A DNA stretch of 64,000 bases from contig JAWLHY010000002.1 in the NCBI GenBank assembly GCA_041690135.1, positions 752,342 to 816,341 on the forward strand, given 5' to 3'. The notes beneath the pieces are model-generated. The model was not told where the DNA came from and ran no database searches. It saw nothing but the letters and a program-made list of their open reading frames with translations. Source of the stretch: Armatimonadota bacterium (GTDB taxonomy: Bacteria > Armatimonadota > SYMT01). How positions within the stretch are numbered: the stretch's first letter is position 1; each line of letters opens with the position of its first letter. Positions 1 through 64,000 of the stretch are shown here, piece after piece. Position numbers and translations under genes: made by a program.

Positions 1-41
1 CGCTGGTAACCTGCCTGCTTCGCGGCCCAAATCCGTGTAGT

Positions 42-362
42 TCATGACCTGAACTCCTGTCCGACATCCGGATGGAAGAGCTCCAGGTGCCCGCACCGGG
101 GGCAAACATACATCTCAGTGCGGACCTCGGATGCGAAGACACCGTCTCGAAGTTCCAGGTTGCTGCGCTGCAGGCGCTGCGAGCCTTCAAAGCGGAGGGG
201 AACGGAGCATCGCAGGCAGCAGAGCTCAGCCACTTCATTCCCGGTGGAGGCGAACTCGGCACTTAGCGGAACGCCGTCCAGTGACGTTCCACACAAGCGG
301 CAGTGGAGCCGGTCCGGCGAGTTGTCCACCTGGCACGAAGGGCAAAAAAGGTAAGCTTCCAT
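42..362 (-). CDS. Small zinc-ribbon protein (CxxC pairs)
   Basis: 106-aa ORF with four CxxC motifs (CPSC, CRLC, CLRC, CPRC). Confidence 0.6.
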   Translation of the reverse strand: MEAYLFCPSCQVDNSPDRLHCRLCGTSLDGVPLSAEFASTGNEVAELCCLRCSVPLRFEGSQRLQRSNLELRDGVFASEVRTEMYVCPRCGHLELFHPDVGQEFRS

Positions 363-659
363 CAGAAGGTAGTTCGCAAATCAGGTGTTGGGTTCCCCGC
401 GGACTGGGGAGACATCTGCTTCGCGGGTTCCCATTCGTAGTCGTGGGGTGCCAGAACCACCTTCCACACTGCACGGCCGGTGCAAGACCACAGGCAGGCG
501 GGGACAGCTTGCGCGTAGGGGAGCCTCCAGCCTACTTCTACAGGTGCAATGACGGAGCCCATGCAGCTCACCACGTGCCCCATTACCGCCGTGCAATGCC
601 GGCGTGGCCAATCGAAACTTATGTTGCAAGTCATCCGTTGACGCCACCGCCACCCTTCT

Positions 660-875
660 TCAATAGTTCCGGTTGTGGCATTTATCGAGTCTTTCCCGGA
701 GGAGCACCTGGAACTCCTCTTCTGGCAGGTCCGGGAACCGTTGGCGGAGGCCCTCCGCGAAGGCCTGGCGTGCCATCGCGGAAAGCTCAAAGGCCTTGAG
801 GAGGCGCTCTTCCGGAGTCATCCGGCGGAGGATTTCCAGGTAGAGTCTCCGGTTGGGGCGGGGCTTGGGGTCCAT
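660..875 (-). CDS. Small helical hypothetical protein (antitoxin-like partner of nucleotidyltransferases)
   Basis: LRRMTPEERL..A.EL...AR......GLR.RFP pattern typical of small proteins encoded upstream of predicted nucleotidyltransferases. Confidence 0.65.
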   Translation of the reverse strand: MDPKPRPNRRLYLEILRRMTPEERLLKAFELSAMARQAFAEGLRQRFPDLPEEEFQVLLRERLDKCHNRNY

Positions 876-915
876 GCTTCAATCCTACCAAAGTCCGCCA
901 ACCTCCCGCACGCGG

Positions 916-1359
916 TTACTCCTTGGCTTCCTTCTCCAGCACGAGCTTCCAGACCCCGTCCACCTTCTTCCAGGTCTGCGCGGTGAAGGACGGCTTCGAA
1001 AGCTTCCCGGAAGGGGTTTGGACCAGGCGGCTCTCGACGGTGTTCGCCGTGTCGCCTTCGATCTTGATCCGGGTGAGGGTGGCCGAATCCTTGCCGGGCT
1101 TGGGGAGGAACTTGAAGGCTTCTTCCAGCCCCTTCAGCCATTCTGCCAGCGGGATCTCCCGGTTAGGACCCTCCACGAACTTGTAGTCCGGCGCGTAGAA
1201 GGCCCGGAGCGCTTTCATGTCCCGCTGGTTGTAGGCCGTAAACAGCGCCTGGTGACGGACTTTCAAGTCCTGTTCCGGAGTAGCGGCGGAGACTCCCGCA
1301 GCCAGTCCGCAGGCGGGAAGCAGGGCCAGGGAAAGGAACCAGCGACGGCTGTGAAGCAT
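916..1359 (-). CDS. Secreted NTF2-like (SnoaL/DUF4440) protein
   Basis: Signal peptide from MLHSRR; A.N..D..AL..FYAPDY and W.KVDG.WKL motifs; GGAG upstream. Confidence 0.75.
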   Translation of the reverse strand: MLHSRRWFLSLALLPACGLAAGVSAATPEQDLKVRHQALFTAYNQRDMKALRAFYAPDYKFVEGPNREIPLAEWLKGLEEAFKFLPKPGKDSATLTRIKIEGDTANTVESRLVQTPSGKLSKPSFTAQTWKKVDGVWKLVLEKEAKE

Positions 1360-1678
1360 GGGGAATTCTCCTGGTGAAGAAGTGAACGGCAGCGGTCGGT
1401 GCATGGGACGGCACGGAGGTGCTGCAAAGGCAACAGGTGCTACGCGGGTGGCGCAGGGATGGGTTCCGATACGCCGACTGTCAGGCATCCATACTAATCT
1501 GCATCGGGGTAGATTGCTTCCTTCCCTTTCTTCAGCGGCGCCGAATGCCACCAGGAATGGAAACGGCTGTTTGATAAATGCTGTGCCAGACGGCGTGGTT
1601 GGCTGCTAACATAGAGGGGCGGCACCGCGGACAGTAGGCGGTACTGCGCCAGGGGCCGGAGAGATAGGGTTAGCTCTT

Positions 1679-2086
1679 ATGAAAATCACAGTCGAGACCC
1701 AGGTGGCTGCACCGATCGAGGAAGTCTGGCGTGCGTGGACGACGCCGGAAGACATCAAGCAATGGAATGCCGCGTCGGACGATTGGCACACGACCGCGGC
1801 CACAGTGGATCTGCGGGAAGGCGGCGAGTTCTCGTCGCGCATGGAAGCCAAAGACGGGAGCGCGGGCTTTGACTTCGCCGGGACCTACACCCGCGTGGTC
1901 CCTCATGAATTGATCGAGTTCGCTTTCGGAGATCGCGCCGCCAGGGTCGAGTTCCTTCAGGCGGACGGAGGGGTCCTCGTCCGAGAGACGTTCGACGCGG
2001 AGACGACCTACACCCCGGAGCAGCAGCAAGCCGGCTGGCAGGCGATCCTGGACAATTTTGCCCGCCATGTCGAGGCACGCGGGTAA
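1679..2086 (+). CDS. SRPBCC/AHSA1-family protein
   Basis: APIEEVWRAWTTPEDIKQW...DLREGG.F..RMEAKDGS.GFDF...QQ.GWQAIL. Confidence 0.92.
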   Translation: MKITVETQVAAPIEEVWRAWTTPEDIKQWNAASDDWHTTAATVDLREGGEFSSRMEAKDGSAGFDFAGTYTRVVPHELIEFAFGDRAARVEFLQADGGVLVRETFDAETTYTPEQQQAGWQAILDNFARHVEARG

Positions 2087-2107
2087 CCTGTCGCCGCGGA
2101 GGAAGCC

Positions 2108-2719
2108 ATGAGTACGACCTATACCGGCCCGGACGGCCTGGAACGCTGCCATTGGTGCTCCACGGCCCCGGAGTTCCCGAGCTATCACGATACGGAATGG
2201 GGTTTCCCCGTTACCGACGATTTCCGGCTGTTCGAGAAGTTGAGCCTGGAGGGGTTCCAGTCCGGGCTGAGCTGGAGAACCATCCTCGTCAAGCGCGAAG
2301 GCTTCCGGCGCGCGTTTTGCGATTTCGACTACCACCGGGTTGCCGCGTTCACCGCGGAAGATGTGGACCGCCTGGTGCAGGACAGCGGCATCGTCCGGCA
2401 TCGCGGCAAGATCGAAGCCGTTATCAACAACGCGCAGCGCGCGGTGGAACTGGCCGGCCGCGAGGGGTCCCTGGCGGCCTACGTGTGGCAATTCGAACCG
2501 GACTCGGCACAACTGGCCGAACCCCAGACGGTTTCCACCTCCGCGGAGTCGGTCGCGCTGTCCAAAGCCCTCAAGAAGCATGGGTGGAAGTTCGTAGGCC
2601 CCACCACCGTCTACGCTTTCATGCAGGCGATGGGGCTGGTCAATGACCATGTGGAAGGCTGCGTGATCCGCGCCCGTGTCGAGAGTGCAAGGAAGGCCTT
2701 CGACGTTCCCCGGAAATAG
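2108..2719 (+). CDS. tag: DNA-3-methyladenine glycosylase I
   Basis: RC.W, YHDTEWG, LFEKLSLEGFQSGLSW, FVGPTTVYAFMQAMGLVNDH...C. Confidence 0.95.
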   Translation: MSTTYTGPDGLERCHWCSTAPEFPSYHDTEWGFPVTDDFRLFEKLSLEGFQSGLSWRTILVKREGFRRAFCDFDYHRVAAFTAEDVDRLVQDSGIVRHRGKIEAVINNAQRAVELAGREGSLAAYVWQFEPDSAQLAEPQTVSTSAESVALSKALKKHGWKFVGPTTVYAFMQAMGLVNDHVEGCVIRARVESARKAFDVPRK

Positions 2720-2984
2720 CCCGGGGACAGCCCCGCGGGCGGAAGGGGAGAGGCTGGTTCCGACCGCCTTTCCCCTCGCTTGCCCAGTATCGGCCCCGGG
2801 GAAGAACCGCAGCGCGATGCAAGGTGGGCGTGAGCATCCCGCACCAACCAGCGGGTCCGCCGAAGCCGTTGGAGCAGGCCTCCGCGGAAGCACACCCGAA
2901 TGCCAGGGCTGCCGCGCGATGCTTGGCGTGGCAGCCCTGACATCATCCCTCAAAGCAAAGTTCCGCATTCGGAAGGCGTCACTC

Positions 2985-4403
2985 TCAACCATCGAGTGGC
3001 TGCGGTAGAGCCACCGGCGGCGTCCCGCGCCCGCTTCCTCCCGGCTGCGTGGGGTGAGAGGGGTCCGGTACCCCTTCCAGCCCGGCCTCCGGCAACCCGG
3101 TTCGCACCTTCGCCCGGACCCGGTTCTTCGCCTGCCCCTTCTTCTTCAATGCCCACATCCAGATGCCGGTAGTAAATAGACTGAGCGGCATGAGGCCCGT
3201 CAAGCTATAGAGCGTCTTCGACCAGACCCCCGCATACCAGCCATAGTGCAAATGGAACACGGCGCCCATGACCGTCGTGCCGGGGGAAAGCGGTCGCCCG
3301 AATGCCGCTTCGCCACTGGTCTTGAGCCGCTCTCCAGTATAGGGGTCGAACGGTACGCCTCCGTTGGTGATCCGGACGAACTCGTAGGTGGCCATATAGG
3401 GTTGACCGGGGCGACGGGGAGCGCGAATGGAGACGAGGGGGTTGTGGGGCAAAGCTGCCCGGGCTTTCTCCACGATGACGTCGATGGGCAACGGTCCGCC
3501 GCGGCCGTCAACTTCCGGCGCGGTGCTCTCTTGAGTGCTCGCCCCACCTGCCCGCGCCAGCGTACTGCCCGTTGCGCCGCTACTCTGTTCCGGCCCTCCG
3601 TTTCGACGCCCCAGGACGGGAGCACCTTCTCTCCCTCGTTCTGCCCCGCCCCGGCGGGGCTGGGGCTCGTCTTTAACCCCCGCGAGACGGTTGATTCCCC
3701 GGCGGATGCTCTGATCCGTCTGGCCGTTGTAGCAGATGATCACCCCGGTCAACGCCAGGGTGAAGAGAATGACGAACAGGTAAACGCCCGACACATTATG
3801 CAGGTCGTGGAGCGTGCGTTTGAGGGAAGCCCCGCGCTTGAGCACGATGCGCGTCTTGAACTGCTGAAGGTTCGAGGGCCACCACAACCACGCCCCGGAG
3901 ATCAGCATGAAGAGCGCGAAGAACGTAAAGAACCCGTTGGCGATAGTTCCCTTGACTCCCGCGAGGAGGTTGTGGTGAATCTGCTCGTTGATGTCGATCC
4001 AGAGTGTGCTCTTCACGACCGGAGGATACACTTTAGCCGTGTCGGGATGGACCAGGTAAACATGCGCTATCCGCTTACCGTTCACCTCACCGCGCGCACT
4101 GTGCAGGTAGTAACCCGTCCGGGACACCGGCAATGTGATGCCGCGCTCCGGCTTCAATTCCGGATTGAACGCTTTCAAAGCGGCGATGGCCCGGGATACC
4201 GGAATCTTCTGCGCGCCTGGATCGGGAGTGGGCGCGGAAACGCGTTGACGGACCTCCCATTCGGTGATTTCCGCTCGCCAGGAGAGAAGACTGCCGGTCA
4301 ATCCCATCAGGACCAACCACAGTCCCAGGAGTAGACCCGTCCAGAGATGGATCAAGTAGAAGACCTTACGAGACTTCTGCGAAAGCTTCTTCGGCGGCTT
4401 CAT
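2985..4403 (-). CDS. PepSY-associated TM helix domain protein (iron-regulated membrane protein family)
   Basis: HLWTGL...GLTGS, H..L, SG.WLWWP, DLHNVSG, LHYG.Y.G...K.LY motifs. Confidence 0.9.
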   Translation of the reverse strand: MKPPKKLSQKSRKVFYLIHLWTGLLLGLWLVLMGLTGSLLSWRAEITEWEVRQRVSAPTPDPGAQKIPVSRAIAALKAFNPELKPERGITLPVSRTGYYLHSARGEVNGKRIAHVYLVHPDTAKVYPPVVKSTLWIDINEQIHHNLLAGVKGTIANGFFTFFALFMLISGAWLWWPSNLQQFKTRIVLKRGASLKRTLHDLHNVSGVYLFVILFTLALTGVIICYNGQTDQSIRRGINRLAGVKDEPQPRRGGAERGREGAPVLGRRNGGPEQSSGATGSTLARAGGASTQESTAPEVDGRGGPLPIDVIVEKARAALPHNPLVSIRAPRRPGQPYMATYEFVRITNGGVPFDPYTGERLKTSGEAAFGRPLSPGTTVMGAVFHLHYGWYAGVWSKTLYSLTGLMPLSLFTTGIWMWALKKKGQAKNRVRAKVRTGLPEAGLEGVPDPSHPTQPGGSGRGTPPVALPQPLDG

Positions 4404-4426
4404 GCGCTTGCGTGTCTCTTCCGTGC

Positions 4427-5212
4427 CTAGGGCGCGCCCGTGCCGTTCCAGAGTTCGTCGGAAGTGGGGTTGCCCGGGTTACCCGTTACGTTGCCGCGAA
4501 TCTGGCCGCGGGCGTTGCTGCTCAGCACGTCCATCTTCATGGCCTTCACATGGCCATCAACGAACGAGACGTTGGCCGTCTGCATGTGGCGGAAGTGGAT
4601 GGCCCCCAGGTTGGTGCCCAGGCTGGGAGGATACATCCAGGGCCACCGCTGCACATAGGTCGGCCCGCTCATCACCGATTCGCCAAAGAGGACGGTGTTG
4701 GCGGGGGCAGCGATCACCGCGAGATTGGCCGGACCCTGGGTCATGCGGCTGTGGTTGGGGCTGTTCGTGAAACGGCTGCTGGCGTATCCGGGGCCGGCGC
4801 CTCCCACGTAGGCCATGTTGTAGCCGTAATCGGTCATCCCATAGTCGGCCTGCGTGCTGCTGAAGGACTTGCAGCCTGTGAAGTGAGCGTTCTTCATGTA
4901 AGGCCACATCGGCGAAGCGGTGTAATCAAAGCTGCCGCCGTAGGATCCCGAGCCGTGGTAGAAGTGGTAGACCGTCCCGGCTCCGGACCCCGACTGCCAG
5001 TACGTAGGCACCGCCTGTTCGTCGTGATCCTGGGTGTACATCATCCATGCCAGCGAGAGTTGCTTCAGGTTGCTCTGGCAGGTGGCGCGCCGGGCGGCAT
5101 CGCGGGCCTGCGCGAAGACCGGAAACAGGATGGCGGCGAGGATGGCGATGATGGCTATGACGACGAGGAGCTCGATGAGCGTAAAGCCGGTTCTGCGGCG
5201 TAGGCGCAACAT
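4427..5212 (-). CDS. DUF1559 prepilin-type N-terminal cleavage/methylation protein with H-X9-DG motif
   Basis: [31 protein letters not shown]...CQSNLKQ; C-terminal [16 protein letters not shown]. Confidence 0.93.
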
Positions 5213-5347
5213 GGGGGGTCCTTTGATCCAGGCGAAAACGTGAAGTGCTGATGGCGGGAAGGGACGGCGTTCGGTGGCGGCGGAGACGGCATTTCTCCGG
5301 CCTCTGCCTGCCGGCATCGCGTGCGCGTCACTGCGGAAGCTCGCGCA

Positions 5348-6070
5348 CTACCCGCCCCCGGCGAACTCGAACATGAGGGAAAGGTAGGTCTCGGTGAACT
5401 GGCCTTCCTTGCCCTGGAAGCGGACGGGCTTCGCGTCCCGCGCCATGATGCGGAGATGCTGCCAGCCCTTGCTCAGCGGGATCTCCAGGCGTCCCTCCGC
5501 AGAGGTCTTCAGCTTCTCCTCATTCGAAGAGCCCACCCGCGTCACTTCCGCCTGGACGGGCTTCCCATCCAGGGTCACCTGAAGGGTCAGCTTCCCGCCT
5601 GCCGTGGGCGACAGGGTCGCCGCCAGTGGGAGACCCGTTTCCACGCGGCTCCATCGTCCCAACTCGACCGCGGAAAGCGGTTTGCCCTCGCCGCGGATCA
5701 ACTGCCCCTGGTAGCGGAGCAAGAAGGCAGGGTTGCCGGGCTGCGCCAGCACGCCGTAGTCCAGGAGCGCGGTCGCCACCGGCGCGTTGCCGAGGCCCGC
5801 GAAGAGGTAGTGATCTCCCTGCTTGGACTGCTTCAACTCGCGTCGCCGACCGGCTCCCAGGGCATGGGCGCGCACCCGCTCGATCTTTTCCAGCAGCGGC
5901 GAACCCTCTCGAACCTCCGGGTATTCGCCAAAGCAGACTTTTACCGCGTCGGAGTTGGGCGCCGACTCCACCCACACGAAGTGAGCGGAAGCGGCGCTCT
6001 GGAAGAGGGCGCACCCCGCAAGGGTGAGGAGGGCGGTGCCCAGGCGTCGATCGAGAGCGAGTCGCATCAT
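5348..6070 (-). CDS. Secreted DUF4198-like putative metal-binding protein
   Basis: Signal peptide ending ASA-H, then HFVWVE...FGEY.E, typical of N-terminal His metal-binding DUF4198-like proteins. Confidence 0.7.
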   Translation of the reverse strand: MMRLALDRRLGTALLTLAGCALFQSAASAHFVWVESAPNSDAVKVCFGEYPEVREGSPLLEKIERVRAHALGAGRRRELKQSKQGDHYLFAGLGNAPVATALLDYGVLAQPGNPAFLLRYQGQLIRGEGKPLSAVELGRWSRVETGLPLAATLSPTAGGKLTLQVTLDGKPVQAEVTRVGSSNEEKLKTSAEGRLEIPLSKGWQHLRIMARDAKPVRFQGKEGQFTETYLSLMFEFAGGG

Positions 6071-6351
6071 GCTTGTCCTGTTGCTGTTCGTTGCCTGACG
6101 AGCTGCGGGCGTCCGACGTGGGGCCCGGCTGACCCGTGCAAAAGAGATGACCTGTGTGAGGTTGGCCCAAAGACCGCGGAGTTGTTGCCCCAGGCGCTGC
6201 CCATCACGGGGTGGTGGATGGACGTCCGGCGCCCAGCCGGGTCGCGGGAGGAGAGCCCCGGCTATCTGCAAGAGCAAGTGGAGCTTTCACCGTCCCTACC
6301 ACAAGCGGTATAGCTCAGGGTGAGATCGGAAGCAGGTTGAGCTAGTGTTGG

Positions 6352-6370
6352 AAATTAGCTAAGCCTAAAT
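6352..6370. promoter_or_regulatory. DtxR/MntR-family operator-like palindrome
   Basis: AAATTAGCTAAGCCTAAAT: TTAG-N6-CTAA, 11/14 match to TTAGGTTAACCTAA; AT-rich patch upstream of the putative metal-uptake operon. Confidence 0.55.
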
Positions 6371-6740
6371 CCGAGACTTAAACTGAAGCCAAATCATCGG
6401 CCGGTGGGGCTAATTGGGCGCAGGAGGTAATGCGAGTGGCAGGTTGAAGCTTACCCTCTCCGGCCGGAACCGGAGGTTGTTGGGCCTCCGACGTGATGAC
6501 AACCGTCAGCCCACACTCGGCGAGACGAGGTGTGCCCCGCAAGAGCGAGGGGAAGGGAAGGCAGGTCTGTGCCTACCGGAATGGCTGGAGCAAATCGGGC
6601 TGCTCCTTGCGGTGGTGGATGCGCGGAAATTACACCCGGACGTTGTCCTCCCCGGAAGTGAAGCGTGGGGAAGAATCCGGCCGATCTCCGCCCCCGCTAC
6701 CGCACCGGACGCCGTGCCGGTGCGGTAGCGGGAGCCGGGA

Positions 6741-8024
6741 TCACTTTCCTGCGTTGGTGCGGCGCAGGTCCTTCTTGCATGACGCATCCGGAGGGACCGG
6801 TTGGCCGGTCTGCTCCACCGGGTGCGTGAAGAGGTAGCGCCACACCGCCTCGTGAATGAACTTCCCGCCGGCGTCCTTGACCGCGGCGCCTCCGGGGACC
6901 ACCGAGCTATGCGCGCGGCGGGCGTCGCCTTTCACGTCCGCCGCGGTGATGAGGCGGCGGACGTGGCCGTAAGGCGCCGGCGTTTTATCCACGTCCACGA
7001 TGGGGCCGAACTGGTGGAGCCCCAACAGCTCCCAGGAGCGGCAGTAATGGTCCCCGGTCCAACCGCCGTCCAGCACGTGGCTGAACCCGAAGAAGCGGTT
7101 GGGTGGGGTGGCGGAGGGCAGCGCCTGCCACGTCTCATACTGGTCGCGCGGACCGCAGAACATCACCACACGGTCTACCCGCTGGTGCTTCGCGAAGCGG
7201 GAGGCCGTGGTGGAACCGTGGGAGCTTCCCGCCATGATCACCCGGTCCCACCGGAGCCCCTTCCGGTCCTCGCTGAGGAAGTAATCCCAGCGCCCCTGCG
7301 GGTTCTCCTTCGCCAGCCACTGGACCAACTGGAACGCGCGCTCCATGATGCCGTCCGGTTTCGGGATCTCCACCACGTCGCTGAAGTTCTCACCGGTCGC
7401 CGCTTCCAGGCGGATCTTGCCCAGGAACTTGTCGTCCGCGGGAGGCGGCTCCTTCCCGAACTTGCTGAACCAGCCGTTGGCGTAGGAGACCTGGATGGCG
7501 TGGAGCCCGTAGCTGTTCACCCGCTCGAAGAGCGGTCCGCTGTAGCCCATCAGCCAGATGACCAGCTTCCCCTGCGGGGGGACGCGCGTGTCTACCGAAG
7601 CGCGCTCCGTGTCTGCGGGCTTCCCGTCCCGCTCGAAGACGAAATTGATCTCCGGGTGTGGCCGGGTGCGCGGGTCGAGCTGGCTGGCGCGGGCCGTGAA
7701 CTCGTACCTGCGGGCCGCCGGATCGTTGAACGCCAGGGGCGGATCCGCGGCCCGGCCCCGCGCGGGGAGCAGCCCCAACGCGAGGACCAACGTCCCCGCA
7801 GCGCCCAAAAAGAACCGCGGGAAAGGGGAGCCAGTAGTGCCCGCGGAACACCGCCCAAGGGCACCCGAAGGACGCGGAAGAGGTCGAGCGAAGTCGGACT
7901 CTCGCGGAGGCTCCTGGAGAGGTAAAACCTCTGTGGCGCTGTTTGGAGTTGACGCGGTACTTCCCCGCGGAGACCGTCTCCCGGTTTCAGTTGTTTGCTG
8001 GGTCCTCTCGTCCGGCATTCTCAT
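6741..8024 (-). CDS. Secreted alpha/beta-hydrolase-like protein (BPSS1187-like); start uncertain
   Basis: Hydrophobic signal-like segment; GSSHG nucleophile-elbow-like motif; H..D and AHSS motifs. Confidence 0.7.
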   Translation of the reverse strand: MRMPDERTQQTTETGRRSPRGSTASTPNSATEVLPLQEPPRESDFARPLPRPSGALGRCSAGTTGSPFPRFFLGAAGTLVLALGLLPARGRAADPPLAFNDPAARRYEFTARASQLDPRTRPHPEINFVFERDGKPADTERASVDTRVPPQGKLVIWLMGYSGPLFERVNSYGLHAIQVSYANGWFSKFGKEPPPADDKFLGKIRLEAATGENFSDVVEIPKPDGIMERAFQLVQWLAKENPQGRWDYFLSEDRKGLRWDRVIMAGSSHGSTTASRFAKHQRVDRVVMFCGPRDQYETWQALPSATPPNRFFGFSHVLDGGWTGDHYCRSWELLGLHQFGPIVDVDKTPAPYGHVRRLITAADVKGDARRAHSSVVPGGAAVKDAGGKFIHEAVWRYLFTHPVEQTGQPVPPDASCKKDLRRTNAGK

Positions 8025-8297
8025 CCTTCTCCCGCCCTGGGTGGCGTTAACGGCAGCAGGAAGATCTTTCCGGGGGGGCCGGACGCATTCCTCCCCCAGC
8101 ACGGGGCGGCCCCAGGGTGGCGCTGGCCGATCCCGTTCGTGAGAAGGAGGTGGGTCGCCGCCCCGGACGGATGCTTGTAAAGCGCGGTTTGCCGGGCCGG
8201 CAGACCTACAGACTGGGGCGAGAGGGAGGTGGTAGAGGGCCGCCGGCCGCTGGGAGAGCCATCCGGCTCCCCCAGTGGCGGAAGTTGAACGTTATCC

Positions 8298-10466
8298 TCA
8301 GGCAGGCACCTGGTCTTTCGGGCGGCTCCAGAAGCGGTGCTGCGCCAGGGCACTCAGGAGTTCCCGCGCCACATCTCCGACGTCCTCACCCTGCGAAATG
8401 CCGACCGCATCCTTCACCTTGTCCACCACCGAGGTGTTGACGTGGCCCGCGGTGATCACCCCCTGATCCACCACGAGCTTCCCGTCCGTCGCCACGGAGA
8501 CGCCCGGCAGACCGGAGAGGAGCGTCACGCCTTCCCCCGTGGCGACCAGCGGTTTCCCGTGCTTGTAGGCCTCGCGGACGAAGTGCAGGGCATCCCCCTT
8601 CCGGCAGAGGGTCTCCGCGCTCTGCTTGCCGCCCGGCACGTATACGGCGTCGAACAGCACCGAGGCAGTCGTGGAGAAATTCTCGTCCGCCATCAGCTCG
8701 CCCCCGGAGGAAGGCTCGAGCGGGCCGCTCCGCGGGGCCACGACCTTGGCCATCACGTCCTCTGCTTTCAGCGCAGCCTTGATGGCCTCGACCTCCGCCG
8801 CGTTCACGCCGTCTGCCACTAGAATGGCGACCTTGCGGCCCCGCGCGGTACGCGGCGAGTTCTCCATACTCAGCGCCGGCGAGGAGCCGATGCCCGCCTT
8901 TTGGGGACCGGGCCTGGGTGAGGACGAGTGCGCCAGGTAACTCAGATCGCCCGTGAATTGCTTGACGCCGATCTCCGGGCCTGCGCGCTCCGCGATCTCC
9001 GGCGAGACGTTGTAGAAGAGGTCGATCATCCGCTGGCGAATGTGCAGATGTTCGACCTTGCCGAGCTCGAACTTGATGGCTTCGATGATGCGCTCCTTCT
9101 CGGGCGCGCTCATGCTGTTCCAGAAGAGCTCCGCCTGGCTGAAGTGGTCGTCGAAGCTCTCCGGACGAGCCCGGAGCTTCACCCCTTCCTGCGGCTCGGG
9201 GTAGCTGACGAAGCCCCGCGCTTTGTCCTCGTGCGGCCGCCCTTCGTCCAGGGAGTTGGGCTCATAGTTCACCCGCCGCTGGGTCACCGTGTGCCGCATA
9301 AAGCCGTCCTGATTGTTGTTGAACACCGGGCAGCGCGGACGGTTGATCGGCAACTCGGGGAAGTTCGCGCTGTGGAAGCGGTTGAGCTGCGTGTCCAGGT
9401 AGGAGAAGAGACGCGCCTGCAGGAGCGGATCGTTCGTGAAGTCGATGCCTGGAACCAGGTGGCCCGGGTGGAACGCTACCTGCTCCGTCTCCGCGAAGAA
9501 GTTGTCCGGGTTCCGGTTGAGGGTCATCTTCCCCACTCGCCGGACCGGGACCAGTTCCTCGGGTACGATCTTCGTGGCGTCCAGGACATCGAAGTCGAAC
9601 CGGTTGGCCTCCTCCTCCGTGAATAACTGGAAGCCGAGCTCGAACTCCGGGTAGACCCCCATCTCGATGCGCTCCCAGAGATCCTTGCGGTTGAAGTCCG
9701 GGTCCTTCCCCGCGATCTTCTGCGTCTCGTCCCAGACCAGGGATGAGAGCCCTTCCAGCGGCTTCCAATGGATTTTGCACAGGGTGGACTTACCCTGCGC
9801 GTTGATGAGGCGGAAGGTGTGAACCCCGAAGCCTTCCATCTTCGCGTAGCTGCGGGGGAGCGCCCGGTCCGAGAGGACCCACAGCAGCATGTGCGTGATT
9901 TCGGGGGTGAGCGAGGCGAAGTCCCAGAAATTGTCGTGCGCGGCGGAGGCCTGCGGCATCTCGTGGTGCGGCTCCGGCTTGATGGAGTGCACCAGGTCCG
10001 GGAACTTCATCCCGTCCTGGATGAAGAAGACCGGGATGTTGTTGCCGACCAGGTCATAGATTCCCTCGACGGTGTAGAACTTGGTCGCAAACCCGCGGAC
10101 GTCCCGGACCGTATCCGCGGAACCCCGGAACCCGACCACCGTGGAGAAGCGGGTGAACGTCTCCGTTTCCAGTGAGGGGTCCGTAAGGAACTTCGCCTTG
10201 GTGAACTCCTTCATTGAGTCGTCGTAGACGCGGAACACACCGTGAGCTCCAGAACCGCGGGCATGGACCACGCGCTCCGGCATTCGCTCATGGTCGAAGT
10301 GCGTCATCTTCTCCCGGAAGATGAAGTCCTCCATGAGCGTTCCGCCGCGCGGGCCGGCGGTGAGCTGATTCTGATTGTTCGCGACCGGGCAACCCTGATT
10401 GGTCGTCATGAGTTGCTGGTCGCCCTTCTCAAGGGGCTGTTCCGAGTCGTGGACTGGCTCTGCCAT
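8298..10466 (-). CDS. katE: Catalase HPII (large subunit with C-terminal DJ-1/PfpI-like domain)
   Basis: [24 protein letters not shown] heme-ligand motif, C-terminal KVAILVADG domain. Confidence 0.97.
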
Positions 10467-10874
10467 GGGTCGGTGAATCTCCTGATCGCACAGCCGGAAG
10501 GCGGACCGGTGCCGGCCCGACCGCCTGGCTAAGGCTCGCCGTCTCCTCGTGCCCGGGAGCCAGCGGGGGATCAGAAGGCTGCTCTACGGGAGCCGCCCAC
10601 CGATGCCGCGCGTGCGGGAGCGCCCGTAGCACGAAGATGCTTGGTGTTGTGGCTGATTTTCCCGTCGAACCCGTTCTCTAAACCACGCTCTGTTATATTG
10701 GCAACATCTGCACTGCTGAAGCTGCTGCTCCGAGGCTCCGTCACGACCTGCCGCGGGTGCAGGGCCGTCACAACGAGAACGGCGCAGTGAGGAGTGTTTC
10801 CCTGCGCCGAGAGGGGAGAAGGTGGGGACGAAGGGGTGAGGAATGCCGATGCATCAGGAAGAGCGTCTGCGGCG

Positions 10875-11333
10875 TCATCCCGCTGTTGGTAGCTCCTGGA
10901 CCTTCGCTGCCTCGGTCAGCATCGTGCGTCCGGCGTTATCCGGCACGCCCAGCTCGTCCTCGCTCCAGTCGTCCCAGCGGCGGAACCACTGGATCACCTC
11001 GATGTTGTTTCCGTCCGGGTCCGCGATGAAGAAGCGGTCCGCCCCGGCGATCGGCACCGTCTCCCGGATTTCCACGCCACGGGCGGCCAGGGTCTCCCGC
11101 GCGGCCTGTACGTCGTCCACGTGGAGCGCCATGTGGCGGGGGGAGACGAAGTCCGGCGTATCGTTGGGGATCAGGTGGATCTGCTGTTCCCCCAGCTCGA
11201 ACCAGCGGACGGGGGTGACGAAGTTGGTGGGGCGCTTGACCTCCTTGAGGCCCAGCGTTTCGCCGTAGAAGGCGACGGCGCGCTCCATGTCGGCGACAAG
11301 GATCGAAACGTGGTGGATGCCGGTGAGTTTCAT
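10875..11333 (-). CDS. VOC/glyoxalase family protein
   Basis: IHHVSILV.D.ERAVAFY...LGL, H.AL.VDD, FFIADPDGN.IE. Confidence 0.92.
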   Translation of the reverse strand: MKLTGIHHVSILVADMERAVAFYGETLGLKEVKRPTNFVTPVRWFELGEQQIHLIPNDTPDFVSPRHMALHVDDVQAARETLAARGVEIRETVPIAGADRFFIADPDGNNIEVIQWFRRWDDWSEDELGVPDNAGRTMLTEAAKVQELPTAG

Positions 11334-11392
11334 CGTGCTTCAATCATGGCACCGGGAGGCGGCAGACGTCCGGCCCCGGAAGCACGGCAGCA

Positions 11393-11486
11393 CCCCAGGG
11401 CCAAGCTCACCCACCAAGCCCGCACCTGGCCTTCCGCTTACGCTGCCGGCTACGCCGGGCCTGGTCGGGTGCAGCGACTTTTAGGC
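11393..11486 (-). mobile_element. Degenerate integron attC site ending the GNAT cassette
   Basis: Minus strand GCCTAAA (contains GNAT stop) AGTC GCTGCACCCGACC...GGTGGGTGAGC; L boxes with extrahelical base intact, R' decayed. Confidence 0.6.
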
Positions 11487-11951
11487 CGTCGCTTCCGGTG
11501 AGAGTGCCTTCATGAGATGATACTTGGCGTGCCCGCAAGAGTCCCAATCATGGAGTTCACCCACCACTTGATAGCCGAGTCGCCGGTAGAAGCCAGGGGC
11601 TTGATAGGACATGGTGTCCACATAGGCGTACTTACACCCGCGGCGTTCCGCCTCCGCTTCCGCGCGCCTAACCAGTTCTGTTCCAATGCCGCAACCGCGC
11701 AACTCCGCCCGGACGGCCATGACGGCCAGTTTGAACCAAGAGAACTGCGTCTCGCCCAGCAGTCCGCCCGCTACCGCTCCCTCTGCATCGAAGGCGATGA
11801 TGATGAGCGGCAGAGGGGCATTGGCTGGCTCTGCGACGCGTGCCCAGAACACCGGATTGGCGGTTTGGTTGAAGCTCCGGAGTTCGTCGTAAACGGCTTC
11901 TCGGATAGTCGTGTCGAGTTGCGAGGTGAGTTCGTAGCGACAGTTTCTCAA
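11481..11951 (-). CDS. GNAT N-acetyltransferase (integron gene cassette)
   Basis: RG.GIGTEL...AEAEA..RG, DTMSYQAPGFY..LGY; GGAGG before TTG 11951; flanked by attC-like sites. Confidence 0.85.
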   Translation of the reverse strand: MRNCRYELTSQLDTTIREAVYDELRSFNQTANPVFWARVAEPANAPLPLIIIAFDAEGAVAGGLLGETQFSWFKLAVMAVRAELRGCGIGTELVRRAEAEAERRGCKYAYVDTMSYQAPGFYRRLGYQVVGELHDWDSCGHAKYHLMKALSPEATA

Positions 11952-11998
11952 CAGGTTACCTCCGAGTTTCTGATGCCAGGCTCCAAAGAAGCACGGCG

Positions 11999-12056
11999 GT
12001 GTAACGTTGGCGCTCATCCGCGGCGGCTGCGGCTCGGTGCAGCGCCTTGGTTAGCC
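11999..12056 (-). mobile_element. Integron attC site
   Basis: Minus strand GGCTAAC CAAG GCGCTGCA ... TGAGCGC CAAC GTTACAC: R''/L''/L'/R' architecture, 58 nt. Confidence 0.7.
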
Positions 12057-12061
12057 CGCCC

Positions 12062-12246
12062 TTCCCGAAGCACATGGACGCTGGAGCGTCAAACCAAGAC
12101 GTGCTGCTGCTCGTTCTGCGATCGCACGATGTTTTGGGTTCGCCACTCATCTGCTCGAAGATGGCTACAACAACCGCACCGTGCAGGAGTTGCTGGGTCA
12201 CAAGGACGTGAGCACGACCACGATCTACATCCACTTCCTCAACCGC
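12062..12246 (+). pseudogene. intI: Integron integrase relic (C-terminal catalytic fragment plus decayed N-terminal piece)
   Basis: 12139-12246 reads [36 protein letters not shown]; preceding frame reads PKHM..ASNQ..LL..L...VLG, resembling the IntI N-domain. Confidence 0.75.
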
Positions 12247-12372
12247 GACGGGCGTGACGAAGTTAGAGGGGCGCTTGACCTCTTTGAGGCCCAGGGTTTC
12301 GCCGTAAAAGGCGACGGCGCGCTCCATGTCGGAGACGAGGATGGAGATGTGGTGGATGCCGGTGAGCTTCAC
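12247..12372 (-). pseudogene. Truncated 5' duplicate of the VOC gene
   Basis: [42 protein letters not shown] nearly identical to the first 42 aa of 10875-11333, then breaks at the intI relic. Confidence 0.85.
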
Positions 12373-12390
12373 GGTGCTGGGTGGGTATCG

Positions 12391-13023
12391 CTACTTGTTG
12401 CCGGCCAGCGTGAAGTAGCTGGTCATCAGGTTCCGGTAGTTGGGGATGTAGTTGGAGAAGAGCATGCCGAGGCCTTCGATGTCGTTGCGCCAGTCGCGGT
12501 GCAGCTCGCAGGCCATTCCGAACCAATTGATCAACTGCACGCCGGCCGCCTGCATGCGGAGCCAGGCCGTGTGCCGCGTCACCTCGTTGAAGGTCCCGGA
12601 GGCGTCCGTGATGACGAATACCTCGTAGCCTTCCTCGACAGCGGAGAGGGCCGGGAAGGCTACGCAAACTTCGGTCACCACACCGGCGATGATCAACTGC
12701 TTCCGCCCGGTGGCCTTCACTGCCTTCACGAAGTCCTCGTTGTCCCAGGCGTTGATGTTGCCGGGCCGGGCGATGTAAGGCGCGTCCGGGAACATCTCCT
12801 TGAGTTCCGGCACCAGCGGCCCGTTGGGTCCGTTCTCGAAGCTGGTGGTGAGAATGGTCGGAAGCTCGAAGTACTTCGCGCAGGCCGCCGTGGCCAGCAC
12901 GTTGTTCTTGAAAGCGCTCGGCTCGAAGTCCTGGACCAGAGAGATCAGGCCTGCCTGGTGGTCGACCAACAGAATCGCGGCATCGTCTTTGGCAAGACGG
13001 CGGTATTGAAACGGCGCACTCAT
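12391..13023 (-). CDS. ycaC: Isochorismatase-family cysteine hydrolase (YcaC-like)
   Basis: [51 protein letters not shown]. Confidence 0.92.
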
Positions 13024-13208
13024 GATCAGCCTCCGTCGGCGGTGAAATGTAATGGGGTTTTACCTCAAGAGCCGGTGGGTGTCCGGTGCTTCATCCGATC
13101 GTGGGAGGAGGGGTGCGGGTTCCTTCCATAACCTTCCACGAAGCGCCGAGATCGACGACTGGCAGGTCATACCGTCATTCCGCGGAACTGCCGGCCTTCT
13201 GGAACATG

Positions 13209-13928
13209 CTATCTGGCGCCAAACCGTTTCAGAAGGCGGACCATCTCCAGGAACTTTTCCGCCCGGGCTCTATCTATCGCGGTGGCACCGGCATGGTCTT
13301 CAGCGTCGACCCGCGCTCCGTGTTTCAGCAGGACCTCGGCTGTTTTCAAGGCGTTTGTGCCGCCCTCAAACCCGCCATCAGCCACGACCATCAGTGCGGT
13401 GGACCCATCCGGGTAAGTCTGCTCCGGGTTCGCACCGTGTTCCAATAGAATGCGCACCATCTCCCATCTGCCATAGTGAGCGGCGTGAATGAGGGGGCTG
13501 ATTCCCGACACCTTTGAGTCAATCTTTGCCCCATGTGCGAGTAGGAGCCGTACCACTTCCGGGTTGCCGGATGCTCCGGCATAGCGCAGGGCAGTCCCGC
13601 CGCCACGATCCGTCTGATTAGGGCTATGCCCTTTCTTGAGAAGTGCCCGGACGGCTGATGCATCGCCAATGAAGGCTGCTAACATCAGGACCGTCTGACC
13701 ACTTGGACCGGTCATGTCGAGGTCTTCGGACCTGCGGATCCGATCGTGCAGTATCAGTTCTGCCCAGCGATTGTCCGTCTGTGGAACCAGGTAGGTCGCG
13801 TGGAAGGTGTCCTGGAGCTCCTCTCGCCTCGCAGCCGCATGTCGACGCTCCGCTGCGGAATGTCCGAGCCCGATGGCACAGAGTATCATCGCCAATGTAA
13901 CGGTAAGGCCGAAGAATCTACGCGACAT
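13209..13928 (-). CDS. Secreted ankyrin-repeat protein
   Basis: N-terminal signal; repeated G.T.L..AA..G....V..LL..GA units. Confidence 0.88.
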   Translation of the reverse strand: MSRRFFGLTVTLAMILCAIGLGHSAAERRHAAARREELQDTFHATYLVPQTDNRWAELILHDRIRRSEDLDMTGPSGQTVLMLAAFIGDASAVRALLKKGHSPNQTDRGGGTALRYAGASGNPEVVRLLLAHGAKIDSKVSGISPLIHAAHYGRWEMVRILLEHGANPEQTYPDGSTALMVVADGGFEGGTNALKTAEVLLKHGARVDAEDHAGATAIDRARAEKFLEMVRLLKRFGAR

Positions 13929-14005
13929 AAATCGTTGACTGCTTTGATTGGACGTTCAAGCTCACCTCCTGCGGCGGGGAGGGGAGTTGCGTCACGAATG
14001 AGCCT

Positions 14006-14329
14006 TCATTCCTGCGGCGGCCAGTAGCTGTCGCAGACCGCAGGTGGAAGGGCGGATCTCGCCATCAGATCCGGGATATGCCCGAACCGCGGTCGTGGCC
14101 TCTCCGTCAGGATCAGCTCGTATTCATCTTCCTCTAGTTGGGTGCGACCGCTCAGCCAGTAAGCAACGATGCGATGATGCCCGTCGTCCACCTAGATCGA
14201 GCCATCTTCCGCTTCGCTCAAGCGAATCGGAGGGATGGGTTCGCCCTTTGCAATCGCCTGCAACAGGGCAGGAATCTGTTCCGCGCGCCGCAGGTTCCGC
14301 TGCGACACGAATAGCATGGTGATGTCCAT
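14006..14329 (-). pseudogene. ParB/Srx-like small protein interrupted by in-frame TAG
   Basis: GGAGG + ATG 14329; ...PIPPIRL.EAEDGSI[TAG 14194-14192]VDDGHHR... Confidence 0.65.
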
Positions 14330-14481
14330 GTTGACCTCCAGCGGATGCTGGAGATCGGTCCATCACGGGCCTTTGCATGGAATGTATAGGATGTCATCTT
14401 GAGTTCGCTCGCCGGGGCCTTCGTTTCACCCGCGGCTTGCCGCAATTTCGCGGGTGGTCCGCCGGTGTCGCCGGGAATGTG

Positions 14482-14964
14482 TCATTGCGCAGTTTCCTCG
14501 GAAGTGGCCGGCCGAGCGCCCTGTCTTTCCAGGCGTGCCTTCGCCTTGGGCGCCGCCTTTTCGTACGCCTCTACGATGAGAGACGAAACAGACACGAATG
14601 TCTCTTCGCTGGGGTTGAGCACGCACACCCACGACATTGGGCTGTAAGTCGGGTGAGGCATGAGGCGGTCCAACTGCCGGTAGTCGTGGCCCGTCTCGAC
14701 GACACTCCAGTCCTTAGGTGGAGCGGGCGGAGGGCCGAACAGCCGGGTGTAGGTCTCCTTGCTGATGCCGACGTTCAACCGATAGACCCCGGCGCGGCTG
14801 AGCTCGGACACGGGTGCGGCATCGTGAACGTCCCTGGTGACGAGGGTCGCGAACGGCATCATGCGGTCCTCACCGCAGAAGAAGAACGTGTCGCCTTCGG
14901 TAGTAACACGCTGGGCGCCGGGGCACAGGGCCAGAATGCGCTCGATTACGGTTTCTTCGTTCAT
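14482..14964 (-). CDS. DUF6194-like protein
   Basis: GDTFFF...PFATLVT.D...S.LSR.GVYRLNVG...D...LD.LMPHP.Y..M.WVCVLNPS. Confidence 0.75.
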   Translation of the reverse strand: MNEETVIERILALCPGAQRVTTEGDTFFFCGEDRMMPFATLVTRDVHDAAPVSELSRAGVYRLNVGISKETYTRLFGPPPAPPKDWSVVETGHDYRQLDRLMPHPTYSPMSWVCVLNPSEETFVSVSSLIVEAYEKAAPKAKARLERQGARPATSEETAQ

Positions 14965-15039
14965 GCTGTCAGGTTCCGGAGTCGGATGCGTAACAGATGC
15001 CCCTGCTCATCCGTCAGCATAGATCGGCTGCGGCGACGG

Positions 15040-15456
15040 TTAGGCCGGCATTCCTTCCCCGTTCTCCCAGCGGATGTTCTCGGTCCTGCGTTGGTCCCGT
15101 ACAAACTCACGGACCGCACGCATGGCCTCGGCAAAGGGCACGAAGTTGCGCCGGTGGAACGGGGTCCAGTTTCCGCAGCCACCGAAACCCACACTGTCGG
15201 TGGCACCGGCGTCCCCCACGGACAGGTAGTACTCCCCGTCGAACGGCTCCACCTGGACCATCACAAACGTGGGGTCCGCCCCGAGGCCCACATGGAGGAG
15301 GTAGTGGGGGATCTCCACGGTCGCGCAGAGGGGCCGGTCGCGGTCGCAATTGCGGCCGATCTCGTGCAAGACCGCTTCCATCTCGTCTACCGAGCCGCAC
15401 CGGAGTGGCGGCCGGTCCTCAGCGATGTGGATCCGGATCTCATCTGGAACTGGCAT
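15040..15456 (-). CDS. Imm1-like immunity protein
   Basis: L.VGLG; C-terminal VPFAEAMRAVREFV...RR...I.WE. Confidence 0.65.
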   Translation of the reverse strand: MPVPDEIRIHIAEDRPPLRCGSVDEMEAVLHEIGRNCDRDRPLCATVEIPHYLLHVGLGADPTFVMVQVEPFDGEYYLSVGDAGATDSVGFGGCGNWTPFHRRNFVPFAEAMRAVREFVRDQRRTENIRWENGEGMPA

Positions 15457-16027
15457 GACGGATCTTCGTGTCGGCAGCAGCATCGAGAATTCGAACCGTT
15501 CGGAGACCCGCATCCAGCGCGCGCATCAGCGTGTCGAGCCGGCTGTCACCGAAATCACGAGCGGGCATCCGCTGGAGAACCGCACCGACTTCCGGCGGAG
15601 CCTGCTCGATGGCCCGGCGGATCTCGCTGTCGCCTACTGCCGCGTCACCGGATTGCTCGAGCTCGCATGCCCATGCCGCATACGCTGCGGGGCCAAGCAC
15701 ATGGTTCGTTTGATGGGGCGTCGCCAGGGGGTGCAGGTAGGCTATGGCCGCCGCCAGCCCCGCCGCGCGCGCGGCAGCCTTCGCCGCCGGAGGGTCTACC
15801 TCCCTTGCGGCCGCATACGCTGCCCAGGCACATGAGCGCAGCTTTGCGGTGCGCCTCCCCCTTCGCGCGAACTCCATAATGCCTTCGACCGCCGCCCGGG
15901 GCCGGGAATCGGACGGGGCGTGTGCTTCAAAAACCGGCAAAGCCCGGGTGGCGCAATCCGCAGCCCAGCGCCCGAGAACCCAGATCTCCTCCGGTTCCAG
16001 CGGGATCACGCTGTCCTTTTGGGTCAT
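15440..16027 (-). CDS. Imm5-like putative immunity protein
   Basis: WAADCA.RALPVFE...P.D.RPR.A; AARAAG.AAA.A..H...H...AAYA. Confidence 0.75.
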   Translation of the reverse strand: MTQKDSVIPLEPEEIWVLGRWAADCATRALPVFEAHAPSDSRPRAAVEGIMEFARRGRRTAKLRSCAWAAYAAAREVDPPAAKAAARAAGLAAAIAYLHPLATPHQTNHVLGPAAYAAWACELEQSGDAAVGDSEIRRAIEQAPPEVGAVLQRMPARDFGDSRLDTLMRALDAGLRTVRILDAAADTKIRHASSR

Positions 16028-16044
16028 TCATCGCTCCTCTTGCT

Positions 16045-16848
16045 TCAATCGATGAAGCTGACGACCCGGAGATCTTTGAAGTTCAGCTCACGCAGGACCA
16101 GCACTTGCCCGATCATGCGATGCACCCACTCGTTCCACGTATCATCACCAGCATCCGAGGCCAGTCCCACGCACTCCGGGGGGGCCGCAAACCGCGGCTG
16201 CTGCGCCCGGATCTGCTCCAGCACGGTGACCACGAACTCTGCCTCTTCCTGCGTCCACACGCCCATCTGGAGGCCGGCGTCGTCTGTGGGAATGATCGGG
16301 AAGGCGAAATCCCCGAGCGTGAAGGACCGACTTGGCAGGGGTTTTCCACAATCACAGCCACGGAGCACCTTCTGCCAGAGCAGGACAAACTGCTCGTAAT
16401 CTTCGCGCGCAATTCCGGGGGCCTGCTCCGCATAAGCCAGCAGGCTCCCGATCCACCAGCGACGCTGCCCGTGGGTGACTCTGCGGATGAACGGATAGGA
16501 GGCGCATTGGCTGAAGGCTTGTAAGAGCGCCATCAGGCCCCAGCTTTCGTCCCGGGCCAGGTGTTCGCGGATCGTCTTTGAGAGGAAGGGATGTTCGGCG
16601 ACCGTTTCGCGGGTCAGAACCACAGGTTCATGGCGGGGCGAGGACCACACGTAGGGAGGCTCTCCGGGGTAGGCGATGTAGTATCCTCTCGACTGCTCAT
16701 CGTACCAGCAGAGTTCATCCACTTCGCCCGGAGGATCGCGCCGCAAACCGCGCTCGGCGTAGAGCCAGAGGACGTCGCCCACGGGCTGGTCGAGAAGCTC
16801 ATCCAGTCCGGCAAGGTCAACTGCATACAGTTGGATACGAACGCCCAT
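16045..16848 (-). CDS. Hypothetical protein
   Basis: 267-aa acidic/aromatic ORF in co-oriented gene run. Confidence 0.6.
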   Translation of the reverse strand: MGVRIQLYAVDLAGLDELLDQPVGDVLWLYAERGLRRDPPGEVDELCWYDEQSRGYYIAYPGEPPYVWSSPRHEPVVLTRETVAEHPFLSKTIREHLARDESWGLMALLQAFSQCASYPFIRRVTHGQRRWWIGSLLAYAEQAPGIAREDYEQFVLLWQKVLRGCDCGKPLPSRSFTLGDFAFPIIPTDDAGLQMGVWTQEEAEFVVTVLEQIRAQQPRFAAPPECVGLASDAGDDTWNEWVHRMIGQVLVLRELNFKDLRVVSFID

Positions 16849-17006
16849 CGTGAGAAGTGGATGGTCTCGATGCCTGAGGCCTCCGGGCGGCAGTCACGGC
16901 CCGTCACGCGGTCGGGTGCCGCGACTGCCAGGGTGCGATCTGCCTGGGGATGCTGCACTCCGACGTCCGGCGGAGTAGTTTAATCGACGCGGGTGACGGT
17001 TTACAC

Positions 17007-17486
17007 TTATTCATCCGTATTCTCGCGTTCCAAATGGCTGCGCACATCAAGGAGTTCGCCAGGGTCCAGTTGCCAGGCCCATAGATCCACCGCCGCACGA
17101 AGTACGTCTGGGCGTAGCCAGTCGACTATCTGGGCTCGAACGGCTGCGGAATAACCGATGTGTTCCAGGAAGGCTACCCCCACTGCGTTCCCAGGGTCTT
17201 CATCTGCCTCTGGGTCCGCATCCCAACACCAATGGACAAAGTCGTAGATGGCTCTGAGGTCCTCGGTGTTCGAACTCTCGTGAGCCCTCACGCATAACGG
17301 CGCCAGTTCCCCAAAGACATGGTAAATGGAATCATTACTCTCCAGAACCGGTGCGAGATCCCGATGTAGGGCGCGGAAGAGTTGGTTAGCCTGCTGCCGC
17401 CAGGCCGAAGTTGTCGAACACGGCAAAACGGTTCGAGTACCTGCCGAACGCCTGCCGCGATCTGCACTGCACTTCCGTTGGCTCAT
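17007..17486 (-). CDS. Hypothetical helical protein (related to the N-terminal part of 34916-35419)
   Basis: IYDFV.WC...NAVGVAFLEHI motif; start uncertain. Confidence 0.55.
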   Translation of the reverse strand: MSQRKCSADRGRRSAGTRTVLPCSTTSAWRQQANQLFRALHRDLAPVLESNDSIYHVFGELAPLCVRAHESSNTEDLRAIYDFVHWCWDADPEADEDPGNAVGVAFLEHIGYSAAVRAQIVDWLRPDVLRAAVDLWAWQLDPGELLDVRSHLERENTDE

Positions 17487-18108
17487 GCTGCGCTCCCTGT
17501 CCCGGCCAGCACGCCGCGGACTAACGCTCTGCCGTTCCGGACCGGAAAACGTAAGATGGAGCATGCAACTAGTTGGCAAGCACCGCAACCATAATTGATT
17601 TGTTCGTCCAGTTCAGGCCATTTGGCCGGCATTAGATCAGGGTGACCGGCTTTCCGTGTCGGAGCTGCCAGCCGGGCTCTCCGAGTTCGGTCACCCCCAC
17701 CGCGAGTGTCCAGCCATTGGAGAACGTGAGAGTAAGCTCCCCTCCGGGTTGAAGGCACACGTGCTCGATTCGCTCGCCCAACAGGTCCAGCAATGGCGCC
17801 AACTCACGCGGGTTGTGGCCACTGCCTGGCCTGGCTCCCGGAAGCACCAGTTGATCGTCGTCGCGAGTAAGCGTGAGCACTTCTGCCAGGGCCAGGTCAT
17901 ACAGCGGTTCGTTTACGCCTGCTGGTTCAACCGCCCAGCGTGAAGTCTTGCAGCAGTGTTCGTCAGCACGACAGTCAGCCCCGATTTTCGGAAGTGGGCG
18001 TGCTTTACGGAAACAAGCAGAGTACGAAACTTTCTCTTCCCCATTCTTTCCGCGTCGTTCCGTGTGTTCCGCGGGCACAAACGATTCGCCGCTCGGCAGC
18101 CCTCTTGG

Positions 18109-19797
18109 CTAATCGTCTCCGCGGGAGCGGTCGCGCAGTCGCTTGAAGGGGATATTGCGGAGCAGCGGGTTGCTGAAGTCCAGCGCCGTCACCTTGCCGG
18201 ACCTGTTCCGACGGAAGCGCACCGTCAGCCTGCCCATCTGAAAGGTGTCGGGGTGGACCGGCTGGAATTCCAGGCGCGTCGCCGGCGAGTGCTCGAGGTG
18301 CGCCGCCAGGCCGTCTCCCTGGGGCGTGACCTGGAAAACCGCCCCGATCTCGGTGCTTTCATAGCGGCCCGCGAAGACTTTCAAGTCGTCCGGGGTGGGC
18401 GAGTAGGGCCGGGCGCGGCGATACCGCGTCGTCTTGTTTTTCATGGACTTCAGCTCGAACCGGTCCGGAGAGAGGAAGCGCAACTCGAACTCGTCCCCCG
18501 ACATGAAGCTCAAAACGCTGCGGGGATTGCGGAAGCGGTCCTGGCCCGCCGGAACCAGCGCGGGCCCCCCGGCGATACGCAGCCTACCGCCCTCCGTGGT
18601 CAGTCGCAGCGGCTCGCCCGTGCGCTCGCTAAAGAACAGTCCCGCCCTGCAGTCCAGCTCCGGCTTCACGCCGGCCGGATCGGTACTCGTGGCTGGGGCC
18701 GGAGCCTCGGTCTCATTGGAATCTCTGTCGGGTACAAACAGGTCGAAGATGCGCCTGGCTAATGCGGCGCCGTCCGGTCCTGCGTCCGAATTGCGCAGGA
18801 TAGCGATGGAAAGACCTTGTTCCGGAAAACGGGCCAGAAGTGACTGGTACCCGCCCGCGCCGCCGCTATGCCAGACCACCGGAATGCCGCCGCGCAAGGT
18901 GTCCACGAACAGGCCGCGGGCGTAGCCGATCTTCCTGCCGTTGCGCAGTCTTGCCTGTTCCTGAATCTTTTCGGTGACGAACGGACCGAGACGCCCCTGC
19001 GTCAGCGCGTCGTTCCAGATCAGGAGGTCGGCGGCCGTGCTGAAGAGGGCGCCGCCCCCGCCGCGGTCGTTGTCGAGCCGTGTCGCCAGCTTCCAGCGGC
19101 CATCTACCTTCTCGTAAGCCAGAGCGCGGTTCCGGATCACTTCCCGCAGATCGTCGCGGTAGGCGGTGGCCTTCATCCCAAGCGGTTTGAACAGGCGCCG
19201 GCGCGTGAACTCCGCGAACGAGGCCCCACTCTTGCGCGCGACGATCTCCTTCAGCAGCACGTAGCCGCTGTTCGAGTAGGCCCATTCCTCGCCCGGCGCG
19301 AAGTTGAGGCCGTGCTGGCGCAGGATCATGGTCAGCGCATCCTGGTCGCCGGCCGCCAGCGCCCCGATGGCGGTCCAGTCGCGCAGACCGCTGGTATGGG
19401 TGAGCAGGTGGTCCAGCGTGATCCTGTGGCCGTAATCGGGCAGCACCGGAATGTGCTTGCGGACGTCGTCGGTTAGCGAGAGGCGGCCCTCCTCCACGAG
19501 CAGGAGGACCGCCGCCGCGACGAACTGCTTCACCACGGAACCCACATCGAACACGGTGTCCGGGCGGATCGGCACGTCGCGCTCCAGGTCGGCCGACCCG
19601 TAAGCACGGTTCACGAGCACCTTTCCGTTTCGCGAAACGGCGACCGCGCACCCCGGCGTGTCCGTCTGGACCCAGTTGAAGATCCTGTCAATCTGGGGGC
19701 TCTGGTCCTGGGCGTGCGCGCGACCGCCGGCGAACAGACCGGCGGCCACGCACAACATCAAGAGGAAGGGGGAACGATGCGGATGGTGGTTTCTCAT
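18109..19797 (-). CDS. Serine hydrolase (beta-lactamase/AmpC-like), secreted
   Basis: F..GSVVKQF (SxxK), LLTHTSG, YSN, HSG; signal peptide after MRNHH. Confidence 0.92.
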   Translation of the reverse strand: MRNHHPHRSPFLLMLCVAAGLFAGGRAHAQDQSPQIDRIFNWVQTDTPGCAVAVSRNGKVLVNRAYGSADLERDVPIRPDTVFDVGSVVKQFVAAAVLLLVEEGRLSLTDDVRKHIPVLPDYGHRITLDHLLTHTSGLRDWTAIGALAAGDQDALTMILRQHGLNFAPGEEWAYSNSGYVLLKEIVARKSGASFAEFTRRRLFKPLGMKATAYRDDLREVIRNRALAYEKVDGRWKLATRLDNDRGGGGALFSTAADLLIWNDALTQGRLGPFVTEKIQEQARLRNGRKIGYARGLFVDTLRGGIPVVWHSGGAGGYQSLLARFPEQGLSIAILRNSDAGPDGAALARRIFDLFVPDRDSNETEAPAPATSTDPAGVKPELDCRAGLFFSERTGEPLRLTTEGGRLRIAGGPALVPAGQDRFRNPRSVLSFMSGDEFELRFLSPDRFELKSMKNKTTRYRRARPYSPTPDDLKVFAGRYESTEIGAVFQVTPQGDGLAAHLEHSPATRLEFQPVHPDTFQMGRLTVRFRRNRSGKVTALDFSNPLLRNIPFKRLRDRSRGDD

Positions 19798-19967
19798 GAG
19801 TTTCCCTGTCAACCAAGCTTTCTCGACCGGCGCGCGTTCCGGCTCCAGACGACCGCGCCGAACACTGTCAAGACAAGATATTTGCGTCGCAAAGCAAACA
19901 GCGGAGTCAGAGGATGGATCATTGCCGCTCCGCTTCCACGGCTGCGGAAGCAGGGCGGCGGGCTCTG

Positions 19968-21338
19968 TCAGATGGATCCGAATATCAGCGGAAAGAGGAC
20001 CACCACGATCGCCGCCCACACGGCGTAGACCGGCAGGTAGTCCGTCTGCCACCGCTCGAGGGCCGCGAACGATCCGCGCCCCCGCAGAAAGCGGAGGTAG
20101 AGCACGGCGGACCACGCCAGGTTGACCAGGAGGATCACGTTCTCCCCCAGGGCGGCCACGCGGTTCGGGGTGAAGCCGAACCCGGTGATGCGCGCGGCAA
20201 TGGCCCACAGCGCCACCGCGTCCGCCAGCAGCGCGCAGACCACGAGTACCACCTGCACCACGTCGAAGGCGCCGGGCGGCGACTGGGGATCTCGGGCGGA
20301 GAGGGAGTAGAGCAGCAGTCCCAGGACCAGGACCAGGAGCAGGTCGAACGCGATGAGCACGTTCCGCTCGATGTCGACGCCGCGCCCGGTCCACAGCAGG
20401 GTCCCCAGGAACGCCACCAGCACCGCGGCGAAGAGGGGGGTGAACAGGCGCGTCAACACGGGCGCCATGTTTTCGATCACGCTCTGCTTGGCCTCTACCA
20501 GCCAGGAAGCGATCAGCACGGCCCCGGCCGCCCCACAAGGCAGCAGCCACGACTCGAAGAACGGCTCGACGTCGATCCCGATGGCCTGGTAGATCAACGC
20601 CATGAACGCGGTGAGAACGCCGCCGCCGAGCGCGATCAATACATAGTAGATGAAGAGCTCGCCCGAGAACCGGATGAAGTCCATGCGGCCGCTCACCTGG
20701 TCCCACCGGTCACCCGCGTATGCAACCCCTACTACCAGCCAGAGTGCGATCGGCAGGTGCAGCGCCGTAAGCATCTCGGTGTAGCCGCCCGGGGCGAAGG
20801 GATAGATATTGGCGAACACCGCCGCAACGAAAAGCGCCGCAGCCAGCCAGCGGATCATCCGGGCATCGAGCCGCCGTTTCCAGACGAAGTATCCGGCCAG
20901 GAGGGGCAGCACGAAGAGGCTCAGATTGCGGGCGTAGAAAGCGGCGTCCTCGTCCAGTTGCAGCCCGAAGAGCGCCGGCAGCTTGATGGCCATGGCCGCC
21001 GCCACGGCCAGCCCGAAGGCGACGAAGGCCTCCATCCGAACGTGCGCCTGGGGCTCCCCGGAATCCGCGGGGGCCATCACGAGCTGTCTCCAGAGGCGCT
21101 CCGAGTGCTCCCGCGCAAACTCGCGGGAGAGGGCATCGAGGTTGCCCATGCGCTTCACCGCCACCAGGAACGCCTCATCCGTGGCGAGCCCCGCGTCGGT
21201 CAGAACCGCTATCTGCTCGCGCAGATGGTCCTCCAACTCCGCCACGTCGGCGGACTGGATTGCCTGCCGACGGCGGACAAAGCTCCGCCAGCGGTCGATC
21301 TGTTCCTCGAGCGAAACCGCGTTACCTGAGGCCCACAT
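19968..21338 (-). CDS. Permease-prefix-domain-1 membrane protein
   Basis: ELEDHLREQ...L...GL..DEAFLVAVKRMG followed by many TM helices; downstream of padR. Confidence 0.85.
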   Translation of the reverse strand: MWASGNAVSLEEQIDRWRSFVRRRQAIQSADVAELEDHLREQIAVLTDAGLATDEAFLVAVKRMGNLDALSREFAREHSERLWRQLVMAPADSGEPQAHVRMEAFVAFGLAVAAAMAIKLPALFGLQLDEDAAFYARNLSLFVLPLLAGYFVWKRRLDARMIRWLAAALFVAAVFANIYPFAPGGYTEMLTALHLPIALWLVVGVAYAGDRWDQVSGRMDFIRFSGELFIYYVLIALGGGVLTAFMALIYQAIGIDVEPFFESWLLPCGAAGAVLIASWLVEAKQSVIENMAPVLTRLFTPLFAAVLVAFLGTLLWTGRGVDIERNVLIAFDLLLVLVLGLLLYSLSARDPQSPPGAFDVVQVVLVVCALLADAVALWAIAARITGFGFTPNRVAALGENVILLVNLAWSAVLYLRFLRGRGSFAALERWQTDYLPVYAVWAAIVVVLFPLIFGSI

Positions 21339-21341
21339 CGC

Positions 21342-21728
21342 TCACGCTCCTTCCGGCAGGGGCGCGGGCGCAGTCGGGTGGACGGCCGGGACGGATTGGG
21401 AGAGCGTCTGCCAGAGGCCGCGGAGCGTGGCGTCTACCGCCTGCCACTGCCGGCGTTCCTCCTCGAGCTGCGCCCGGCCCTGGGGCGTGATCCCGTAGTA
21501 CTTGCGGCGCCGACCGCTCTCCGCCACCTCCCACCGCGCCCGGACATGGCCCAGCCGTTCGAGCCGGTGCAGCACGGGGTAGAGCATCCCGTCCGTCCAC
21601 TCCATGCGCCCACCGGACAATTCTTGAACTCGCTTCAGGATGGCATAGCCGTAGCTGTCCCCCTCGGCCAGGATCGCCAGGACGATCGGGGTCGAGGAAG
21701 CGGCTATCAGGTCCTTGTTGATCTCCAT
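21342..21728 (-). CDS. PadR-family transcriptional regulator
   Basis: DSYGYAI..., GMLYPVLHRLE..G, RRRKYY.IT..GR. Confidence 0.93.
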   Translation of the reverse strand: MEINKDLIAASSTPIVLAILAEGDSYGYAILKRVQELSGGRMEWTDGMLYPVLHRLERLGHVRARWEVAESGRRRKYYGITPQGRAQLEEERRQWQAVDATLRGLWQTLSQSVPAVHPTAPAPLPEGA

Positions 21729-21787
21729 GGTTTCACCCGCCTGGTAGCACTTACGCACGCATTCCTCTATACCTGATACCTGGCAGT

Positions 21788-21817
21788 ATTATACATAGAG
21801 GTCCAAGGTATTGCCAA
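21788..21817 (-). promoter_or_regulatory. padR promoter with overlapping palindromic operator
   Basis: Minus strand TTGGCA-N18-TATAAT; imperfect palindrome ATACATAG-N5-CAAGGTAT at 21791-21811. Confidence 0.6.
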
Positions 21818-22264
21818 TCCGGGTGTCCGTGGGGAATCTCCGTTAGCTGCGGCCGGATCTCCACCGCGGTTCACGGGCGCGTGTTTTCCAAGCTTCGGCA
21901 TCCGAGCTCGGAGGGTGCGCAGCGAAATGCGGCCGGGTGGGTAGATGTACAAGGCGTCGATCTCCCACTGGATTGATAAAAGGTTTCCAGGCGCATCTTT
22001 ATGTGTATAAAGTATATTTATATGGCGAGGCAGGGTTATTGCTTTTCAGTTAAGCAAACTGCCCCAGCTTTGGTACCTGTGACGGGTTGTAGTGTGCGAA
22101 ACTGGCCACAGCATAGGTCGCCAATTGCGGTGTGATTTGTCATAAGAACCGAGAGACCTGGAAACGCACCCGGAGTGAACCCAGCGGAGCAGGACGAAAC
22201 TATACTTCCTGCCTGGAGAAGTACCAGCATGCCAGATGGGGAAGGAAGAGGGTGGCGGGAAGTT

Positions 22265-24130
22265 ATGGAATCGGCCTTCCTGGACGCGATTGTGGCGTCC
22301 TCAGATGACGCCATCGTCAGCAAAGACCTGAACGGCATCGTGACCAGTTGGAACGCCGCCGCGGAGCGGATCTTCGGTTACAGCGCGGAGGAGATGATCG
22401 GGCAGCCGATCCTGAAGCTGATTCCATCGGACCGCCAGAGTGAGGAACCGGCAATCCTGGAACGCATCCGCCGCGGGGAGCGGGTCGATCACTTCGAAAC
22501 GATACGACGGCGCAAGGACGGCCGCGAAATCAACGTGTCGGTCACCATCTCTCCGATCCGCGGCGCCGACGGCCGGATTGTAGGTGCGTCGAAGATCGTG
22601 CGAGACCTTACCGGACAGCAGGAGGCACTTGTGCAGGGCGCATTACTCGCGGCCATCGTGCAGTCCTCGGACGACGCTATCGTCAGTAAGGACCTGAACG
22701 GCATCGTGACGAGCTGGAATGCCGCCGCGGAGCGGATCTTCGGTTACACCGCCGCCGAAATGATCGGGCAGCCGATCCTGAAATTAATTCCACCGGACCG
22801 CCAGAGTGAGGAGCCGGAGATCCTGGCGCGGATCCGCCGCGGGGAGCGGGTCGACCACTTCGAAACGATACGACGGCGCAAGGATGGCCGCAAAATCAAC
22901 GTGTCGGTTACCATCTCTCCGATCCGCGGCGCCGACGGCCGGATCGTGGGCGCCTCCAAGGTCGCACGCGATATTACCGAGCAGAAGCGGATGGAAAAGG
23001 AACTCCGCCGGTATGCAGAAGAACTGGCGGCCCAGCACCGGCAGAAGGACCGGTTCATGGCGATGCTGGCCCACGAACTGCGCAACCCGCTGACCCCGAT
23101 GCGCACCGCCCTGGAGATCTTACGCCATCGCGGCGGGGATGCGACCCAGGTCGAACGGGTGCGGGAAGTGCTCGACCGGCAGGTGAGAAACCTGACGCGA
23201 CTGGTGGAAGACCTCCTGGACATCTCCCGTCTGACACAGGGGAAGGTGCATCCCCGGCTGGAGCGGGTCGATTTGGCCCGGCTCATCCGGTTCAATTGCC
23301 GGGGGCACGAAGCTCATGCGGAAGCTTCCGGGCTGGCCCTCCACTGTATGGTTCCCGAGCTACCCCTCTGGGTGATGGCCGACCCGACTCGTCTCGACCA
23401 GGTCCTCGACAACCTGCTGGAGAACGCCATCAAGTTCACGGCCAGCGGGGGAAGAATCACGGTGGCGGCGGGAACGGAAGGTGACAGTGTCTTGATGACC
23501 GTCCGCGACACGGGGATTGGGATCGATCCGCAGTTGCTCCCCCGGCTGTTCGACGCCTTTACGCAGGATGAGCAATCGCTCGCGCGCAGCCGGGGTGGGT
23601 TGGGCCTCGGGCTTTCGATCGTTCGCGGACTGATCGAGCTTCACGGCGGCAGTGTTTCCGCGCACAGCGACGGCCGCGACCAAGGGGCGGAGTTCCGCGT
23701 GCGTCTGCCCCGCCTGGAAGAGCCTTCCGCACTAACGCAGGAGACGCCGGAGGCGAAACCGGCTGCGGGCAGCCATCGGGTGCTGGTAGTCGAGGACAAC
23801 CAGGATGCGGCGGACAGCCTGGCCGACCTGCTGCGGATCTTCGGTTATGAAGTGCGGGTGGCATATTCCGGCCCGGCCGGGCTAGAAGCGGCGCAGTTGT
23901 TCCACCCGGAGATCGTCTTGTGCGACATCGGTCTACCCGGTCTCGATGGCTACGAGGTCGCCCGCCGGCTGCGGAGTGACGCCGGCACCACTGCGGTGCG
24001 TCTCATCGCCGTGACCGGGTACGGCGATGAGAACGATCGCGAGCGCGCCCGCCAAGCCGGCTTCGATGAGCATCTCGTAAAGCCCGTGGACCCGGACCGC
24101 CTCCTGGGGGAGCTTTCGTCCAACCGGTAG
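22265..24130 (+). CDS. PAS-PAS hybrid sensor histidine kinase/response regulator
   Basis: Two PAS-PAC repeats, AHELRNPL H-box, NLLENAIKF, DTGIGI, GLGLGL, receiver VVEDN..CDIGLPG..VKP. Confidence 0.95.
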   Translation: MESAFLDAIVASSDDAIVSKDLNGIVTSWNAAAERIFGYSAEEMIGQPILKLIPSDRQSEEPAILERIRRGERVDHFETIRRRKDGREINVSVTISPIRGADGRIVGASKIVRDLTGQQEALVQGALLAAIVQSSDDAIVSKDLNGIVTSWNAAAERIFGYTAAEMIGQPILKLIPPDRQSEEPEILARIRRGERVDHFETIRRRKDGRKINVSVTISPIRGADGRIVGASKVARDITEQKRMEKELRRYAEELAAQHRQKDRFMAMLAHELRNPLTPMRTALEILRHRGGDATQVERVREVLDRQVRNLTRLVEDLLDISRLTQGKVHPRLERVDLARLIRFNCRGHEAHAEASGLALHCMVPELPLWVMADPTRLDQVLDNLLENAIKFTASGGRITVAAGTEGDSVLMTVRDTGIGIDPQLLPRLFDAFTQDEQSLARSRGGLGLGLSIVRGLIELHGGSVSAHSDGRDQGAEFRVRLPRLEEPSALTQETPEAKPAAGSHRVLVVEDNQDAADSLADLLRIFGYEVRVAYSGPAGLEAAQLFHPEIVLCDIGLPGLDGYEVARRLRSDAGTTAVRLIAVTGYGDENDRERARQAGFDEHLVKPVDPDRLLGELSSNR

Positions 24131-24159
24131 CGTCGGCGGGTTTCATGCCCCCTCTCGTG

Positions 24160-24546
24160 TCAGATAACTCGTCGGTCAGGCTCTACCTCCAGGCACTCGC
24201 GCACGAAGGCGGAAAGGGCTTCAGCATCTCGGCAACCACACCTCCCCCCGACCAGTTCGCCATCCACGAAGCACGCGAGGAACGGAATGTTCAGCACTTC
24301 GCATCTTCGGCAGAACTCCGCGTTCACGGGAAGATCGATATTGCACGAACAGAAGTAGACACGATCCTGAAACTCCGATAGGACTGCCAGGAGAGTTCGG
24401 TCCATCACAGGATCGTAGCCATTCCACTCGGCCCAGAAGTGCACGACGACCACGGCATGTGTTTGCAGCACCCTCGGCAGGGAGCTACCCGTTACCTCGG
24501 GTGTCGAAGGGCGCCAGCCTTGGATGGGGCGAGGAATCTCGTTCAT
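24160..24546 (-). CDS. Thioredoxin-fold protein lacking the canonical CxxC
   Basis: VVVHFWAEWNGYD in place of FWAxWCxxC; NIP cis-Pro loop; F.DGE.V. Confidence 0.65.
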   Translation of the reverse strand: MNEIPRPIQGWRPSTPEVTGSSLPRVLQTHAVVVVHFWAEWNGYDPVMDRTLLAVLSEFQDRVYFCSCNIDLPVNAEFCRRCEVLNIPFLACFVDGELVGGRCGCRDAEALSAFVRECLEVEPDRRVI

Positions 24547-24626
24547 CGTGCCTGATAGGACCTTCGCGATCATATCCGCGAGCCATGTTCGACTTCATTG
24601 GCCGCCCACTTGAACGGCTCCGTGGC

Positions 24627-25400
24627 TCAACCGGGAAGACCTTCGCGCAAGATCTCGTTTGGGGTGGAGGTCCAGGCCACGCTCTCACCGTCCGACCAGT
24701 AAGCGTAGAAGGCCGGCTCGGTGTCATCCGGCGAGCGGTAGGCGAGAAGCACCTCGCCGCCCTGCTCGTCGTCATAACCGAAGTCGAACGTCAGGGCTGG
24801 ATCGTAGGGCTGGGGGAGCCCCGCACCGAATTCCTCGACGTAAGCCTCGCCCAGCGGCTCCACTTCTTCCAGCCGGAAGAGGAAGAGACGCTGGCTGCGA
24901 ATCATTCCGCCGTTCTGCTGTTGATACGCCTGGCGCACGATGCCCGGAAGGGCGACGCCATGACGGCTTTCCCATTCCGCAATCTGCGCCTCCGTGAGGG
25001 CCGGTCCAAAGTTCTTCGTGCCGGGGTCCTCATTCGGCTGGCCCCACATCCAGTCCGCGGGAAGGGCCGGTGCGCCGGCGTTCTGCTGGGGCGCAGTCCG
25101 GTCCCCCTTCAGGCCGGCGATGAATTGCGAAAAGAGCCTCCCCTTGTTGTCCATCGCTTCCTCCGCTTGTAACACGATCAAGAGCTGGAAGAGGGCGCCC
25201 ATGGCGGCGTCCTCATTCTCCGCACCGCCGACCGCCTCCACGAGCGACCCGTGCGCAATCAGTAGCTCCAGATGTGACCGCACTTGCGCGCGTTCGGGGG
25301 GCGAAACCGCCTGGGGTTCCTCGTCCAGAAACGCGAGCGCCATGCGCAGGCGCTCCTCCATCGGCCGCCCTGCGTCTCTCGCGGCGGCGATCCGGGCCAT
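24627..25400 (-). CDS. SMI1/KNR4 (SUKH) family protein
   Basis: LTEAQIAEWE..HGVALP...RQAY..QNGG; FG.D..G...LLAY. Confidence 0.75.
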   Translation of the reverse strand: MARIAAARDAGRPMEERLRMALAFLDEEPQAVSPPERAQVRSHLELLIAHGSLVEAVGGAENEDAAMGALFQLLIVLQAEEAMDNKGRLFSQFIAGLKGDRTAPQQNAGAPALPADWMWGQPNEDPGTKNFGPALTEAQIAEWESRHGVALPGIVRQAYQQQNGGMIRSQRLFLFRLEEVEPLGEAYVEEFGAGLPQPYDPALTFDFGYDDEQGGEVLLAYRSPDDTEPAFYAYWSDGESVAWTSTPNEILREGLPG

Positions 25401-25586
25401 AAGCGCACTCACTTTTTCATTCTGCACGGTCGGGCTTCCTGTCCATCCTCCGTGGAATATTCGCCGGATCAACAGCGATCCTGAGGGCGGGATTCCTGCC
25501 GTGTCCGCCAGCCTACCCGGCAGGGCTGAGGTATCTGGAACTGCGAGTGCCCGTGAACACTTTGTGGAGCAGCTCTTCCCCGCGCA

Positions 25587-26363
25587 TTACCTGCACAAAA
25601 AGCGCATGACGCTTTCAGCATACAGGGCGGGGGCCGTCGTCATGCCCTCGTGCGCCTGGCCGGGCAGCTCTTCAATGCAGGCATGCGGTAGGACGGACGC
25701 CAGCGCATCGGTGACGTAGAGATCGCGGGGACTTTCCGTGCCGACTTGCAGGAGCACGGGTACTGTGAGCTGCCGGAACCGCTCGGGAAGGAACTTGTAG
25801 CGGTGAAGCACCTGCAAGTCCCCGAGCGTTGCCGGCGCATCGGCGAGAATGGGCGGCCAGTGCACCGAGTTCCGCAGTTCGTCCAGTTCTTCGGTTGGAA
25901 CCAGAAGCGTATCGCGGAAGAACCTGTAGGCAAACTCGTCCCAATCTCCCGCGCGAGCGAGCGTCTCCAGTCGCGACAGGGGCTCCCTACCGATGAGTTG
26001 GGGCCACGGAGCTTCGTAAAGCACCAGTTTGCCTACCGCTTCCGGGACCTGCGCCGCGGCGGCCAGCGCGATCTGTGCTCCGTAGGAGTGGCCCAGAAGA
26101 AAGACCGTCTCGCCGATGGAGTTGATCAGCGCCACCGCATCCCGGCTTTCATCCACGAGGCTGTGACCGCGGGCCATACTGGTTTCACCTCGTCCCCGGC
26201 GGGCGAGGGCGTAAACAGTGAACCGGCTCTCGAAGTGCGGCTTCACGAACTCCCAGTTGGAGAGGTGATCGCTAAAGCCACCGTGCACCAGCACGAGCGG
26301 CGGACCACTGCCGTACTTTTCGTATGAGACGGTGATGTTCTCGGAAGTGATGATCTGCTGCAT
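25587..26363 (-). CDS. Alpha/beta hydrolase
   Basis: LVLVHGG, RRGRG.T, GHSYG, LPGQAH. Confidence 0.9.
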   Translation of the reverse strand: MQQIITSENITVSYEKYGSGPPLVLVHGGFSDHLSNWEFVKPHFESRFTVYALARRGRGETSMARGHSLVDESRDAVALINSIGETVFLLGHSYGAQIALAAAAQVPEAVGKLVLYEAPWPQLIGREPLSRLETLARAGDWDEFAYRFFRDTLLVPTEELDELRNSVHWPPILADAPATLGDLQVLHRYKFLPERFRQLTVPVLLQVGTESPRDLYVTDALASVLPHACIEELPGQAHEGMTTAPALYAESVMRFLCR

Positions 26364-26772
26364 GGTTTGGTTTCCGGGTGGGCTCATGCCCCTGGGAATA
26401 ACTATCGCCTGCGCCGGCGGAATTCAAGCCGCATCGGCCGATCCCGTGTCGTTCTTTACACACTGCTTCGCTTGCAGATGCAAGAACTCCGCACGGTCTC
26501 GATAGCTGGTAGAGGCCGGGAGGCGGTAGTTCCGGCCGCCGGCTTCCTCACAGCAGCCGGAAAACCCGTCGGCCAGGGTCCTGTAGGCAAACTTGTCCGA
26601 ATGGGTCGGATGGCTGTCCTTCGGGCCACTCGCCAGCGGCATATGCTTGCGCTGGTGATTCGCACTGCCGGGGCCCAATCCCCGCTGCGTTGAGTCGGCC
26701 GCCCGGACCTCCCGCCTCCCAGAGATGGGGCAGGCGTGCCAGGGTCCGCTTGTCGTTGCCACACTAAGGAGA

Positions 26773-27522
26773 ATGCCCATGTCGATGCCATCGAAACCCA
26801 CGGACCTTTCCGCCGCAAGTGCGGATCCCTGCTCCCAATCCGGAGGCAGCGCCGGCGTGCTGCGAGCCGCCCCGGAGAGTTGGCCGATCCCCCGGGAAGT
26901 CGCCGGGGTGCGTCTTCCGGACAGCCGCCTGGCCCAGGAAGCGACAGAGTTCACCCGCGAAGCGTCCTCACCCGTGGTGTTCAATCACGCCATGCGCACG
27001 TACCTGTTCGGCGAGTTGTTGGGACGGCGGCAGGGACTGCATTTCGACCCGGAGCTCTTCTACCTGGGAGCCGTGTTCCACGACCTGGGGCAGACGGAAC
27101 GGTTCATGGGGGAGCAGCGGTTCGAAGTGGACGGCGCCGATGCGGCCGCCGCGTTTCTGGTCGAGCGCGGGATTCCGGTGGAAACGGTGGAAGTGGTCTG
27201 GGACGCGGTTGCGCTCCACACTTCACTGGGGATCGTGCACCGGAAACGACCGGAGATCGCGTTGGTGTCCGCGGGCGCCGGGCTCGACGTTGCCGGGCGA
27301 GGCTTCGACCTGCTGGACCGCAGCGCGATCGAGGCCGTGGTTGCGGCCTTTCCCCGTCCGACCTTCAAGGCGACCTATCAGCAGGTGCTCGCCGAAATCG
27401 TCACCCGCAAGCCGGAGACCGCCTGTTGGAACTTCCTGGCTGGCATCGGAAGACGGCACGTGCCTGGGTTCGAAGAGCCCAACATCTGCGATTGGATCGA
27501 AGACGCCCCGTTCGCGGAATAG
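26773..27522 (+). CDS. HD-domain protein (cyanamide-hydratase-like)
   Basis: FNHAMRTY, FHDLG, RFEVDGADAA, VWDAVALHT; AAGGAG upstream. Confidence 0.88.
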   Translation: MPMSMPSKPTDLSAASADPCSQSGGSAGVLRAAPESWPIPREVAGVRLPDSRLAQEATEFTREASSPVVFNHAMRTYLFGELLGRRQGLHFDPELFYLGAVFHDLGQTERFMGEQRFEVDGADAAAAFLVERGIPVETVEVVWDAVALHTSLGIVHRKRPEIALVSAGAGLDVAGRGFDLLDRSAIEAVVAAFPRPTFKATYQQVLAEIVTRKPETACWNFLAGIGRRHVPGFEEPNICDWIEDAPFAE

Positions 27523-27574
27523 AAGCACGAGGCACGGAAATCCACGGGGCTTGCTTGGGCCAATCCGACGGCGA

Positions 27575-27934
27575 TCAGTCCGGCACTAACGGAATAGGGG
27601 CGTGGAATGGGAGACAGAGGAACACGCCGAGGCACCCCACCAGCACTCCCAGCGCGAGCGGAACCAGTACCCGCTTCCGGCCCAACAGTGCGCTCCATTG
27701 CCGGCGGGTACCCGCCGCCATCAGGGCGCCCCACACACCGCCGCAGAGAGCCCCGTAGAGCGCGAGGATCCCCATCCCGGCCGCCGTCGGATGTGCGGGC
27801 ACGCCGTTGAGCAGCCAGTCGACGGTGAGGGCCAGGAGGGTAAGCGAGGCGGTCCCGCCCAGCGCCCCTCCGGCGCCGCCCCAAACGGTGGGAGAATCCC
27901 CCGGCGAAGCGAGTTCGGTCTGTTGCATCCGCAT
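27575..27934 (-). CDS. Small membrane protein
   Basis: Three hydrophobic segments. Confidence 0.45.
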   Translation of the reverse strand: MRMQQTELASPGDSPTVWGGAGGALGGTASLTLLALTVDWLLNGVPAHPTAAGMGILALYGALCGGVWGALMAAGTRRQWSALLGRKRVLVPLALGVLVGCLGVFLCLPFHAPIPLVPD

Positions 27935-27968
27935 GCCACCTGCTTCCCCAGTGGAAGCTGAACTTCCT

Positions 27969-28811
27969 TCAGCCCGGGTAGGGCAGAGCCCAGCCCGGCT
28001 CCGGTCGGTAGCGGCGAAGGTAAGCCCACAGCAGGGGAGCGCCCAGGCAGAAGCCGAGGACGCCGGTCCACCACTCCGCCTGAAACTGGGCGAGCGTGGG
28101 GGTAGAGGCGCCGTCCCCCAGGAACACTCCGCCCGCCGCGACCAGCACCACCAGCCCATTATGCGCGGCGTGGCACAGGATGGGTGTCCAGAGGCTGCGG
28201 GTCCGCACATAGAGCATGGCCATAACGAGTGCAAACACCAGTCCACCCAGGACTTCCACGTGAACGACCGCAAACGCTGCCGAGCTGAGCAGGACCCCGC
28301 GCCGGACTCCCCACCGGTGCGCCCAGCGGTGCAGCAGGAGACCGCGGAAGAGAAACTCTTCCACCACCGGCGCGAGCACCACCGCCTCCACGACCGTCAG
28401 GGCGTTGCGCACGGGCGCATTCGGAACGATCAACGCCATTTGGTCGTTCAACACCCAATCGGATACAAACTGGGGAGCAAAGAAGGAGAGTGGTAGATAG
28501 GTAAGCCACAGTCCCGCCAGGGAGAGCGCGAAGAGCGGTATCGCGATACCCAGCAGGCGCCACTCTGACAGCGCAGGGCGCCCGCCGAACAACTGACCCA
28601 GGACTCATCCCGCGCGCCGCGAGAATAGCAGCAGCATCCCGCCGGTCAACAGGTAGGTCAGGCTTCCGGCGAAGGCTTCGAACGCTGACGAGTTTGCGTT
28701 CTCGACCGGCGCGATGAGCTCCGCCACTGTAAAAAAGGTGGCCAGCGTCCCGAAGCAAGCGGCCAATAGCCAACGCGCTCGCAGCCGCGAAAAAGCTGAT
28801 AGATCTGCCAT
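27969..28811 (-). pseudogene. CPBP (CAAX protease/Abi) intramembrane metalloprotease with in-frame TGA
   Basis: EEFLFRG, FAVVH, H...N motifs; upstream ORF 28811-28605 is in the same frame and separated only by TGA at 28607-28605. Confidence 0.7.
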
Positions 28812-28962
28812 CTTTTCTGTTCCCCCTGCGTGTGGCACACCGGGAATCCGCCGAATCTGGCCGGTCCTCCCGCGCGCGCCCACCGTTATTGGCTTTATTT
28901 ACTCGATTGTCTTTCCTACCGCTAGACCCCCTGGCAGCCACGCAGAAAGGACCGCTGAACCG

Positions 28963-29523
28963 ATGACGATCCGCCGCCTCACGGCCGACGAAGCCCGAAG
29001 TAGCATGAGCGCCCTCGCCAACGTTCTGATCGACTGCGTGGAAGGCGGAGCTTCCGTCAGCTTCATGGCGCCGCTCTCGCGCGCGAAGGCAGAAAGCTTC
29101 TGGCAAGGGGTGGCGGAAGGCGTGGCGGCCGGGGACCGGATCCTGCTCGTGGCGGAGGAAGCCGGCGGTGGAGAGATCGTCGGCACGGCGCAGGTGCTGC
29201 TCGGGCTGCCGGAAAACCAGCCGCACCGGGCCGAAATTGCGAAGGTGCTGGTCCGCCGCTCCGCCCGCCGCAGGGGTATCGCTGCCCGCCTGATGCACGC
29301 CGCCGAGGCCGCGGCCCGCGAGGCCGGCCGGACGCTGCTGGTGCTCGACACCGTCACCGGAGGGGATGCGGAGCGCCTCTATGAGCGATTGGGTTGGCAG
29401 CGGGTGGGGGTAGTTCCGGACTTCGCCCTGATGCCGGATGGGCGCCCCTGCAACACGACGATCTTTTACAAGTCCCTCGCTACCGCCGCCAACTGCTCCA
29501 GTTCCCGCACAAAGACCGGCTGA
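28963..29523 (+). CDS. GNAT acetyltransferase (Ttr-like)
   Basis: DCVEGGASVSF, ENQPHRAEIAKVLV..ARRRG, LLVLDT, AERLY. Confidence 0.92.
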   Translation: MTIRRLTADEARSSMSALANVLIDCVEGGASVSFMAPLSRAKAESFWQGVAEGVAAGDRILLVAEEAGGGEIVGTAQVLLGLPENQPHRAEIAKVLVRRSARRRGIAARLMHAAEAAAREAGRTLLVLDTVTGGDAERLYERLGWQRVGVVPDFALMPDGRPCNTTIFYKSLATAANCSSSRTKTG

Positions 29524-29912
29524 AGCAGCCGCGTCATGAACCACCGCTCCAGGGCTCCCGGCAGCCCAGCCCGACCGGGGAGCGCCGTGGAGATAGTCAC
29601 CTCCGCCTGCTGCCCCTCATCCCGCGGCTCAACCGTGAAGGTGGTGACGTACCCGTTGTCGTTCGTCTCCACCAGCACCCGCCCCGGATCCGGCTCTGAA
29701 ACTTCCGAACGGAACGACTGCAACTGCCCCAGCACCCGCATGTGAGCCCGAATGACGGTACCGGCCCCATTACCACCCCGCTCTACCTCCAGGGAGACGA
29801 AGGGCGGTCGGGGCAGGATGCGGGCGTGGCCATCGTGGTAGTCGGCCAGGATGGCGTAGAGCACCTGGGGCGGCGCCGGAATGAGAGCGGTAGCGGAAAT
29901 CTGATGCGGCAC
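29466..29912 (-). CDS. SRPBCC/polyketide cyclase-like protein
   Basis: IPAPP..LYAILADY..GH.RILP...GG.GAGT...EP.PGRVLVE. Confidence 0.8.
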   Translation of the reverse strand: MPHQISATALIPAPPQVLYAILADYHDGHARILPRPPFVSLEVERGGNGAGTVIRAHMRVLGQLQSFRSEVSEPDPGRVLVETNDNGYVTTFTVEPRDEGQQAEVTISTALPGRAGLPGALERWFMTRLLQPVFVRELEQLAAVARDL

Positions 29913-30097
29913 GAGAAATGACTCCGCGGGACCGGGCAGAGAGAGGGTGGTTGACCCCGCGGAATAAAGCTGGCCGGCTCGTCCGGCACCGGCACTCCCC
30001 AGGGTCCCTGATAGTCTAGCCCCCGAAATCGCCAAACGTGCTTCGGAGCGGCAACCGCATCAGGACCTCGTGAGGCCATCGTGGGCGGAAGCGCGGA

Positions 30098-30370
30098 TCA
30101 GATGGACCACCGGCCCGGATCCATACGCATCCCTCCGTCCAGGAGGATCAGCCGGATATCTTGGGTGACAGGGTCCTGCCGGAGAGTATCGGCCACCTCG
30201 GCCCAACCCGCGTCGATCACGATCAGGTCGGGCCGTTCCGTCTGGGCCAGGCGGATCACGGCATCGGCATCGGTCGCTGTCAGGACCTCATAACCGCACC
30301 GCTGGAGATTGAACTCGGCAAGGCGGACGATATGCCTTTCGTCATCACCCACCAGCACTCGCAAAGGCAT
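30098..30370 (-). CDS. Stand-alone, probably truncated response-regulator receiver domain
   Basis: VLVGDDE..I..L...L...GYEV..A.D, PDLIVID; conserved Lys region absent. Confidence 0.65.
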   Translation of the reverse strand: MPLRVLVGDDERHIVRLAEFNLQRCGYEVLTATDADAVIRLAQTERPDLIVIDAGWAEVADTLRQDPVTQDIRLILLDGGMRMDPGRWSI

Positions 30371-30571
30371 GGATGTCTCCGCCGTGGGTCTCAGGTCAGG
30401 ATGGTTCAGTATTCGACAGGTGTCGATTGGTAGCCCCGGAGGAGCGGATGGAAAGCGGGCGCCCACTTGTGGGCAGGGGAGTGTGAACCCCCGGTCCTGG
30501 TGCCCGCACGGAACAGCCCTGGAGGGGCGACAGAGCAACACCCCGGTCGGAATTGTATCTGACGCTAGGTT

Positions 30572-31078
30572 TTACTCCTCGCGCTCCCCTTCGAGAATGG
30601 CGAAGTACTCTCTCCGCTGATCCTCCAACTCATTCCGGCGAACGTGCTTCTTGTGGAGGTTCCAACCCCTTTCCAGCACAACGCGTGCGGTTTGAGGGTC
30701 CCCGCGTTCCAGCAGTTCCTGAGCAATATGGCGGTGAATCGCGTAGTTGCCCGGATCCACGGCCAGAGCAACGTTCAGTTGCAGGAGGGCCTCTTCGCTC
30801 TTTCCGAGCCGCCGGTACGACTTGGCGGCGATGAGACGGAGTAGGCCGGAGTCCGGAGCGCAGTGGAGCAGCTCAGCGATCCACTGTTCCGCTTCCTCGG
30901 TACGACCCGCCTCTTGCGCATCGATGAGTTTCTGGCAGTAGTAAAGCGCCTCGTCCGGACGCCCGGCCACCTCTGTCGGCGTCATGGTTTTGAGTCCCTC
31001 CGTTTCCTGCTGCATCTGCACCATGCGCAGGTGGTAATCTTCTTCCGATTCCTGCCTCGCCCAGCGTGGAAGTCTCAT
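30572..31078 (-). CDS. Tetratricopeptide repeat protein
   Basis: A..Y..LG..EEAL..L..AL..DP.N pattern. Confidence 0.7.
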   Translation of the reverse strand: MRLPRWARQESEEDYHLRMVQMQQETEGLKTMTPTEVAGRPDEALYYCQKLIDAQEAGRTEEAEQWIAELLHCAPDSGLLRLIAAKSYRRLGKSEEALLQLNVALAVDPGNYAIHRHIAQELLERGDPQTARVVLERGWNLHKKHVRRNELEDQRREYFAILEGEREE

Positions 31079-31785
31079 AGCTCTCCCGTCCCCCAACGCT
31101 GAACTACCTGGGTGATGCGCTGGCACACCAGGGCAAACTCCCCCGGTGTAACCGCTTGATCACCGCGAAAGGTCCCGTCCGGATACCCCGAGAACAGACC
31201 CCTCCGTGCCTGGAGGCCGACGAGAGCGGCAGCCCGGTGATTCGGGGGGACATCTGGAAAGTCGACCGGCGTATTGTAGAAGTTCCCGAAGCTGAGGTTG
31301 GCCGCTCTGGCATTTCGCTGTTCCCGTTCGAGATTCACCGTCCATGACAGACGCTTTCCTCGTGCGGCCGACCAGGATTGCTTTACCACCCACTGGAGGG
31401 TCGAGGGTCCGCCCGCGAGGTGGGCGGGCATCTCCTCCTCACCCATCCGAATGGCCTCGAGATGTTTTTCCACCTCACGCATGTCCGCGGCCAGCAGTGT
31501 GATCAGGTGGCGCGTAATGGCCACAAACTCATACCGGCTCAGCGGCTGTCCCCCAGGCTTGCGCGGCACCTCGGCAGATATGCCGAAGGAGCCGAAACCC
31601 CGGAGCGCATCCGCGGCGAAGGGTTCGGAGTCGGCCGTCGCGTCGGGAGAGGGCTGTTCCCTTCGAAGGGCGGCGTCTGGTGATTTCTCTTGCGTGGTAG
31701 CCTGAGCACCTGACTCCGATTGTGATGGCCGAAGTACTACTGCGCCGAGCACGAGTATGATGCCTAACGTGCGCGCAGCGACCAT
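31075..31785 (-). CDS. Secreted S-layer homology (SLH) domain protein
   Basis: FPDVPPNH.A...V..A.RGL.SGYPDGTFRGDQ.VT..EFA. Confidence 0.8.
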   Translation of the reverse strand: MVAARTLGIILVLGAVVLRPSQSESGAQATTQEKSPDAALRREQPSPDATADSEPFAADALRGFGSFGISAEVPRKPGGQPLSRYEFVAITRHLITLLAADMREVEKHLEAIRMGEEEMPAHLAGGPSTLQWVVKQSWSAARGKRLSWTVNLEREQRNARAANLSFGNFYNTPVDFPDVPPNHRAAALVGLQARRGLFSGYPDGTFRGDQAVTPGEFALVCQRITQVVQRWGTGEL

Positions 31786-31873
31786 GGCGTTTCCTCCGAT
31801 TCACGGCTGCGTGTTATGTACTCCGAAGTGGCCCGAAGAAGTGGGCAGCCGTCCGCCAGTGGTCTTGCCGGTC

Positions 31874-32389
31874 TTATGCACCGAAGCCAAGCACCCAACC
31901 CTCGTGTCGATCGGCAAGGGAGTTGGGGCACTCCGCATACCCCTCGAGAGCCTCGCGGGCGGCTTCGGGGGACCCATCGCCCGTCCCCAGCACCTGGAGC
32001 ATTCTCGCGAACCTTCGGGCGTATCCGAGATCATCTCCATCGATGATTTCGGAGGGGTCCATCAGCAGGAAGCGTCCCGGCCGTTCCGAAATCGTCGCCG
32101 CAAACTCGTCCAGGCGTTCGCGACGGATCCGGCCTTCGACCACCGCCAGCAGCAGGGGCACTCGGGCGAGGAATAGCTTTACCGCCGCTTTCTTCTCCGC
32201 CGAGAACCGGACCTCCCACCAGGAGCTACCGGCGTGGTGTACGCGGACCAGGCGGACGTCTTCCAAACGGAAGAAAAAGAACCACGCCATGGGAATGTTC
32301 CACCGGGAGTCGCAGTACTCCTCATCCACGTGGGGTCTCTTCCACTCGTTGGACCGCTCCGACGTATAGAGATAGGCGCTGTTTGCCAT
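31874..32389 (-). CDS. Hypothetical protein
   Basis: MAN..YLY...IP..WF N-terminus; co-oriented gene run. Confidence 0.55.
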   Translation of the reverse strand: MANSAYLYTSERSNEWKRPHVDEEYCDSRWNIPMAWFFFFRLEDVRLVRVHHAGSSWWEVRFSAEKKAAVKLFLARVPLLLAVVEGRIRRERLDEFAATISERPGRFLLMDPSEIIDGDDLGYARRFARMLQVLGTGDGSPEAAREALEGYAECPNSLADRHEGWVLGFGA

Positions 32390-32472
32390 CTGCGGACTCG
32401 CCTGCTTTCCGATTTCGGAGCTCTCTCACTGCTGGTATCCGGCAGTTACCAACTCCCCGTTTGCTCCTCCCG

Positions 32473-32796
32473 TCAGGATAGGCCGTACTCACGATTCAGG
32501 TCCAGCAGGTAGTGACCATACACCTCGTCCGCTCGCAGGTCCACCACCACGACCAGGTAAACGTTCGCCGTCCGGGTCATGACCAGTGCGTGATCGAAGC
32601 GCCCATCGGCGCTCCTGTAGGCGGCTTCCACAGTCCCGTCATCCACGCTGTGGCCGGCCAGGTCCAGGGCCGGGACCGACTCCACATAGGGCCAGATGTC
32701 CAGCACCTCCTCCACGCTGTCCGTTATATTCCGCATGGGCTCTGGGAAGGTGGCGAGGAACTGCTCTTCGGTTAATCGCCGGGTAGGCATACTCAT
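32473..32796 (-). CDS. Hypothetical protein
   Basis: Acidic 107-aa ORF ending GH.LLDLN.EYG. Confidence 0.65.
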   Translation of the reverse strand: MSMPTRRLTEEQFLATFPEPMRNITDSVEEVLDIWPYVESVPALDLAGHSVDDGTVEAAYRSADGRFDHALVMTRTANVYLVVVVDLRADEVYGHYLLDLNREYGLS

Positions 32797-32800
32797 GACT

Positions 32801-33382
32801 CTACTCGCCCTCCGTAACGGGCCACTCCAGAGGAAACCGACCGGGATGCCGGGCGTGCCACGCGTAGTAGAGAATCGGGGTCAGCGTCCAGAAGCGCACC
32901 GTGCGATACTCACCGTCTGCCGGATCGGTCCATTCTTCACCTGGACCGAGTTCACCGATGAGCTCCCCCATCTGCTCGATCTCTCGGTATACCTCTCTCT
33001 GCCGGTCCCAACCTTCCGTTCCATGTCGGAACTCCGCCAGCAGCAGCGACGGCAGCAAGGGCACGGCAGAGGGGCGATCATCACCTTCCCACTCCCAAAG
33101 CCCATATGCCGCGGGATTGCTGCCCCGCATCGCGACCCAGAGGAAGTTGAACCGGGCGGGGCTGATGGAACTCACCGACAGGCACGACTCCTTGAGAGGC
33201 TCCCCTGTCAGCTCACCCCACCGGTCGCCGGGGAATTCCCGACTGTATTTCGCGGCTGAGCCCCCAGGCCAGGGCGGTCGCGAGCAGACGATCTGCCGCG
33301 CGGCCTTGCCGTCGTCGTCGAGTTCCAGGAACTCCACCCAGGTCCGGGGATCTTCGCCGCATACTCTTCGGATGTGCCGCAT
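32801..33382 (-). CDS. Hypothetical protein; start uncertain
   Basis: W.EFLELDDDG.A.RQ, Trp-rich acidic ORF. Confidence 0.45.
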   Translation of the reverse strand: MRHIRRVCGEDPRTWVEFLELDDDGKAARQIVCSRPPWPGGSAAKYSREFPGDRWGELTGEPLKESCLSVSSISPARFNFLWVAMRGSNPAAYGLWEWEGDDRPSAVPLLPSLLLAEFRHGTEGWDRQREVYREIEQMGELIGELGPGEEWTDPADGEYRTVRFWTLTPILYYAWHARHPGRFPLEWPVTEGE

Positions 33383-33732
33383 ACCCACTCCTGAAAGAGT
33401 GGCCGGTGGACAGTCGCATTGAGCGATCACGCCAGACGGATCGCACACCACACCGCCGCCTGGCCCCGTACCCTTCACCGGCCGAGTGCCCCACCATTGC
33501 CTACCACTGCTTGCAGCAGGTCGCCCAGTGCATCCGAGAGGTAAGAAGCCGTCACACGCGCCTGCTGTTCGCCTACTTCCAACAGGCACTCCGCCCAGCT
33601 GGCCCCGATCAGATTGTAGGTGACGGAAACAGCCATCCTTCTTGCTAGCGTTCTGGTAGCCCATTTTCCGCGTTCTTTCGCGTGTTCCGCGGGCAAGAAC
33701 GGTCCCAATTCCGCGGTCAGGCCTTGAGTGAT

Positions 33733-34392
33733 TCAGTCGCTGTCTGGGCAGCGGTTTGCCAGCAGTTCACCGTAAACCCACTCCAGGGTCTCGGGGATGC
33801 TCCGCAGCCGGTTGGCCTCACTCGTTTCGTGGGAGAGCCAGCCGGCGCGGCCGTCGAGCGTGTAGATGAGCATGTCCCCTCCCGGGCTCCAGCCGAAGAT
33901 GTAGGTCCGGCTCGGATCGACGGGCGCGTCCTCGCACAGGTGCGGGTACGACGTGAGACGGGAGTGCCCCAGGGCTCCTTCCAGGCCGCCGGCCATCCCG
34001 AAGCCCATCCAGTCCACGTGGCCGACGATCCGGTAGTACGCGGCGAGATCCGGGGGAAAGTGCTTGGGCAGGTGCTCCGCGGAGGGCGGCCCCACTTCGG
34101 CCCCGCGGATGCCGGGCGCGGAGAACTCGAAGCCCGCGCGCGCCAGCCCGTAAGGAGTCTCGTGCAGGTTCAAACGCCAGCGGCCGTTCTCGGTCATCGC
34201 GCGGAACCAGGCCTGCATCTGGGGACCCAGGGCTCCCTCCGCGACCCGCTGCATCGCGGCGTTCGGGTCGCGCCACCAGGCCTCCACCTCCGGGGTAATC
34301 AGGTACCGGTAGGCTTCCGGAACGGCTCCCAGGTCATCGCCCGGATGCAGGACGACCTGAACGCCTTCGTCCTCGTCTTCGAAGACCTCCAT
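33733..34392 (-). CDS. SMI1/KNR4-like protein
   Basis: FP.DLAAYY...G, FG....GD.L.Y..DG...W.SHE. Confidence 0.6.
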   Translation of the reverse strand: MEVFEDEDEGVQVVLHPGDDLGAVPEAYRYLITPEVEAWWRDPNAAMQRVAEGALGPQMQAWFRAMTENGRWRLNLHETPYGLARAGFEFSAPGIRGAEVGPPSAEHLPKHFPPDLAAYYRIVGHVDWMGFGMAGGLEGALGHSRLTSYPHLCEDAPVDPSRTYIFGWSPGGDMLIYTLDGRAGWLSHETSEANRLRSIPETLEWVYGELLANRCPDSD

Positions 34393-34471
34393 AGTGTCCC
34401 TCGCGATTGCGCAGCCTCTTCCCTCTTCTTGGCGCTCTTGGCGCACCCCTGTGGGGCGTAAATCTTGGCGG

Positions 34472-34915
34472 TTAGACCCGGCCGCCGCCCAGCAGTTCCA
34501 GCGTGCGGCGGTCCGGCCGGCCCTGGAAGTAGCGGTCCAACAACCGGTGGAACACGGAGCCCTCGGGCGATGCCTGGGCGAACAGCGTGGCCGACGACCG
34601 CAGCTTCTGCTCGTCGGTCGCGCCGAAGATGTCGCGGGCGGAACGTCCCTCGACCTGCAACGCCGCCTCCGCGCACTCCCGCAGCCGCGGCCCGAGCACG
34701 GGGTGCTCCAGGTACGCCCGCGCTTCCGCCAGGCTCCGGATCGCATAGCGTTTCGACATCGTGCTGAACCCCAGCCCCTCGATCTGCGGGAAGATGTACC
34801 ACATCCAGTGCGAGACCTTGAGGCCGCCCCGGATCTCGGAGAGGGCCTGCGCGTACACCCCTTCCTGCGCCTCGGTAAAGCGGTGTAGGTCGTAGGGATC
34901 GTTGGTGCTGCTCAT
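34472..34915 (-). CDS. DUF1810 family protein
   Basis: DL.RF..AQ...Y..AL.E...G.K.SHWMWYIFPQI.GLG.S; AAAGGA upstream. Confidence 0.9.
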   Translation of the reverse strand: MSSTNDPYDLHRFTEAQEGVYAQALSEIRGGLKVSHWMWYIFPQIEGLGFSTMSKRYAIRSLAEARAYLEHPVLGPRLRECAEAALQVEGRSARDIFGATDEQKLRSSATLFAQASPEGSVFHRLLDRYFQGRPDRRTLELLGGGRV

Positions 34916-35419
34916 CGATGTTCCTTTCGGTACTCTCTGTCGCATCATCGAATACCAGGCGCGCCTGGCAACTCGCCTGCCCGCAAACGCGGGTGTGTCT
35001 TTCCCGTCGCGCCGTCTTCTGGGGCTGGATGCGTTACTCGCGGTAGCATCGCCCCAGAAGGCGCATAGATCCTCCCAGGCCGCGCGAGACCTCGGTCCGA
35101 GCCACGGTTCGAAAACGGCCATCCCAAAGGCCTGGTGGGAGGCCGTGTTCTGGATACCCTCCAGCAATCCGACCACAATCAGTTCCTGCACCTGCTCATC
35201 GCTCTCCGCCAGGCAGCGCTCCACCAGTTCAAACACCCCAGGGAACTCGGAGGTATCGCCAGCCGCGAAGCGATCGACCAGGTGATGGGCCACGACCGAA
35301 ATGTCGTTGTAGTGTCCACGCACCGGTTCGTCTTCCCAGAACTCCAGGTGCCTTTCCCATCGCGGCGTGACTCCTGGACATACCGCAAGGAACCCCGGTA
35401 CCACCTCATCAACGGTCAT
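34916..35419 (-). CDS. Hypothetical helical protein with no stop before the DUF1810 gene
   Basis: F.LVE.CL...D..V..L..VGLLEGIQN; frame continues into 34915. Confidence 0.6.
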
Positions 35420-36192
35420 CCCGCAATGCCGGCGTTGGTGGGTCCCTCCGACAGCGTGCCGCTGACCTGGATGACGTGGCCCCAGAAGAGACCGCCGTCG
35501 TCGTAGGTGAACTCGAACGCTCCATCCGGGTAGACGACGATTGATTCCAGGCTCATCCGCTCCACGAACTGCTCCGGAGTGAGCTCTTCCTCACCTTCGT
35601 CCTCGTCCAGCCAGGTGTCGTTCTTCAGGTCCAGCAGCTCCTCCACGGCGTAGTCCCGCACCCGCTGCTCCCACTGTTCCTGCTGGTCCCACAGGCTGCG
35701 CGCATGCCGGAACAACATGCCTTCGTCTGGGCTGTCGTCGCGCGAAAGGCACAGTTGCACGGGACGCGAGTTCCACTCGAAGGTCTTCTCGTACCAGTTC
35801 AGGCTCCGGTCGAGCTCCAGGGTCCCGAAGAAGGGGTCTTCCACCGTCACCGCCTTCTGGAGATCCGCGGCGCGCTGGTTCAGCTCGGCATCCGCCGGCT
35901 CCTTACCGAGAACTTCCAGGAGGTGGGCGTTCAGCGTGGTGGGGTCGGAAGGATCGTCCGTGAGCTCGACCCGCAGGCGGAGGATGTCGTAGGGCTCAAT
36001 GCTGTCCATCAACTCGTCCAGCCGCGCTTGCGAGAGGCGCGGCTGACTGACGAAGAGACTGCGTTCGTCCACCCCGCCGTCCGGACGGCGCCAGGGCTGG
36101 AGCGAGAAGTGAAGGGTCCACTCCTCCTCCCCTCCCGCGCGACCGCCTCCCGGTCCGGGCGGGTAGACGATACCGGTGATTTCAACGGCCAT
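35416..36192 (-). CDS. DUF2262 domain protein
   Basis: D..FG...LDR...WY, LL.L.N..W, F...Y.DG.LF.GH.I.V.G. Confidence 0.8.
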   Translation of the reverse strand: MAVEITGIVYPPGPGGGRAGGEEEWTLHFSLQPWRRPDGGVDERSLFVSQPRLSQARLDELMDSIEPYDILRLRVELTDDPSDPTTLNAHLLEVLGKEPADAELNQRAADLQKAVTVEDPFFGTLELDRSLNWYEKTFEWNSRPVQLCLSRDDSPDEGMLFRHARSLWDQQEQWEQRVRDYAVEELLDLKNDTWLDEDEGEEELTPEQFVERMSLESIVVYPDGAFEFTYDDGGLFWGHVIQVSGTLSEGPTNAGIAG

Positions 36193-36588
36193 GGACGAGT
36201 TCTCCTGAAGGGCGGGGGGTGGGGTTCTGCTCCGGGTTGCGAACAGTCGCCGGCCTAACTGGCCTCACAGCGACTGGTGCCAGCATCACTTTACCGCAGC
36301 TTCTTACTTGCATCCAAGCCGGTGATTAGGCGCCGTCAAGGAATAACCGCTACGTTCTTCCCAGCCGACGGAGGCGGGCGCCCTCTGGGCAGTCGCTGTT
36401 TGTAGCCGCGAGTTCACTCGCCCAACTGTAGCAGTTGTTGTTGGACCGTCCCTTGGCGGTGCGAGACCATCCGATAGGCATGTGTCGGCGAGGGAAAGGA
36501 AGGTTGCCTGGCAGGAGCGAATGTACTCCCAATCACCACGGATGCAGGACCCATCGGTCTGCAACCTGTCAACGGCCGGGAGAGCGCG

Positions 36589-37674
36589 ATGTCGGAAGAA
36601 GCGGAGACCCACGGGCGGTCACGGCGCCTCCTGCTCCAATGGGCCCTGCATACCGCGTTAGGCGGGCTAACGGCCGCTGCCCTGGCCGCAGAAGTGGGGC
36701 TTCCGGAGCATGAGAAACCCGTGGGTCGGCGGGTGCCGCCGGAAGTCGCGACTCTCGGATACCTTCACCGGGAGTGCGGCTTCTCATTCTCCTTCCCACC
36801 GGGTAAGTTCAGCGACCGCCGGAAGGATAACCGGCGCGACATGGCCCGGGCCACCTGGGAGATTCCCGGTCTCCTTCGCGACACGTTCCGCCGGCTCCAG
36901 GCTCCCCCTTGGGCGGCGACCCGGTGGACGATCCGGGACGATGCCGAGCGACGCCGGTTGGCAACCCTCGCCGACCCGGATCGGCTGCGGAAAGCACTGG
37001 CCTGGTTCGAGCCACTGCTGACGGAGTTCGCGGCCGAACTGGAGCCGTTGGGAGGGAACGCCGCGCGCCGGGACCGCCTGCGCGCCGAGGTCCGCGGCTG
37101 GAGTGAGGAGGCGGAAACTCTGGCGGCACGGGTCCGCAAGCACACCGGCCTCCCGACCCCGCGGGTTCCGGGTGAAAAGGAGGTAGAGCGTACGGTTTTC
37201 CAGGACCTTTCGGTGTACCACCCTGCCTATGCCGCTCTTACCTGGTTGGAGCAGAAAGGGCACTTCACCGGCTATCCGGAGCACACCTTCGACAGCCGGC
37301 GAGCGCTCACCCGGTACGAGCATTCCATGGCGCTTCACCGGATGGTTCAATCTCTTAAACGCGTGATCGTTCAGCTTCCCGGCGGTGCTCCGCATACCCT
37401 CGGTAAAGTGGCGCTCGCATCCGGAAGTAGGGTCGTCTGTTCTCCCGGACCGACAGGAGTGCTCCCCGGTATCGAGCGGGAAGCCCAGATCCGTGCGGCC
37501 CTGGCGCGGGAGTCGGGGCTGCGCGGCTTGCTCATCTGGCTTCGCCCACTGGTGGTGGAGTTCTCCGGAGAGCTGGCACTCCTGGGGAGTGACGTACAGC
37601 AAACCCGCGCCGATCTCGACGCGTGGGAGCAGAACGCGGCGGAGATCAGCGCCCGCGCTCGCGTGCGGCGGTAA
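36589..37674 (+). CDS. Exported protein with SLH-like domain(s)
   Basis: SRRLLL twin-Arg-like leader; FQD....HPAY.AL..L...G.FTGYP..TF...RALTRYE. Confidence 0.7.
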   Translation: MSEEAETHGRSRRLLLQWALHTALGGLTAAALAAEVGLPEHEKPVGRRVPPEVATLGYLHRECGFSFSFPPGKFSDRRKDNRRDMARATWEIPGLLRDTFRRLQAPPWAATRWTIRDDAERRRLATLADPDRLRKALAWFEPLLTEFAAELEPLGGNAARRDRLRAEVRGWSEEAETLAARVRKHTGLPTPRVPGEKEVERTVFQDLSVYHPAYAALTWLEQKGHFTGYPEHTFDSRRALTRYEHSMALHRMVQSLKRVIVQLPGGAPHTLGKVALASGSRVVCSPGPTGVLPGIEREAQIRAALARESGLRGLLIWLRPLVVEFSGELALLGSDVQQTRADLDAWEQNAAEISARARVRR

Positions 37675-38010
37675 GAACACGTAATGGCCGAGGATTTCGA
37701 TATCGGGGAATACGAACTCTGGCTGCAGGATCCTGGTCCGCGCCACGCTGCGGCGAAATCCATGACTGCTTGGGGGTTATCGTAACGTGCTGCTTCACAA
37801 CCGTGAATGCGGTACCCGTATTCCACAAGAGCGACCTCGTTCTGGGTACGGGATCCCCCTTCTCTGCGTCGGAGAAGGGGGTGGGGGGATGAGGTTACTG
37901 TGGTCACCGCACCCGCCAGTGTTAACGTACTTGTGGGCTGTCGTCTTGGCGGTTGGACTGTGCAGGTGCTAGTCCATTGGATCGTGCAAAAGGGTGGGGA
38001 GGTAAGTGTA

Positions 38011-38469
38011 TTGAGACTGGCAGAGGCCCTGGTATTGCGGGCGGATGTCCGCAAACGAATCGAGCAGGTGCGGGAGCGCCTGAAGCTGTCGGCGCTGGTG
38101 CAGGAGGGGGAGGAGCCGCCGGAAGACCCGCAAGAGCTGCTGGCGGAGCTGGATCGCTTACTGAATGAGCTGACCGCCCTGGTCCGCCGGATCAACCGGA
38201 CCAACCTGGAGGCAAGCCTCGCGGACGGGCGCACCCTCACGGACGCCCTGGCGGAGCGGGACACGCTGGCGATCTACCATAACGTTTTGCAGACCACGGC
38301 GGAGGCCGCCAGCCCGAAGCTGGACCGCATGGCCCGTGCGGAGATCCGGAAGGTGCCCACCGTGAAGGTGGCGGACCTCCGGAAGCAGGTCGATGAGGTG
38401 GCGCGCCGCCGCCGGGAGCTAGACACGCAGATCCAGGCGGCGAACTGGACCACCGATCTGCTGGACTGA
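38011..38469 (+). CDS. DIP1984-family helical protein
   Basis: GGAGG then TTG; RLAEAL.LRAD..KRIEQ..ERL...A.VQEGE.P.EDP..LL...RINRTN...LTDALAERD.L...D...R..R.LD..IQ.ANW.TDL. Confidence 0.9.
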   Translation: MRLAEALVLRADVRKRIEQVRERLKLSALVQEGEEPPEDPQELLAELDRLLNELTALVRRINRTNLEASLADGRTLTDALAERDTLAIYHNVLQTTAEAASPKLDRMARAEIRKVPTVKVADLRKQVDEVARRRRELDTQIQAANWTTDLLD

Positions 38470-38723
38470 TCCTCCCGCAATTGGGAGCACAAGCAGGTAG
38501 CCGGGAAAGCCGAGAGCCGGGGCACGAGGCGGCGACTGCCCGAGTCGCATCCTGGTCATCCCGAGGAGCCATGGGATGAGGAGGGTTCAAATCCCTCTGT
38601 GCACCGTTACGCTCAGCACCGTTACAGCGGCACCGAGCATCGCGCACTGTCACTACCACGTGCCAGCTACGGCGGACCCGGCGAGGGTGGGATTGGGGTT
38701 TCTTGTGCCCCCGAGAGGATCAG
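38466..38723 (+). ncRNA. Candidate structured ncRNA with tRNA T-arm mimic and internal repeat array
   Basis: 5'/3' complementary ends, nested helices, GAGGG-TTCAAAT-CCCTC arm, four GCACYG-type repeats, followed by a terminator. Confidence 0.65.
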
Positions 38724-38728
38724 AAAGC

Positions 38729-38763
38729 AGAACAGCCAACCCGCTGGGGGTTGGCTGTTCTTT
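38729..38763. terminator. Intrinsic terminator, probably bidirectional
   Basis: AGAACAGCCAACCC-GCTGG-GGGTTGGCTGTTCT + TT, between convergent DIP1984/RNA and tRNA. Confidence 0.8.
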
Positions 38764-38764
38764 A

Positions 38765-38841
<77 letters not shown>

Positions 38842-38873
38842 TCATCTCCGCTCCGGTTTCCCGGTGCGACCGT

Positions 38874-38902
38874 ATAGTAACACAGTCCCGGAGGGGAGTC
38901 AA
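38874..38902 (-). promoter_or_regulatory. Sigma70-type promoter of tRNA-fMet copy 1
   Basis: TTGACT-N17-TACTAT on minus strand. Confidence 0.75.
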
Positions 38903-38950
38903 ATCGAGCCGCATTGGCTCATGCGTAAGGAGCCGTGAGAGGTACTCTGT

Positions 38951-39877
38951 ATGACGCTTGAGGAAGCCCTCGACGAGGTGCGCCGGACGCAAGCGTGCTG
39001 GATCGTGTGGAACGCTGAGACGGGAGAGATCCTGGCCGTCCGGGGCAGTGACCCTGGCGCCGGGCCGGAGGAATACTTCCGGCACCTTCAGGGCTCGAAC
39101 GAATTCGGGGTTCCCACCAAAACCCGGTACTTCGAGTCCGGAAAGGTGACGCGCCAGGTTCTGGAGCAGGAGCGGCACGAAACCGACCGCGTGCAGACCC
39201 GGGTCCGCGTGCTCACCTCCTGGTCCCGGGCGCCCGTGCCGGAGCTTCTACAGGTTCTCGAACGAGGCGACTACCAGCCTCCGATGCAAAAGGATTCCGA
39301 TAGCCGGATCATCGTGGACCACCTGTGGGAGTTGCATCGGGATGAGTTGGTGGGGGCCACCCAACGGCGGCTCCAGGCGCTCCTGGGAACGGAACTCCTC
39401 TGCCCCTCCGCCACGCGCCATCTCGAAGTCTATTTTCTGGCCCTGGCAGGGGAAGGAGGCCCGCTCAAAGCCATCTGGCGCGGTGAGCGTCCCGGACGGA
39501 CCTGTTACGCCGACGTGTTCGTGCTGATGGACTGCTTTGCGCATCTAACAACCTCGGACCGGGGCATCATCGACGACATCACGACTATCGTCGCAGAACC
39601 GGGAATGTTCGGCCCCCGGTTCGAGGCCATGATGACGCTGGGCAGGCTGGGGGCCGTGGCTGGGAAGCGCGCCGCAACGGTGATCCGGGACAGCATTTAT
39701 GACAGCACCCCCGAGATCGCGGCGCAGCGGGATCGGGTCCTGGAGCGGATCGAGGCGGAAGAGGCCGATTGGGCACGGTGCGCCGCCTGCTGCTACGGTC
39801 GCGTCCACAGTACGGAAAGTCACGGCGCCAGACCTTGCCCCAAATGCCTGGGGTTGGGCCACTTGCCTGTCCCCTAA
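38951..39877 (+). CDS. Hypothetical protein with C-terminal CxxC zinc-finger-like motifs
   Basis: 308-aa ORF; C..C...G...C..C.G.G tail. Confidence 0.6.
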   Translation: MTLEEALDEVRRTQACWIVWNAETGEILAVRGSDPGAGPEEYFRHLQGSNEFGVPTKTRYFESGKVTRQVLEQERHETDRVQTRVRVLTSWSRAPVPELLQVLERGDYQPPMQKDSDSRIIVDHLWELHRDELVGATQRRLQALLGTELLCPSATRHLEVYFLALAGEGGPLKAIWRGERPGRTCYADVFVLMDCFAHLTTSDRGIIDDITTIVAEPGMFGPRFEAMMTLGRLGAVAGKRAATVIRDSIYDSTPEIAAQRDRVLERIEAEEADWARCAACCYGRVHSTESHGARPCPKCLGLGHLPVP

Positions 39878-39885
39878 TAGTAGGG

Positions 39886-40419
39886 ATGATCCTGGCGAGT
39901 CTTGCGATCTCGCCGGTGGCGGCCCGGAAACTGTCCGCGCCGTCGGAGGGGCCGGAGGCGAAGCTGGCCGCGGCCATCAAGGCGGCGCGATCCCATGTGG
40001 ACTTCAGCCGGCCCGCGATCCTGATCGCCAGGAAGGACGCGGAGGGCACGGTCCGCGTGGAGATCCACCGACCCACCTCGCGCCTGGTGGGAGAAGGAGG
40101 TCGTAGGCCGTCGCGGAAGGTGCTGACGGTGGAATTTGCCGGCAGCCGGTACTCGGTGAAACCCGAGTCGGGCGAGGATGACGTCCCGAGCCAGGAGGTC
40201 GCCGCGAAAGAGACGGCTCGCAAAGCCGGGGCCGCGGCTGCGGCGGTGAGTCACCTGCAGGCGAAGGGTTGGCTCGGGTCGGAGATCGAGGTCTCCGTCG
40301 CTCCGGACGGGAAGGGATATTCTGTCCTCGTCTGGCGGATCCCGTACACGCCTGGCGGTCACTCGATCACGCTGGTAGACCCGGATCTCGCGGTCCGCAG
40401 GGTCGTTCCGGGTCGGTGA
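39886..40419 (+). CDS. Hypothetical secreted protein
   Basis: Short signal-like N-terminus; PGGH..TLVD....V.R..PG C-terminus. Confidence 0.5.
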   Translation: MILASLAISPVAARKLSAPSEGPEAKLAAAIKAARSHVDFSRPAILIARKDAEGTVRVEIHRPTSRLVGEGGRRPSRKVLTVEFAGSRYSVKPESGEDDVPSQEVAAKETARKAGAAAAAVSHLQAKGWLGSEIEVSVAPDGKGYSVLVWRIPYTPGGHSITLVDPDLAVRRVVPGR

Positions 40420-40502
40420 TCCCCCTTTTCCGCAGTGGTCCTGGAAAGCGAAAAGACCAACTTAACGGGGCTGGCCTCTCACGATGAAAGGGATAAGCAC
40501 CA

Positions 40503-41375
40503 ATGCCCGACAAGCGCTGCATGCCCGAAGACTGGGACGATCACGCAGGATGGGAAGGTTACTACGCCGGTGTGGCTGAGGCGGCCGCACGCATCGACGA
40601 TCCCCTCCCGTTCGGGTATTCGGCGGCAATACGCTTTACCCCATGGTTGGCGGAGCGCGGGTATCGGAAGGTTTGGTTTCCCGGCTGCGGCTTGGACGGC
40701 AGCCCTCGCGTATATGCCTCGCTCGGATGCGAAGTTTGGGCGACCGACGTCTCGCCGTCTGCCGTTGCGTACCAGCGGATGCTGGCGGCCCGTTGCCACG
40801 TGGCACTGGGCGAGAGAGTAATGGAAGGCGTCCGCCAGTACCTGCCGGACCTTCAGGAGTGGCGTCCCGGCATGCTGCATGCGCTGGTGCACGACTTCCG
40901 GCAGCCGTTCCCCCAGTGCGAAGTCGATTGTATCCTGAACATCCGCTCGTACCAGGCGCTGCCGCCGAACAGCATGAAGCAAGCCGCGCAGGTCTTCTTC
41001 GCGACACTTCGACCTGGTGGCCAAGCGTTCTTCGACACGCAGAACGTTCAGGGCGAACGCCGCGACAGGCTAGAAGATGCACTTCTTGACGCGGGTTTCA
41101 CACTACCCGGCATCGAGTCAGAGAGATGGTTCCGCCATACAGTAGCGGAGGCCGATATCCCACACAACTTCGTCTTGGGTCGACCTTGGGTCCTTCGGCA
41201 AGATGCCCGCTACCACGGCACGAAGGGTGCAGCCCGCCTGAAGGCCGATGAGGAACTGCTCCATACCTTTGTCGAGGAGTTCAAGCGTCGTGTAGAGGCC
41301 CATGCGACGGAGGTGGAGCGATTGTGGAACAACCCCGACATACGGATCGCCCAGGTTGTCTACAACACGGGGTAA
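40503..41375 (+). CDS. Class I SAM-dependent methyltransferase-like protein
   Basis: VWFPGCG, ATDVS..AV, HDF, LRPGG. Confidence 0.75.
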   Translation: MPDKRCMPEDWDDHAGWEGYYAGVAEAAARIDDPLPFGYSAAIRFTPWLAERGYRKVWFPGCGLDGSPRVYASLGCEVWATDVSPSAVAYQRMLAARCHVALGERVMEGVRQYLPDLQEWRPGMLHALVHDFRQPFPQCEVDCILNIRSYQALPPNSMKQAAQVFFATLRPGGQAFFDTQNVQGERRDRLEDALLDAGFTLPGIESERWFRHTVAEADIPHNFVLGRPWVLRQDARYHGTKGAARLKADEELLHTFVEEFKRRVEAHATEVERLWNNPDIRIAQVVYNTG

Positions 41376-41597
41376 CGCCACAGCCGTGCAACGGCATCTC
41401 TGTTCGCTCAAGGCACGATCAAGCGACCGACGTTCAGCGGCTCTGGTCGCGGCCGGTCAGTCTCTGGGGACTCACAACAGATGATGAGCGGCAGACACTT
41501 CTCGCAAGCGTCCAGCGGCGGATGGAGATAATGGAGAAAGACCGGGCGCATCGTTCCCGGCCGGTGATCCCGCATCACCGGGATAGGCTCCGAAATC

Positions 41598-41625
41598 AAA
41601 AAGGCCAGCCCGGAAGGGCTGGCCT
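41598..41625 (-). terminator. Intrinsic terminator of tRNA-fMet copy 2
   Basis: AGGCCAGCCC-GGAA-GGGCTGGCCT with T-run on minus strand. Confidence 0.85.
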
Positions 41626-41631
41626 CTCATT

Positions 41632-41708
<77 letters not shown>

Positions 41709-41744
41709 TCATCTCCTCGGTGGGTTGCCCCTTCCGACTTCGAG

Positions 41745-41773
41745 AGTATAGCAGTCCGCCCGGATCCGGTCAA
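41745..41773 (-). promoter_or_regulatory. Sigma70-type promoter of tRNA-fMet copy 2
   Basis: TTGACC-N17-TATACT on minus strand. Confidence 0.8.
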
Positions 41774-42055
41774 TACCTAAAATCCCACCATTCTCATCGC
41801 ACCGGAACCCTGTGCCTCGCTCAGGGGTCTATCCGTAGGCGCCTTCCCTGGATGTGCGGTGAGTCACTTCGGTGATTGCTTTTCCGCTCCGGCGTAGCTA
41901 TGAGAAACTGTTGGGCGGCGGCAACCCGCCGTTGGTTTCCTCCTCCGGCGAGGGTAGAATAGGCCGGCCCCCTCCGTTGGGGTGCGCCCCCATCCATTTC
42001 GGAATCCAATCCGTTCGCCTGGCCATCTTCGTCCATGGCTGGAAATGAGCAAACG

Positions 42056-44503
42056 ATGAGTCATAAGCGTTTTCGTCGTACCCTGGGCCTGTCGGCCGCG
42101 GCCCTCGTGGCGACCGCGGGAGCCGGTTGGGCTGCCATCGAAGTCGATGTGAACGGCAAGCCGGTGCAGTTCGGCGCCGTGCAGCCCGCGCGCCTCAGCG
42201 GACGCGTCTTCATTCCTCTCCGCGCGGTAGTGGAGTCGTTGGGCGCGGACATCAAGTGGGATGCCCCCACCCAGACGGTCCGCGGCAGCAAGGGCGAGCG
42301 AGAGTTCAGCCTGCAGATCGGCTCGCGCGACGCTACCGTCAACGGCAGCCCGGTGAAGCTGGACGTGCCTGCGCAGCTCATCTCGGGCACCACCATGGTC
42401 CCCCTCCGGTTCGTGGCGGAGGCCTTGGGCGCGGAAGTCGAGTGGAATGCCGCGGCCCAGCGGGTCGCCATCCAGTCCGCCGAGGAAATGCCGCAGACGG
42501 CCATCGGCCGGGTGGAGGGGGACGTGGTCGCGGTCCGCGCCGAGGGCCGGCCGCCCACGATCACGGTGCGGGCGAACGGCGTCCGCAGCACCTACGAAAT
42601 CACGCGCGACACGATCATCCTGCGCGGTCCGGAAGGGGAGCGGGGTCGCCAGGCCGGGCTGGATGAGATCGAGGTCGGCGAGAAGGTGCGCCTCCGCGTT
42701 GCACCCGAAGGCGGAACCGTGGAAGTGGTGGAGGCGTTCACCCTGGAGGCGCCGCGCCCGGGACAGGAGAAGCAAGTCACCGGCGAGGTCGTGGCGATTC
42801 GGATGCAGGGGAACTCCCGCACGGTCACCCTCAAGACGCCCACCGGACGCGTGCTGTACGTGGTCCCGAATGATACCGTGATCTCTCGCATCATCGGGAA
42901 TGCGCGGCCGATCCGCGGCGCGTTCGACGACCTGCGGGTGGGGGACCAGGTCTCTGTGGTGCCGGATGCCCGCGGTGAAGCGCTCCGCTCGCTGGAAGTT
43001 CGGGTCGAGGATGCGCCCGTCGACAACACCCGCGTTACGGGCGAGGTGGTGGCGATCCGGCCGGACTCACGCCCGCCCACCGTTACGGTGCGCAGCGGCA
43101 ATAACCGGGTGCGGTACGACGTGGCCGAGGATGCGGTCATCTTCCGGAAGGTCGGCCAGGGGCGCGCCGTGCGGGCGCGGCTGGATGAGCTCCAGACCGG
43201 GGATGAGGTCAATCTGCGCCTGGACCCGAAGGGGGAAGTGGCCCGGGTAATCGACGCCACCGGCGAGGATGCCACGGCTCCGCTGCCGGAGCCGGCGAAG
43301 GATCTCCGGATCAGCTCGTTCACCCACACCGGCAAGGGAAGCCTGGCCGGGGGCAGCCGCCTGGAAGTGACGCTGGTCGGCACGCCCGGCGGTATGGCCT
43401 TCGTCGATATCGGGAGCGTGGCGAAGAACGTGCCGCTGCAGGAAGACCGCCAGCGGCCCGGCCGCTACGTCGGCGCCTTCACCGTGCCGAAGGGGGTGAC
43501 GGCGAAGGACGTGGCGATCATCGGTCAGCTCAAGTCCGGCACCCGGACCGCGCCGCTGGTCCAGTCCGCCGCCGTCATCGACATCGATTCCGAAGCGCCG
43601 AAAATCTCGGACGTGGCGCCGGACGACAAGGGGCAGACCACCAACCCGACGCCCGACATCTATGCGGAGATCAGCGACGCGGCCGGATCCGGTATCGATG
43701 AGGAGTCGATCAAGGTGACCGTGCGCGGGCAGGACGTCACCCGGATGGTCAAGGTCACGCCGCGGTTCCTGCTCTATACCCCTTCGAAGGCGCTCACACC
43801 CGGAGCCGTGCCGGTAACCATCAGCGTGCGCGATCGGGCCGGCAACGAGACCCAGTCCACCTGGACGTTCAACGTCCGCCCCACTTCCGATGCCGTCCAG
43901 TCGGTGACCCACAACGCGACGGAGCCCCTGAAGGTAGGTGACGTGCTCACCGTTACCGTGAAGGCGCAGCCGCGCAGCCGGGCCACCTTCAGCGTGGGCG
44001 AACTGGTGAAGGGCCGGGAACTGCGGGAAACGTCTTCCGGTACCTTCGTGGGTCGCTACATCGTCCAGGAAGGTGACGAAGTGGTGAAGGCGCCCGTGAC
44101 GGTGGAAGTCGTCACCCCGGACGGCGATCGGGTGAAGCAAGAAGGGACCGCTCCGGTCAACATTCTCACCCGCGATCCCGAGGTGCCGAAGATCCTGACT
44201 CCCGATCCGGAGATGCCGCTCCGCCTGGACAACGAGTTGATCGTGAGCGGCCGCGGCACGCCGGGCAGCAAGATCGTGGTGGAGGTCACCTACGTCGGCA
44301 AGGCCTTCGGCGCCCTGCCGGTCAAGGGGACCTTCGGCTCGCAGGAAGTGACCGTCGACAAGAACGGCCGCTGGGAAACCGAGCCGTTCGCGGTGCGCCT
44401 CTCCCTCGGCGTCCGCCGCCCGGACCTCACGATCCGCGCCGTCACCATCGACGCCGCCGGCCGCGAGTCCAAACCCGAGGAGCTCAACCTCCAGACCCGT
44501 TAG
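42056..44503 (+). CDS. Secreted protein with copper amine oxidase N-terminal (stalk) domain, beta-rich repeats and Ig-like domains
   Basis: Signal peptide; GRVFIPLR...E.LGA...WD, G.TMVPLRFVAEALGA.V.W; three GEVVA.R repeats. Confidence 0.85.
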   Translation: MSHKRFRRTLGLSAAALVATAGAGWAAIEVDVNGKPVQFGAVQPARLSGRVFIPLRAVVESLGADIKWDAPTQTVRGSKGEREFSLQIGSRDATVNGSPVKLDVPAQLISGTTMVPLRFVAEALGAEVEWNAAAQRVAIQSAEEMPQTAIGRVEGDVVAVRAEGRPPTITVRANGVRSTYEITRDTIILRGPEGERGRQAGLDEIEVGEKVRLRVAPEGGTVEVVEAFTLEAPRPGQEKQVTGEVVAIRMQGNSRTVTLKTPTGRVLYVVPNDTVISRIIGNARPIRGAFDDLRVGDQVSVVPDARGEALRSLEVRVEDAPVDNTRVTGEVVAIRPDSRPPTVTVRSGNNRVRYDVAEDAVIFRKVGQGRAVRARLDELQTGDEVNLRLDPKGEVARVIDATGEDATAPLPEPAKDLRISSFTHTGKGSLAGGSRLEVTLVGTPGGMAFVDIGSVAKNVPLQEDRQRPGRYVGAFTVPKGVTAKDVAIIGQLKSGTRTAPLVQSAAVIDIDSEAPKISDVAPDDKGQTTNPTPDIYAEISDAAGSGIDEESIKVTVRGQDVTRMVKVTPRFLLYTPSKALTPGAVPVTISVRDRAGNETQSTWTFNVRPTSDAVQSVTHNATEPLKVGDVLTVTVKAQPRSRATFSVGELVKGRELRETSSGTFVGRYIVQEGDEVVKAPVTVEVVTPDGDRVKQEGTAPVNILTRDPEVPKILTPDPEMPLRLDNELIVSGRGTPGSKIVVEVTYVGKAFGALPVKGTFGSQEVTVDKNGRWETEPFAVRLSLGVRRPDLTIRAVTIDAAGRESKPEELNLQTR

Positions 44504-44542
44504 TCTCCGAAGCCGGTCTCCCGCCAAGCCGCGGAAGGTAAG

Positions 44543-44755
44543 GTCTCGCGCCAAGCCGCGAAGCCGCAAAGAAAGCGGGAAGAGAGGAACAAGATAGACA
44601 GGATGGAAAGGATGAAGCCGGCATCCGTGTCCGAGTGACGCACTTCTCGTTCGCTGGGTCGGTGTCATAAGTATGAGGGGAACGAGCAAGGCTATGGATC
44701 ATAGTCTCGCCCGTTCCCCTCTTCTTCTTTGCGTCTTGGCGGCTTGGCGCGAGAC
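44543..44755. repeat. Long inverted repeat (REP/MITE-like) between convergent genes
   Basis: GTCTCGCGCCAAGCCGC (44543-44559) / GCGGCTTGGCGCGAGAC (44739-44755) with imperfect extension. Confidence 0.7.
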
Positions 44756-44769
44756 ACCCCGGAGCGGCT

Positions 44770-45903
44770 TTACCCGCGGAGGCGGGCCACCACCCGCTCG
44801 AGGGTGTCGACGACGGTATCGATCTCGGCCTCCGTGGTGCCGCGGCCGAGGGAGAGGCGGATGGCGCTCATCAGGCGGGCGTGGGGGAGGCCCAGGGCCT
44901 TCAACACGTGCGAGGGCTCGATCGCCCCGGCCATGCAGGCGGAGCCGGAGGAGGCGCCGATCCCTTCCAGGTCCAGGTTGAGCAGCAGCAGGTCGCTCTC
45001 CGCGCCGGGGAGGGAGAAGTGGGCGTTGTTCGGCAGTCGCTCGTGGCGGGGTCCGTTCAGGGATGCCTCGGGGATCCGCGCCAGCACCTGGTCGATCAGG
45101 CGATCCCGCAGGGCGGTGATCCGTGTGGACGTTTCCGCCAATTCCGCGACCGCCAGTTCCAGGGCCGTGGCTAGTCCCACGGCGCCGGCGACATTCTCGG
45201 TCCCCGGCCGCCGGCCGCGTTCCTGGCCGCCGCCGTGCAGCAGCGGCTTGAACCGCGCGCCGCGCCGGGCGTACAGCAGACCGGTGCCCTTGGGCCCGTA
45301 GAACTTGTGCGCGGTCAGCACCAGGAAATCCGCGTTCATCTCCGCCACCCTCAGCGGCAGGGCTCCGGCCCACTGGACGGCGTCGGTGTGGAACAGCACC
45401 TCTCGCTCCCGGCACACGGCGCCGATCTCGGAGACGGGGTAAAGCGTCCCGATCTCGTTATTGGCCGCCATTACGGACACCAGGAACGTATGAGGCGTGA
45501 TCGCGTTCCTCACATCGTCCGGGGAAACCCGTCCCTGCGAGTCCACCGGCAGCACCGTCACGTCGGCGCCCAGTTCCCGGAGCCACTCGGCGGTGTGCAG
45601 CACGGCGTGGTGTTCTGCGGCGGTGGTAATCAGGTGGTTCTTGCGGCCTTTCTGCTGCATGAAGGCACCGATCAGCGCGAGGTTATCCGCCTCCGTGCCG
45701 CCGCCGGTGAAGAGGATCTCTTCCGAGCGGGCCCCCAGCAGGCGCGCGACGCGGTCGCGGGCGCCGTCCAGCGCGGCTCGCGCGGCCTGCCCGGCGGCGT
45801 GGACGCTGGAGGGGTTGCCGAAGATTTCGGTGAAGTAGGGCTGCATCGCCTCCGCCACTTCCGGGCGGCAGGGCGTGGTCGCGGCATGGTCGAGGTAGAT
45901 CAC
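44770..45903 (-). CDS. iscS: Cysteine desulfurase (IscS/NifS family)
   Basis: IYLDHAATTP, GNPSS.H, HTDAVQ, TAHKFYGPKG, SSGSAC. Confidence 0.95.
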   Translation of the reverse strand: MIYLDHAATTPCRPEVAEAMQPYFTEIFGNPSSVHAAGQAARAALDGARDRVARLLGARSEEILFTGGGTEADNLALIGAFMQQKGRKNHLITTAAEHHAVLHTAEWLRELGADVTVLPVDSQGRVSPDDVRNAITPHTFLVSVMAANNEIGTLYPVSEIGAVCREREVLFHTDAVQWAGALPLRVAEMNADFLVLTAHKFYGPKGTGLLYARRGARFKPLLHGGGQERGRRPGTENVAGAVGLATALELAVAELAETSTRITALRDRLIDQVLARIPEASLNGPRHERLPNNAHFSLPGAESDLLLLNLDLEGIGASSGSACMAGAIEPSHVLKALGLPHARLMSAIRLSLGRGTTEAEIDTVVDTLERVVARLRG

Positions 45904-46754
45904 GGCTTCAGCATCTCGTTCATGCTCCCGCTGCGGAAGCCCTGGAGGTCGAGGGTCACGAACGGGTAACCGGCCTGCTTGATCCCTTCGACCACGCGGT
46001 CCAGGACTCCCTCCGCCAGGAGCGAGGGGAAAGCGTCACGCGGGATCTCGATCCGCGCGACGGTGTCGTGGTGGCGCACCCGGAACTGCTCGAACCCGGC
46101 GGCGCGCAGCACGTTCTCCGCCGCTTCGATCTTCGCCAGGGTTTCGGGCGTCACCGGGGTGCCGTAGGGAACGCGGGAGGAGAGGCACGCCATGGCAGGC
46201 TTGTTCCAGTTCGGGAGGCCCATGGCCCGGGCGATCTCGCGGATCTCCGGCTTCGCCAGCCCCGCCTCGTAAAGCGGGCTGCGCACCTCCCGCTCCCGCG
46301 CTGCCTGGTGACCGGGGCGCCAGTCCGACATGTCATCCACGTTCGCCCCGTAAGCGATCTCGGCATAACCTTCCGCGGCGGCGATCGCCTTCAGGTGGGT
46401 GAACAACTCCGCCTTGCAGAAGTAGCAGCGGCGGCCGTCGTTCTTCTGGTATTCCGGGTTGTCGATCTCGCTGGTCTCCACAATCCGCAGGTTCCAGCCC
46501 CGCGCGCGGGCCAACTCCACGGCCAGGTCCAGCTCCGCCTTCGGATAGCTCTCGCTCTGGGCGATCACCATCAGCGCCCGCTCCCCCAGCGCCTCATGGG
46601 CCGCCGCGGCCACCAGCGTGCTGTCAATCCCCCCCGAAAACCCCACCACCACGCTGCCCATCTCCCGCAGGATCTCGAGTAGCCGTTCTTGCTTCCGCTT
46701 CACTTCGGCCGGGTCGAGGACGGGTTTGGTGTCAAGGGTGAGGAGGGGTGTCAT
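45900..46754 (-). CDS. larE: ATP-dependent sulfur transferase LarE family
   Basis: PP-loop FSGGIDS, RCYFCK, D..D.RPG, PAMACLSSRVPYG, RVRHH, LDL.GFRSGSMN. Confidence 0.92.
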   Translation of the reverse strand: MTPLLTLDTKPVLDPAEVKRKQERLLEILREMGSVVVGFSGGIDSTLVAAAAHEALGERALMVIAQSESYPKAELDLAVELARARGWNLRIVETSEIDNPEYQKNDGRRCYFCKAELFTHLKAIAAAEGYAEIAYGANVDDMSDWRPGHQAAREREVRSPLYEAGLAKPEIREIARAMGLPNWNKPAMACLSSRVPYGTPVTPETLAKIEAAENVLRAAGFEQFRVRHHDTVARIEIPRDAFPSLLAEGVLDRVVEGIKQAGYPFVTLDLQGFRSGSMNEMLKP

Positions 46755-46897
46755 AGGTGCTGTTACGAACTGCGTATTGTGTGTCGCGACGTCCGGGTAC
46801 TGGAGTAGACTCCGCGAGATTATACCCTCCGGTCCAGAAGCGAGACAAACGTAGGCAGGAGCTTTCACGGAGTAGAGCCTTCAGGGAGAAGTTAGCG

Positions 46898-49800
46898 ATG
46901 CAGGTCGATTCCTCGGCGCTGGCGGAGATGCGGGGGCTGTATGAGCAGGGGCTTTGCCTGCAGGCGTATACCGTCACCCAGCGGTTCGGGCCGTTTCAGG
47001 AGTGGGAGGGTGCGGATGCCCAGGCTCTCGCCGGGCGTCTCGCAGCAAACCTGGGCGCGCCCCGGCTGCAGCAGTGGCTGCACCTGAAGGCCTGGCGCAG
47101 CGACCGGGGGCATTTCGAGGCACGTTATTACCTCACGCGCACGGCCCTGGAGCGCCGTGGCCCTCTGGGCGCCTGGAAGCTGCTGCGGCGGTTCGGCGAC
47201 CTCTCCGGCGCGTCTCCCCAGTTGCGCTCCGACTGGCTCGCCTTCGCCGGCTATGTGGCGGGCCGCCTGCGCGACTTCGACACCGCGGAGTACTGGCACG
47301 GCCAGGCGCTGGCTCTCTGCCCGGAGAACCCCTGGATCTACGTGGAGCGCGCCTCGCTGCTGGAGGCGCAGGACCGTTACGACGAGGCTCTCGCCTCCGC
47401 CCGGCGCGCCCTGGAGCTGCGTCCCTGGTACCGGCCGGGGGTCCAATCTCTCGCCCACCTGCTGCAGTTGCGGGAGCGAGACCAGGAAGCCCTGGAACTG
47501 CTGACGGAGGCCTCCCGGCGGGTGGAGAGCGGTCCGCTGGTGGCGCAGTTGGTGCTCCTGCAGTCGGAGCTGGGTCTCTATCGAGAGGCCTGGGACACGC
47601 TCGACCGGTTCGTCGAGTTGTGCCCGCTGATGGAGAAGGAGTTCCAGCAGTGGCTGGGCAGCCAGCGGTCGGAGCTGGCCTACCTCCTGGGGGATCACGA
47701 AACCGCCATCCGGGAGGCCGAGGCCCTGGCGGAGGTGAGCCCCTTTCACAAAGAGGTCGCGCAGCGGATGGCCGCTACCGGTCCGGATGATCGCCGGGTG
47801 CTGCACCCCGTCGGGTTCGTGCGGCAGCACCACATGACCTGCGCGCCCGCCACGCTCTCCGCGCTGAGCCGGTTCTGGGATCGCAGCGCCGACCACCTGG
47901 CCCTGGTGGAGGAGATCTGCTACGACGGCACTCCCGCTCACAGCGAGCGCTCCTGGGCGGAGAACAACGGCTGGATCGCGCGGGAGTTCCGGGTGACCTG
48001 GGAGAGCGCGAAGGCTCTCCTGGACCGCGGCGCGCCGTTCACCTTGACCACGGTCCAGACCGCCAACGCGCACCTGCAGGCCTGCGTGGGCTATGACGCC
48101 CGGCGGGGGACCTTCCTGATTCGCGATCCCTATATGCGGGAAGTGGGCGAGTTCCTGGTCGACAACCTCCTGGAACAGCACCGCTCCTCCGGCCCGCGCG
48201 GCATGACGCTGGTGCCCCAGGAGCAGGCGCACCTTCTGGAGGGAATCGAGCTTCCGGATGCCGAGCAGTACAACCACTTCCATCGCCTTCAGGCGGCCCT
48301 GCAGAAGCACGACCGCGCCACCGCGCATGCTTCTTTTGAAGCGCTGCGCGCCCTCGATCCGGAGCACCTCCTCACCCTGCAGGCGGAGCGGTCCCTGGCA
48401 GCCTACGATGCCAATTCCGTGGAGCTCCTGGCGTGTATGGAGAAGCTGGTCGCGAGCTATCCGGAAGACCAGAACTTCCAGCTTTGCCGGTTGAGCCTCA
48501 TGCGCGAGCACGCTACCCGGGAGGAGCGGCTCCAGGCCTTGAAGGAGATCTGCGACCGCGAGGAGAGCGATCCGCACTTCTGGCAGCAGTACGCCCAGGA
48601 GTTGGGGCTGGATGCTCGCCAGCAGGAGGAGGCGATCCGCCTGCTCCGCCGGGCCCTCCGGTACCGTCCGCTGGATGCCTCCGTCTACTTCATCCTGGCC
48701 AACACCCTCTGGGACCAGCGCAAGTGGGACGAGGCGCTGGAGCTGTACCGGTTCGCGGCCTGCCTGGACGATAAGGACGAGCAGTTCTCCCGCGGCTACT
48801 TCAACGCGGCGCGCCACCTCAACCGGGTTCAGCACGCCCTCCAGTTCCTGGAGGGTCGCTACAAACGGTTCGGGGCTCGCTCCGGTCACCCCACGCGGAC
48901 GCTGTTCTGGGCCCTCACCGAGCTGGACCACACGCCGCGTGCGTTCGAGATCCTGGAAGAGGCGCTGCGAGCCCGCCCGAACGACGACGAGCTGATTCTC
49001 TTTGCCGTGGAAGCCTACGGTCGTCACGGCCGGTACGATCGCGCCCAGCAACTCCTGTCGGCGGCCCACGGGAAAACGTCCGAAATGGCCTGGCTGCGCA
49101 GCGCCGGCGGCCTGGCGCTCCTCAAGGGGGATCATCCGGTCGCGCTCAGCCTGTGGCGGCAGGTTCTGGAGCGAGATCCGCTGGCGATCGAAGCGCATCG
49201 CAACGTGGCCCGCCTGCTGGCGCAGATGGAGGGGCCGGAGGCCGCGAAGCGCCACTACGCCGCGGTCACCCAGCGTTTTCCGCACAACTACCTGCTCTTC
49301 CAGGCGTGGGAGGAGTGGCTGCGGGACGACGATCCGGTCGGAGCGGAGGCGTTGCTGCGCCAGGTCTTGCGCATCAACCCCGCCGATGCCTGGTCGCATC
49401 GCGAGCTGGCGCTCGCGCTGGCCGAGCAGCGCCGGTTCGATGAAGCGATGGCGGCCGCTCGTGACGCCTACCAGCTCGCCCCGTCGGAGCCGGCCTGTTA
49501 CGCCGTCCTCGGTGAGATCTGCCTGAAACAGGGGCAGTCCGAGCGGGCGCGGTCCGCCCACCGGGAAGCGCTGCGCCTCTCCGTGGACAACGGCTACGCC
49601 ATTGCCCGGCTGATCGAGTGCTGCGACAACCCGGCCGAGCAGCGGGCGGAGCTGCAGTTTATCGAAGGAGAGTTGACCCGCCAGGCGCTGTTCGGGGAGG
49701 GGCTCGTTGCCTACCGCCATGTCGCGCGGGACGTGCTGACTCCGGATGAGTTGCTGGCTTCCGTCTGGCGCGCGCTCCAGTCCCGGCCCGACGTGTGGCA

Positions 49801-51874
49801 CACCTGGACGACGGCCGTGCGCCACCTGAACGACATGGGCCGGTACGACCAGGCGCTTCAGCTCGGGCACCAGGCGACGCAGCGGTTCCCAATGGTGCCC
49901 AACGTCTGGCTGGAGCTGGCCCTGGTCTACTCTGCGCGTCTCGACCGCGAGAACGAGCGGAAGGCCCTGCAGCAGGCCCTGATGCTCCGTCCCGGTTGGG
50001 GATCGGCCGTCCGTCAACTCTGCCAGTCCTACGAACGCGCGGGCGAGTTCCGGGAGTCGGAGGCGCTGCTGGAAGCGACCATCAACCGGGATCCCCTGGA
50101 CGCGCTAAGTCACGGCTGGTACGCGGACGTGTTGTGGAAGACCGGCCGCAAGGAAGAGGCGATTGCCCGGGTAAAACACGCCCTCACGCTCGACCCGGAC
50201 TACGGTTGGGCGTGGAACTCGCTGCGCGAGTGGACCGAGGAGTTGCAGCGGCCGCAAGAGGCGATCGAGCTGGCCCGCGACCTGACCCGGCGCCGACCGG
50301 GCAACCCGGAGTCGTGGATGATGCTGGCGCGCGTGCTGACCGACGAGCGCGACGCGGAGGAGCGGCTGGCCGCCTACAACCAGGCGATCGAGCTCAACCC
50401 CCGTTACTACGATGCCTACGACGAACGCGCCGAGTGCCTGGCGGGCATGGACCGCCTGGACGAAGCGGTCGCCTCCTGCTTCCCTCCGGGGATGACACAC
50501 CCACCCTTGGAGCTCCGGGCGCGCGCGGCGTGGCTCGAAGCCCCGCGTGGTAACGTCGAAGGCGCCATCCAGCAGATGCGCGCGATCGTCCAGGAGTCGC
50601 CCAACTACGTCTGGGGGTGGGCGCAACTGGCCCGCTGGTACGACGCCCTGGGTCGCAATGCGGAGTACGCCCAGGCTGCCGGTGAGCTGGTCCGGATCAA
50701 CCCGCAGGATACCGTCGGGCACCTGATGCTGGGTGAGGCCCGGATGCAGGCGGGAGACCGCTATGGGGCCAAGGCCGCCTACCATCACGCGCTCTCGCTC
50801 CAGCCGGACAACGAGTATGCGGGCCTCTCCCTCTTCATGATGCAGCTGGAAGATAACGAGCTGCTGGCTGCCGCCCACACGCTCCAGACGCTCCGCCAGC
50901 GGACCAACAGCGAGTGGATCATTTTCCGGGGCGTGCAACTCGCGGCCCGCCAGAATGATCCCGGCACCGCGCTGGAACGGTTCCGCGAGCTCTGCTTCTA
51001 CCCCCTGGAAGAGGACGGCCTTCTTCCCGCCGCGGCCGAGATGCTCAAAGAGGCGCAGTGGGGCGACTGGGTGGACCAGACCTACCAGTGGGCCCTCAGC
51101 CAGCCCGGCGTGCATCCGCGGGTGGCGGAGTTGTGGGTGGAAGCCTGTATCGCCCGCAACGACTGGAGCTGCGAGCAGCACCTCCCTTCGCTGGTGGCGC
51201 TGGGTCCCGTTGGCGCGTGCGCTTATGGGGCGTTCGTGGAGGCGCTGGCGGACCAGAAGAGCTTCGACCGGGCCCGCCAGTTCATCCACCACCACCGGGA
51301 GATCCTGCGCAGCCACAACCGGAGCTGGGCCAAGGTCGCCTACGCTTACTCGGAGATGGAAGATTACCCCACCGTGGTCAACTGGATGGCCGATTGGCAG
51401 CAGCGGGAGGGGATCCGTGCCTGGATGGTGGTGAATCTCACCCTCGCCCTGCGCTCCCTGAACCGCGACAAGGACGCCGCCTTCGTGAGCCGCAAGGTCC
51501 TGGAGTCGGACGAGAGCAGTACCGCCGCCCAGATCCAATCGCTGTGGCTGGCCCTCGATGCCGCTCTGGAAGGCCGGCGCGATGAGCTGTTACTGGAGTT
51601 GGCCAGGGTGGACCCGGACGACCTGCCGCCCTACTACGCGTTCCTCTACCTGATCGCCCGCGCGATCCGGGAAGTGGCGGCGGCCGGGCCCGCGGAGAAG
51701 AGCAGCGCCTTCGGAGAAGCCAAGCGCCTGATCGACCTGGCACGGAACGCCTACCCACCGTTCAAATCCGACGTTCTCCTCAAGCGCTACTTCCCGCTCG
51801 CCGTCAAGCGCGTCGCCGCCGAAGCCGGCGGTTTCGGCGCCACCGCCTGGCAAGCCTCCCAATTGATCCGGTAA
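46898..51874 (+). CDS. Large TPR protein with embedded C39-like peptidase domain
   Basis: VRQHHMTCAPATLSAL, AHLQACVGYD..RG..LIRDP; extensive TPRs. Confidence 0.85.
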   Translation: MQVDSSALAEMRGLYEQGLCLQAYTVTQRFGPFQEWEGADAQALAGRLAANLGAPRLQQWLHLKAWRSDRGHFEARYYLTRTALERRGPLGAWKLLRRFGDLSGASPQLRSDWLAFAGYVAGRLRDFDTAEYWHGQALALCPENPWIYVERASLLEAQDRYDEALASARRALELRPWYRPGVQSLAHLLQLRERDQEALELLTEASRRVESGPLVAQLVLLQSELGLYREAWDTLDRFVELCPLMEKEFQQWLGSQRSELAYLLGDHETAIREAEALAEVSPFHKEVAQRMAATGPDDRRVLHPVGFVRQHHMTCAPATLSALSRFWDRSADHLALVEEICYDGTPAHSERSWAENNGWIAREFRVTWESAKALLDRGAPFTLTTVQTANAHLQACVGYDARRGTFLIRDPYMREVGEFLVDNLLEQHRSSGPRGMTLVPQEQAHLLEGIELPDAEQYNHFHRLQAALQKHDRATAHASFEALRALDPEHLLTLQAERSLAAYDANSVELLACMEKLVASYPEDQNFQLCRLSLMREHATREERLQALKEICDREESDPHFWQQYAQELGLDARQQEEAIRLLRRALRYRPLDASVYFILANTLWDQRKWDEALELYRFAACLDDKDEQFSRGYFNAARHLNRVQHALQFLEGRYKRFGARSGHPTRTLFWALTELDHTPRAFEILEEALRARPNDDELILFAVEAYGRHGRYDRAQQLLSAAHGKTSEMAWLRSAGGLALLKGDHPVALSLWRQVLERDPLAIEAHRNVARLLAQMEGPEAAKRHYAAVTQRFPHNYLLFQAWEEWLRDDDPVGAEALLRQVLRINPADAWSHRELALALAEQRRFDEAMAAARDAYQLAPSEPACYAVLGEICLKQGQSERARSAHREALRLSVDNGYAIARLIECCDNPAEQRAELQFIEGELTRQALFGEGLVAYRHVARDVLTPDELLASVWRALQSRPDVWHTWTTAVRHLNDMGRYDQALQLGHQATQRFPMVPNVWLELALVYSARLDRENERKALQQALMLRPGWGSAVRQLCQSYERAGEFRESEALLEATINRDPLDALSHGWYADVLWKTGRKEEAIARVKHALTLDPDYGWAWNSLREWTEELQRPQEAIELARDLTRRRPGNPESWMMLARVLTDERDAEERLAAYNQAIELNPRYYDAYDERAECLAGMDRLDEAVASCFPPGMTHPPLELRARAAWLEAPRGNVEGAIQQMRAIVQESPNYVWGWAQLARWYDALGRNAEYAQAAGELVRINPQDTVGHLMLGEARMQAGDRYGAKAAYHHALSLQPDNEYAGLSLFMMQLEDNELLAAAHTLQTLRQRTNSEWIIFRGVQLAARQNDPGTALERFRELCFYPLEEDGLLPAAAEMLKEAQWGDWVDQTYQWALSQPGVHPRVAELWVEACIARNDWSCEQHLPSLVALGPVGACAYGAFVEALADQKSFDRARQFIHHHREILRSHNRSWAKVAYAYSEMEDYPTVVNWMADWQQREGIRAWMVVNLTLALRSLNRDKDAAFVSRKVLESDESSTAAQIQSLWLALDAALEGRRDELLLELARVDPDDLPPYYAFLYLIARAIREVAAAGPAEKSSAFGEAKRLIDLARNAYPPFKSDVLLKRYFPLAVKRVAAEAGGFGATAWQASQLIR

Positions 51875-51884
51875 TGGGTATGTC

Positions 51885-53012
51885 TTACGCCCCCGTCTCC
51901 TGCAGCAACACGCCTGGATCAACATACGGCAGCCCGAATAGATCGGCCAGCGGTTCAAACGTGAGCTGACCATCCGCCAGGTTGAGGCCCTTGCAGAGGG
52001 CCAGGTCCTCGCGCAGAGCGCGGCGCCAGCCCTTGTCGGCGAGCCGTTTGAGGTAGGGCAGAGTCACATTGGTGAGGGCGTAGGTGCTCGTGCCGGCCAC
52101 GGCCCCGGGCATGTTCGCCACGCCGTAGTGGACGATGCCATCCACCAGGTAGGTGGGATTGCTGTGCGTGGTGGGACGGATCGTCTCCACGCAGCCTCCC
52201 TGGTCGACCGCCACGTCCACGATCACGGCGCCCGGCTTCATCAACCCCAACATTTCGCGAGTCACCAGGACCGGCGCGCGGTCGCCACGGATCAACACCG
52301 CGCCGATCAGCAGGTCCGCCTCTCGGAGCATCCGCCGGATGTTGACGGCGTTGGAGTAGAGCGTGAAGACGTTCTGCGGCATCACGTCGTCCAGGTACCG
52401 CAGGCGGTCCAGGTTCACGTCGAGGATCGTCACCAGGGCGCCGATGCCCGCCGCGATCTTGGCCGCGTTCAGGCCCACCACGCCGCCGCCCAGGATGACG
52501 ATGTTCGCGGGTGGTACGCCGGGGACGCCCGAAAGAAGGATGCCACGCCCTTCCTCTGGGCCCTCCAGGTACTTGGCGCCTTCCTGGATCGCCATGCGCC
52601 CGGCCACTTCGCTCATCGGCGTGAGGAGCGGCAGCGAGCCGTCCACCTCCTGGATGGTCTCGTAGGCGATACAGGTGCAGCCCTTTTCCAGCAGCGTGCG
52701 GGTCAGCACCTCACTGGCGGCGAAGTGGAAGTAGGTGAACAGCACGTGATCCGGCCGGATGAGCGGAAACTCCGCGTCCAGCGGCTCCTTCACCTTGACG
52801 ATGAGGTGGCTCCGCTGCCAGACCTCTTCCGCCGTTGCCACGATCTCCGCGCCGTGATCGGCATACTCCTCGTCCGAGATGCTCGTCCCCAGCCCGGCGC
52901 CGGCCTCCACGAACACGCGGTGCCCGGCCTGGGTCAGCACCTCCACCCCGGCCGGCACCAGCGAAACGCGGTACTCGTCCGCCTTGATCTCCTTCGGCAC
53001 CCCAATCAGCAT
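51885..53012 (-). CDS. ald: Alanine dehydrogenase
   Basis: IGVPKEIK..EYRV, KVKEP, LPLLTPMSEVAGR, GGGVVG, DVAVDQGGC.ET, VANMPGAV. Confidence 0.97.
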   Translation of the reverse strand: MLIGVPKEIKADEYRVSLVPAGVEVLTQAGHRVFVEAGAGLGTSISDEEYADHGAEIVATAEEVWQRSHLIVKVKEPLDAEFPLIRPDHVLFTYFHFAASEVLTRTLLEKGCTCIAYETIQEVDGSLPLLTPMSEVAGRMAIQEGAKYLEGPEEGRGILLSGVPGVPPANIVILGGGVVGLNAAKIAAGIGALVTILDVNLDRLRYLDDVMPQNVFTLYSNAVNIRRMLREADLLIGAVLIRGDRAPVLVTREMLGLMKPGAVIVDVAVDQGGCVETIRPTTHSNPTYLVDGIVHYGVANMPGAVAGTSTYALTNVTLPYLKRLADKGWRRALREDLALCKGLNLADGQLTFEPLADLFGLPYVDPGVLLQETGA

Positions 53013-53037
53013 CCATTGCCTCCTTCGAAAGGGAGAC

Positions 53038-53244
53038 TCACCGCAGAGACGCAGAGGACGCGGAGAGGGAAAGCGAGAGAAGAACTCTTGCAGGCGAAAA
53101 GCGCACTACAGTCAGGTTGCCTACTCCTGCAACTCCAATCGTTCTTTGCAGCGGAGCCGCTTACCTCAACCCGGCTTCGGCCCTCTGATCCTCGTTTCCC
53201 TCTTCCTCTGCGCTGCCTCTGCGCCCTCTGCGTCTCTGCGGTGA
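53038..53244. repeat. Long inverted repeat (REP/MITE-like)
   Basis: Perfect 20-bp IR TCACCGCAGAGACGCAGAGG (53038-53057) / CCTCTGCGTCTCTGCGGTGA (53225-53244). Confidence 0.8.
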
Positions 53245-53269
53245 ATGCAGGTTCCCCCCAGAGGATACC

Positions 53270-54763
53270 CTAGAGTTCGGACGGGGCGCAGCAGTTGTGG
53301 ATGAGGACGGGGTCACGGGCGGCGGCGACTTCGTTCAGGCGGGAGACCGGGGTAGCGTGCGGCGCGCTCTGGATCGCCTCCAGGTTCGTCCGGGCCTCTT
53401 CCGCGATCTGGTTCATGGCGGCCGCGAACTCCTCGAGCGTTTCGGGGGTCTCCGTCTCCGTCGGCTCGATCATCATCGCTTCCTTCACGATCAGCGGGAA
53501 GTAGATCGTGGGCGGATAGAAGCCGAAGTCCATCAGCCGTTTCGCGATGTCCAGGGCGGAGGCGCCGAGGGCCTTCTGGCGATCCGCTGAGAGCACGAAC
53601 TCGTGCATGCAGCGCGTGCCGTTCGGGAAGTTGAACTGCTCCGCCAGCAGGTGCGCCAGGTAGTTCGCGTTAAGGACGGCGGTCTCCGAGACGGCGCGCA
53701 GCCCCTCCGCGCCCTGGCTGCGGATGTAGGCATACGCCCGGGCGGAGATGCCGAAATTGCCGTAGAAGCCGTGTACCTTGCCGATGGAGAGCGGCCGGTC
53801 CTCATCCCAGAGGTAGGTGTCGTCCGCGCGCACCACCACCGGGCTGGGGAGGAACGGCGCCAGGAACTCCTTCACCGCCACCGGGCCGGACCCGGGCCCG
53901 CCGCCGCCGTGCGGGGTGGACATGGTCTTGTGCAGGTTGTAATGCATCACGTCGAAGCCCATGTCTCCCGGCCGGGTGACGCCCAGGATGGCGTTCATGT
54001 TGGCGCCGTCCATGTAGAGGAGCCCGCCCGCGTCGTGGACGATCTGGGAGATCTCCAGGATCTCATCCTCGAACAGCCCCAGCGTGTTCGGGTTCGTGAG
54101 CATAATGCCCGCGGTCCGTTCGTTGACTGCCGCCTTCAGCGCCTCCAGGTCAACGCGCCCCTCGGCGTTCGACTTGATGGAGACGGTCTTGAACCCGCAG
54201 CGGGCGGAGGTGGCGGGATTGGTCCCGTGGGAAGAGTCCGGCACGATCACCGTGTCGCGCGCCGTGTCGCCCCGGTGGCGGTGATAGGCGCGGATGATCA
54301 GCAGACCGGTAAACTCCCCGGCGGCGCCCGCGGCGGGCTGGAGGGTGGCGGCGTCCATCCCCCCGATCTGGCAGAGGAGCCGCTCCAGCGCCCACATCAG
54401 CGCCAGTTCGCCCTGGACCTGCTCCACCGGTTGATAGGGGTGGCACTCCGCGATGCCGGGGTAGCGGACCACCTCTTCATTGATCTTGGGGTTGTACTTC
54501 ATCGTACACGAGCCGAGGGGATAGAAGCCCGTGTCGATGGAGTGGTTCCGCTGGCTGAGCTTCACGAAGTGGCGGATCACCTGAAGCTCCGCCACTTCCG
54601 GCAGCGGGAGGTCCTTCCGGAGAGCCACTCCCGGCAGCAGGTCCGCGGCCTCGCGGGCCGGAACGTCCAGCGCCGGCAGCGCATAGCCTTTCCGGCCCGG
54701 TACGGACAATTCATACAGCAGCGGCTCGGTGGGCCGGCGGGTATCCGATGTCAACTCAGCCAT
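53270..54763 (-). CDS. gcvPB: Glycine dehydrogenase subunit 2
   Basis: [49 protein letters not shown]. Confidence 0.97.
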
Positions 54764-54817
54764 GGTTCAATCTTCCTGAAGGGGTCTTAACCACCTATCA
54801 AAGTTATTGCCGTGGAT

Positions 54818-56428
54818 CTACGGGATCTGGATCCAGCAGATCTTCTCCGGGTCCATCCGGTGCAGCGTGGCCCACTTGCGCAGCGCGAGCGAGATCATCT
54901 CGCGGTCGTGTTCCGTTTCCACTTTCCAATCCACAAAGGGCCAGTTCGGGGGCTGGTTTCCGGAATAGCCGTTCACCGTCGGCTTTCCGGTCCGCAACTG
55001 GACCCACATCGCCAGTATATTGTACTCGCCCGTTGACCCTTCCCGCGGCGTGAGGAAGAACGCCTCACAGTCCGCGGGAACCTGGTCCGCCAGGCGCTGG
55101 ATTTCCGCCCGCGCCTCGATCTTATCGTAGGAGGGGATCCCGCGGCCCTGCTCCAGCACCACCAGCAGCGCCAGCACCGGCAGGAGCCACCCCACTCGCC
55201 CCTGCAAACGTTTCTGGAAGAAGAGCGCGAGCCCCACGGACGCGGGGAAGAGCATGATCAGCCCGATCCGCGACATGATGCGGACCGCATACGCTCCCGG
55301 CACATAGTAGAAGTGGTATGCGGTGAGGATCATCGCGCTGGAGAGCACCAGCATGTAGAGGATGAGGCTGCCCGCGGTGAGGCCCAATAGCCGAACCGAG
55401 CTCTGCTGGCGATGCTCCACCAGGCCCCACACCACCAGCACCAGGGTCACCAGCCCGATCCCCACCACCTGTTCGTGCGGGAACTCCAGGCGGGTGAAGA
55501 ACGGCGCGGAAGCCGTCCACCCATATAGCCAGCTCGTCTCTCCCATGTACAGCCACGTTTGCCAGCGCGGCATCGTGTTGTAGGCGTCGATGAACAGCCG
55601 GCTGCGCACCTCGCCCGCCGCCGCCATGTAGTGGTTCAGCATCGGCAGGAGCAGCCACGCGCTCACGGTCATCGAGAGTAGCGTGGGGATCAAGTACTCG
55701 CGCAGGGTGGAAAAGAGGCGCTGCCGGTATCCGCGAAGGATCACCGCCCAGAGCGCCGCCACGCCGACGCAGAACACCAGGAACCATCCCTGGTAGAAGC
55801 CGGCGTAGAGCTGCGCCGTAGCGCTGAGAAAGAAGATCGCGATCCAGGTGGTGACCCGCGTGCGGTTTTGCTTCTCCGGCGCCACCTGAAAGATCTCGAA
55901 GAGCGCGTAGAAGGCGAGCAGGGTGTAGAACTGCGGCACCAGTTGCTGATGGCCGATCTGCGCCAGCCGTGGGGAACCGAACGCAAACAGGAACGCCCCG
56001 AGCGAGCCGGCCACCGCGGACAGGTCGAACCACCGGCGGAGCAAGAGATAAGCCCCGGCGAAGTTCAGGATCGCCACGGTGAAGAGCCAGAGCTGGAATG
56101 AGGTATCCGGCGCCGCCCCCAGGAACCGCCAGATCCAGTAGAACGGCCCGACCGTCAGCAGGATGTCCGAATAGGCGGCGGTGTTCGGATGCGGGTAGAA
56201 GATGGGCGGGCTCCAGAAGTCGCGGTGCAGCGCCGCGCCCCGGAGCCACTGGTAGCCGTGCTCCAGCACGTAGTTGTTGAAAGGGGTATCCCGGAGATCG
56301 GTCTCCACGCGCCGGAAGCCGGAGAGCACCATCGGGTAGTACGCCCAGAACAGCCCCACCAGGCACGCCACCACCGGTATCCCCAGCGAACTGACCAGGC
56401 GCGGTAACTGCGAACGGTTGGTGCTCAC
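54818..56428 (-). CDS. Multi-pass membrane protein (YfhO/GT-C glycosyltransferase-like)
   Basis: Many TM helices; P.FYP..NT.AYSD and P.VNGYSG..P motifs; GTGA overlap with upstream stop. Confidence 0.7.
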   Translation of the reverse strand: MSTNRSQLPRLVSSLGIPVVACLVGLFWAYYPMVLSGFRRVETDLRDTPFNNYVLEHGYQWLRGAALHRDFWSPPIFYPHPNTAAYSDILLTVGPFYWIWRFLGAAPDTSFQLWLFTVAILNFAGAYLLLRRWFDLSAVAGSLGAFLFAFGSPRLAQIGHQQLVPQFYTLLAFYALFEIFQVAPEKQNRTRVTTWIAIFFLSATAQLYAGFYQGWFLVFCVGVAALWAVILRGYRQRLFSTLREYLIPTLLSMTVSAWLLLPMLNHYMAAAGEVRSRLFIDAYNTMPRWQTWLYMGETSWLYGWTASAPFFTRLEFPHEQVVGIGLVTLVLVVWGLVEHRQQSSVRLLGLTAGSLILYMLVLSSAMILTAYHFYYVPGAYAVRIMSRIGLIMLFPASVGLALFFQKRLQGRVGWLLPVLALLVVLEQGRGIPSYDKIEARAEIQRLADQVPADCEAFFLTPREGSTGEYNILAMWVQLRTGKPTVNGYSGNQPPNWPFVDWKVETEHDREMISLALRKWATLHRMDPEKICWIQIP

Positions 56429-57048
56429 TCGCCAGGTACTCCGTCTGCGGACTGACCACTCAACGTGAGCAGAAGCCGACTGACTTCGCGGAAGCACTTG
56501 TCGAAGGAGTCGGCACTCCGCGCCATTTGAAGGTCGAACCGAGCCGTGAGTGCGGGCTGGTCCAGCGTCTCGGAATACCTCCGGCTCTTCCCCATCTGCT
56601 TTCCGAGCCAGTCCTTGGCTCCCTGTATCCCCTCCGGATCGGAGGGCGGCTTGAGTTCGGCAGGTAGGCCGCGTTGACCCGCAATGGAATCGGCGGCGGC
56701 CAGAAACCAGGCCTCGTATTCGTGCCTGGCCAGAACGACGGCAATTGGGAGGTCGCCACGTGTCGTCCGGGCGCGGCGCAGCAACTCCGGGCCCAGTGTC
56801 GCCGGACAGGCATCGTCGCTATCCAGAAGGATGAAAATGCCGCCCTCACCGGCGACCTTCCGGCCGGAGAATTCGACGGCTCGTTCCAATTCGCCGGACT
56901 TCACCACCCGATCACGGCTAACGCGAAGCGGCGGGGATATGTCCAGGAATAAGCCTGGGACCACCATCTCCCCGATACGGCGCAGTAGAATGGGCACCGC
57001 CTCGACTTCGCCGTGGCCTTCGACGATGCAGGCAATCTTCACGCGCAC
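56425..57048 (-). CDS. DUF4276 family protein (TOPRIM-like)
   Basis: IVEGHGE..AVP.L, LLDSDD.C, EYEAWFLA, Y.ETLDQ. Confidence 0.8.
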   Translation of the reverse strand: MRVKIACIVEGHGEVEAVPILLRRIGEMVVPGLFLDISPPLRVSRDRVVKSGELERAVEFSGRKVAGEGGIFILLDSDDACPATLGPELLRRARTTRGDLPIAVVLARHEYEAWFLAAADSIAGQRGLPAELKPPSDPEGIQGAKDWLGKQMGKSRRYSETLDQPALTARFDLQMARSADSFDKCFREVSRLLLTLSGQSADGVPGE

Positions 57049-58256
57049 GGGGGAGTGTCCTCCGCAAAAAGCCGGAGTTGACTTGCGGACTGGACTTCGG
57101 CCGCAACGGGGTCGGGCTGCAACTGGTTAAGCCGAAGCAGTTCTCCCGCGGTGTAAAGCGAGCTTCGTAACGCCTGTCTTCCTGCCGCGTCAATGGGCCC
57201 AATCCGCGTAACCCCCTGTTCGGAGGTGACGGCGAGGATCGATGCGGGATCCAACTCCGGATCGTCGAGAAGATCCGGGCTGTGGCTCGTAACGAGGACC
57301 TGCCGGGCTTCGGCCGCGTGCCGGAGGCCGTCCCGGAGAACGCCTGCCGCTGCGGGATGGAGTGCCACCTCCGGCTCTTCAATTCCCACCAGAAGAACTC
57401 CGTCGCGGGCTGTGTAGGAAGGTTGGAAAAGGGCCACGAGGATGCCCAGTGCCCGGAGTGTTCCGTCCGACATGCTGGCGGCGAGAAAGCGCCAGGGATT
57501 TGGAGTGCCTTCGAAATCTTGCCGAAACTCCAGCGTTTCCTTCGGCCCGATTTCCCGGGAAACAACCCCTCTCACGCCCGGCACCACTTTGGAAAGAAAC
57601 TCTTCGATGAGCTGTTTTCCTTCCGGGGACTGTGTTTCCAGGCGTGAAAGGACACTTGCCAGGTTCGACCCATCGCGCGTCAGAAGGTCTCCGGCGTCCG
57701 GGGATTGGAGATCTCGAATGCGGTCAGGGTTCAGATTATAGAACCCCATGTGGGTAAAGGCTTCGTAGACCGGACGAAACTCCGGTAGGCCGGAGGCGGC
57801 GACCAGATAGAGCCGGTCCGGTGCCGCGGCAGGTGCTACTTTCACGGAGGTGTGGACGACGGTTCCGTTTTGAACCTCGTAGGAGGCGCGGGTCAGTGGC
57901 TCCGGCCCCACGATCTCGCAGGCTTCCTGCTGTACCTCAAAGCCGCCCTGCGCTCGTGCACCGATCCGAAATGCGTAATACCCCCATTCTCCGGAGGGCA
58001 ACTCAAAATCCAGGCGAATGCCGAAGTGAGTGGGGTGGCCGCTGGATCGCCGTCGCACTTCTTTGATCCCACCCCTATCCCGAAGAGCGTGATCCAGTGA
58101 AGTCCGTAAACCGTCGGCGGTGAACCTCAAAGCATCTAGAAAGTTGCTCTTACCCGACCCGTTCGGTCCCACCAGAAACGTCAAGGGGTGGAGCTCCACC
58201 GAGCAGCCGGCAATGCTCCGATAGTTCTGGATCTTGACGCGACGCAAAAAGGTCAT
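57039..58256 (-). CDS. ABC/AAA_21-type ATPase
   Basis: I.NYRSI, GPNGSGKSN, MSDGTLR, IEEPE..LHP, VTSHSP. Confidence 0.92.
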   Translation of the reverse strand: MTFLRRVKIQNYRSIAGCSVELHPLTFLVGPNGSGKSNFLDALRFTADGLRTSLDHALRDRGGIKEVRRRSSGHPTHFGIRLDFELPSGEWGYYAFRIGARAQGGFEVQQEACEIVGPEPLTRASYEVQNGTVVHTSVKVAPAAAPDRLYLVAASGLPEFRPVYEAFTHMGFYNLNPDRIRDLQSPDAGDLLTRDGSNLASVLSRLETQSPEGKQLIEEFLSKVVPGVRGVVSREIGPKETLEFRQDFEGTPNPWRFLAASMSDGTLRALGILVALFQPSYTARDGVLLVGIEEPEVALHPAAAGVLRDGLRHAAEARQVLVTSHSPDLLDDPELDPASILAVTSEQGVTRIGPIDAAGRQALRSSLYTAGELLRLNQLQPDPVAAEVQSASQLRLFAEDTPPCA

Positions 58257-58307
58257 GGTGGCGGAAGGTTCATGGTGGCGAAAGGATCTTTGGTCCGGGT
58301 CCGCGAC

Positions 58308-59645
58308 CTATGGGGCGGCAATAGCATCCGCAAACTGGTCGATCTCTTCAGCGGTGCGCTTTTCGGTGACGGCCACGAGGAGGCAGTCTTCCAGGTGCGG
58401 GAAGTGCTTCCCGAGGGGATAGCCCGCCAGAATCCCCTGCTGGGCCAGCCGGTCCGCGACGTCCGCGGCGCTGCCCGGGCACTGAAGCACGAACTCGTGG
58501 AAGAAGGGAGCCCGGAAACGCAGCCGGTAGCCGGGAACGCTCGCCAGCTTCTCGGCGGCGTAGTGCGCCTTCTGCAGGCACTGCGATGCCACGTCACGCA
58601 GCCCATGCTTGCCCATGAAGGAGAGGTAAACGGTGGCGGCCAGCATCATCAGGCCCTGGTTGGTACAGATGTTGCTCGTGGCGCGTTCGCGGCGGATGTG
58701 CTGCTCGCGGGTTTGCAGGGTCAGCACGTACCCCCGCCGGCCCTCGCGGTCCTGCGTCTCGGAAACGAGGCGCCCTGGCATCTGGCGGAGATACTTCTTG
58801 CTCGCGGCGAAGTATCCCAGGAGAGGCCCGCCGAAGTTCAGGCCCAGCCCGAGCGGTTGCGCTTCGCCCACCACCACGTCGGTGCCCAGGGCGCCCGGCG
58901 GCTCCAGCAGTCCGAGTGGGATGGGGTTCGCGCCCACCACGCAGAGCGCGCCCGCCCCGTGGGCGAAGTCCACCAGGGTTTTGATGTCCTCCAGGCAGCC
59001 GAAGAAGTTGGGCTGCTGCACGGCGATCACGGCCGTTTCGTTGGAGAGGTGGAGCTGCAGCCACTCGCGGTCGGCCACGCCGGTCTGCGACGGCGCTTCG
59101 ACCACCCGGATTCCCAGCCCTTCCACGTAAGTCCGGGTCACCTGCACCCAGGCGGGATGGACGCCCACCAGCAGCGCCTCGTCGCGGTTGGTCGCACCAC
59201 AGGCCAGGATGATCGCTTCCGCGAATGCGGTGGCCCCGTCGTACATGGAGGCGTTCGCCACGTCCACGCCGGTGAGTCCCGCGATCATGGTCTGGAACTC
59301 GAAGATGGACTGCAGCGTGCCCTGGCTCATCTCCGGCTGGTAGGGGGTATAGGCCGTGTGGAACTCGCCCCGCAGGATGATCGTGGGCACGATGCTCGGC
59401 ACGTAGTGGTCGTAGATGCCGGCCCCCAGGAAGCAAAGCTGCTCGCCCGCGCTGATATTGGCCCCCGCCAATGCCTGGAAATGCTGCCGGAGCTCGAGTT
59501 CGCTCATCGGCGCGGGAATGTCGAGCGGGCGGTCCATCCGGAGCGCCGCGGGAACCTGCTCCTCGAAGAGCTGCTCCACGCGCTCCAGGCCCAGGGCCGC
59601 CAGCATTTGCTGCTTCTGTTCTTCGGTGTGGGGAATGTAGGCCAT
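58308..59645 (-). CDS. gcvPA: Glycine dehydrogenase subunit 1
   Basis: FLGAG.YDH, TAYTPYQPE.SQG.LQ, NASMYDGATA, TREQHIRRERATSNICTN. Confidence 0.97.
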   Translation of the reverse strand: MAYIPHTEEQKQQMLAALGLERVEQLFEEQVPAALRMDRPLDIPAPMSELELRQHFQALAGANISAGEQLCFLGAGIYDHYVPSIVPTIILRGEFHTAYTPYQPEMSQGTLQSIFEFQTMIAGLTGVDVANASMYDGATAFAEAIILACGATNRDEALLVGVHPAWVQVTRTYVEGLGIRVVEAPSQTGVADREWLQLHLSNETAVIAVQQPNFFGCLEDIKTLVDFAHGAGALCVVGANPIPLGLLEPPGALGTDVVVGEAQPLGLGLNFGGPLLGYFAASKKYLRQMPGRLVSETQDREGRRGYVLTLQTREQHIRRERATSNICTNQGLMMLAATVYLSFMGKHGLRDVASQCLQKAHYAAEKLASVPGYRLRFRAPFFHEFVLQCPGSAADVADRLAQQGILAGYPLGKHFPHLEDCLLVAVTEKRTAEEIDQFADAIAAP

Positions 59646-59650
59646 ATTGG

Positions 59651-59710
59651 TTCGGGTATTCGGGTATTCGGGTATTCGGGTGTTCGGGTGTTCGGGTGTT
59701 CGGGTGTTCG
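59651..59710. repeat. Octamer tandem repeat (TTCGGGTR) x7.5
   Basis: TTCGGGTA x3, TTCGGGTG x4, TTCG. Confidence 0.95.
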
Positions 59711-59719
59711 TAAGATTTC

Positions 59720-59917
59720 TTATCCGGTGGATTGAGCCGGTCCGACGAAGAGGACCATGACGGCCATCCAGACCAGGACCAGGACCAGCGCAATCCCCAC
59801 GACCACCACAATGGACCGGCTCGCCGAGGCCGGCCGGGTGGAAGGCATCCGGCTCACCGCCACGAGAGCCCCAATGACCAGAATCACGGCAGCCAGGATC
59901 AACGGCAGGGTGGTCAT
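59720..59917 (-). CDS. Small two-TM membrane protein
   Basis: 65 aa, two hydrophobic helices, starts 4 nt after gcvT stop. Confidence 0.6.
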   Translation of the reverse strand: MTTLPLILAAVILVIGALVAVSRMPSTRPASASRSIVVVVGIALVLVLVWMAVMVLFVGPAQSTG

Positions 59918-59921
59918 CAGC

Positions 59922-61019
59922 TTAACGACGCTGCGCCCGGTAGAACGGCAGCGGCGTCACCACCATCGGCTCCGCGCGCTCGCGGATGATGACGTCCACT
60001 TCCGTTCCGGGCTCCGCCAGTTCTGGCGGCACATAGGCCATGCCGATCGGTTTGCTCAATGTGGGCGAGAAGGTTCCGCTGGTGACGAAGCCGACGTCCT
60101 GCCCATCTTTCCGCACCACGTAGTCCTGGCGCGGAATGGCCCGGGTGGCGCTGGTGAGACCGACCAGCACCAGCGCCGCGCCGGCCTGCAGGTACTCTGT
60201 CAGCTTCTCACGCCCCAGGAAGGCGCCCTTCTCCATCTTTACCGTCCACATCAGCCCGGCGGAGAGGGGGTTCACCTCTTCCCAGATCTCGTGGCCGTAG
60301 AGCACGTTCCCGGCCTCGATCCGCAGCACGTCCCGCGCGCCCAGCCCGCACGGCTTTACCCGGCCCTCGCCGGCCTCGCTGATCGTTTTCCACAGCGCCG
60401 CGGCATCTCCCTGGGTGAACAGCTCGAACCCATCCTCGCCTGTGTACCCGGTTCGCGAGACGACGCAGGGAATGCCCGCGACCTCTCCGGCCGCGAATCC
60501 GAACCGCCGGAGCTCCGCCAGGGGGCCGCTGCAGAGCGGTTGCAGAATCTCCAGCGCCACGGGTCCTTGCAGCGCAATCAGCGAGGTGACCAGCGACGAG
60601 TCCTCCAGGCGGACCCCGGGGAGCAGCTTGCCCTCGAGCCAGGCATAATCCTTGGCGGTGTTGCCCGCGTTGACGACGACCATGAAGGTCTCGTCGTCCA
60701 CGCAGTAGACCAGGATGTCGTCGATGATGCCGGCTTCCTCATCCAGCAGCAGCGAGTACTGGGCACGCCCCGGAGTCAGCCGCGCAACGTCGTTCGTCGT
60801 CATGGAGTTCAGCCACGCCAGGGCCGCGGGGCCCGTCACGTGGAACTCCCCCATGTGGCACACGTCGAACAGGCCGGCGGAGGTGCGGGTGGCCTTGACC
60901 TCATCGATGACGCCGGAATACTGGACCGGCATCTCCCACCCGGAAAACGGGACCATCCGGGCCCCCAGGGCGACGTGGGTATCGTAAAGCGGTGTGCGGC
61001 GGAGCGGTGCCTCGGACAT
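59922..61019 (-). CDS. gcvT: Aminomethyltransferase (glycine cleavage T protein)
   Basis: RTPLYD.H, F.GWEMPVQY, LFDV.HMG, SRTGYTGEDGFE, GLGARD.LRIEAG. Confidence 0.97.
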   Translation of the reverse strand: MSEAPLRRTPLYDTHVALGARMVPFSGWEMPVQYSGVIDEVKATRTSAGLFDVCHMGEFHVTGPAALAWLNSMTTNDVARLTPGRAQYSLLLDEEAGIIDDILVYCVDDETFMVVVNAGNTAKDYAWLEGKLLPGVRLEDSSLVTSLIALQGPVALEILQPLCSGPLAELRRFGFAAGEVAGIPCVVSRTGYTGEDGFELFTQGDAAALWKTISEAGEGRVKPCGLGARDVLRIEAGNVLYGHEIWEEVNPLSAGLMWTVKMEKGAFLGREKLTEYLQAGAALVLVGLTSATRAIPRQDYVVRKDGQDVGFVTSGTFSPTLSKPIGMAYVPPELAEPGTEVDVIIRERAEPMVVTPLPFYRAQRR

Positions 61020-61173
61020 GCGTGTTGTTCAGAGTCGAAAGTCTGGCCCACGGCAACTCCGCGGTCCCAGCCCCATTATAGCCCACCTCCTCCCTCGTTG
61101 GAGGTGCGGCCGCATCTGCGGTGTCTACGGTTCTCCAATGGTTGTGCGAACCATCTTGATGGAGATCCTGGCG

Positions 61174-61190
61174 GTCTATAGAATATAGAC
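61174..61190. promoter_or_regulatory. Probable VapBC autoregulatory operator
   Basis: Perfect palindrome GTCTATA-GAA-TATAGAC just upstream of vapB. Confidence 0.7.
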
Positions 61191-61212
61191 AGATGTATAG
61201 AAAGGCAGACCG

Positions 61213-61467
61213 ATGGCGCTCAGTATCAAGCATCCGGAAGCCGACCGGCTGGCTCGCGAACTTGCGGCGTGTACTGGCGAAAGCCTTACCGATGCCGTCC
61301 TTGAGGCACTACGCGAACGCCTGCAGCGTGAGCAAGCTCGCCGCGAGGTGGGCAGTCTGAGCGAAGAAATTAGGCGGATCGGCAAACGCTGTGCGTCACT
61401 TCCGGTGTTGGATGCGCGGCCTGCCGATGAGATCCTCGGCTACGACGAGCGCGGGTTGCCGAACTGA
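61213..61467 (+). CDS. vapB: Type II TA antitoxin VapB (Rv0623-like)
   Basis: [28 protein letters not shown]; GYDE.GLP. Confidence 0.9.
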
Positions 61468-61865
61468 TGGTCATCGATACCTCGGCGTTGGTCGCTATCT
61501 TACTCGACGAACCTGAATCGCAAGCTATCGGCGAAGCCATCGATCGGGATCCTAACCGACTCCTCTCGGCAGCTTCGTTGGTGGAGGTGAGTCTCGTCAT
61601 TGAGTGTCGATTTGGCGAGCCGGGAATCCGGGAGTTAGACCTGTTGCTCTACAAGTCGTCGGTGGATGTCCGGCCTGTGGACCGCCGACAGGCCGAAATC
61701 GCCCGCGATGCATTCCGTCGCTATGGAAAGGGGCGCCATCCGGCCGGGCTGAACTTCGGAGACTGCTTCTCTTATGCGCTATCCCAGGTAACTGGAGAGC
61801 CCCTCCTTTTCAAAGGGAACGACTTCTCACAGACGGATCTGGTAGCTGTGGAGTGGTCACTGTAA
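61467..61865 (+). CDS. vapC: Type II TA toxin VapC (PIN ribonuclease)
   Basis: [41 protein letters not shown]; TGATG coupling. Confidence 0.93.
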   Translation: MVIDTSALVAILLDEPESQAIGEAIDRDPNRLLSAASLVEVSLVIECRFGEPGIRELDLLLYKSSVDVRPVDRRQAEIARDAFRRYGKGRHPAGLNFGDCFSYALSQVTGEPLLFKGNDFSQTDLVAVEWSL

Positions 61866-62645
61866 TCAGCCACTGCGCCGCCGACGTGGAGCGGAAATAG
61901 GGACCGCTGTGATCTTCCGCTCCGGGCAGGGCACCAGTACGGGCGCGTCCGTGGTGAAGCCCGCGGGCACTTTCACCGGCTCCAGGATGGTCCGCGCATT
62001 CATCTCCACGGTCACCTTCTCGATGCGCACCGGCTTCAACTTGGAGGTGACGCTCGGGACGAACAGCACGTCGTAGGTGCCGGGCTGCAGGAACCGCGTC
62101 TCGAAGTACGCGGGAAGGATGGGGGTGCCCATCCGCGCCTCCATGGCCACGGTGAACCCCCGGTAAATTTTGATCGTGCCCTCAACGGGGGCGCCCTGCT
62201 CCGTCAGCAGCCGCAGTTCCAGCCAGCCGCCCACCCAGTTTCGCGGCATGTCCTCCCGGATGGGGATGCCCTCTTCCTGGTAGAACAGCGCGTTTGCCGG
62301 AGCGGCCGGCTCGAGGACCACGTTAACCTGCTTCTCGCCGAAGGTGTCGAGGTCGACCCCCCAGATTCGCTTGGGGTGCGCGCTTGGCGCCACCACGAAG
62401 AGTTCGTGCCGTCCCGCCACCAGTCCCGGAATCGAGTAGCCCACGTTGCGCCCGCCTCGGAACTTCACCGCGTAGGAGCGGTACTTTGCCTCCCGGGCGA
62501 TATACAGGCGGGCATTCGCGACGTTGCCGCCGCGATAGGTGACCATCCCGGTCAGCGTGGTCTGGCCCGTTTGCGCCCGGCTGCCTCGCGCCAGGGTCGC
62601 GGCCCCAAGGCCCATGAGGAAGATACGCCTGCTGCTTCGTGCCAT
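61866..62645 (-). CDS. Tat-exported protein with carboxypeptidase-regulatory-like beta domains
   Basis: SSRRIFLMGLG twin-Arg signal; L.G.V, L.PG.YDV. Confidence 0.65.
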   Translation of the reverse strand: MARSSRRIFLMGLGAATLARGSRAQTGQTTLTGMVTYRGGNVANARLYIAREAKYRSYAVKFRGGRNVGYSIPGLVAGRHELFVVAPSAHPKRIWGVDLDTFGEKQVNVVLEPAAPANALFYQEEGIPIREDMPRNWVGGWLELRLLTEQGAPVEGTIKIYRGFTVAMEARMGTPILPAYFETRFLQPGTYDVLFVPSVTSKLKPVRIEKVTVEMNARTILEPVKVPAGFTTDAPVLVPCPERKITAVPISAPRRRRSG

Positions 62646-62851
62646 GCCTTACTCCTGCCGTCGTTCTCGTGGGAGCTTTCGTTTCTTTAGTCGGTCGCCT
62701 GCTCTACGACCTCCTCCCGGAACGTGCGCCGTATCGCACAGAGTATACGGAACGCAACGGCGGATCGTTCGTTATGGTGTGCCGGTGGCGGGATAGCATG
62801 ACTCCGGTACGAGCGGGCCATTGGATCTTGAGTTAGCGAAAGGAGAACACG

Positions 62852-63310
62852 ATGCTGCAGGTAGGCGATCCGGCTCCCGACTTCACTGCGACGGATGGAA
62901 ACGGTAACCCCGTCAGTCTCGCCGCGCTCCGGGGGAAGAAGGTGGTGCTGTACTTCTACCCGAAGGATATGACCCCCGGGTGCACCCAGGAAGCGTGCGA
63001 CTTCCGCGACCGCTACGCCGAGCTTCAGGAGGCGGGCGCCGTGCTGCTGGGAGTGAGCCCGGACAGCGGCAAGAGCCACGCGCGGTTTACCGCGAAGTAC
63101 GAACTGCCCTTCCCGCTCCTTGCGGACGAAGACCATGCGGTGGCGGAAAGCTACGGCGTCTGGAAGGAGAAGTCGATGTACGGCAAGACGTACATGGGCA
63201 TCGAGCGGAGCACCTTCCTGATCGATCCCGAGGGCAAGATCGCCCGCGTCTGGCCGAAGGTAAAGGTCACCGGTCACGGGGATGAGGTGCTTGCCGCGGT
63301 GAAGGACTAG
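62852..63310 (+). CDS. bcp: Thioredoxin-dependent peroxiredoxin BCP
   Basis: GD.APDF, LYFYPKDMTPGCTQEACDFRD, RSTFLID.EG. Confidence 0.95.
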   Translation: MLQVGDPAPDFTATDGNGNPVSLAALRGKKVVLYFYPKDMTPGCTQEACDFRDRYAELQEAGAVLLGVSPDSGKSHARFTAKYELPFPLLADEDHAVAESYGVWKEKSMYGKTYMGIERSTFLIDPEGKIARVWPKVKVTGHGDEVLAAVKD

Positions 63311-63398
63311 GGTTTCCTTCGCGATTGGCAGCGACTCCCACTGGGGAAAGTCCAGAGTGTCTCCCGTCACCGAGCTGGGAGGCCCCAGGGAGAAGCGA

Positions 63399-63752
63399 AT
63401 GCCAAGAGGAGCCAGTGCGAAACGCGAAAGGGAGTACGAAGAGCTCGTCGACCGGTTCGAGGAAGAAGGCCGGTACGAGGGCCGCGAGGAAGAGGTGGCC
63501 GCCCGCATCGTAAACAAGCAGCGGGCGGAGTTCAGCGAGACCCAAGAAGCGAAAGCGAAAGACCGGGAAGGCACGTCGCCAGACCGGAATCTGCCCATCG
63601 ACCACTACGATCACCTGACCGTGGATGAGATCGAGCGGAAACTCGGCAACCTCTCGACCGGCGAGATCCGGAAGATCCGCTCCTACGAGCAGGAACACAA
63701 GAACCGCAAGACTCTGATGGAGCAGCTCGACCGCTGCCTCGACGCCAGGTAA
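63399..63752 (+). CDS. Conserved hypothetical protein
   Basis: KREREYE.L...F...GRY.GRE.EVAARIVNKQR; C-terminal LPI..YD.L.V.EI...YE..HKNRKT. Confidence 0.7.
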   Translation: MPRGASAKREREYEELVDRFEEEGRYEGREEEVAARIVNKQRAEFSETQEAKAKDREGTSPDRNLPIDHYDHLTVDEIERKLGNLSTGEIRKIRSYEQEHKNRKTLMEQLDRCLDAR

Positions 63753-63771
63753 CCGTTACCGGGCCGCCGCA

Positions 63772-64000
63772 TCAGGCGGCCCGGCGGTCTTCATTCGCGG
63801 CGCGGTGCGTGTAGGCCCGCACCGCCCGGGCGACTTCCGGGTCCCAGTGCCGCCGGCGCGCGGGATCCTCCGGGTCCCAGGTGACCCAGGCGCCGGGCGC
63901 GGGTTGGCCCCAATCGAAATCCCCGAGCGTCAGGATGGGCGCCCAGGTGACCAGGCGGGCATCCGCGCCCTGGCGGTTCGCTTCTTCCAATTGGACGTCC
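63772..64000 (-). CDS. 3' end of a hypothetical protein entering from beyond the window
   Basis: Open frame to the window edge, stop at 63772. Confidence 0.4.
   Translation of the reverse strand, partial: DVQLEEANRQGADARLVTWAPILTLGDFDWGQPAPGAWVTWDPEDPARRRHWDPEVARAVRAYTHRAANEDRRAA

Follow-up and report, generated by a model that had tools for sequence, protein, structure and literature searches.

The window analysed here is a stretch of 64,000 nt from an Armatimonadota bacterium. It contains a gene of the DUF6847/DIP1984 family, a structured RNA on the same strand directly 3' of this gene, a GC-rich hairpin and a convergent tRNA-Met gene (Table 1). The assignment to the DIP1984 family had been made from the sequence alone and was borne out by three matches. 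The product is a full-length member of Pfam PF20935 (181.2 bits, E 1.3e-53, cut-off 27), and it matched NCBIfam NF038048 (183.5 bits, cut-off 70) and PDB 3KDQ (E 5.3e-28). A crystallised member of this widespread family has been available since 2009, and neither a described function nor a described RNA partner was found in the literature on the family. Its members are often labelled 'septicolysin', and on Acinetobacter plasmids routinely so, as a virulence factor. The window protein was predicted with confidence to form four helices (pLDDT 87.9) and is not basic (pI 5.64; 26 Arg and Lys versus 28 Asp and Glu residues). As a homodimer it scored 0.56 versus 0.00 for the best control, with 100% agreement of contacts between the runs and a partner pLDDT of at least 86. 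It thereby passed a mark that 20 of 30 proteins with solved structures of paired identical chains had attained, versus 1 of 23 with single-chain structures; memory of 3KDQ may have contributed to this pass. The DUF6847/DIP1984 protein is given here as a predicted helical homodimer. A scan of 14 ORFs around the gene, covering 28 to 47 kb, gave neither an integrase nor a transposase, and no neighbour is in common with the G036 locus.

Table 1. Positions and pairing of the features at the locus (numbered within the window).
Feature	Position	Strand	Remarks
DUF6847/DIP1984-family gene	38011-38469	+	152 aa; TTG start, GGGGAGG Shine-Dalgarno sequence ahead
Whole structured RNA, outermost stem to outermost stem	38466-38723	+	about 258 nt; conserved core 38483-38712
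Outermost stem	CTGATCCTC 38466-38474 with GAGGATCAG 38715-38723	+	9 perfect pairs; genome-specific
P1	GGGAGCACAAG 38483-38493 with CTTGTGCCCCC 38702-38712	+	one A-C mismatch
P1/P2 internal loop, conserved 5' side AAGCAGGUA	38491-38499	+	GGUA invariant; columns in 67 and in 30 sequences
P2	GCCGGG 38500-38505 with CCCGGC 38677-38682	+	compensatory changes
P3	GCCG 38509-38512 with CGGC 38670-38673	+	5' strands of P3 and P3b span 38509-38517
P3b	AGC 38515-38517 with GCU 38666-38668	+	
P4	GGCACG 38521-38526 with CGTGCC 38659-38664	+	closes the multi-hairpin junction
H-type pseudoknot	38528-38548	+	GGC 38528-38530 with hairpin A loop GCC 38538-38540
Hairpin A	GCGACT 38532-38537 with AGTCGC 38543-38548	+	
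Hairpin B	38556-38579	+	TCATCCC-N10-GGGATGA; conserved loop GAGGAGCCAU
T-arm-like hairpin	38581-38597	+	GAGGG-UUCAAAU-CCCUC; optional module of the family
Unpaired C/A-rich tract	38598-38658	+	GCA/UAC units about 7 nt apart; ends in conserved ACUACC 38652-38657
Second pseudoknot	GAGC 38566-38569 with GCUC 38611-38614	+	loop of hairpin B with the tract
P1/P2 internal loop, G-rich 3' side GAGGGUGGGAUUGGGG	38683-38698	+	columns invariant or nearly so
GC-rich hairpin, 14 bp	38729-38761	.	common to the RNA (+) and tRNA-Met (-)
tRNA-Met(CAU) gene	38765-38841	-	convergent; ARAGORN; Rfam RF00005 58.1 bits; neighbour, outside the RNA

Structure of the RNA

The RNA region is single-copy in the genome. 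The covariance model R1 gave its sole match in the window at 38494-38698 (166.5 bits, E 3e-50), and the nhmmer match to the RNA extends from 38479 to 38713. The stems, hairpins and T-arm described in the sequence-only reading were all found in place. This includes the end-to-end closure by the outermost stem, whose 5' strand contains the TGA stop codon (38467-38469), and P1; the GGCACG/CGTGCC pairing, which is P4 and covaries; and the two hairpins named A and B here. The minimum-energy fold of the plus strand recovered the same elements (-146.7 kcal/mol, z -3.82, unmatched in 100 shuffles).

Four long-range helices are supported by covariation, as are hairpin A, the H-type pseudoknot, the second pseudoknot between loop and tract, and the T-arm. 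Overall, 78.7% of cells were paired versus at most 40.9% when the partners were slid, a level that none of 500 shuffles equalled. Changes on both sides occurred in 37 of 43 pairs, and of the 17 RNAalifold pairs 16 were compensatory among 67 sequences. All seven pairs of the P3/P3b helix had changed on both sides, and P4 was paired in 92.0% of cells with all five pairs covarying. Pairing reached 92.6% in hairpin A, 89.7% in the stem of the H-type pseudoknot (GC 13, CG 8-9, AU 1-2) and 77.9% in the T-arm, which covaries. Values for the pairs of the second pseudoknot ranged from 73.6 to 91.7%, with one position occupied by GC 12 times and AU 7 times, and those for the stem of hairpin B, which aligns poorly and has poor support, from 47.6 to 55.3%. 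Because R1 is trimmed to the region from P2 through the G-rich loop, P1 lies outside the model and was tested separately. Cognate flanks paired with a mean of -12.6 kcal/mol versus -6.6 for non-cognate flanks, and values of -8 or lower were obtained for 50/67 cognate and 250/789 non-cognate combinations, which supports P1. Alignment A5 was also scanned by brute force for covarying columns; this yielded mostly trivial G/U columns and no further long-range pair that was convincing.

The first pair of P2 is G-U in 40 of the 67 sequences. Since such pairs would read C-A on the opposite strand, the RNA is encoded on the plus strand. The minus strand folded more strongly (z -8.11); the C/A-rich unpaired tract turns there into a G/U-rich tract that pairs promiscuously. 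An RNA on this strand was rejected, given the G-U pairs and the fact that every family match lies on the strand of the gene. For the inner part of the stem, the sequence-only reading had left a choice between GTAGC/GCTAC and GCCG/CGGC. The latter was confirmed as P3, together with P2 and P3b, and the former was discarded, as GGUAG forms an unpaired block that does not vary. A pairing between GGUAG (38496-38500) and CUACC (38653-38657) was likewise rejected: both blocks are nearly invariant, the P2-P4 stack separates them from end to end, and the variants ACGACC, AUAACC and ACAACC of the latter block occur without compensation, GGUAG being unchanged. A CCTGGT motif that had been likened to a D-loop turned out to be merely a linker conserved among close relatives. 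The statement that the region holds no convincing ORF needs qualification, as one of six frames is open from end to end over 38468-38730 in this GC-rich DNA. Coding is nevertheless disfavoured by the 83 homologous RNAs in alignment A5 that measure at least 170 nt, since their lengths are spread over the three classes modulo 3 (26/26/31).

The features that define the RNA are the two pseudoknots, the invariant internal loop (GGUAG opposite GNGAGGGNGGG-N3-GGGG) and the tract of GCA/UAC units spaced by about 7 nt; none of these was drawn in the sequence-only reading. In the tract, an A is conserved at 38618, 38624, 38632, 38639, 38646 and 38652, and the autocorrelation of information content is highest at lag 7, at a modest 0.31. 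The GG, GGG, GGG and GGGG tracts of the G-rich loop raise the mere idea of a G-quadruplex.

Coupling of the RNA to DUF6847/DIP1984 genes

In a search with R1 the RNA was located 3' of the gene and on the same strand in 80/80 DUF6847/DIP1984 loci from five phyla, two of which are cut by contig ends. The same RNA thus recurs far beyond this genome and is not a chance fold. The seed of R1 holds the window sequence, which therefore matches by construction, and 28 of the loci L008-L087, so that the independent evidence comes from 50 loci outside the seed; 207 further DUF6847 relatives lie outside the locus set. With this reservation on its own match, the window RNA ranked second among 85 R1 matches. 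The distance from the stop codon of the gene to the start of the model had a median of 17 nt and was 30 nt or less in 57 of the 80 loci. Cultivable candidates among the carriers are Ktedonosporobacter rubrisoli, Thermogemmatispora species, Paenibacillus alginolyticus, Oscillatoria sp. PCC 10802, Leptolyngbya sp. PCC 7375 and the Picosynechococcus sp. PCC 7003 plasmid. The same association was seen when 121 genomes were sampled from the phylum: all 12 with a strong DUF6847 match carried the RNA adjacent to the gene. Among the remaining 109 genomes, 108 had no RNA match and the exception was a remnant of the 3' half of the RNA without the gene. The proposal of a conserved structured non-coding RNA linked to DIP1984 genes across phyla, for which the DNA downstream of other family genes was to be compared, therefore held, including the covariation; the T-arm was found in some of these RNAs only. 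It is real and covarying, but under a strict test it was present in 23 of 82 RNAs, including all eight from Armatimonadota, and is thus an optional peripheral module and not a defining element as had been assumed.

Several loci with the pair are positioned among tRNA genes. Seven cyanobacterial loci have tRNA genes of the same strand on both sides of the pair, in six cases amid 9-14 tRNAs within 3.4 kb, and the viral contig L091 combines the gene, an R1 match of 24.3 bits and eight tRNAs. Altogether, tRNA neighbours occur at 11 of the 80 loci, chiefly in one cyanobacterial clade, and the link to tRNAs could be specific to this lineage. According to a study on Anabaena, tRNA arrays of this kind respond to translational stress, and all4315, a hypothetical gene induced by chloramphenicol, has homologues linked to tRNA arrays (PMC8421152). 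The gene all4315 could be a member of DUF6847.

Transcripts may be represented by two metatranscriptome contigs from different studies that lie wholly within the RNA, one of 190 nt (38481-38670, 1 mismatch) and one of 165 nt (38509-38673, 2 mismatches). Both end about 40 nt short of the conserved 3' end. At a depth of 4-5, and with DNA in the library as a possible source, they give a weak hint of expression. In runs X1 and X2 the coding region had no cover, which carries no weight as evidence, and in X9 and X14 only the tRNA-Met gene was covered. A strong terminator had been noted behind the RNA. A hairpin is indeed present there, but the strand on which it was scored is the minus strand, where it follows the convergent tRNA-Met gene, and its T tail on the plus strand is short; it probably serves as a bidirectional terminator.

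A candidate ribonucleoprotein

Judged by the sequence comparisons above, the DUF6847/DIP1984 protein and the RNA probably constitute an undescribed RNA-protein particle. With moderate confidence we favour the joint reading that the non-coding RNA encoded at 38466-38723, some 240-260 nt long, is co-transcribed with the gene, serves as the dedicated partner of its product and acts with it, as a ribonucleoprotein, on tRNA or translation. The interpretation given in the sequence-only reading was similar and is supported in part: the conserved RNA was confirmed, and binding by the protein is what we infer from co-occurrence alone. Co-transcription is the simplest reading because the RNA begins at the stop codon, and a role in tRNA biology or translation appears most likely given the arm that resembles tRNA and the repeated placement in tRNA arrays of cyanobacteria and a phage.

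The same position is also what a cis-acting element of the 3' UTR would show, one that stabilises or autoregulates the DUF6847 mRNA, for instance by acting as an operator for the protein itself or by blocking 3' exonucleases, with no separate RNA being made. The RNA is always 3' of the gene and on its strand, its closing helix adjoins or includes the stop codon, and no promoter-like site was found in the interval between gene and RNA. However, the needs of a stabiliser are far exceeded by an RNA with some 200 positions under conservation, two pseudoknots that covary and loops that do not vary. The RNA starts more than 100 nt past the stop codon in 10/80 loci, gaps that may leave room for a promoter of its own, and one locus carries two tandem copies. 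The RNA-only contigs, weak hint as they are, point in the same direction. A purely cis-acting role is therefore considered fairly unlikely.

Quite unlikely, too, is a self-sufficient large non-coding RNA of the ROOL, GOLLD or raiA type, acting as scaffold, cage or ribozyme, to which the protein would be an accessory, a chaperone or otherwise linked. ROOL and GOLLD are ornate RNAs of unknown function that are often located among tRNA genes of mobile elements, and the size, ornate structure, patchy mobile distribution and tRNA-gene placement of the DUF6847 RNA are reminiscent of them. Yet it is much smaller and strictly tied to one protein family; this coupling is essentially absolute, the only RNA without a gene being a truncated remnant. 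At gathering score, Rfam cmscan of the whole window gave no family at 38466-38723 and no RAGATH-27 (RF03100), ROOL, GOLLD, raiA or OLE anywhere; with E values up to 10 these families and the Y RNAs were likewise missing over 38350-38900. This agrees with the initial failure to recognise a named family. The locus instead displays what R1 defines as the DUF6847-associated RNA: the P2-P4 stem, the pseudoknotted hairpin A, the GGUAG/G-rich loop and the GCA/UAC tract.

Short repeated units in the RNA and the mobility of the pair, which is frequent on small plasmids of Acinetobacter (these make up 325 of the 353 matching plasmid records), would suit a type III-like toxin-antitoxin or plasmid-maintenance system in which the RNA neutralises the protein. 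An Acinetobacter match of 9.7 bits may be a divergent version of the RNA. RNAs of type III systems consist of tandem repeats of about 30-40 nt adjoining a nuclease toxin. Tandem Repeats Finder reported no repeat in the tract (0 rows), PADLOC no match to a defence or toxin model, and a fold search with the window protein returned 3KDQ as its sole significant match, with no relative of known function and none that is nuclease-like. The protein is a helical bundle with unusual conservation across phyla (61-88% identity), and the gene order is the reverse of that in ToxIN-type systems, which makes this explanation very improbable. The idea that the region is a tRNA or tmRNA in decay, or what is left of an attachment site beside tRNA-Met, has a negligible chance of being correct, since the perfect T-arm, the best weak Rfam alignment (tRNA-Sec, 13.9 bits, E 8.9, threshold 47) and a 96-nt 'tRNA-Arg' called by ARAGORN inside the homologous RNA of L062 are outweighed by a T-arm that covaries within a family of about 200 positions in five phyla, by the coupling of this family to the gene, by the single copy of the region and by ARAGORN and Rfam (gathering score), neither of which gave a tRNA or tmRNA in 38466-38723.

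The proposed ribonucleoprotein can be compared with two known particles. YrlA Y RNAs have ends joined in a closing stem, a T-arm mimic in an inner module and a gene beside that of their dedicated protein, Ro60/Rsr, and they also occur in phages. The DUF6847 RNA shares the closing stem, the T-arm mimic, the adjoining protein gene and the phage occurrence, but its presumed partner is a 17-kDa helical protein and not a TROVE ring, and there was no Rfam match to Y RNAs, for which we know of no pseudoknots, G-rich invariant loop or 7-nt tract. The sole TROVE (Rsr) gene of the genome is about 490 kb away (C2:299609), with a candidate Y RNA of its own lying immediately upstream. The tmRNA/SmpB system combines a small conserved protein with an RNA of a few hundred nucleotides in which a T-arm and pseudoknots accompany a single-stranded tract that is functional, and the DUF6847 RNA likewise joins a T-arm, pseudoknots, a single-stranded tract and the gene of a small presumed protein partner. 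It differs in that the T-arm is internal and not beside a CCA-bearing acceptor end, and in that the tract has a rhythm of 7 nt instead of 3 nt, with lengths in the family that do not preserve a frame.

In the proposed mechanism, gene and RNA would be made as one transcript, because the closing helix of the RNA starts at the stop codon, and the RNA would then persist as a compact, stable species; within tRNA arrays it could be excised by tRNA-processing enzymes. The RNA consists of the long irregular stem P1-P4, the purine-rich invariant loop (GGUAG opposite GAGGGUGGG-N3-GGGG), two pseudoknots, the optional T-arm and the single-stranded tract. The predicted homodimer may bind the invariant loop, the repeated units or both to form the particle, whose most likely target would be tRNA or translation, for instance when translation is stressed or when phage and host compete for tRNAs. 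More speculatively, and with a rather low probability, the pair could be a new, horizontally mobile ribonucleoprotein of bacteria, plasmids and phages that presents a tRNA-like face and a series of protein-binding units spaced by 7 nt. Inside tRNA arrays it could take part in the contest over tRNAs, either as decoy, sensor or repair platform against toxins that cleave tRNA or as a rescue factor when translation is under stress.

Few bacterial ribonucleoproteins are built on a dedicated structured RNA, among them RNase P, SRP, tmRNA-SmpB, 6S, Ro-Y RNA and CRISPR effectors, and each of these gave rise to a field of its own. Here, a widespread protein family without an assigned function was found with an obligatory RNA neighbour that has covarying pseudoknots and a tRNA-like arm, and the pair provides a testable handle on both molecules. 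It also offers a candidate explanation for protein genes inside tRNA arrays, and the annotation 'septicolysin' merits re-examination. If the mobile particle outlined above is real, it would be a further bacterial particle that mimics tRNA, beside SmpB-tmRNA and Ro-Y RNA.

Fold, strand and expression of the RNA

The analysis shows a new RNA family that is obligatorily coupled to DUF6847 (DIP1984 family, PF20935). All stems listed by the sequence-only reading lie at the coordinates it gave, and they are reproduced by the fold of the plus strand (-146.7 kcal/mol, z -3.82). The reverse strand of 38460-38765 reaches a much stronger z-score of -8.11 although plus is the true strand, which is a warning against choosing the strand by folding energy. 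On the reverse strand, the G/U-rich complement of the unpaired C/A-rich tract pairs with itself. The strand was assigned as plus, despite this score, because of G-U pairs such as the first pair of P2, which is G-U in 40 of 67 sequences. The lengths of family members are spread over all three classes modulo 3 (26/26/31), which argues against coding in this region.

The RNA belongs to no Rfam family. The Rfam comparison proposed by the sequence-only reading returned only the two tRNA-Met genes at the gathering score over the whole window, and noise only at E ≤ 10 in 38350-38900, where the top tRNA-type match was tRNA-Sec (13.9 bits, E 8.9). ARAGORN called neither a tRNA nor a tmRNA over the RNA region, and BLAST and the covariance model found the region in single copy in the 9.1-Mb genome. 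Two metatranscriptome studies each provided a contig lying wholly inside the RNA (190 nt, 38481-38670, and 165 nt, 38509-38673), with 1-2 mismatches and a depth of 4-5, which weakly suggests accumulation of the RNA.

The same genome (contig C2) harbors a near-threshold Rfam match to ceN72-3_ceN74-2 (extracted locus L004, 1333-1401; 36.5 bits, gathering score 38; E 5e-5) directly upstream of its only Ro60/Rsr (TROVE) gene. These nematode sRNAs are relatives of Y RNAs, and the match may be the real Y RNA of this genome.

Features of the DUF6847 gene and its RNA in the window (percentages, cells paired in the 30-sequence MAFFT alignment A4)
Feature	Position	Strand	Remarks
DUF6847/DIP1984 ORF	38011-38469	+	full-length, 152 aa; TTG start; GGGGAGG ribosome-binding site
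RNA	38466-38723	+	core 38483-38712
P1	38483-38493/38702-38712	+	
P2	38500-38505/38677-38682	+	
P3/P3b	38509-38517/38666-38673	+	
P4	38521-38526/38659-38664	+	92.0%; 5/5 pairs covary
Pseudoknot into hairpin A loop	38528-38530/38538-38540	+	89.7%; GC 13 / CG 8-9
Hairpin A	38532-38548	+	92.6%
Hairpin B	38556-38579	+	stem 47.6-55.3%; region length-variable, poorly aligned
Second pseudoknot	38566-38569/38611-38614	+	73.6-91.7%; one position GC 12 / AU 7
T-arm	38581-38597	+	77.9%
Unpaired GCA/UAC tract	38598-38658	+	
Conserved unpaired A series	38618, 38624, 38632, 38639, 38646, 38652	+	
Invariant unpaired GGUA(G)		+	5' side of P1/P2 internal loop
Invariant unpaired GAGGGNGGG-N3-GGGG		+	3' side of P1/P2 internal loop
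Invariant unpaired ACUACC		+	

Covariation and the tRNA-like arm

The sequence-only reading had named covariation as a check, and covariation was evident. RNAalifold predicted P2, P3/P3b and P4 from 67 sequences, with compensatory changes in 16 of 17 pairs. Structures specified for the count paired 70.7% of cells in A3, a second 30-sequence MAFFT alignment (best slid control 46.0%), and 78.7% in A4 (40.9%), and none of 500 shuffles reached either value; these percentages are somewhat inflated, as the structures were drawn partly from the window sequence and the locus L040. The double-change counts, with both sides changing in 37 of 43 pairs in A4, are less affected. For the P1 flanks, which lie outside the covariance model R1, cognate duplexes averaged -12.6 kcal/mol compared with -6.6 for non-cognate ones, a difference to which relatedness among the sequences may contribute. 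Along the unpaired tract, information content autocorrelates most strongly at lag 7 (0.31), and Tandem Repeats Finder found nothing in it; the tract is a rhythm of short GCA/UAC units, not a sequence repeat.

Hairpin A, hairpin B and the T-arm meet in a cloverleaf-like junction closed by P4, the unpaired tract being placed ahead of the 3' strand; the arrangement does not score as a tRNA. The tRNA-like arm of the sequence-only reading is a real, covarying hairpin with a textbook T-loop sequence, but it proved to be a peripheral, optional module. Under strict criteria (5 pairs, closed by G-C, with a heptaloop of T-loop type) it was recognized in only 23 of 82 distinct RNAs, a lower bound because looser variants exist: 8/8 in Armatimonadota, 8/26 in Cyanobacteriota, 4/38 in Chloroflexota, 2/2 in Bacillota and 1/5 in Actinomycetota. 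Within the homologous RNA of an actinobacterial genome, ARAGORN calls a 96-nt 'tRNA-Arg(CCG)' (L062, 1977-2072), which indicates that the junction in some lineages resembles a cloverleaf so closely that a tRNA finder responds to it.

Conservation and coupling to the DUF6847 gene

BLAST against 41 genomes (that of the window and 40 relatives) revealed in one relative, G036, a 73%-identical stretch directly 3' of a DUF6847 gene, with compensatory changes visible by eye. The search across phyla that the sequence-only reading had suggested used a profile HMM and then R1 (202 positions, 36 pairs; trimmed to P2 through the G-rich loop). Species-representative genomes yielded 287 loci encoding the protein, and the best 80, which were retained, span Armatimonadota, Chloroflexota (mostly Ktedonobacteria), Cyanobacteriota, Actinomycetota and Paenibacillus. 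The RNA was present in 80/80 of these, always downstream and on the same strand as the gene, with two matches interrupted by contig ends. An Anaerolineaceae locus (L077) carries two tandem copies, 1995-2197 (121.8 bits) and 2258-2472 (76.9 bits), behind one DUF6847 gene. Among the same best 80, the median distance from stop codon to model start was 17 nt (57 loci at ≤30 nt, 13 at 31-100 nt and 10 at >100 nt). This usually puts the 5' strand of P1 at or across the stop codon, the position it has in the window.

Of 121 genomes sampled evenly across the phylum of the window, 12 have a strong DUF6847 match (≥157 bits), and in 12/12 the gene is followed at once by the RNA on its own strand. Another three, weak protein matches (20.9-28.5 bits) had no RNA match alongside. 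A thirteenth genome, G017, lacks the gene and harbors the 3' half only, spanning the GCA/UAC tract and the G-rich block, directly behind a secretin-like gene (contig C33; L007 ~1490-1600), which looks like a decayed remnant. None of the 6 remaining genomes in the family to which the window belongs carries the pair, and this patchy distribution, together with a protein identity of 61-88% across phyla, would suit a horizontally moving module.

The window protein matches PF20935 (181 bits), NF038048 (183.5 bits) and PDB 3KDQ (E 5.3e-28), and has 1641 database relatives at E ≤ 1e-3. AlphaFold confidently predicts four helices (pLDDT 87.9), and the pI is 5.64. Foldseek found no match other than 3KDQ, and PADLOC none. 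A two-copy prediction passes (score 0.56, best control 0.00; runs agreeing in 100% of contacts, partner pLDDT ≥86). Among reference proteins, 20 of 30 with a solved pair of one chain attain the mark, compared with 1 of 23 solved as single chains; the pass may reflect memory because 3KDQ is an older four-chain entry.

Genomic context and possible function

The RNA and a convergent tRNA-Met gene share a 14-bp hairpin that follows the RNA. The window genes neighboring the RNA are unrelated to each other, and the 14 ORFs scanned between 28 and 47 kb include no integrase or transposase. Two tRNA-Met(CAU) genes (38765-38841 and 41632-41708, both minus) are identical except at 2 positions and have the same leader, GGAGATGAC, upstream; the 2.8 kb separating them contains a 308-aa ORF without a family match and a methyltransferase gene.

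Among the best 80 of 287 loci, same-strand tRNA genes flank the pair on both sides in seven cyanobacterial loci, six of which hold 9-14 tRNAs in 3.4 kb, and in several the 3' strand of P1 is followed at once by the start of a tRNA. At another three loci a tRNA gene precedes the DUF6847 gene. The contig L091, of viral origin, combines a gene 48% identical to that of the window with 8 tRNA genes, and R1 scores 24.3 bits on it. PMC8421152 reports that translational stress induces the long tRNA arrays of cyanobacteria, with protein genes 'frequently linked or embedded'.

The DUF6847 gene also occurs on 353 plasmid records, 325 of them from Acinetobacter. On a Picosynechococcus plasmid R1 locates the RNA behind the gene at 91.4 bits, and on a Mycolicibacterium plasmid at 66.6 bits. 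The 'septicolysin' gene of small Acinetobacter plasmids such as A. baumannii pA85-2 belongs to the DIP1984 family (37.5% identity to the window protein) and is followed by a 322-nt unannotated gap (L088 1963-2284). R1 reaches only 9.7 bits in this gap (E 0.007), correctly placed, and the match may represent a diverged form of the RNA. This casts doubt on the annotation as a cytolysin. Papers found under the name 'septicolysin' deal with Acinetobacter plasmids and other annotation lists. Literature searches for DUF6847, DIP1984, PF20935 and NF038048 found nothing on an RNA, and one for the name RAGATH-27 found nothing.

A cis-acting 3' UTR element, a large RNA acting independently of the protein and a type III-like toxin-antitoxin pair are possible alternatives that fit the data less well. 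The most economical explanation is that the DUF6847 protein and the RNA are a candidate dedicated ribonucleoprotein. That this pair acts on tRNA or in translation is a guess, reasoned from the T-arm and the tRNA-array context.

What the first reader, a model, noticed from the sequence alone, without database searches (positions are those of the whole stretch)
38601..38659. Periodic GCACYGTYAC array inside the candidate RNA
Seen: GCACCGTTAC (38601), GCACCGTTAC (38616), GCACCGAGCA (38630) and GCACTGTCAC (38644) at 15/14/14-nt spacing. At finer scale a YAC/CAY triplet recurs about every 6-9 nt, immediately 3' of the T-arm. Spacers are too short for CRISPR. Inference: iterated single-stranded binding sites for an oligomeric protein (conceptually like TRAP-bound NAG repeats), each DIP1984 subunit reading one repeat, or a template-like tract.
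Basis: partly seen in the sequence, partly recalled or inferred. Interest (0 to 1): 0.7.

Follow-up and report, generated by a model that had tools for sequence, protein, structure and literature searches.

The report
Periodic GYA triplets in DUF6847-linked RNA
The evenly spaced repeats are real: they are a conserved row of G-pyrimidine-A triplets inside an apparently undescribed structured RNA that directly follows one small gene of unknown function in bacteria of many phyla.

Summary
Observation confirmed. GCACCGTTAC (38601, 38616) and GCACTGTCAC (38644) are present. The conserved signal is finer: G-Y-A triplets whose A lies at 38618, 38624, 32, 39, 46 and 52, spaced 6-8 nt apart (0 of 2000 shuffles as regular).

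The tract belongs to a ~220-nt pseudoknotted RNA (38487-38708, + strand) directly 3' of a DUF6847/DIP1984 gene (38011-38469). The same RNA follows that gene in 96 of 104 fetched loci, in several phyla and on plasmids. No Rfam 15 family matches it. Protein and RNA co-occur: the same 6 of 151 genomes hold both in a second phylum.

Covariation supports P1-P3, an H-type pseudoknot, and a pseudoknot between a hairpin loop and GCUC at 38611-38614, inside the tract. No helix is supported for 38616-38654.

Best reading (about 0.4): the scaffold displays the GYA row as iterated single-stranded sites for the DUF6847 protein, as TRAP and HutP read their targets. This is inferred, not shown. The oligomer prediction could not be run. 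The main rival is that the tract is the RNA's own tertiary core. Template and CRISPR readings are rejected.

The parts
38011..38469 (+). DUF6847 / DIP1984-family gene (152 aa, TTG start 8 nt after GGGGAGG); predicted four-helix bundle
   Evidence: Pfam PF20935 E 4.2e-53; NCBIfam NF038048 E 2.4e-54; PDB 3kdq E 1.8e-50; AF2 pLDDT 93.1 with four helices. The start was read from the sequence.
38487..38708 (+). Whole conserved structured RNA, from the P1 5' strand to the P1 3' strand (222 nt here; family median 214, range 177-243)
   Evidence: nhmmer hits in 96 of 104 loci, all on the gene's strand. One copy in the window's own genome. Lengths. No Rfam match.
38487..38493 (+). P1 5' strand GCACAAG, pairs with 38702-38708 CUUGUGC
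   Evidence: complementarity. helix 1: 6 of 7 pairs have changes on both sides, but only 65% of cells are paired because the alignment is poor at the ends.
38496..38500 (+). Nearly invariant GGUAG
   Evidence: invariant or nearly invariant columns. Pairing of GGU with ACC 38655-57 is possible but shows no covariation.
38501..38505 (+). P2 5' strand CCGGG, pairs with 38677-38681 CCCGG
   Evidence: top MI pairs 38502-38680 and 38503-38679. helices 2-4: 78-93% of cells paired, all pairs with double changes.
38509..38515 (+). P2b 5' strand, pairs with 38667-38673
   Evidence: the highest MI pairs, 38513-38669 and 38515-38667. helices 5-6. RNAalifold predicts it independently.
38520..38525 (+). P3 5' strand GGGCAC, pairs with 38660-38664 GUGCC; this helix closes the domain that holds the tract
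   Evidence: helix 7: 98.1% of cells paired, 5 of 5 pairs with double changes. Also.
38528..38548 (+). Compact H-type pseudoknot: S1 38528-30/38538-40 and S2 38532-36/38544-48
   Evidence: MI. helices 8-10: 84-92% of cells paired; GGC/GCC in the window's clade against CCC/GGG in others.
38557..38578 (+). P5 hairpin (stem CAUCCC/GGGAUG) with loop 38563-38572 GAGGAGCCAU; loop bases 38566-38569 pair with the tract
   Evidence: The stem columns are badly aligned by MAFFT (48% paired, helix 11). The loop-tract pairing is helix 12.
38581..38597 (+). T-arm-like hairpin GAGGG-UUCAAAU-CCCUC; an optional module
   Evidence: Sequence. Present in about 32 of 93 members (helices 13-14). ARAGORN finds no tRNA or tmRNA here.
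38598..38610 (+). First part of the tract, with the first GCACCGUUAC copy. It is weakly conserved across the family (A 38609 at 0.81); the full 10-mer is clade-specific
   Evidence: column profile; sequences.
38611..38614 (+). GCUC, the 3' strand of the pseudoknot with P5 loop bases 38566-38569 (GAGC)
   Evidence: helix 12: 89.4% of cells paired; double changes in 4, 13, 1 and 15 sequences at the four pairs (GGGC/GCCC, GAGC/GCUC, GAAA/UUUC). The alternative partner 38685-88 has 0 double changes.
38616..38654 (+). Core GYA array: six G-Y-A triplets with A at 38618, 38624, 38632, 38639, 38646 and 38652
   Evidence: A frequency 0.92-1.00, Y 0.82-0.96, G 0.55-0.96 at these positions, with low conservation between them. 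Spacing tests. No supported helix.
38655..38657 (+). Invariant ACC (in the context ACUACC) that ends the tract just before the P3 3' strand
   Evidence: 100% in 93 sequences.
38683..38698 (+). G-rich element GAGGGUGGGAUUGGGG (family consensus GAGGGYGGG-N3-GGGG), lying between P2 and P1 on the 3' side
   Evidence: At least 90% conserved. No covarying partner was found.
38729..38761 (.). 14-bp GC-rich hairpin after the RNA. Likely transcript end, shared with the convergent tRNA-Met gene
   Evidence: scored on the minus strand; fold. Comparable terminators follow the RNA in other loci, seen by eye.

Best explanation
The tract is the conserved, mostly unpaired strand of a ~220-nt pseudoknotted RNA that forms the 3' end of the DUF6847 (DIP1984-family) transcript.

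A stack of helices (P1, P2, P2b, P3), an H-type pseudoknot, and a pseudoknot between the P5 loop and GCUC form a rigid scaffold. This scaffold holds out about 45 nt carrying six to seven G-Y-A triplets spaced 6-8 nt apart.

Most likely the triplets are iterated single-stranded recognition sites, each read by the same pocket of the co-encoded four-helix-bundle protein. Several DUF6847 protomers would then assemble on one RNA into a defined ribonucleoprotein. This is the way TRAP reads (G/U)AG triplets and HutP reads UAG triplets.

Shown: the RNA family, its fold, the conserved triplet spacing, and the strict protein-RNA gene linkage.
Inferred: that the tract is single-stranded in vivo, that DUF6847 binds it, that binding is multivalent, and what the particle does.
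For: 1. Triplets. Six aligned positions have A at 0.92-1.00, a pyrimidine before it at 0.82-0.96 and G at -2 at 0.55-0.96, while the spacer columns are variable. That is the signature of base-specific reading of short words rather than of helices.

2. Spacing. 7 of 8 gaps of 6-8 nt in the window, reached by 0 of 2000 shuffles. Family mean 3.76 of 5.03 gaps against 1.02 in shuffles. The spacing persists in divergent forms from Enterococcus, Mycolicibacterium and Acinetobacter plasmids and in the variant that lacks the G-rich element.

3. No helix for 38616-38654. MI/APC analysis, an exhaustive helix scan and RNAalifold on 44 sequences find none. The same methods recover P2, P2b and P3, and the first two also the pseudoknots (79.3% paired against 64.2% in shuffles, 0 of 500 shuffles as high; slid controls 33-44%).

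4. Linkage.
- The RNA lies on the gene's strand in 96 of 96 hits and within 60 nt of the stop codon in 86 of 96.
- It was found in 96 of 104 loci; three more matched with the larger profile.
- There is one gene and one RNA in the window's genome.
- In a second phylum the same 6 of 151 genomes hold the gene and the RNA.
- In the window's phylum 15 of 16 RNA-positive genomes hold the gene, and the 16th has only a truncated RNA remnant.
- No other gene is shared by the loci.

5. Units within one RNA resemble each other slightly more than expected: 0.404 against 0.384 in a GC-stratified null, 0 of 2000. Examples are all-GCAC in L013 and all-GCGUA in L020.

6. Two RNA-library contigs from two studies (190 nt at 38481-38670 with 1 mismatch; 165 nt at 38509-38673 with 2 mismatches) consist wholly of this RNA.
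Against: - No binding or oligomer evidence of any kind was obtained.
- DUF6847 has no recognised RNA-binding domain. Its only structural relative is 3kdq, of unknown function. Its mean pI is about 6.0.
- The six units are not interchangeable. Each aligned position has its own flanks (AGYAY, GUYAC, CGYAC, GGYAU...). The tract length is nearly fixed: 84 of 93 are 45-49 nt. This fits a unique tertiary fold as well as it fits identical iterated sites.
- The within-RNA homogenisation effect is small and not corrected for phylogeny.
- Single-sequence thermodynamic folding gives only 0.45 mean unpaired probability in the tract (A positions 0.37-0.73, five of the six at 0.57 or more).
- Fixed-lag autocorrelation is not significant.
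- Invariant positions cannot show covariation, so conserved non-canonical or invariant pairings such as GGU 38496-98 with ACC 38655-57 are not excluded.
Confidence: 0.4

Rival explanations
1. The tract is the RNA's own tertiary core. The conserved G, Y and A bases make non-canonical contacts (A-minor, sheared G-A, base triples, perhaps with the G-rich 3' element) that build a ligand-binding or catalytic RNA. The even spacing comes from a repeated structural module. DUF6847 is functionally linked, for example as chaperone, effector or regulated product, but does not read each triplet.
For: - The tract length is almost fixed (84 of 93 at 45-49 nt).
- Each unit has its own position-specific flanks.
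- The RNA has two pseudoknots and long invariant stretches (GGUAG, ACUACC, GAGGGYGGG-N3-GGGG), typical of riboswitch- or ribozyme-size folds.
- The first tract segment is demonstrably used in an RNA-RNA pseudoknot.
- Optional hairpins are inserted at defined points without disturbing the rest (L014, L019, L032 and L042).
- The protein has no RNA-binding signature and a pI near 6.
Against: - No covarying partner was found for any column in 38616-38654.
- The variant RNAs that lack the G-rich element and GGUAG (L007, L008, L012, L017) still keep the triplet row, so the row does not depend on those elements.
- The strict one-to-one linkage with a protein gene is unusual for a self-sufficient RNA.
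Confidence: 0.3
2. The triplet row is a multivalent site for a different, host-encoded factor, such as a ribonuclease, an RNA-modifying enzyme, a global RNA chaperone or the ribosome. The RNA acts as a decoy, sponge or processing substrate, and DUF6847 modulates it.
For: - Sponge RNAs with iterated short motifs are an established kind (Csr/Rsm and CrcZ RNAs; recalled, not tested here).
- The module sits on plasmids and is patchily distributed: 22 of 201 and 6 of 151 genomes, and 353 plasmid records. This would suit an accessory regulator.
- YA steps and the ACA words at 38624-26 are typical nuclease sites (recalled).
Against: - The hosts span several distant phyla, so the factor would have to be universal. 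Yet the RNA is not found without DUF6847, except for one truncated remnant.
- No second conserved gene lies in the loci.
Confidence: 0.12
3. The tract is a template-like or repeat-generating sequence (reverse-transcriptase template, retron or DRT-type ncRNA) or a degenerate CRISPR-like or tandem-duplication array.
For: Only the appearance of short direct repeats.
Against: - No reverse transcriptase or other shared gene is nearby.
- Tandem Repeats Finder finds nothing.
- Units are 3-nt words with variable spacers, not copies of one another.
- The tract is embedded in a covarying fold.
- Indels of 1-2 nt between homologues keep the spacing, not the sequence.
Confidence: 0.02
4. Chance: the periodicity is an accident of a GC-rich intergenic region.
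For: Fixed-lag autocorrelation is not significant.
Against: - 0 of 2000 shuffles match the spacing.
- The triplets are conserved at 0.92-1.00 across 93 sequences from several phyla, with GC content from 0.44 to 0.65.
Confidence: 0.01

Closest known systems
TRAP (trp RNA-binding attenuation protein) and its (G/U)AG triplet-repeat targets in Bacillus (properties recalled, not tested here)
   Same: An RNA strand carrying many copies of a 3-nt word separated by short variable spacers. The bases of the word are conserved and the spacers are not. The proposed reading is by identical subunits of one small protein.
   Different: - The word is G-Y-A, not (G/U)AG.
- Spacers are 3-5 nt (period 6-8), not 2-3 nt.
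- There are 6-7 copies, not 9-11.
- The tract lies in a 3' RNA held by a pseudoknotted scaffold, not in a 5' leader that competes with an antiterminator.
- The neighbouring protein is an all-helical DUF6847, not the TRAP beta-sandwich ring (Pfam finds only PF20935).
HutP and the hut mRNA UAG repeats (properties recalled)
   Same: The triplets have about a 7-nt period, the closest match in spacing, and come in groups of a few.
   Different: The word differs, the location is 5' regulatory rather than 3', and the protein family differs. No terminator/antiterminator alternative is evident here.
Rop/Rom of ColE1 (recalled): a small four-helix bundle that binds RNA
   Same: An acidic-to-neutral helical-bundle protein of similar helix length that binds structured RNA (a loop-loop kissing helix) without a classical RNA-binding domain. 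Here too a loop-strand pseudoknot sits beside the tract.
   Different: Rop is a dimer of helical hairpins and recognises shape, not iterated words. Rop does not appear among the Foldseek or VIA matches listed. Its RNA targets are not encoded next to its gene.
Bacterial Ro60 (Rsr) with Y RNA / YrlA, and OLE RNA with Oap proteins (recalled): dedicated protein-ncRNA pairs encoded side by side
   Same: A structured ncRNA genetically linked to a partner protein, with patchy distribution. A tRNA-like T-arm module appears in some members, as in YrlA.
   Different: There is no Ro60 or Oap homology, and no Rfam match to Y RNA or OLE. The RNA here is the 3' end of the protein's own transcript.

Membership tests
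DUF6847 / DIP1984 protein family (the neighbouring gene) | Match to Pfam PF20935 and NCBIfam NF038048 above the curated cut-offs, and similarity to the 3kdq structure | tested here: met
   Pfam 179.5 bits against a cut-off of 27; NCBIfam 183.5 bits against 70; 3kdq E 1.8e-50; model against 3kdq TM 0.93, Z 15.9.
Any Rfam 15 RNA family | Covariance-model match to the region at E <= 1 | tested here: not met
   In window 36000-41000 the only matches are the tRNA-Met gene and a weak hit on that same tRNA. In 8 representative loci from 6 taxa there is no hit inside the RNA.
TRAP-type triplet-repeat target | 9-11 (G/U)AG triplets with 2-3-nt spacers in a 5' leader, and a TRAP-family protein (definition recalled) | tested here: not met
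   The triplets are G-Y-A with 3-5-nt spacers and 6-7 copies, located 3' of the gene. Only PF20935 was found on the neighbour.
HutP-type target | UAG triplets with 4-nt spacers upstream of a terminator, and a HutP-family protein (definition recalled) | tested here: not met
   The spacing is similar (6-8 nt). The word, the location and the protein family differ.
CRISPR array | Direct repeats of about 23-50 nt separated by unique spacers of similar length | tested here: not met
   The repeated words are 3-10 nt long with a 6-15-nt period. Tandem Repeats Finder finds nothing, and the tract lies within a covarying fold.
tRNA / tmRNA / tRNA-like structure | Acceptor stem with a 3' NCCA, D-, anticodon- and T-arms, recognised by ARAGORN or RF00005 | tested here: not met
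   ARAGORN and Rfam find no tRNA or tmRNA at 38470-38760. Only a T-arm-like hairpin is present, in about a third of members. ARAGORN calls a tRNA within the RNA's span in only one of the 104 loci scanned, L075.
Type III toxin-antitoxin RNA (ToxI-like) | Tandem 34-45-nt direct repeats upstream of an endoribonuclease toxin gene (definition recalled) | tested here: not met
   There are no tandem repeats, the RNA is downstream of the gene, and the protein has no PADLOC match.
Iterated-site RNP with a homo-oligomeric reader (functional class, not a sequence family) | The protein forms a homo-oligomer and binds the RNA with a stoichiometry equal to the number of words | not testable with these tools
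   The homo-oligomer prediction could not be run because the queue was full at every attempt. No protein-RNA predictor is on hand. The PDB entry 3kdq holds 4 chains, which says nothing certain about the assembly.

The most novel reading that the evidence does not exclude
DUF6847 and its 3' RNA form a previously unrecognised, self-contained bacterial ribonucleoprotein module, found on chromosomes and plasmids of many phyla. A pseudoknotted scaffold presents a ruler of G-Y-A triplets on which a defined number of four-helix-bundle protomers assemble: a protein oligomer or short filament templated by its own transcript's 3' end. That would be a new protein fold for sequence-specific single-strand RNA reading, and a new RNP class comparable in spread to Ro/Y RNA.
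Probability: 0.3. Interest if true: 0.88.

Novelty: new variant of a known kind. Interest (0 to 1): 0.78.

Why it matters
**A large, apparently uncatalogued RNA class.** The RNA is about 214 nt long with two pseudoknots. It was seen here in Chloroflexota, Armatimonadota, Cyanobacteriota, Campylobacter, Deinococcales, Bacillota, Actinomycetota and Gemmatimonadota records, and on plasmids. It matched no Rfam 15 family, and none of my literature searches found it.

**A first functional handle on a family of unknown function.** The RNA gives the DUF6847/DIP1984 family a concrete lead. In Acinetobacter plasmid papers this family still carries the legacy label 'septicolysin, pore-forming toxin' (passages read in PMC3358182). 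The predicted four-helix bundle and the obligatory RNA partner sit poorly with a cytolysin.

**A directly testable hypothesis.** If the triplet row is read by the protein, this would be a new fold for iterated single-strand RNA recognition. The tests need only one recombinant protein, one in-vitro transcript and triplet mutants.

Tried and rejected
- **Homo-oligomer prediction of DUF6847 (4 copies):** never ran. Nothing can be said about assembly.
- **Tandem Repeats Finder:** nothing.
- **Fixed-lag autocorrelation of the column profile:** not significant.
- **Alternative pairings:** GCYC with the G-rich element, and GGU with ACC, are 93% pairable but show 0 double changes. They are neither supported nor excluded.
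- **Single-sequence thermodynamic accessibility:** ambiguous, 0.45 mean unpaired probability.
- **Structure searches with the protein model:** only 3kdq. Everything else is generic helical hairpins.
- **ESM Atlas:** only unnamed clusters at 0.89-0.90.
- **PADLOC:** no match.
- **Neighbouring genes:** no conserved neighbour gene. tRNA genes lie within about 1.5 kb in 11 of 104 loci only.
- **Metatranscriptome contigs:** no contig covers the CDS 38011-38469 in the two runs laid. Because these are contigs, that gap proves nothing about processing or transcript ends.
- **Literature searches:**
  - 'DIP1984'/'DUF6847' found 1 unrelated paper (listing only).
  - 'septicolysin' found 34 papers. The 15 listed were mostly on Acinetobacter plasmids (listing).
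  - A combined search was swamped by generic terms.
  - Sequence-string searches found only human c-MYC and miRNA papers (10 of 16 listed).
  - Two structured-ncRNA discovery surveys (PMC8632094, PMC11109978) do not mention the family in their main text ('find' only; supplements not read).
- **A. baumannii plasmid locus L105:** no nhmmer hit at E <= 10. The resemblance there (GUUAC-N2-GUUAC ... AACUACCAUGUACUG) is by eye only.
- **L047:** no match; only 146 nt follow the gene before the contig ends.
- **Full-length covariance model:** not built (alignment too wide, and a long calibration expected). A sequence-only model of the 3' half was used instead.
Full report
**1. The observation**

- The degenerate 10-mer GCACYGTYAC occurs 4 times in 64 kb against 0.5 expected, and three of the four lie in the tract.
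- Tandem Repeats Finder sees no array, so these are not head-to-tail duplications.
- The robust signal is finer. [G/T][C/T]A triplets have their A at 38603, 09, 15, 18, 24, 32, 39, 46 and 52. Seven of the 8 gaps are 6-8 nt, which 0 of 2000 dinucleotide-preserving shuffles reach.
- A strict period is not supported. Autocorrelation of the family's column profile at a fixed lag is not significant.

**2. What surrounds it**

- The ORF at 38011-38469 (TTG start behind GGGGAGG) is a DUF6847/DIP1984-family protein: Pfam E 4e-53, NCBIfam E 2e-54, PDB 3kdq E 2e-50.
- Its model is a confident four-helix bundle (pLDDT 93). The only meaningful structural relative is 3kdq, whose function is unknown.
- The 290 nt between its stop codon and a convergent tRNA-Met gene (38765-38841) contain no Rfam family. 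They fold better than shuffles (z -3.06) and end in a 14-bp hairpin at 38729-38761.

**3. Related loci**

- The gene occurs once in the window's genome. It is over the Pfam cut-off in 22 of 201 genomes sampled from its phylum.
- The 450 nt downstream of all 20 good loci showed the same blocks by eye.
- A scan of genome contigs with a protein alignment found 554 relatives, of which 80 were kept. Their record titles name Chloroflexota, Armatimonadota, Cyanobacteriota, Campylobacter, Deinococcales, Bacillota and Gemmatimonadota, among others.
- An nhmmer profile built from 16 RNAs hit 96 of the 104 loci then held, with E from 3e-45 to 4e-9. All 96 hits are on the gene's strand, and 86 start within 60 nt of the stop codon.
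- The eight misses are accounted for as follows:
  - L021-L024 are not true family members (weak hits; they are not among the 100 loci of the DUF6847 cluster).
  - L007, L008 and L012 carry a variant RNA that the larger profile finds.
  - L047 has only 146 nt after the gene before its contig ends.
- Three loci duplicate others, which leaves 93 distinct RNAs.
- On plasmids, the protein matches 353 records, 325 of them Acinetobacter. The RNA follows the gene in Picosynechococcus (E 8e-20), Mycolicibacterium (2e-9) and Enterococcus faecium (6e-7). In an A. baumannii plasmid the resemblance is visible only by eye.
- Eight representative loci have no Rfam match in the RNA.

**4. Co-occurrence of gene and RNA**

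- The window's genome has a single RNA copy. So do four genomes from other groups.
- A sequence-only model of the tract plus the 3' part (R1) hit 16 of 151 genomes of the window's phylum. Fifteen of them are DUF6847-positive.
- The sixteenth, G011, has only the 3' half of the RNA, fused behind a secretin-like ORF and with ACUGCC in place of the invariant ACUACC. I read this as a remnant.
- Which of the other DUF6847-positive genomes were among those 151 is not shown. One of them carries the variant RNA that R1 would be expected to miss.
- In a second phylum, centred on a cyanobacterial genome, the same 6 of 151 genomes hold the gene and the RNA, adjacent and on the same strand.
- No other ORF family is shared across the loci. 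Gene plus RNA is therefore a self-contained two-part module.

**5. The fold**

I combined mutual information with APC correction on the 93-sequence alignment and explicit pair counts. Overall 79.3% of cells are paired against 64.2% in shuffles (0 of 500 shuffles as high); slid controls give 33-44%. These support:

| Element | Window coordinates |
|---|---|
| P1 | 38487-93 / 38702-08 |
| P2 | 38501-05 / 38677-81 |
| P2b | 38509-15 / 38667-73 |
| P3 | 38520-25 / 38660-64 |
| H-type pseudoknot | S1 38528-30 / 38538-40; S2 38532-36 / 38544-48 |
| P5 hairpin | 38557-78 |
| T-arm-like hairpin (optional) | 38581-97 |
| Loop-tract pseudoknot | P5 loop 38566-69 (GAGC) / tract 38611-14 (GCUC) |

- The loop-tract pseudoknot is paired in 89.4% of cells. 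It changes in a compensatory way (GGGC/GCCC, GAGC/GCUC, GAAA/UUUC), with 13 and 15 sequences changed on both sides at two of its pairs.
- G-U pairs, for example 34 at one P1 pair, fix the strand as +.

**6. The rest of the tract**

- From 38616 to 38654 there is no covarying pair and no run of 3 or more pairable columns with variation. The one exception touching the tract's end is the invariant GGU/ACC, which has no double change.
- RNAalifold on 44 sequences predicts P2, P2b and P3 and nothing in the tract.
- The column profile shows six G-Y-A triplets (A 0.92-1.00, Y 0.82-0.96, G 0.55-0.96) separated by poorly conserved spacers, then the invariant ACC.
- The segment length is nearly fixed: 84 of 93 are 45-49 nt.
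- Divergent members keep the 6-8-nt spacing while the word drifts. Examples are GCAC in L013 and GCGUA in L020, as well as the Enterococcus, Mycolicibacterium and Acinetobacter forms.
- Units within one RNA are slightly more alike than a GC-stratified null (0.404 against 0.384; 0 of 2000). This effect is small and not corrected for phylogeny.
- Thermodynamic folding of single sequences is ambiguous: mean unpaired probability 0.45, rising to 0.57-0.73 at five of the six triplet adenines and 0.37 at 38618.

**7. Expression hint**

Two RNA libraries from two studies each contain one short contig made wholly of this RNA: 190 nt at 38481-38670 with 1 mismatch, and 165 nt at 38509-38673 with 2 mismatches. 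Contigs cannot show transcript ends, strand or level, and DNA carry-over is not excluded.

**8. Mechanism**

I commit, at about 0.4, to the reading that the scaffold displays the G-Y-A row as iterated single-stranded sites for the co-encoded DUF6847 protein, giving a multimeric RNP.
- Shown: the family, the fold, the conserved spacing and the linkage.
- Inferred: single-strandedness in vivo, binding, multivalency, and what the particle does.

The main rival (0.3) is that the row is the RNA's own tertiary core. The fixed length, the position-specific flanks, the lack of any RNA-binding signature and the near-neutral pI of the protein all fit that rival as well. A third reading, a host factor reading the row, gets 0.12. 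Template, CRISPR-like and chance readings are rejected.

**9. Comparison with what is known**

- The arrangement works like TRAP or HutP targets (properties recalled). It fails their membership tests on word, spacing or location, and on protein family.
- It is not a tRNA, a tmRNA, a CRISPR array or a ToxI-type RNA.
- I found nothing in print on this RNA. 'DIP1984'/'DUF6847' found 1 unrelated paper. The 15 'septicolysin' papers listed out of 34 (listing only) are mostly on Acinetobacter plasmids. Conserved-word strings retrieve only c-MYC and miRNA papers. Two ncRNA discovery surveys do not mention the family in their main text (supplements not read, so a listing there cannot be excluded).
- One Acinetobacter paper calls the gene a 'septicolysin-like' pore-forming toxin (passages read). 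The four-helix-bundle model and the RNA partner do not fit that label; this is my inference.

**10. Verdict**

The surrounding RNA appears to be an undescribed and widespread class. The homo-oligomer prediction that would have tested a prerequisite of the favoured reading could not be run.

Noticed in passing
window 38683-38698 (family consensus GGUGAGGGYGGG-N3-GGGG): A G-tract run conserved at 90% or more that closely resembles the c-MYC Pu22 quadruplex-forming sequence. A literal search for it retrieves only MYC G4 and miRNA papers. No C-rich partner covaries with it. It could form a G-quadruplex or be a protein site. It is absent from the variant RNAs L007, L008, L012 and L017.
   Followed up: partly
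window 38528-38548: A compact H-type pseudoknot (GGC/GCC interleaved with GCGAC/GUCGC) that covaries with CCC/GGG plus CCAAC/GUUGG in other clades.
   Followed up: yes
window 38581-38597; L075 1715-1805: The T-arm-like hairpin (5 bp plus UUCAAAU) is an optional module in about 32 of 93 RNAs. In L075 ARAGORN calls a 91-nt 'tRNA-Val' that falls within the RNA's span.
   Followed up: partly
L109 1628-1745 (G011:C33): A genome without a DUF6847 match holds only the 3' half of the RNA, directly behind a secretin-like ORF, with the invariant ACUACC changed to ACUGCC. It is probably a remnant left after the gene and the 5' half were lost.
   Followed up: yes
L016 265-720 (G126): The DUF6847 frame there has one in-frame TGA while the RNA behind it is intact (E 1e-42). 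This could be a pseudogene, a sequencing error or recoding; not resolved.
   Followed up: no
window 38729-38841: A convergent tRNA-Met gene (minus strand, 38765-38841) shares the hairpin 38729-38761 with the RNA's 3' end. tRNA genes lie within about 1.5 kb in 11 of 104 loci, including clusters of 3 and 8. This may be a mild enrichment, but related loci are not independent.
   Followed up: partly
L105 (A. baumannii plasmid NZ_CP027244.1, locus 1501-2285): The gene called 'septicolysin' in Acinetobacter plasmid papers is a DIP1984-family gene beside a TonB-dependent receptor gene, znuD2. An unannotated 320-nt gap behind it carries a divergent copy of the tract, seen by eye only.
   Followed up: partly
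window 37807-38010: The mechanical ORF extends 68 codons upstream of the likely TTG start at 38011. The Pfam match starts at residue 78 of the long ORF, and homologues are about 152 aa.
   Followed up: yes
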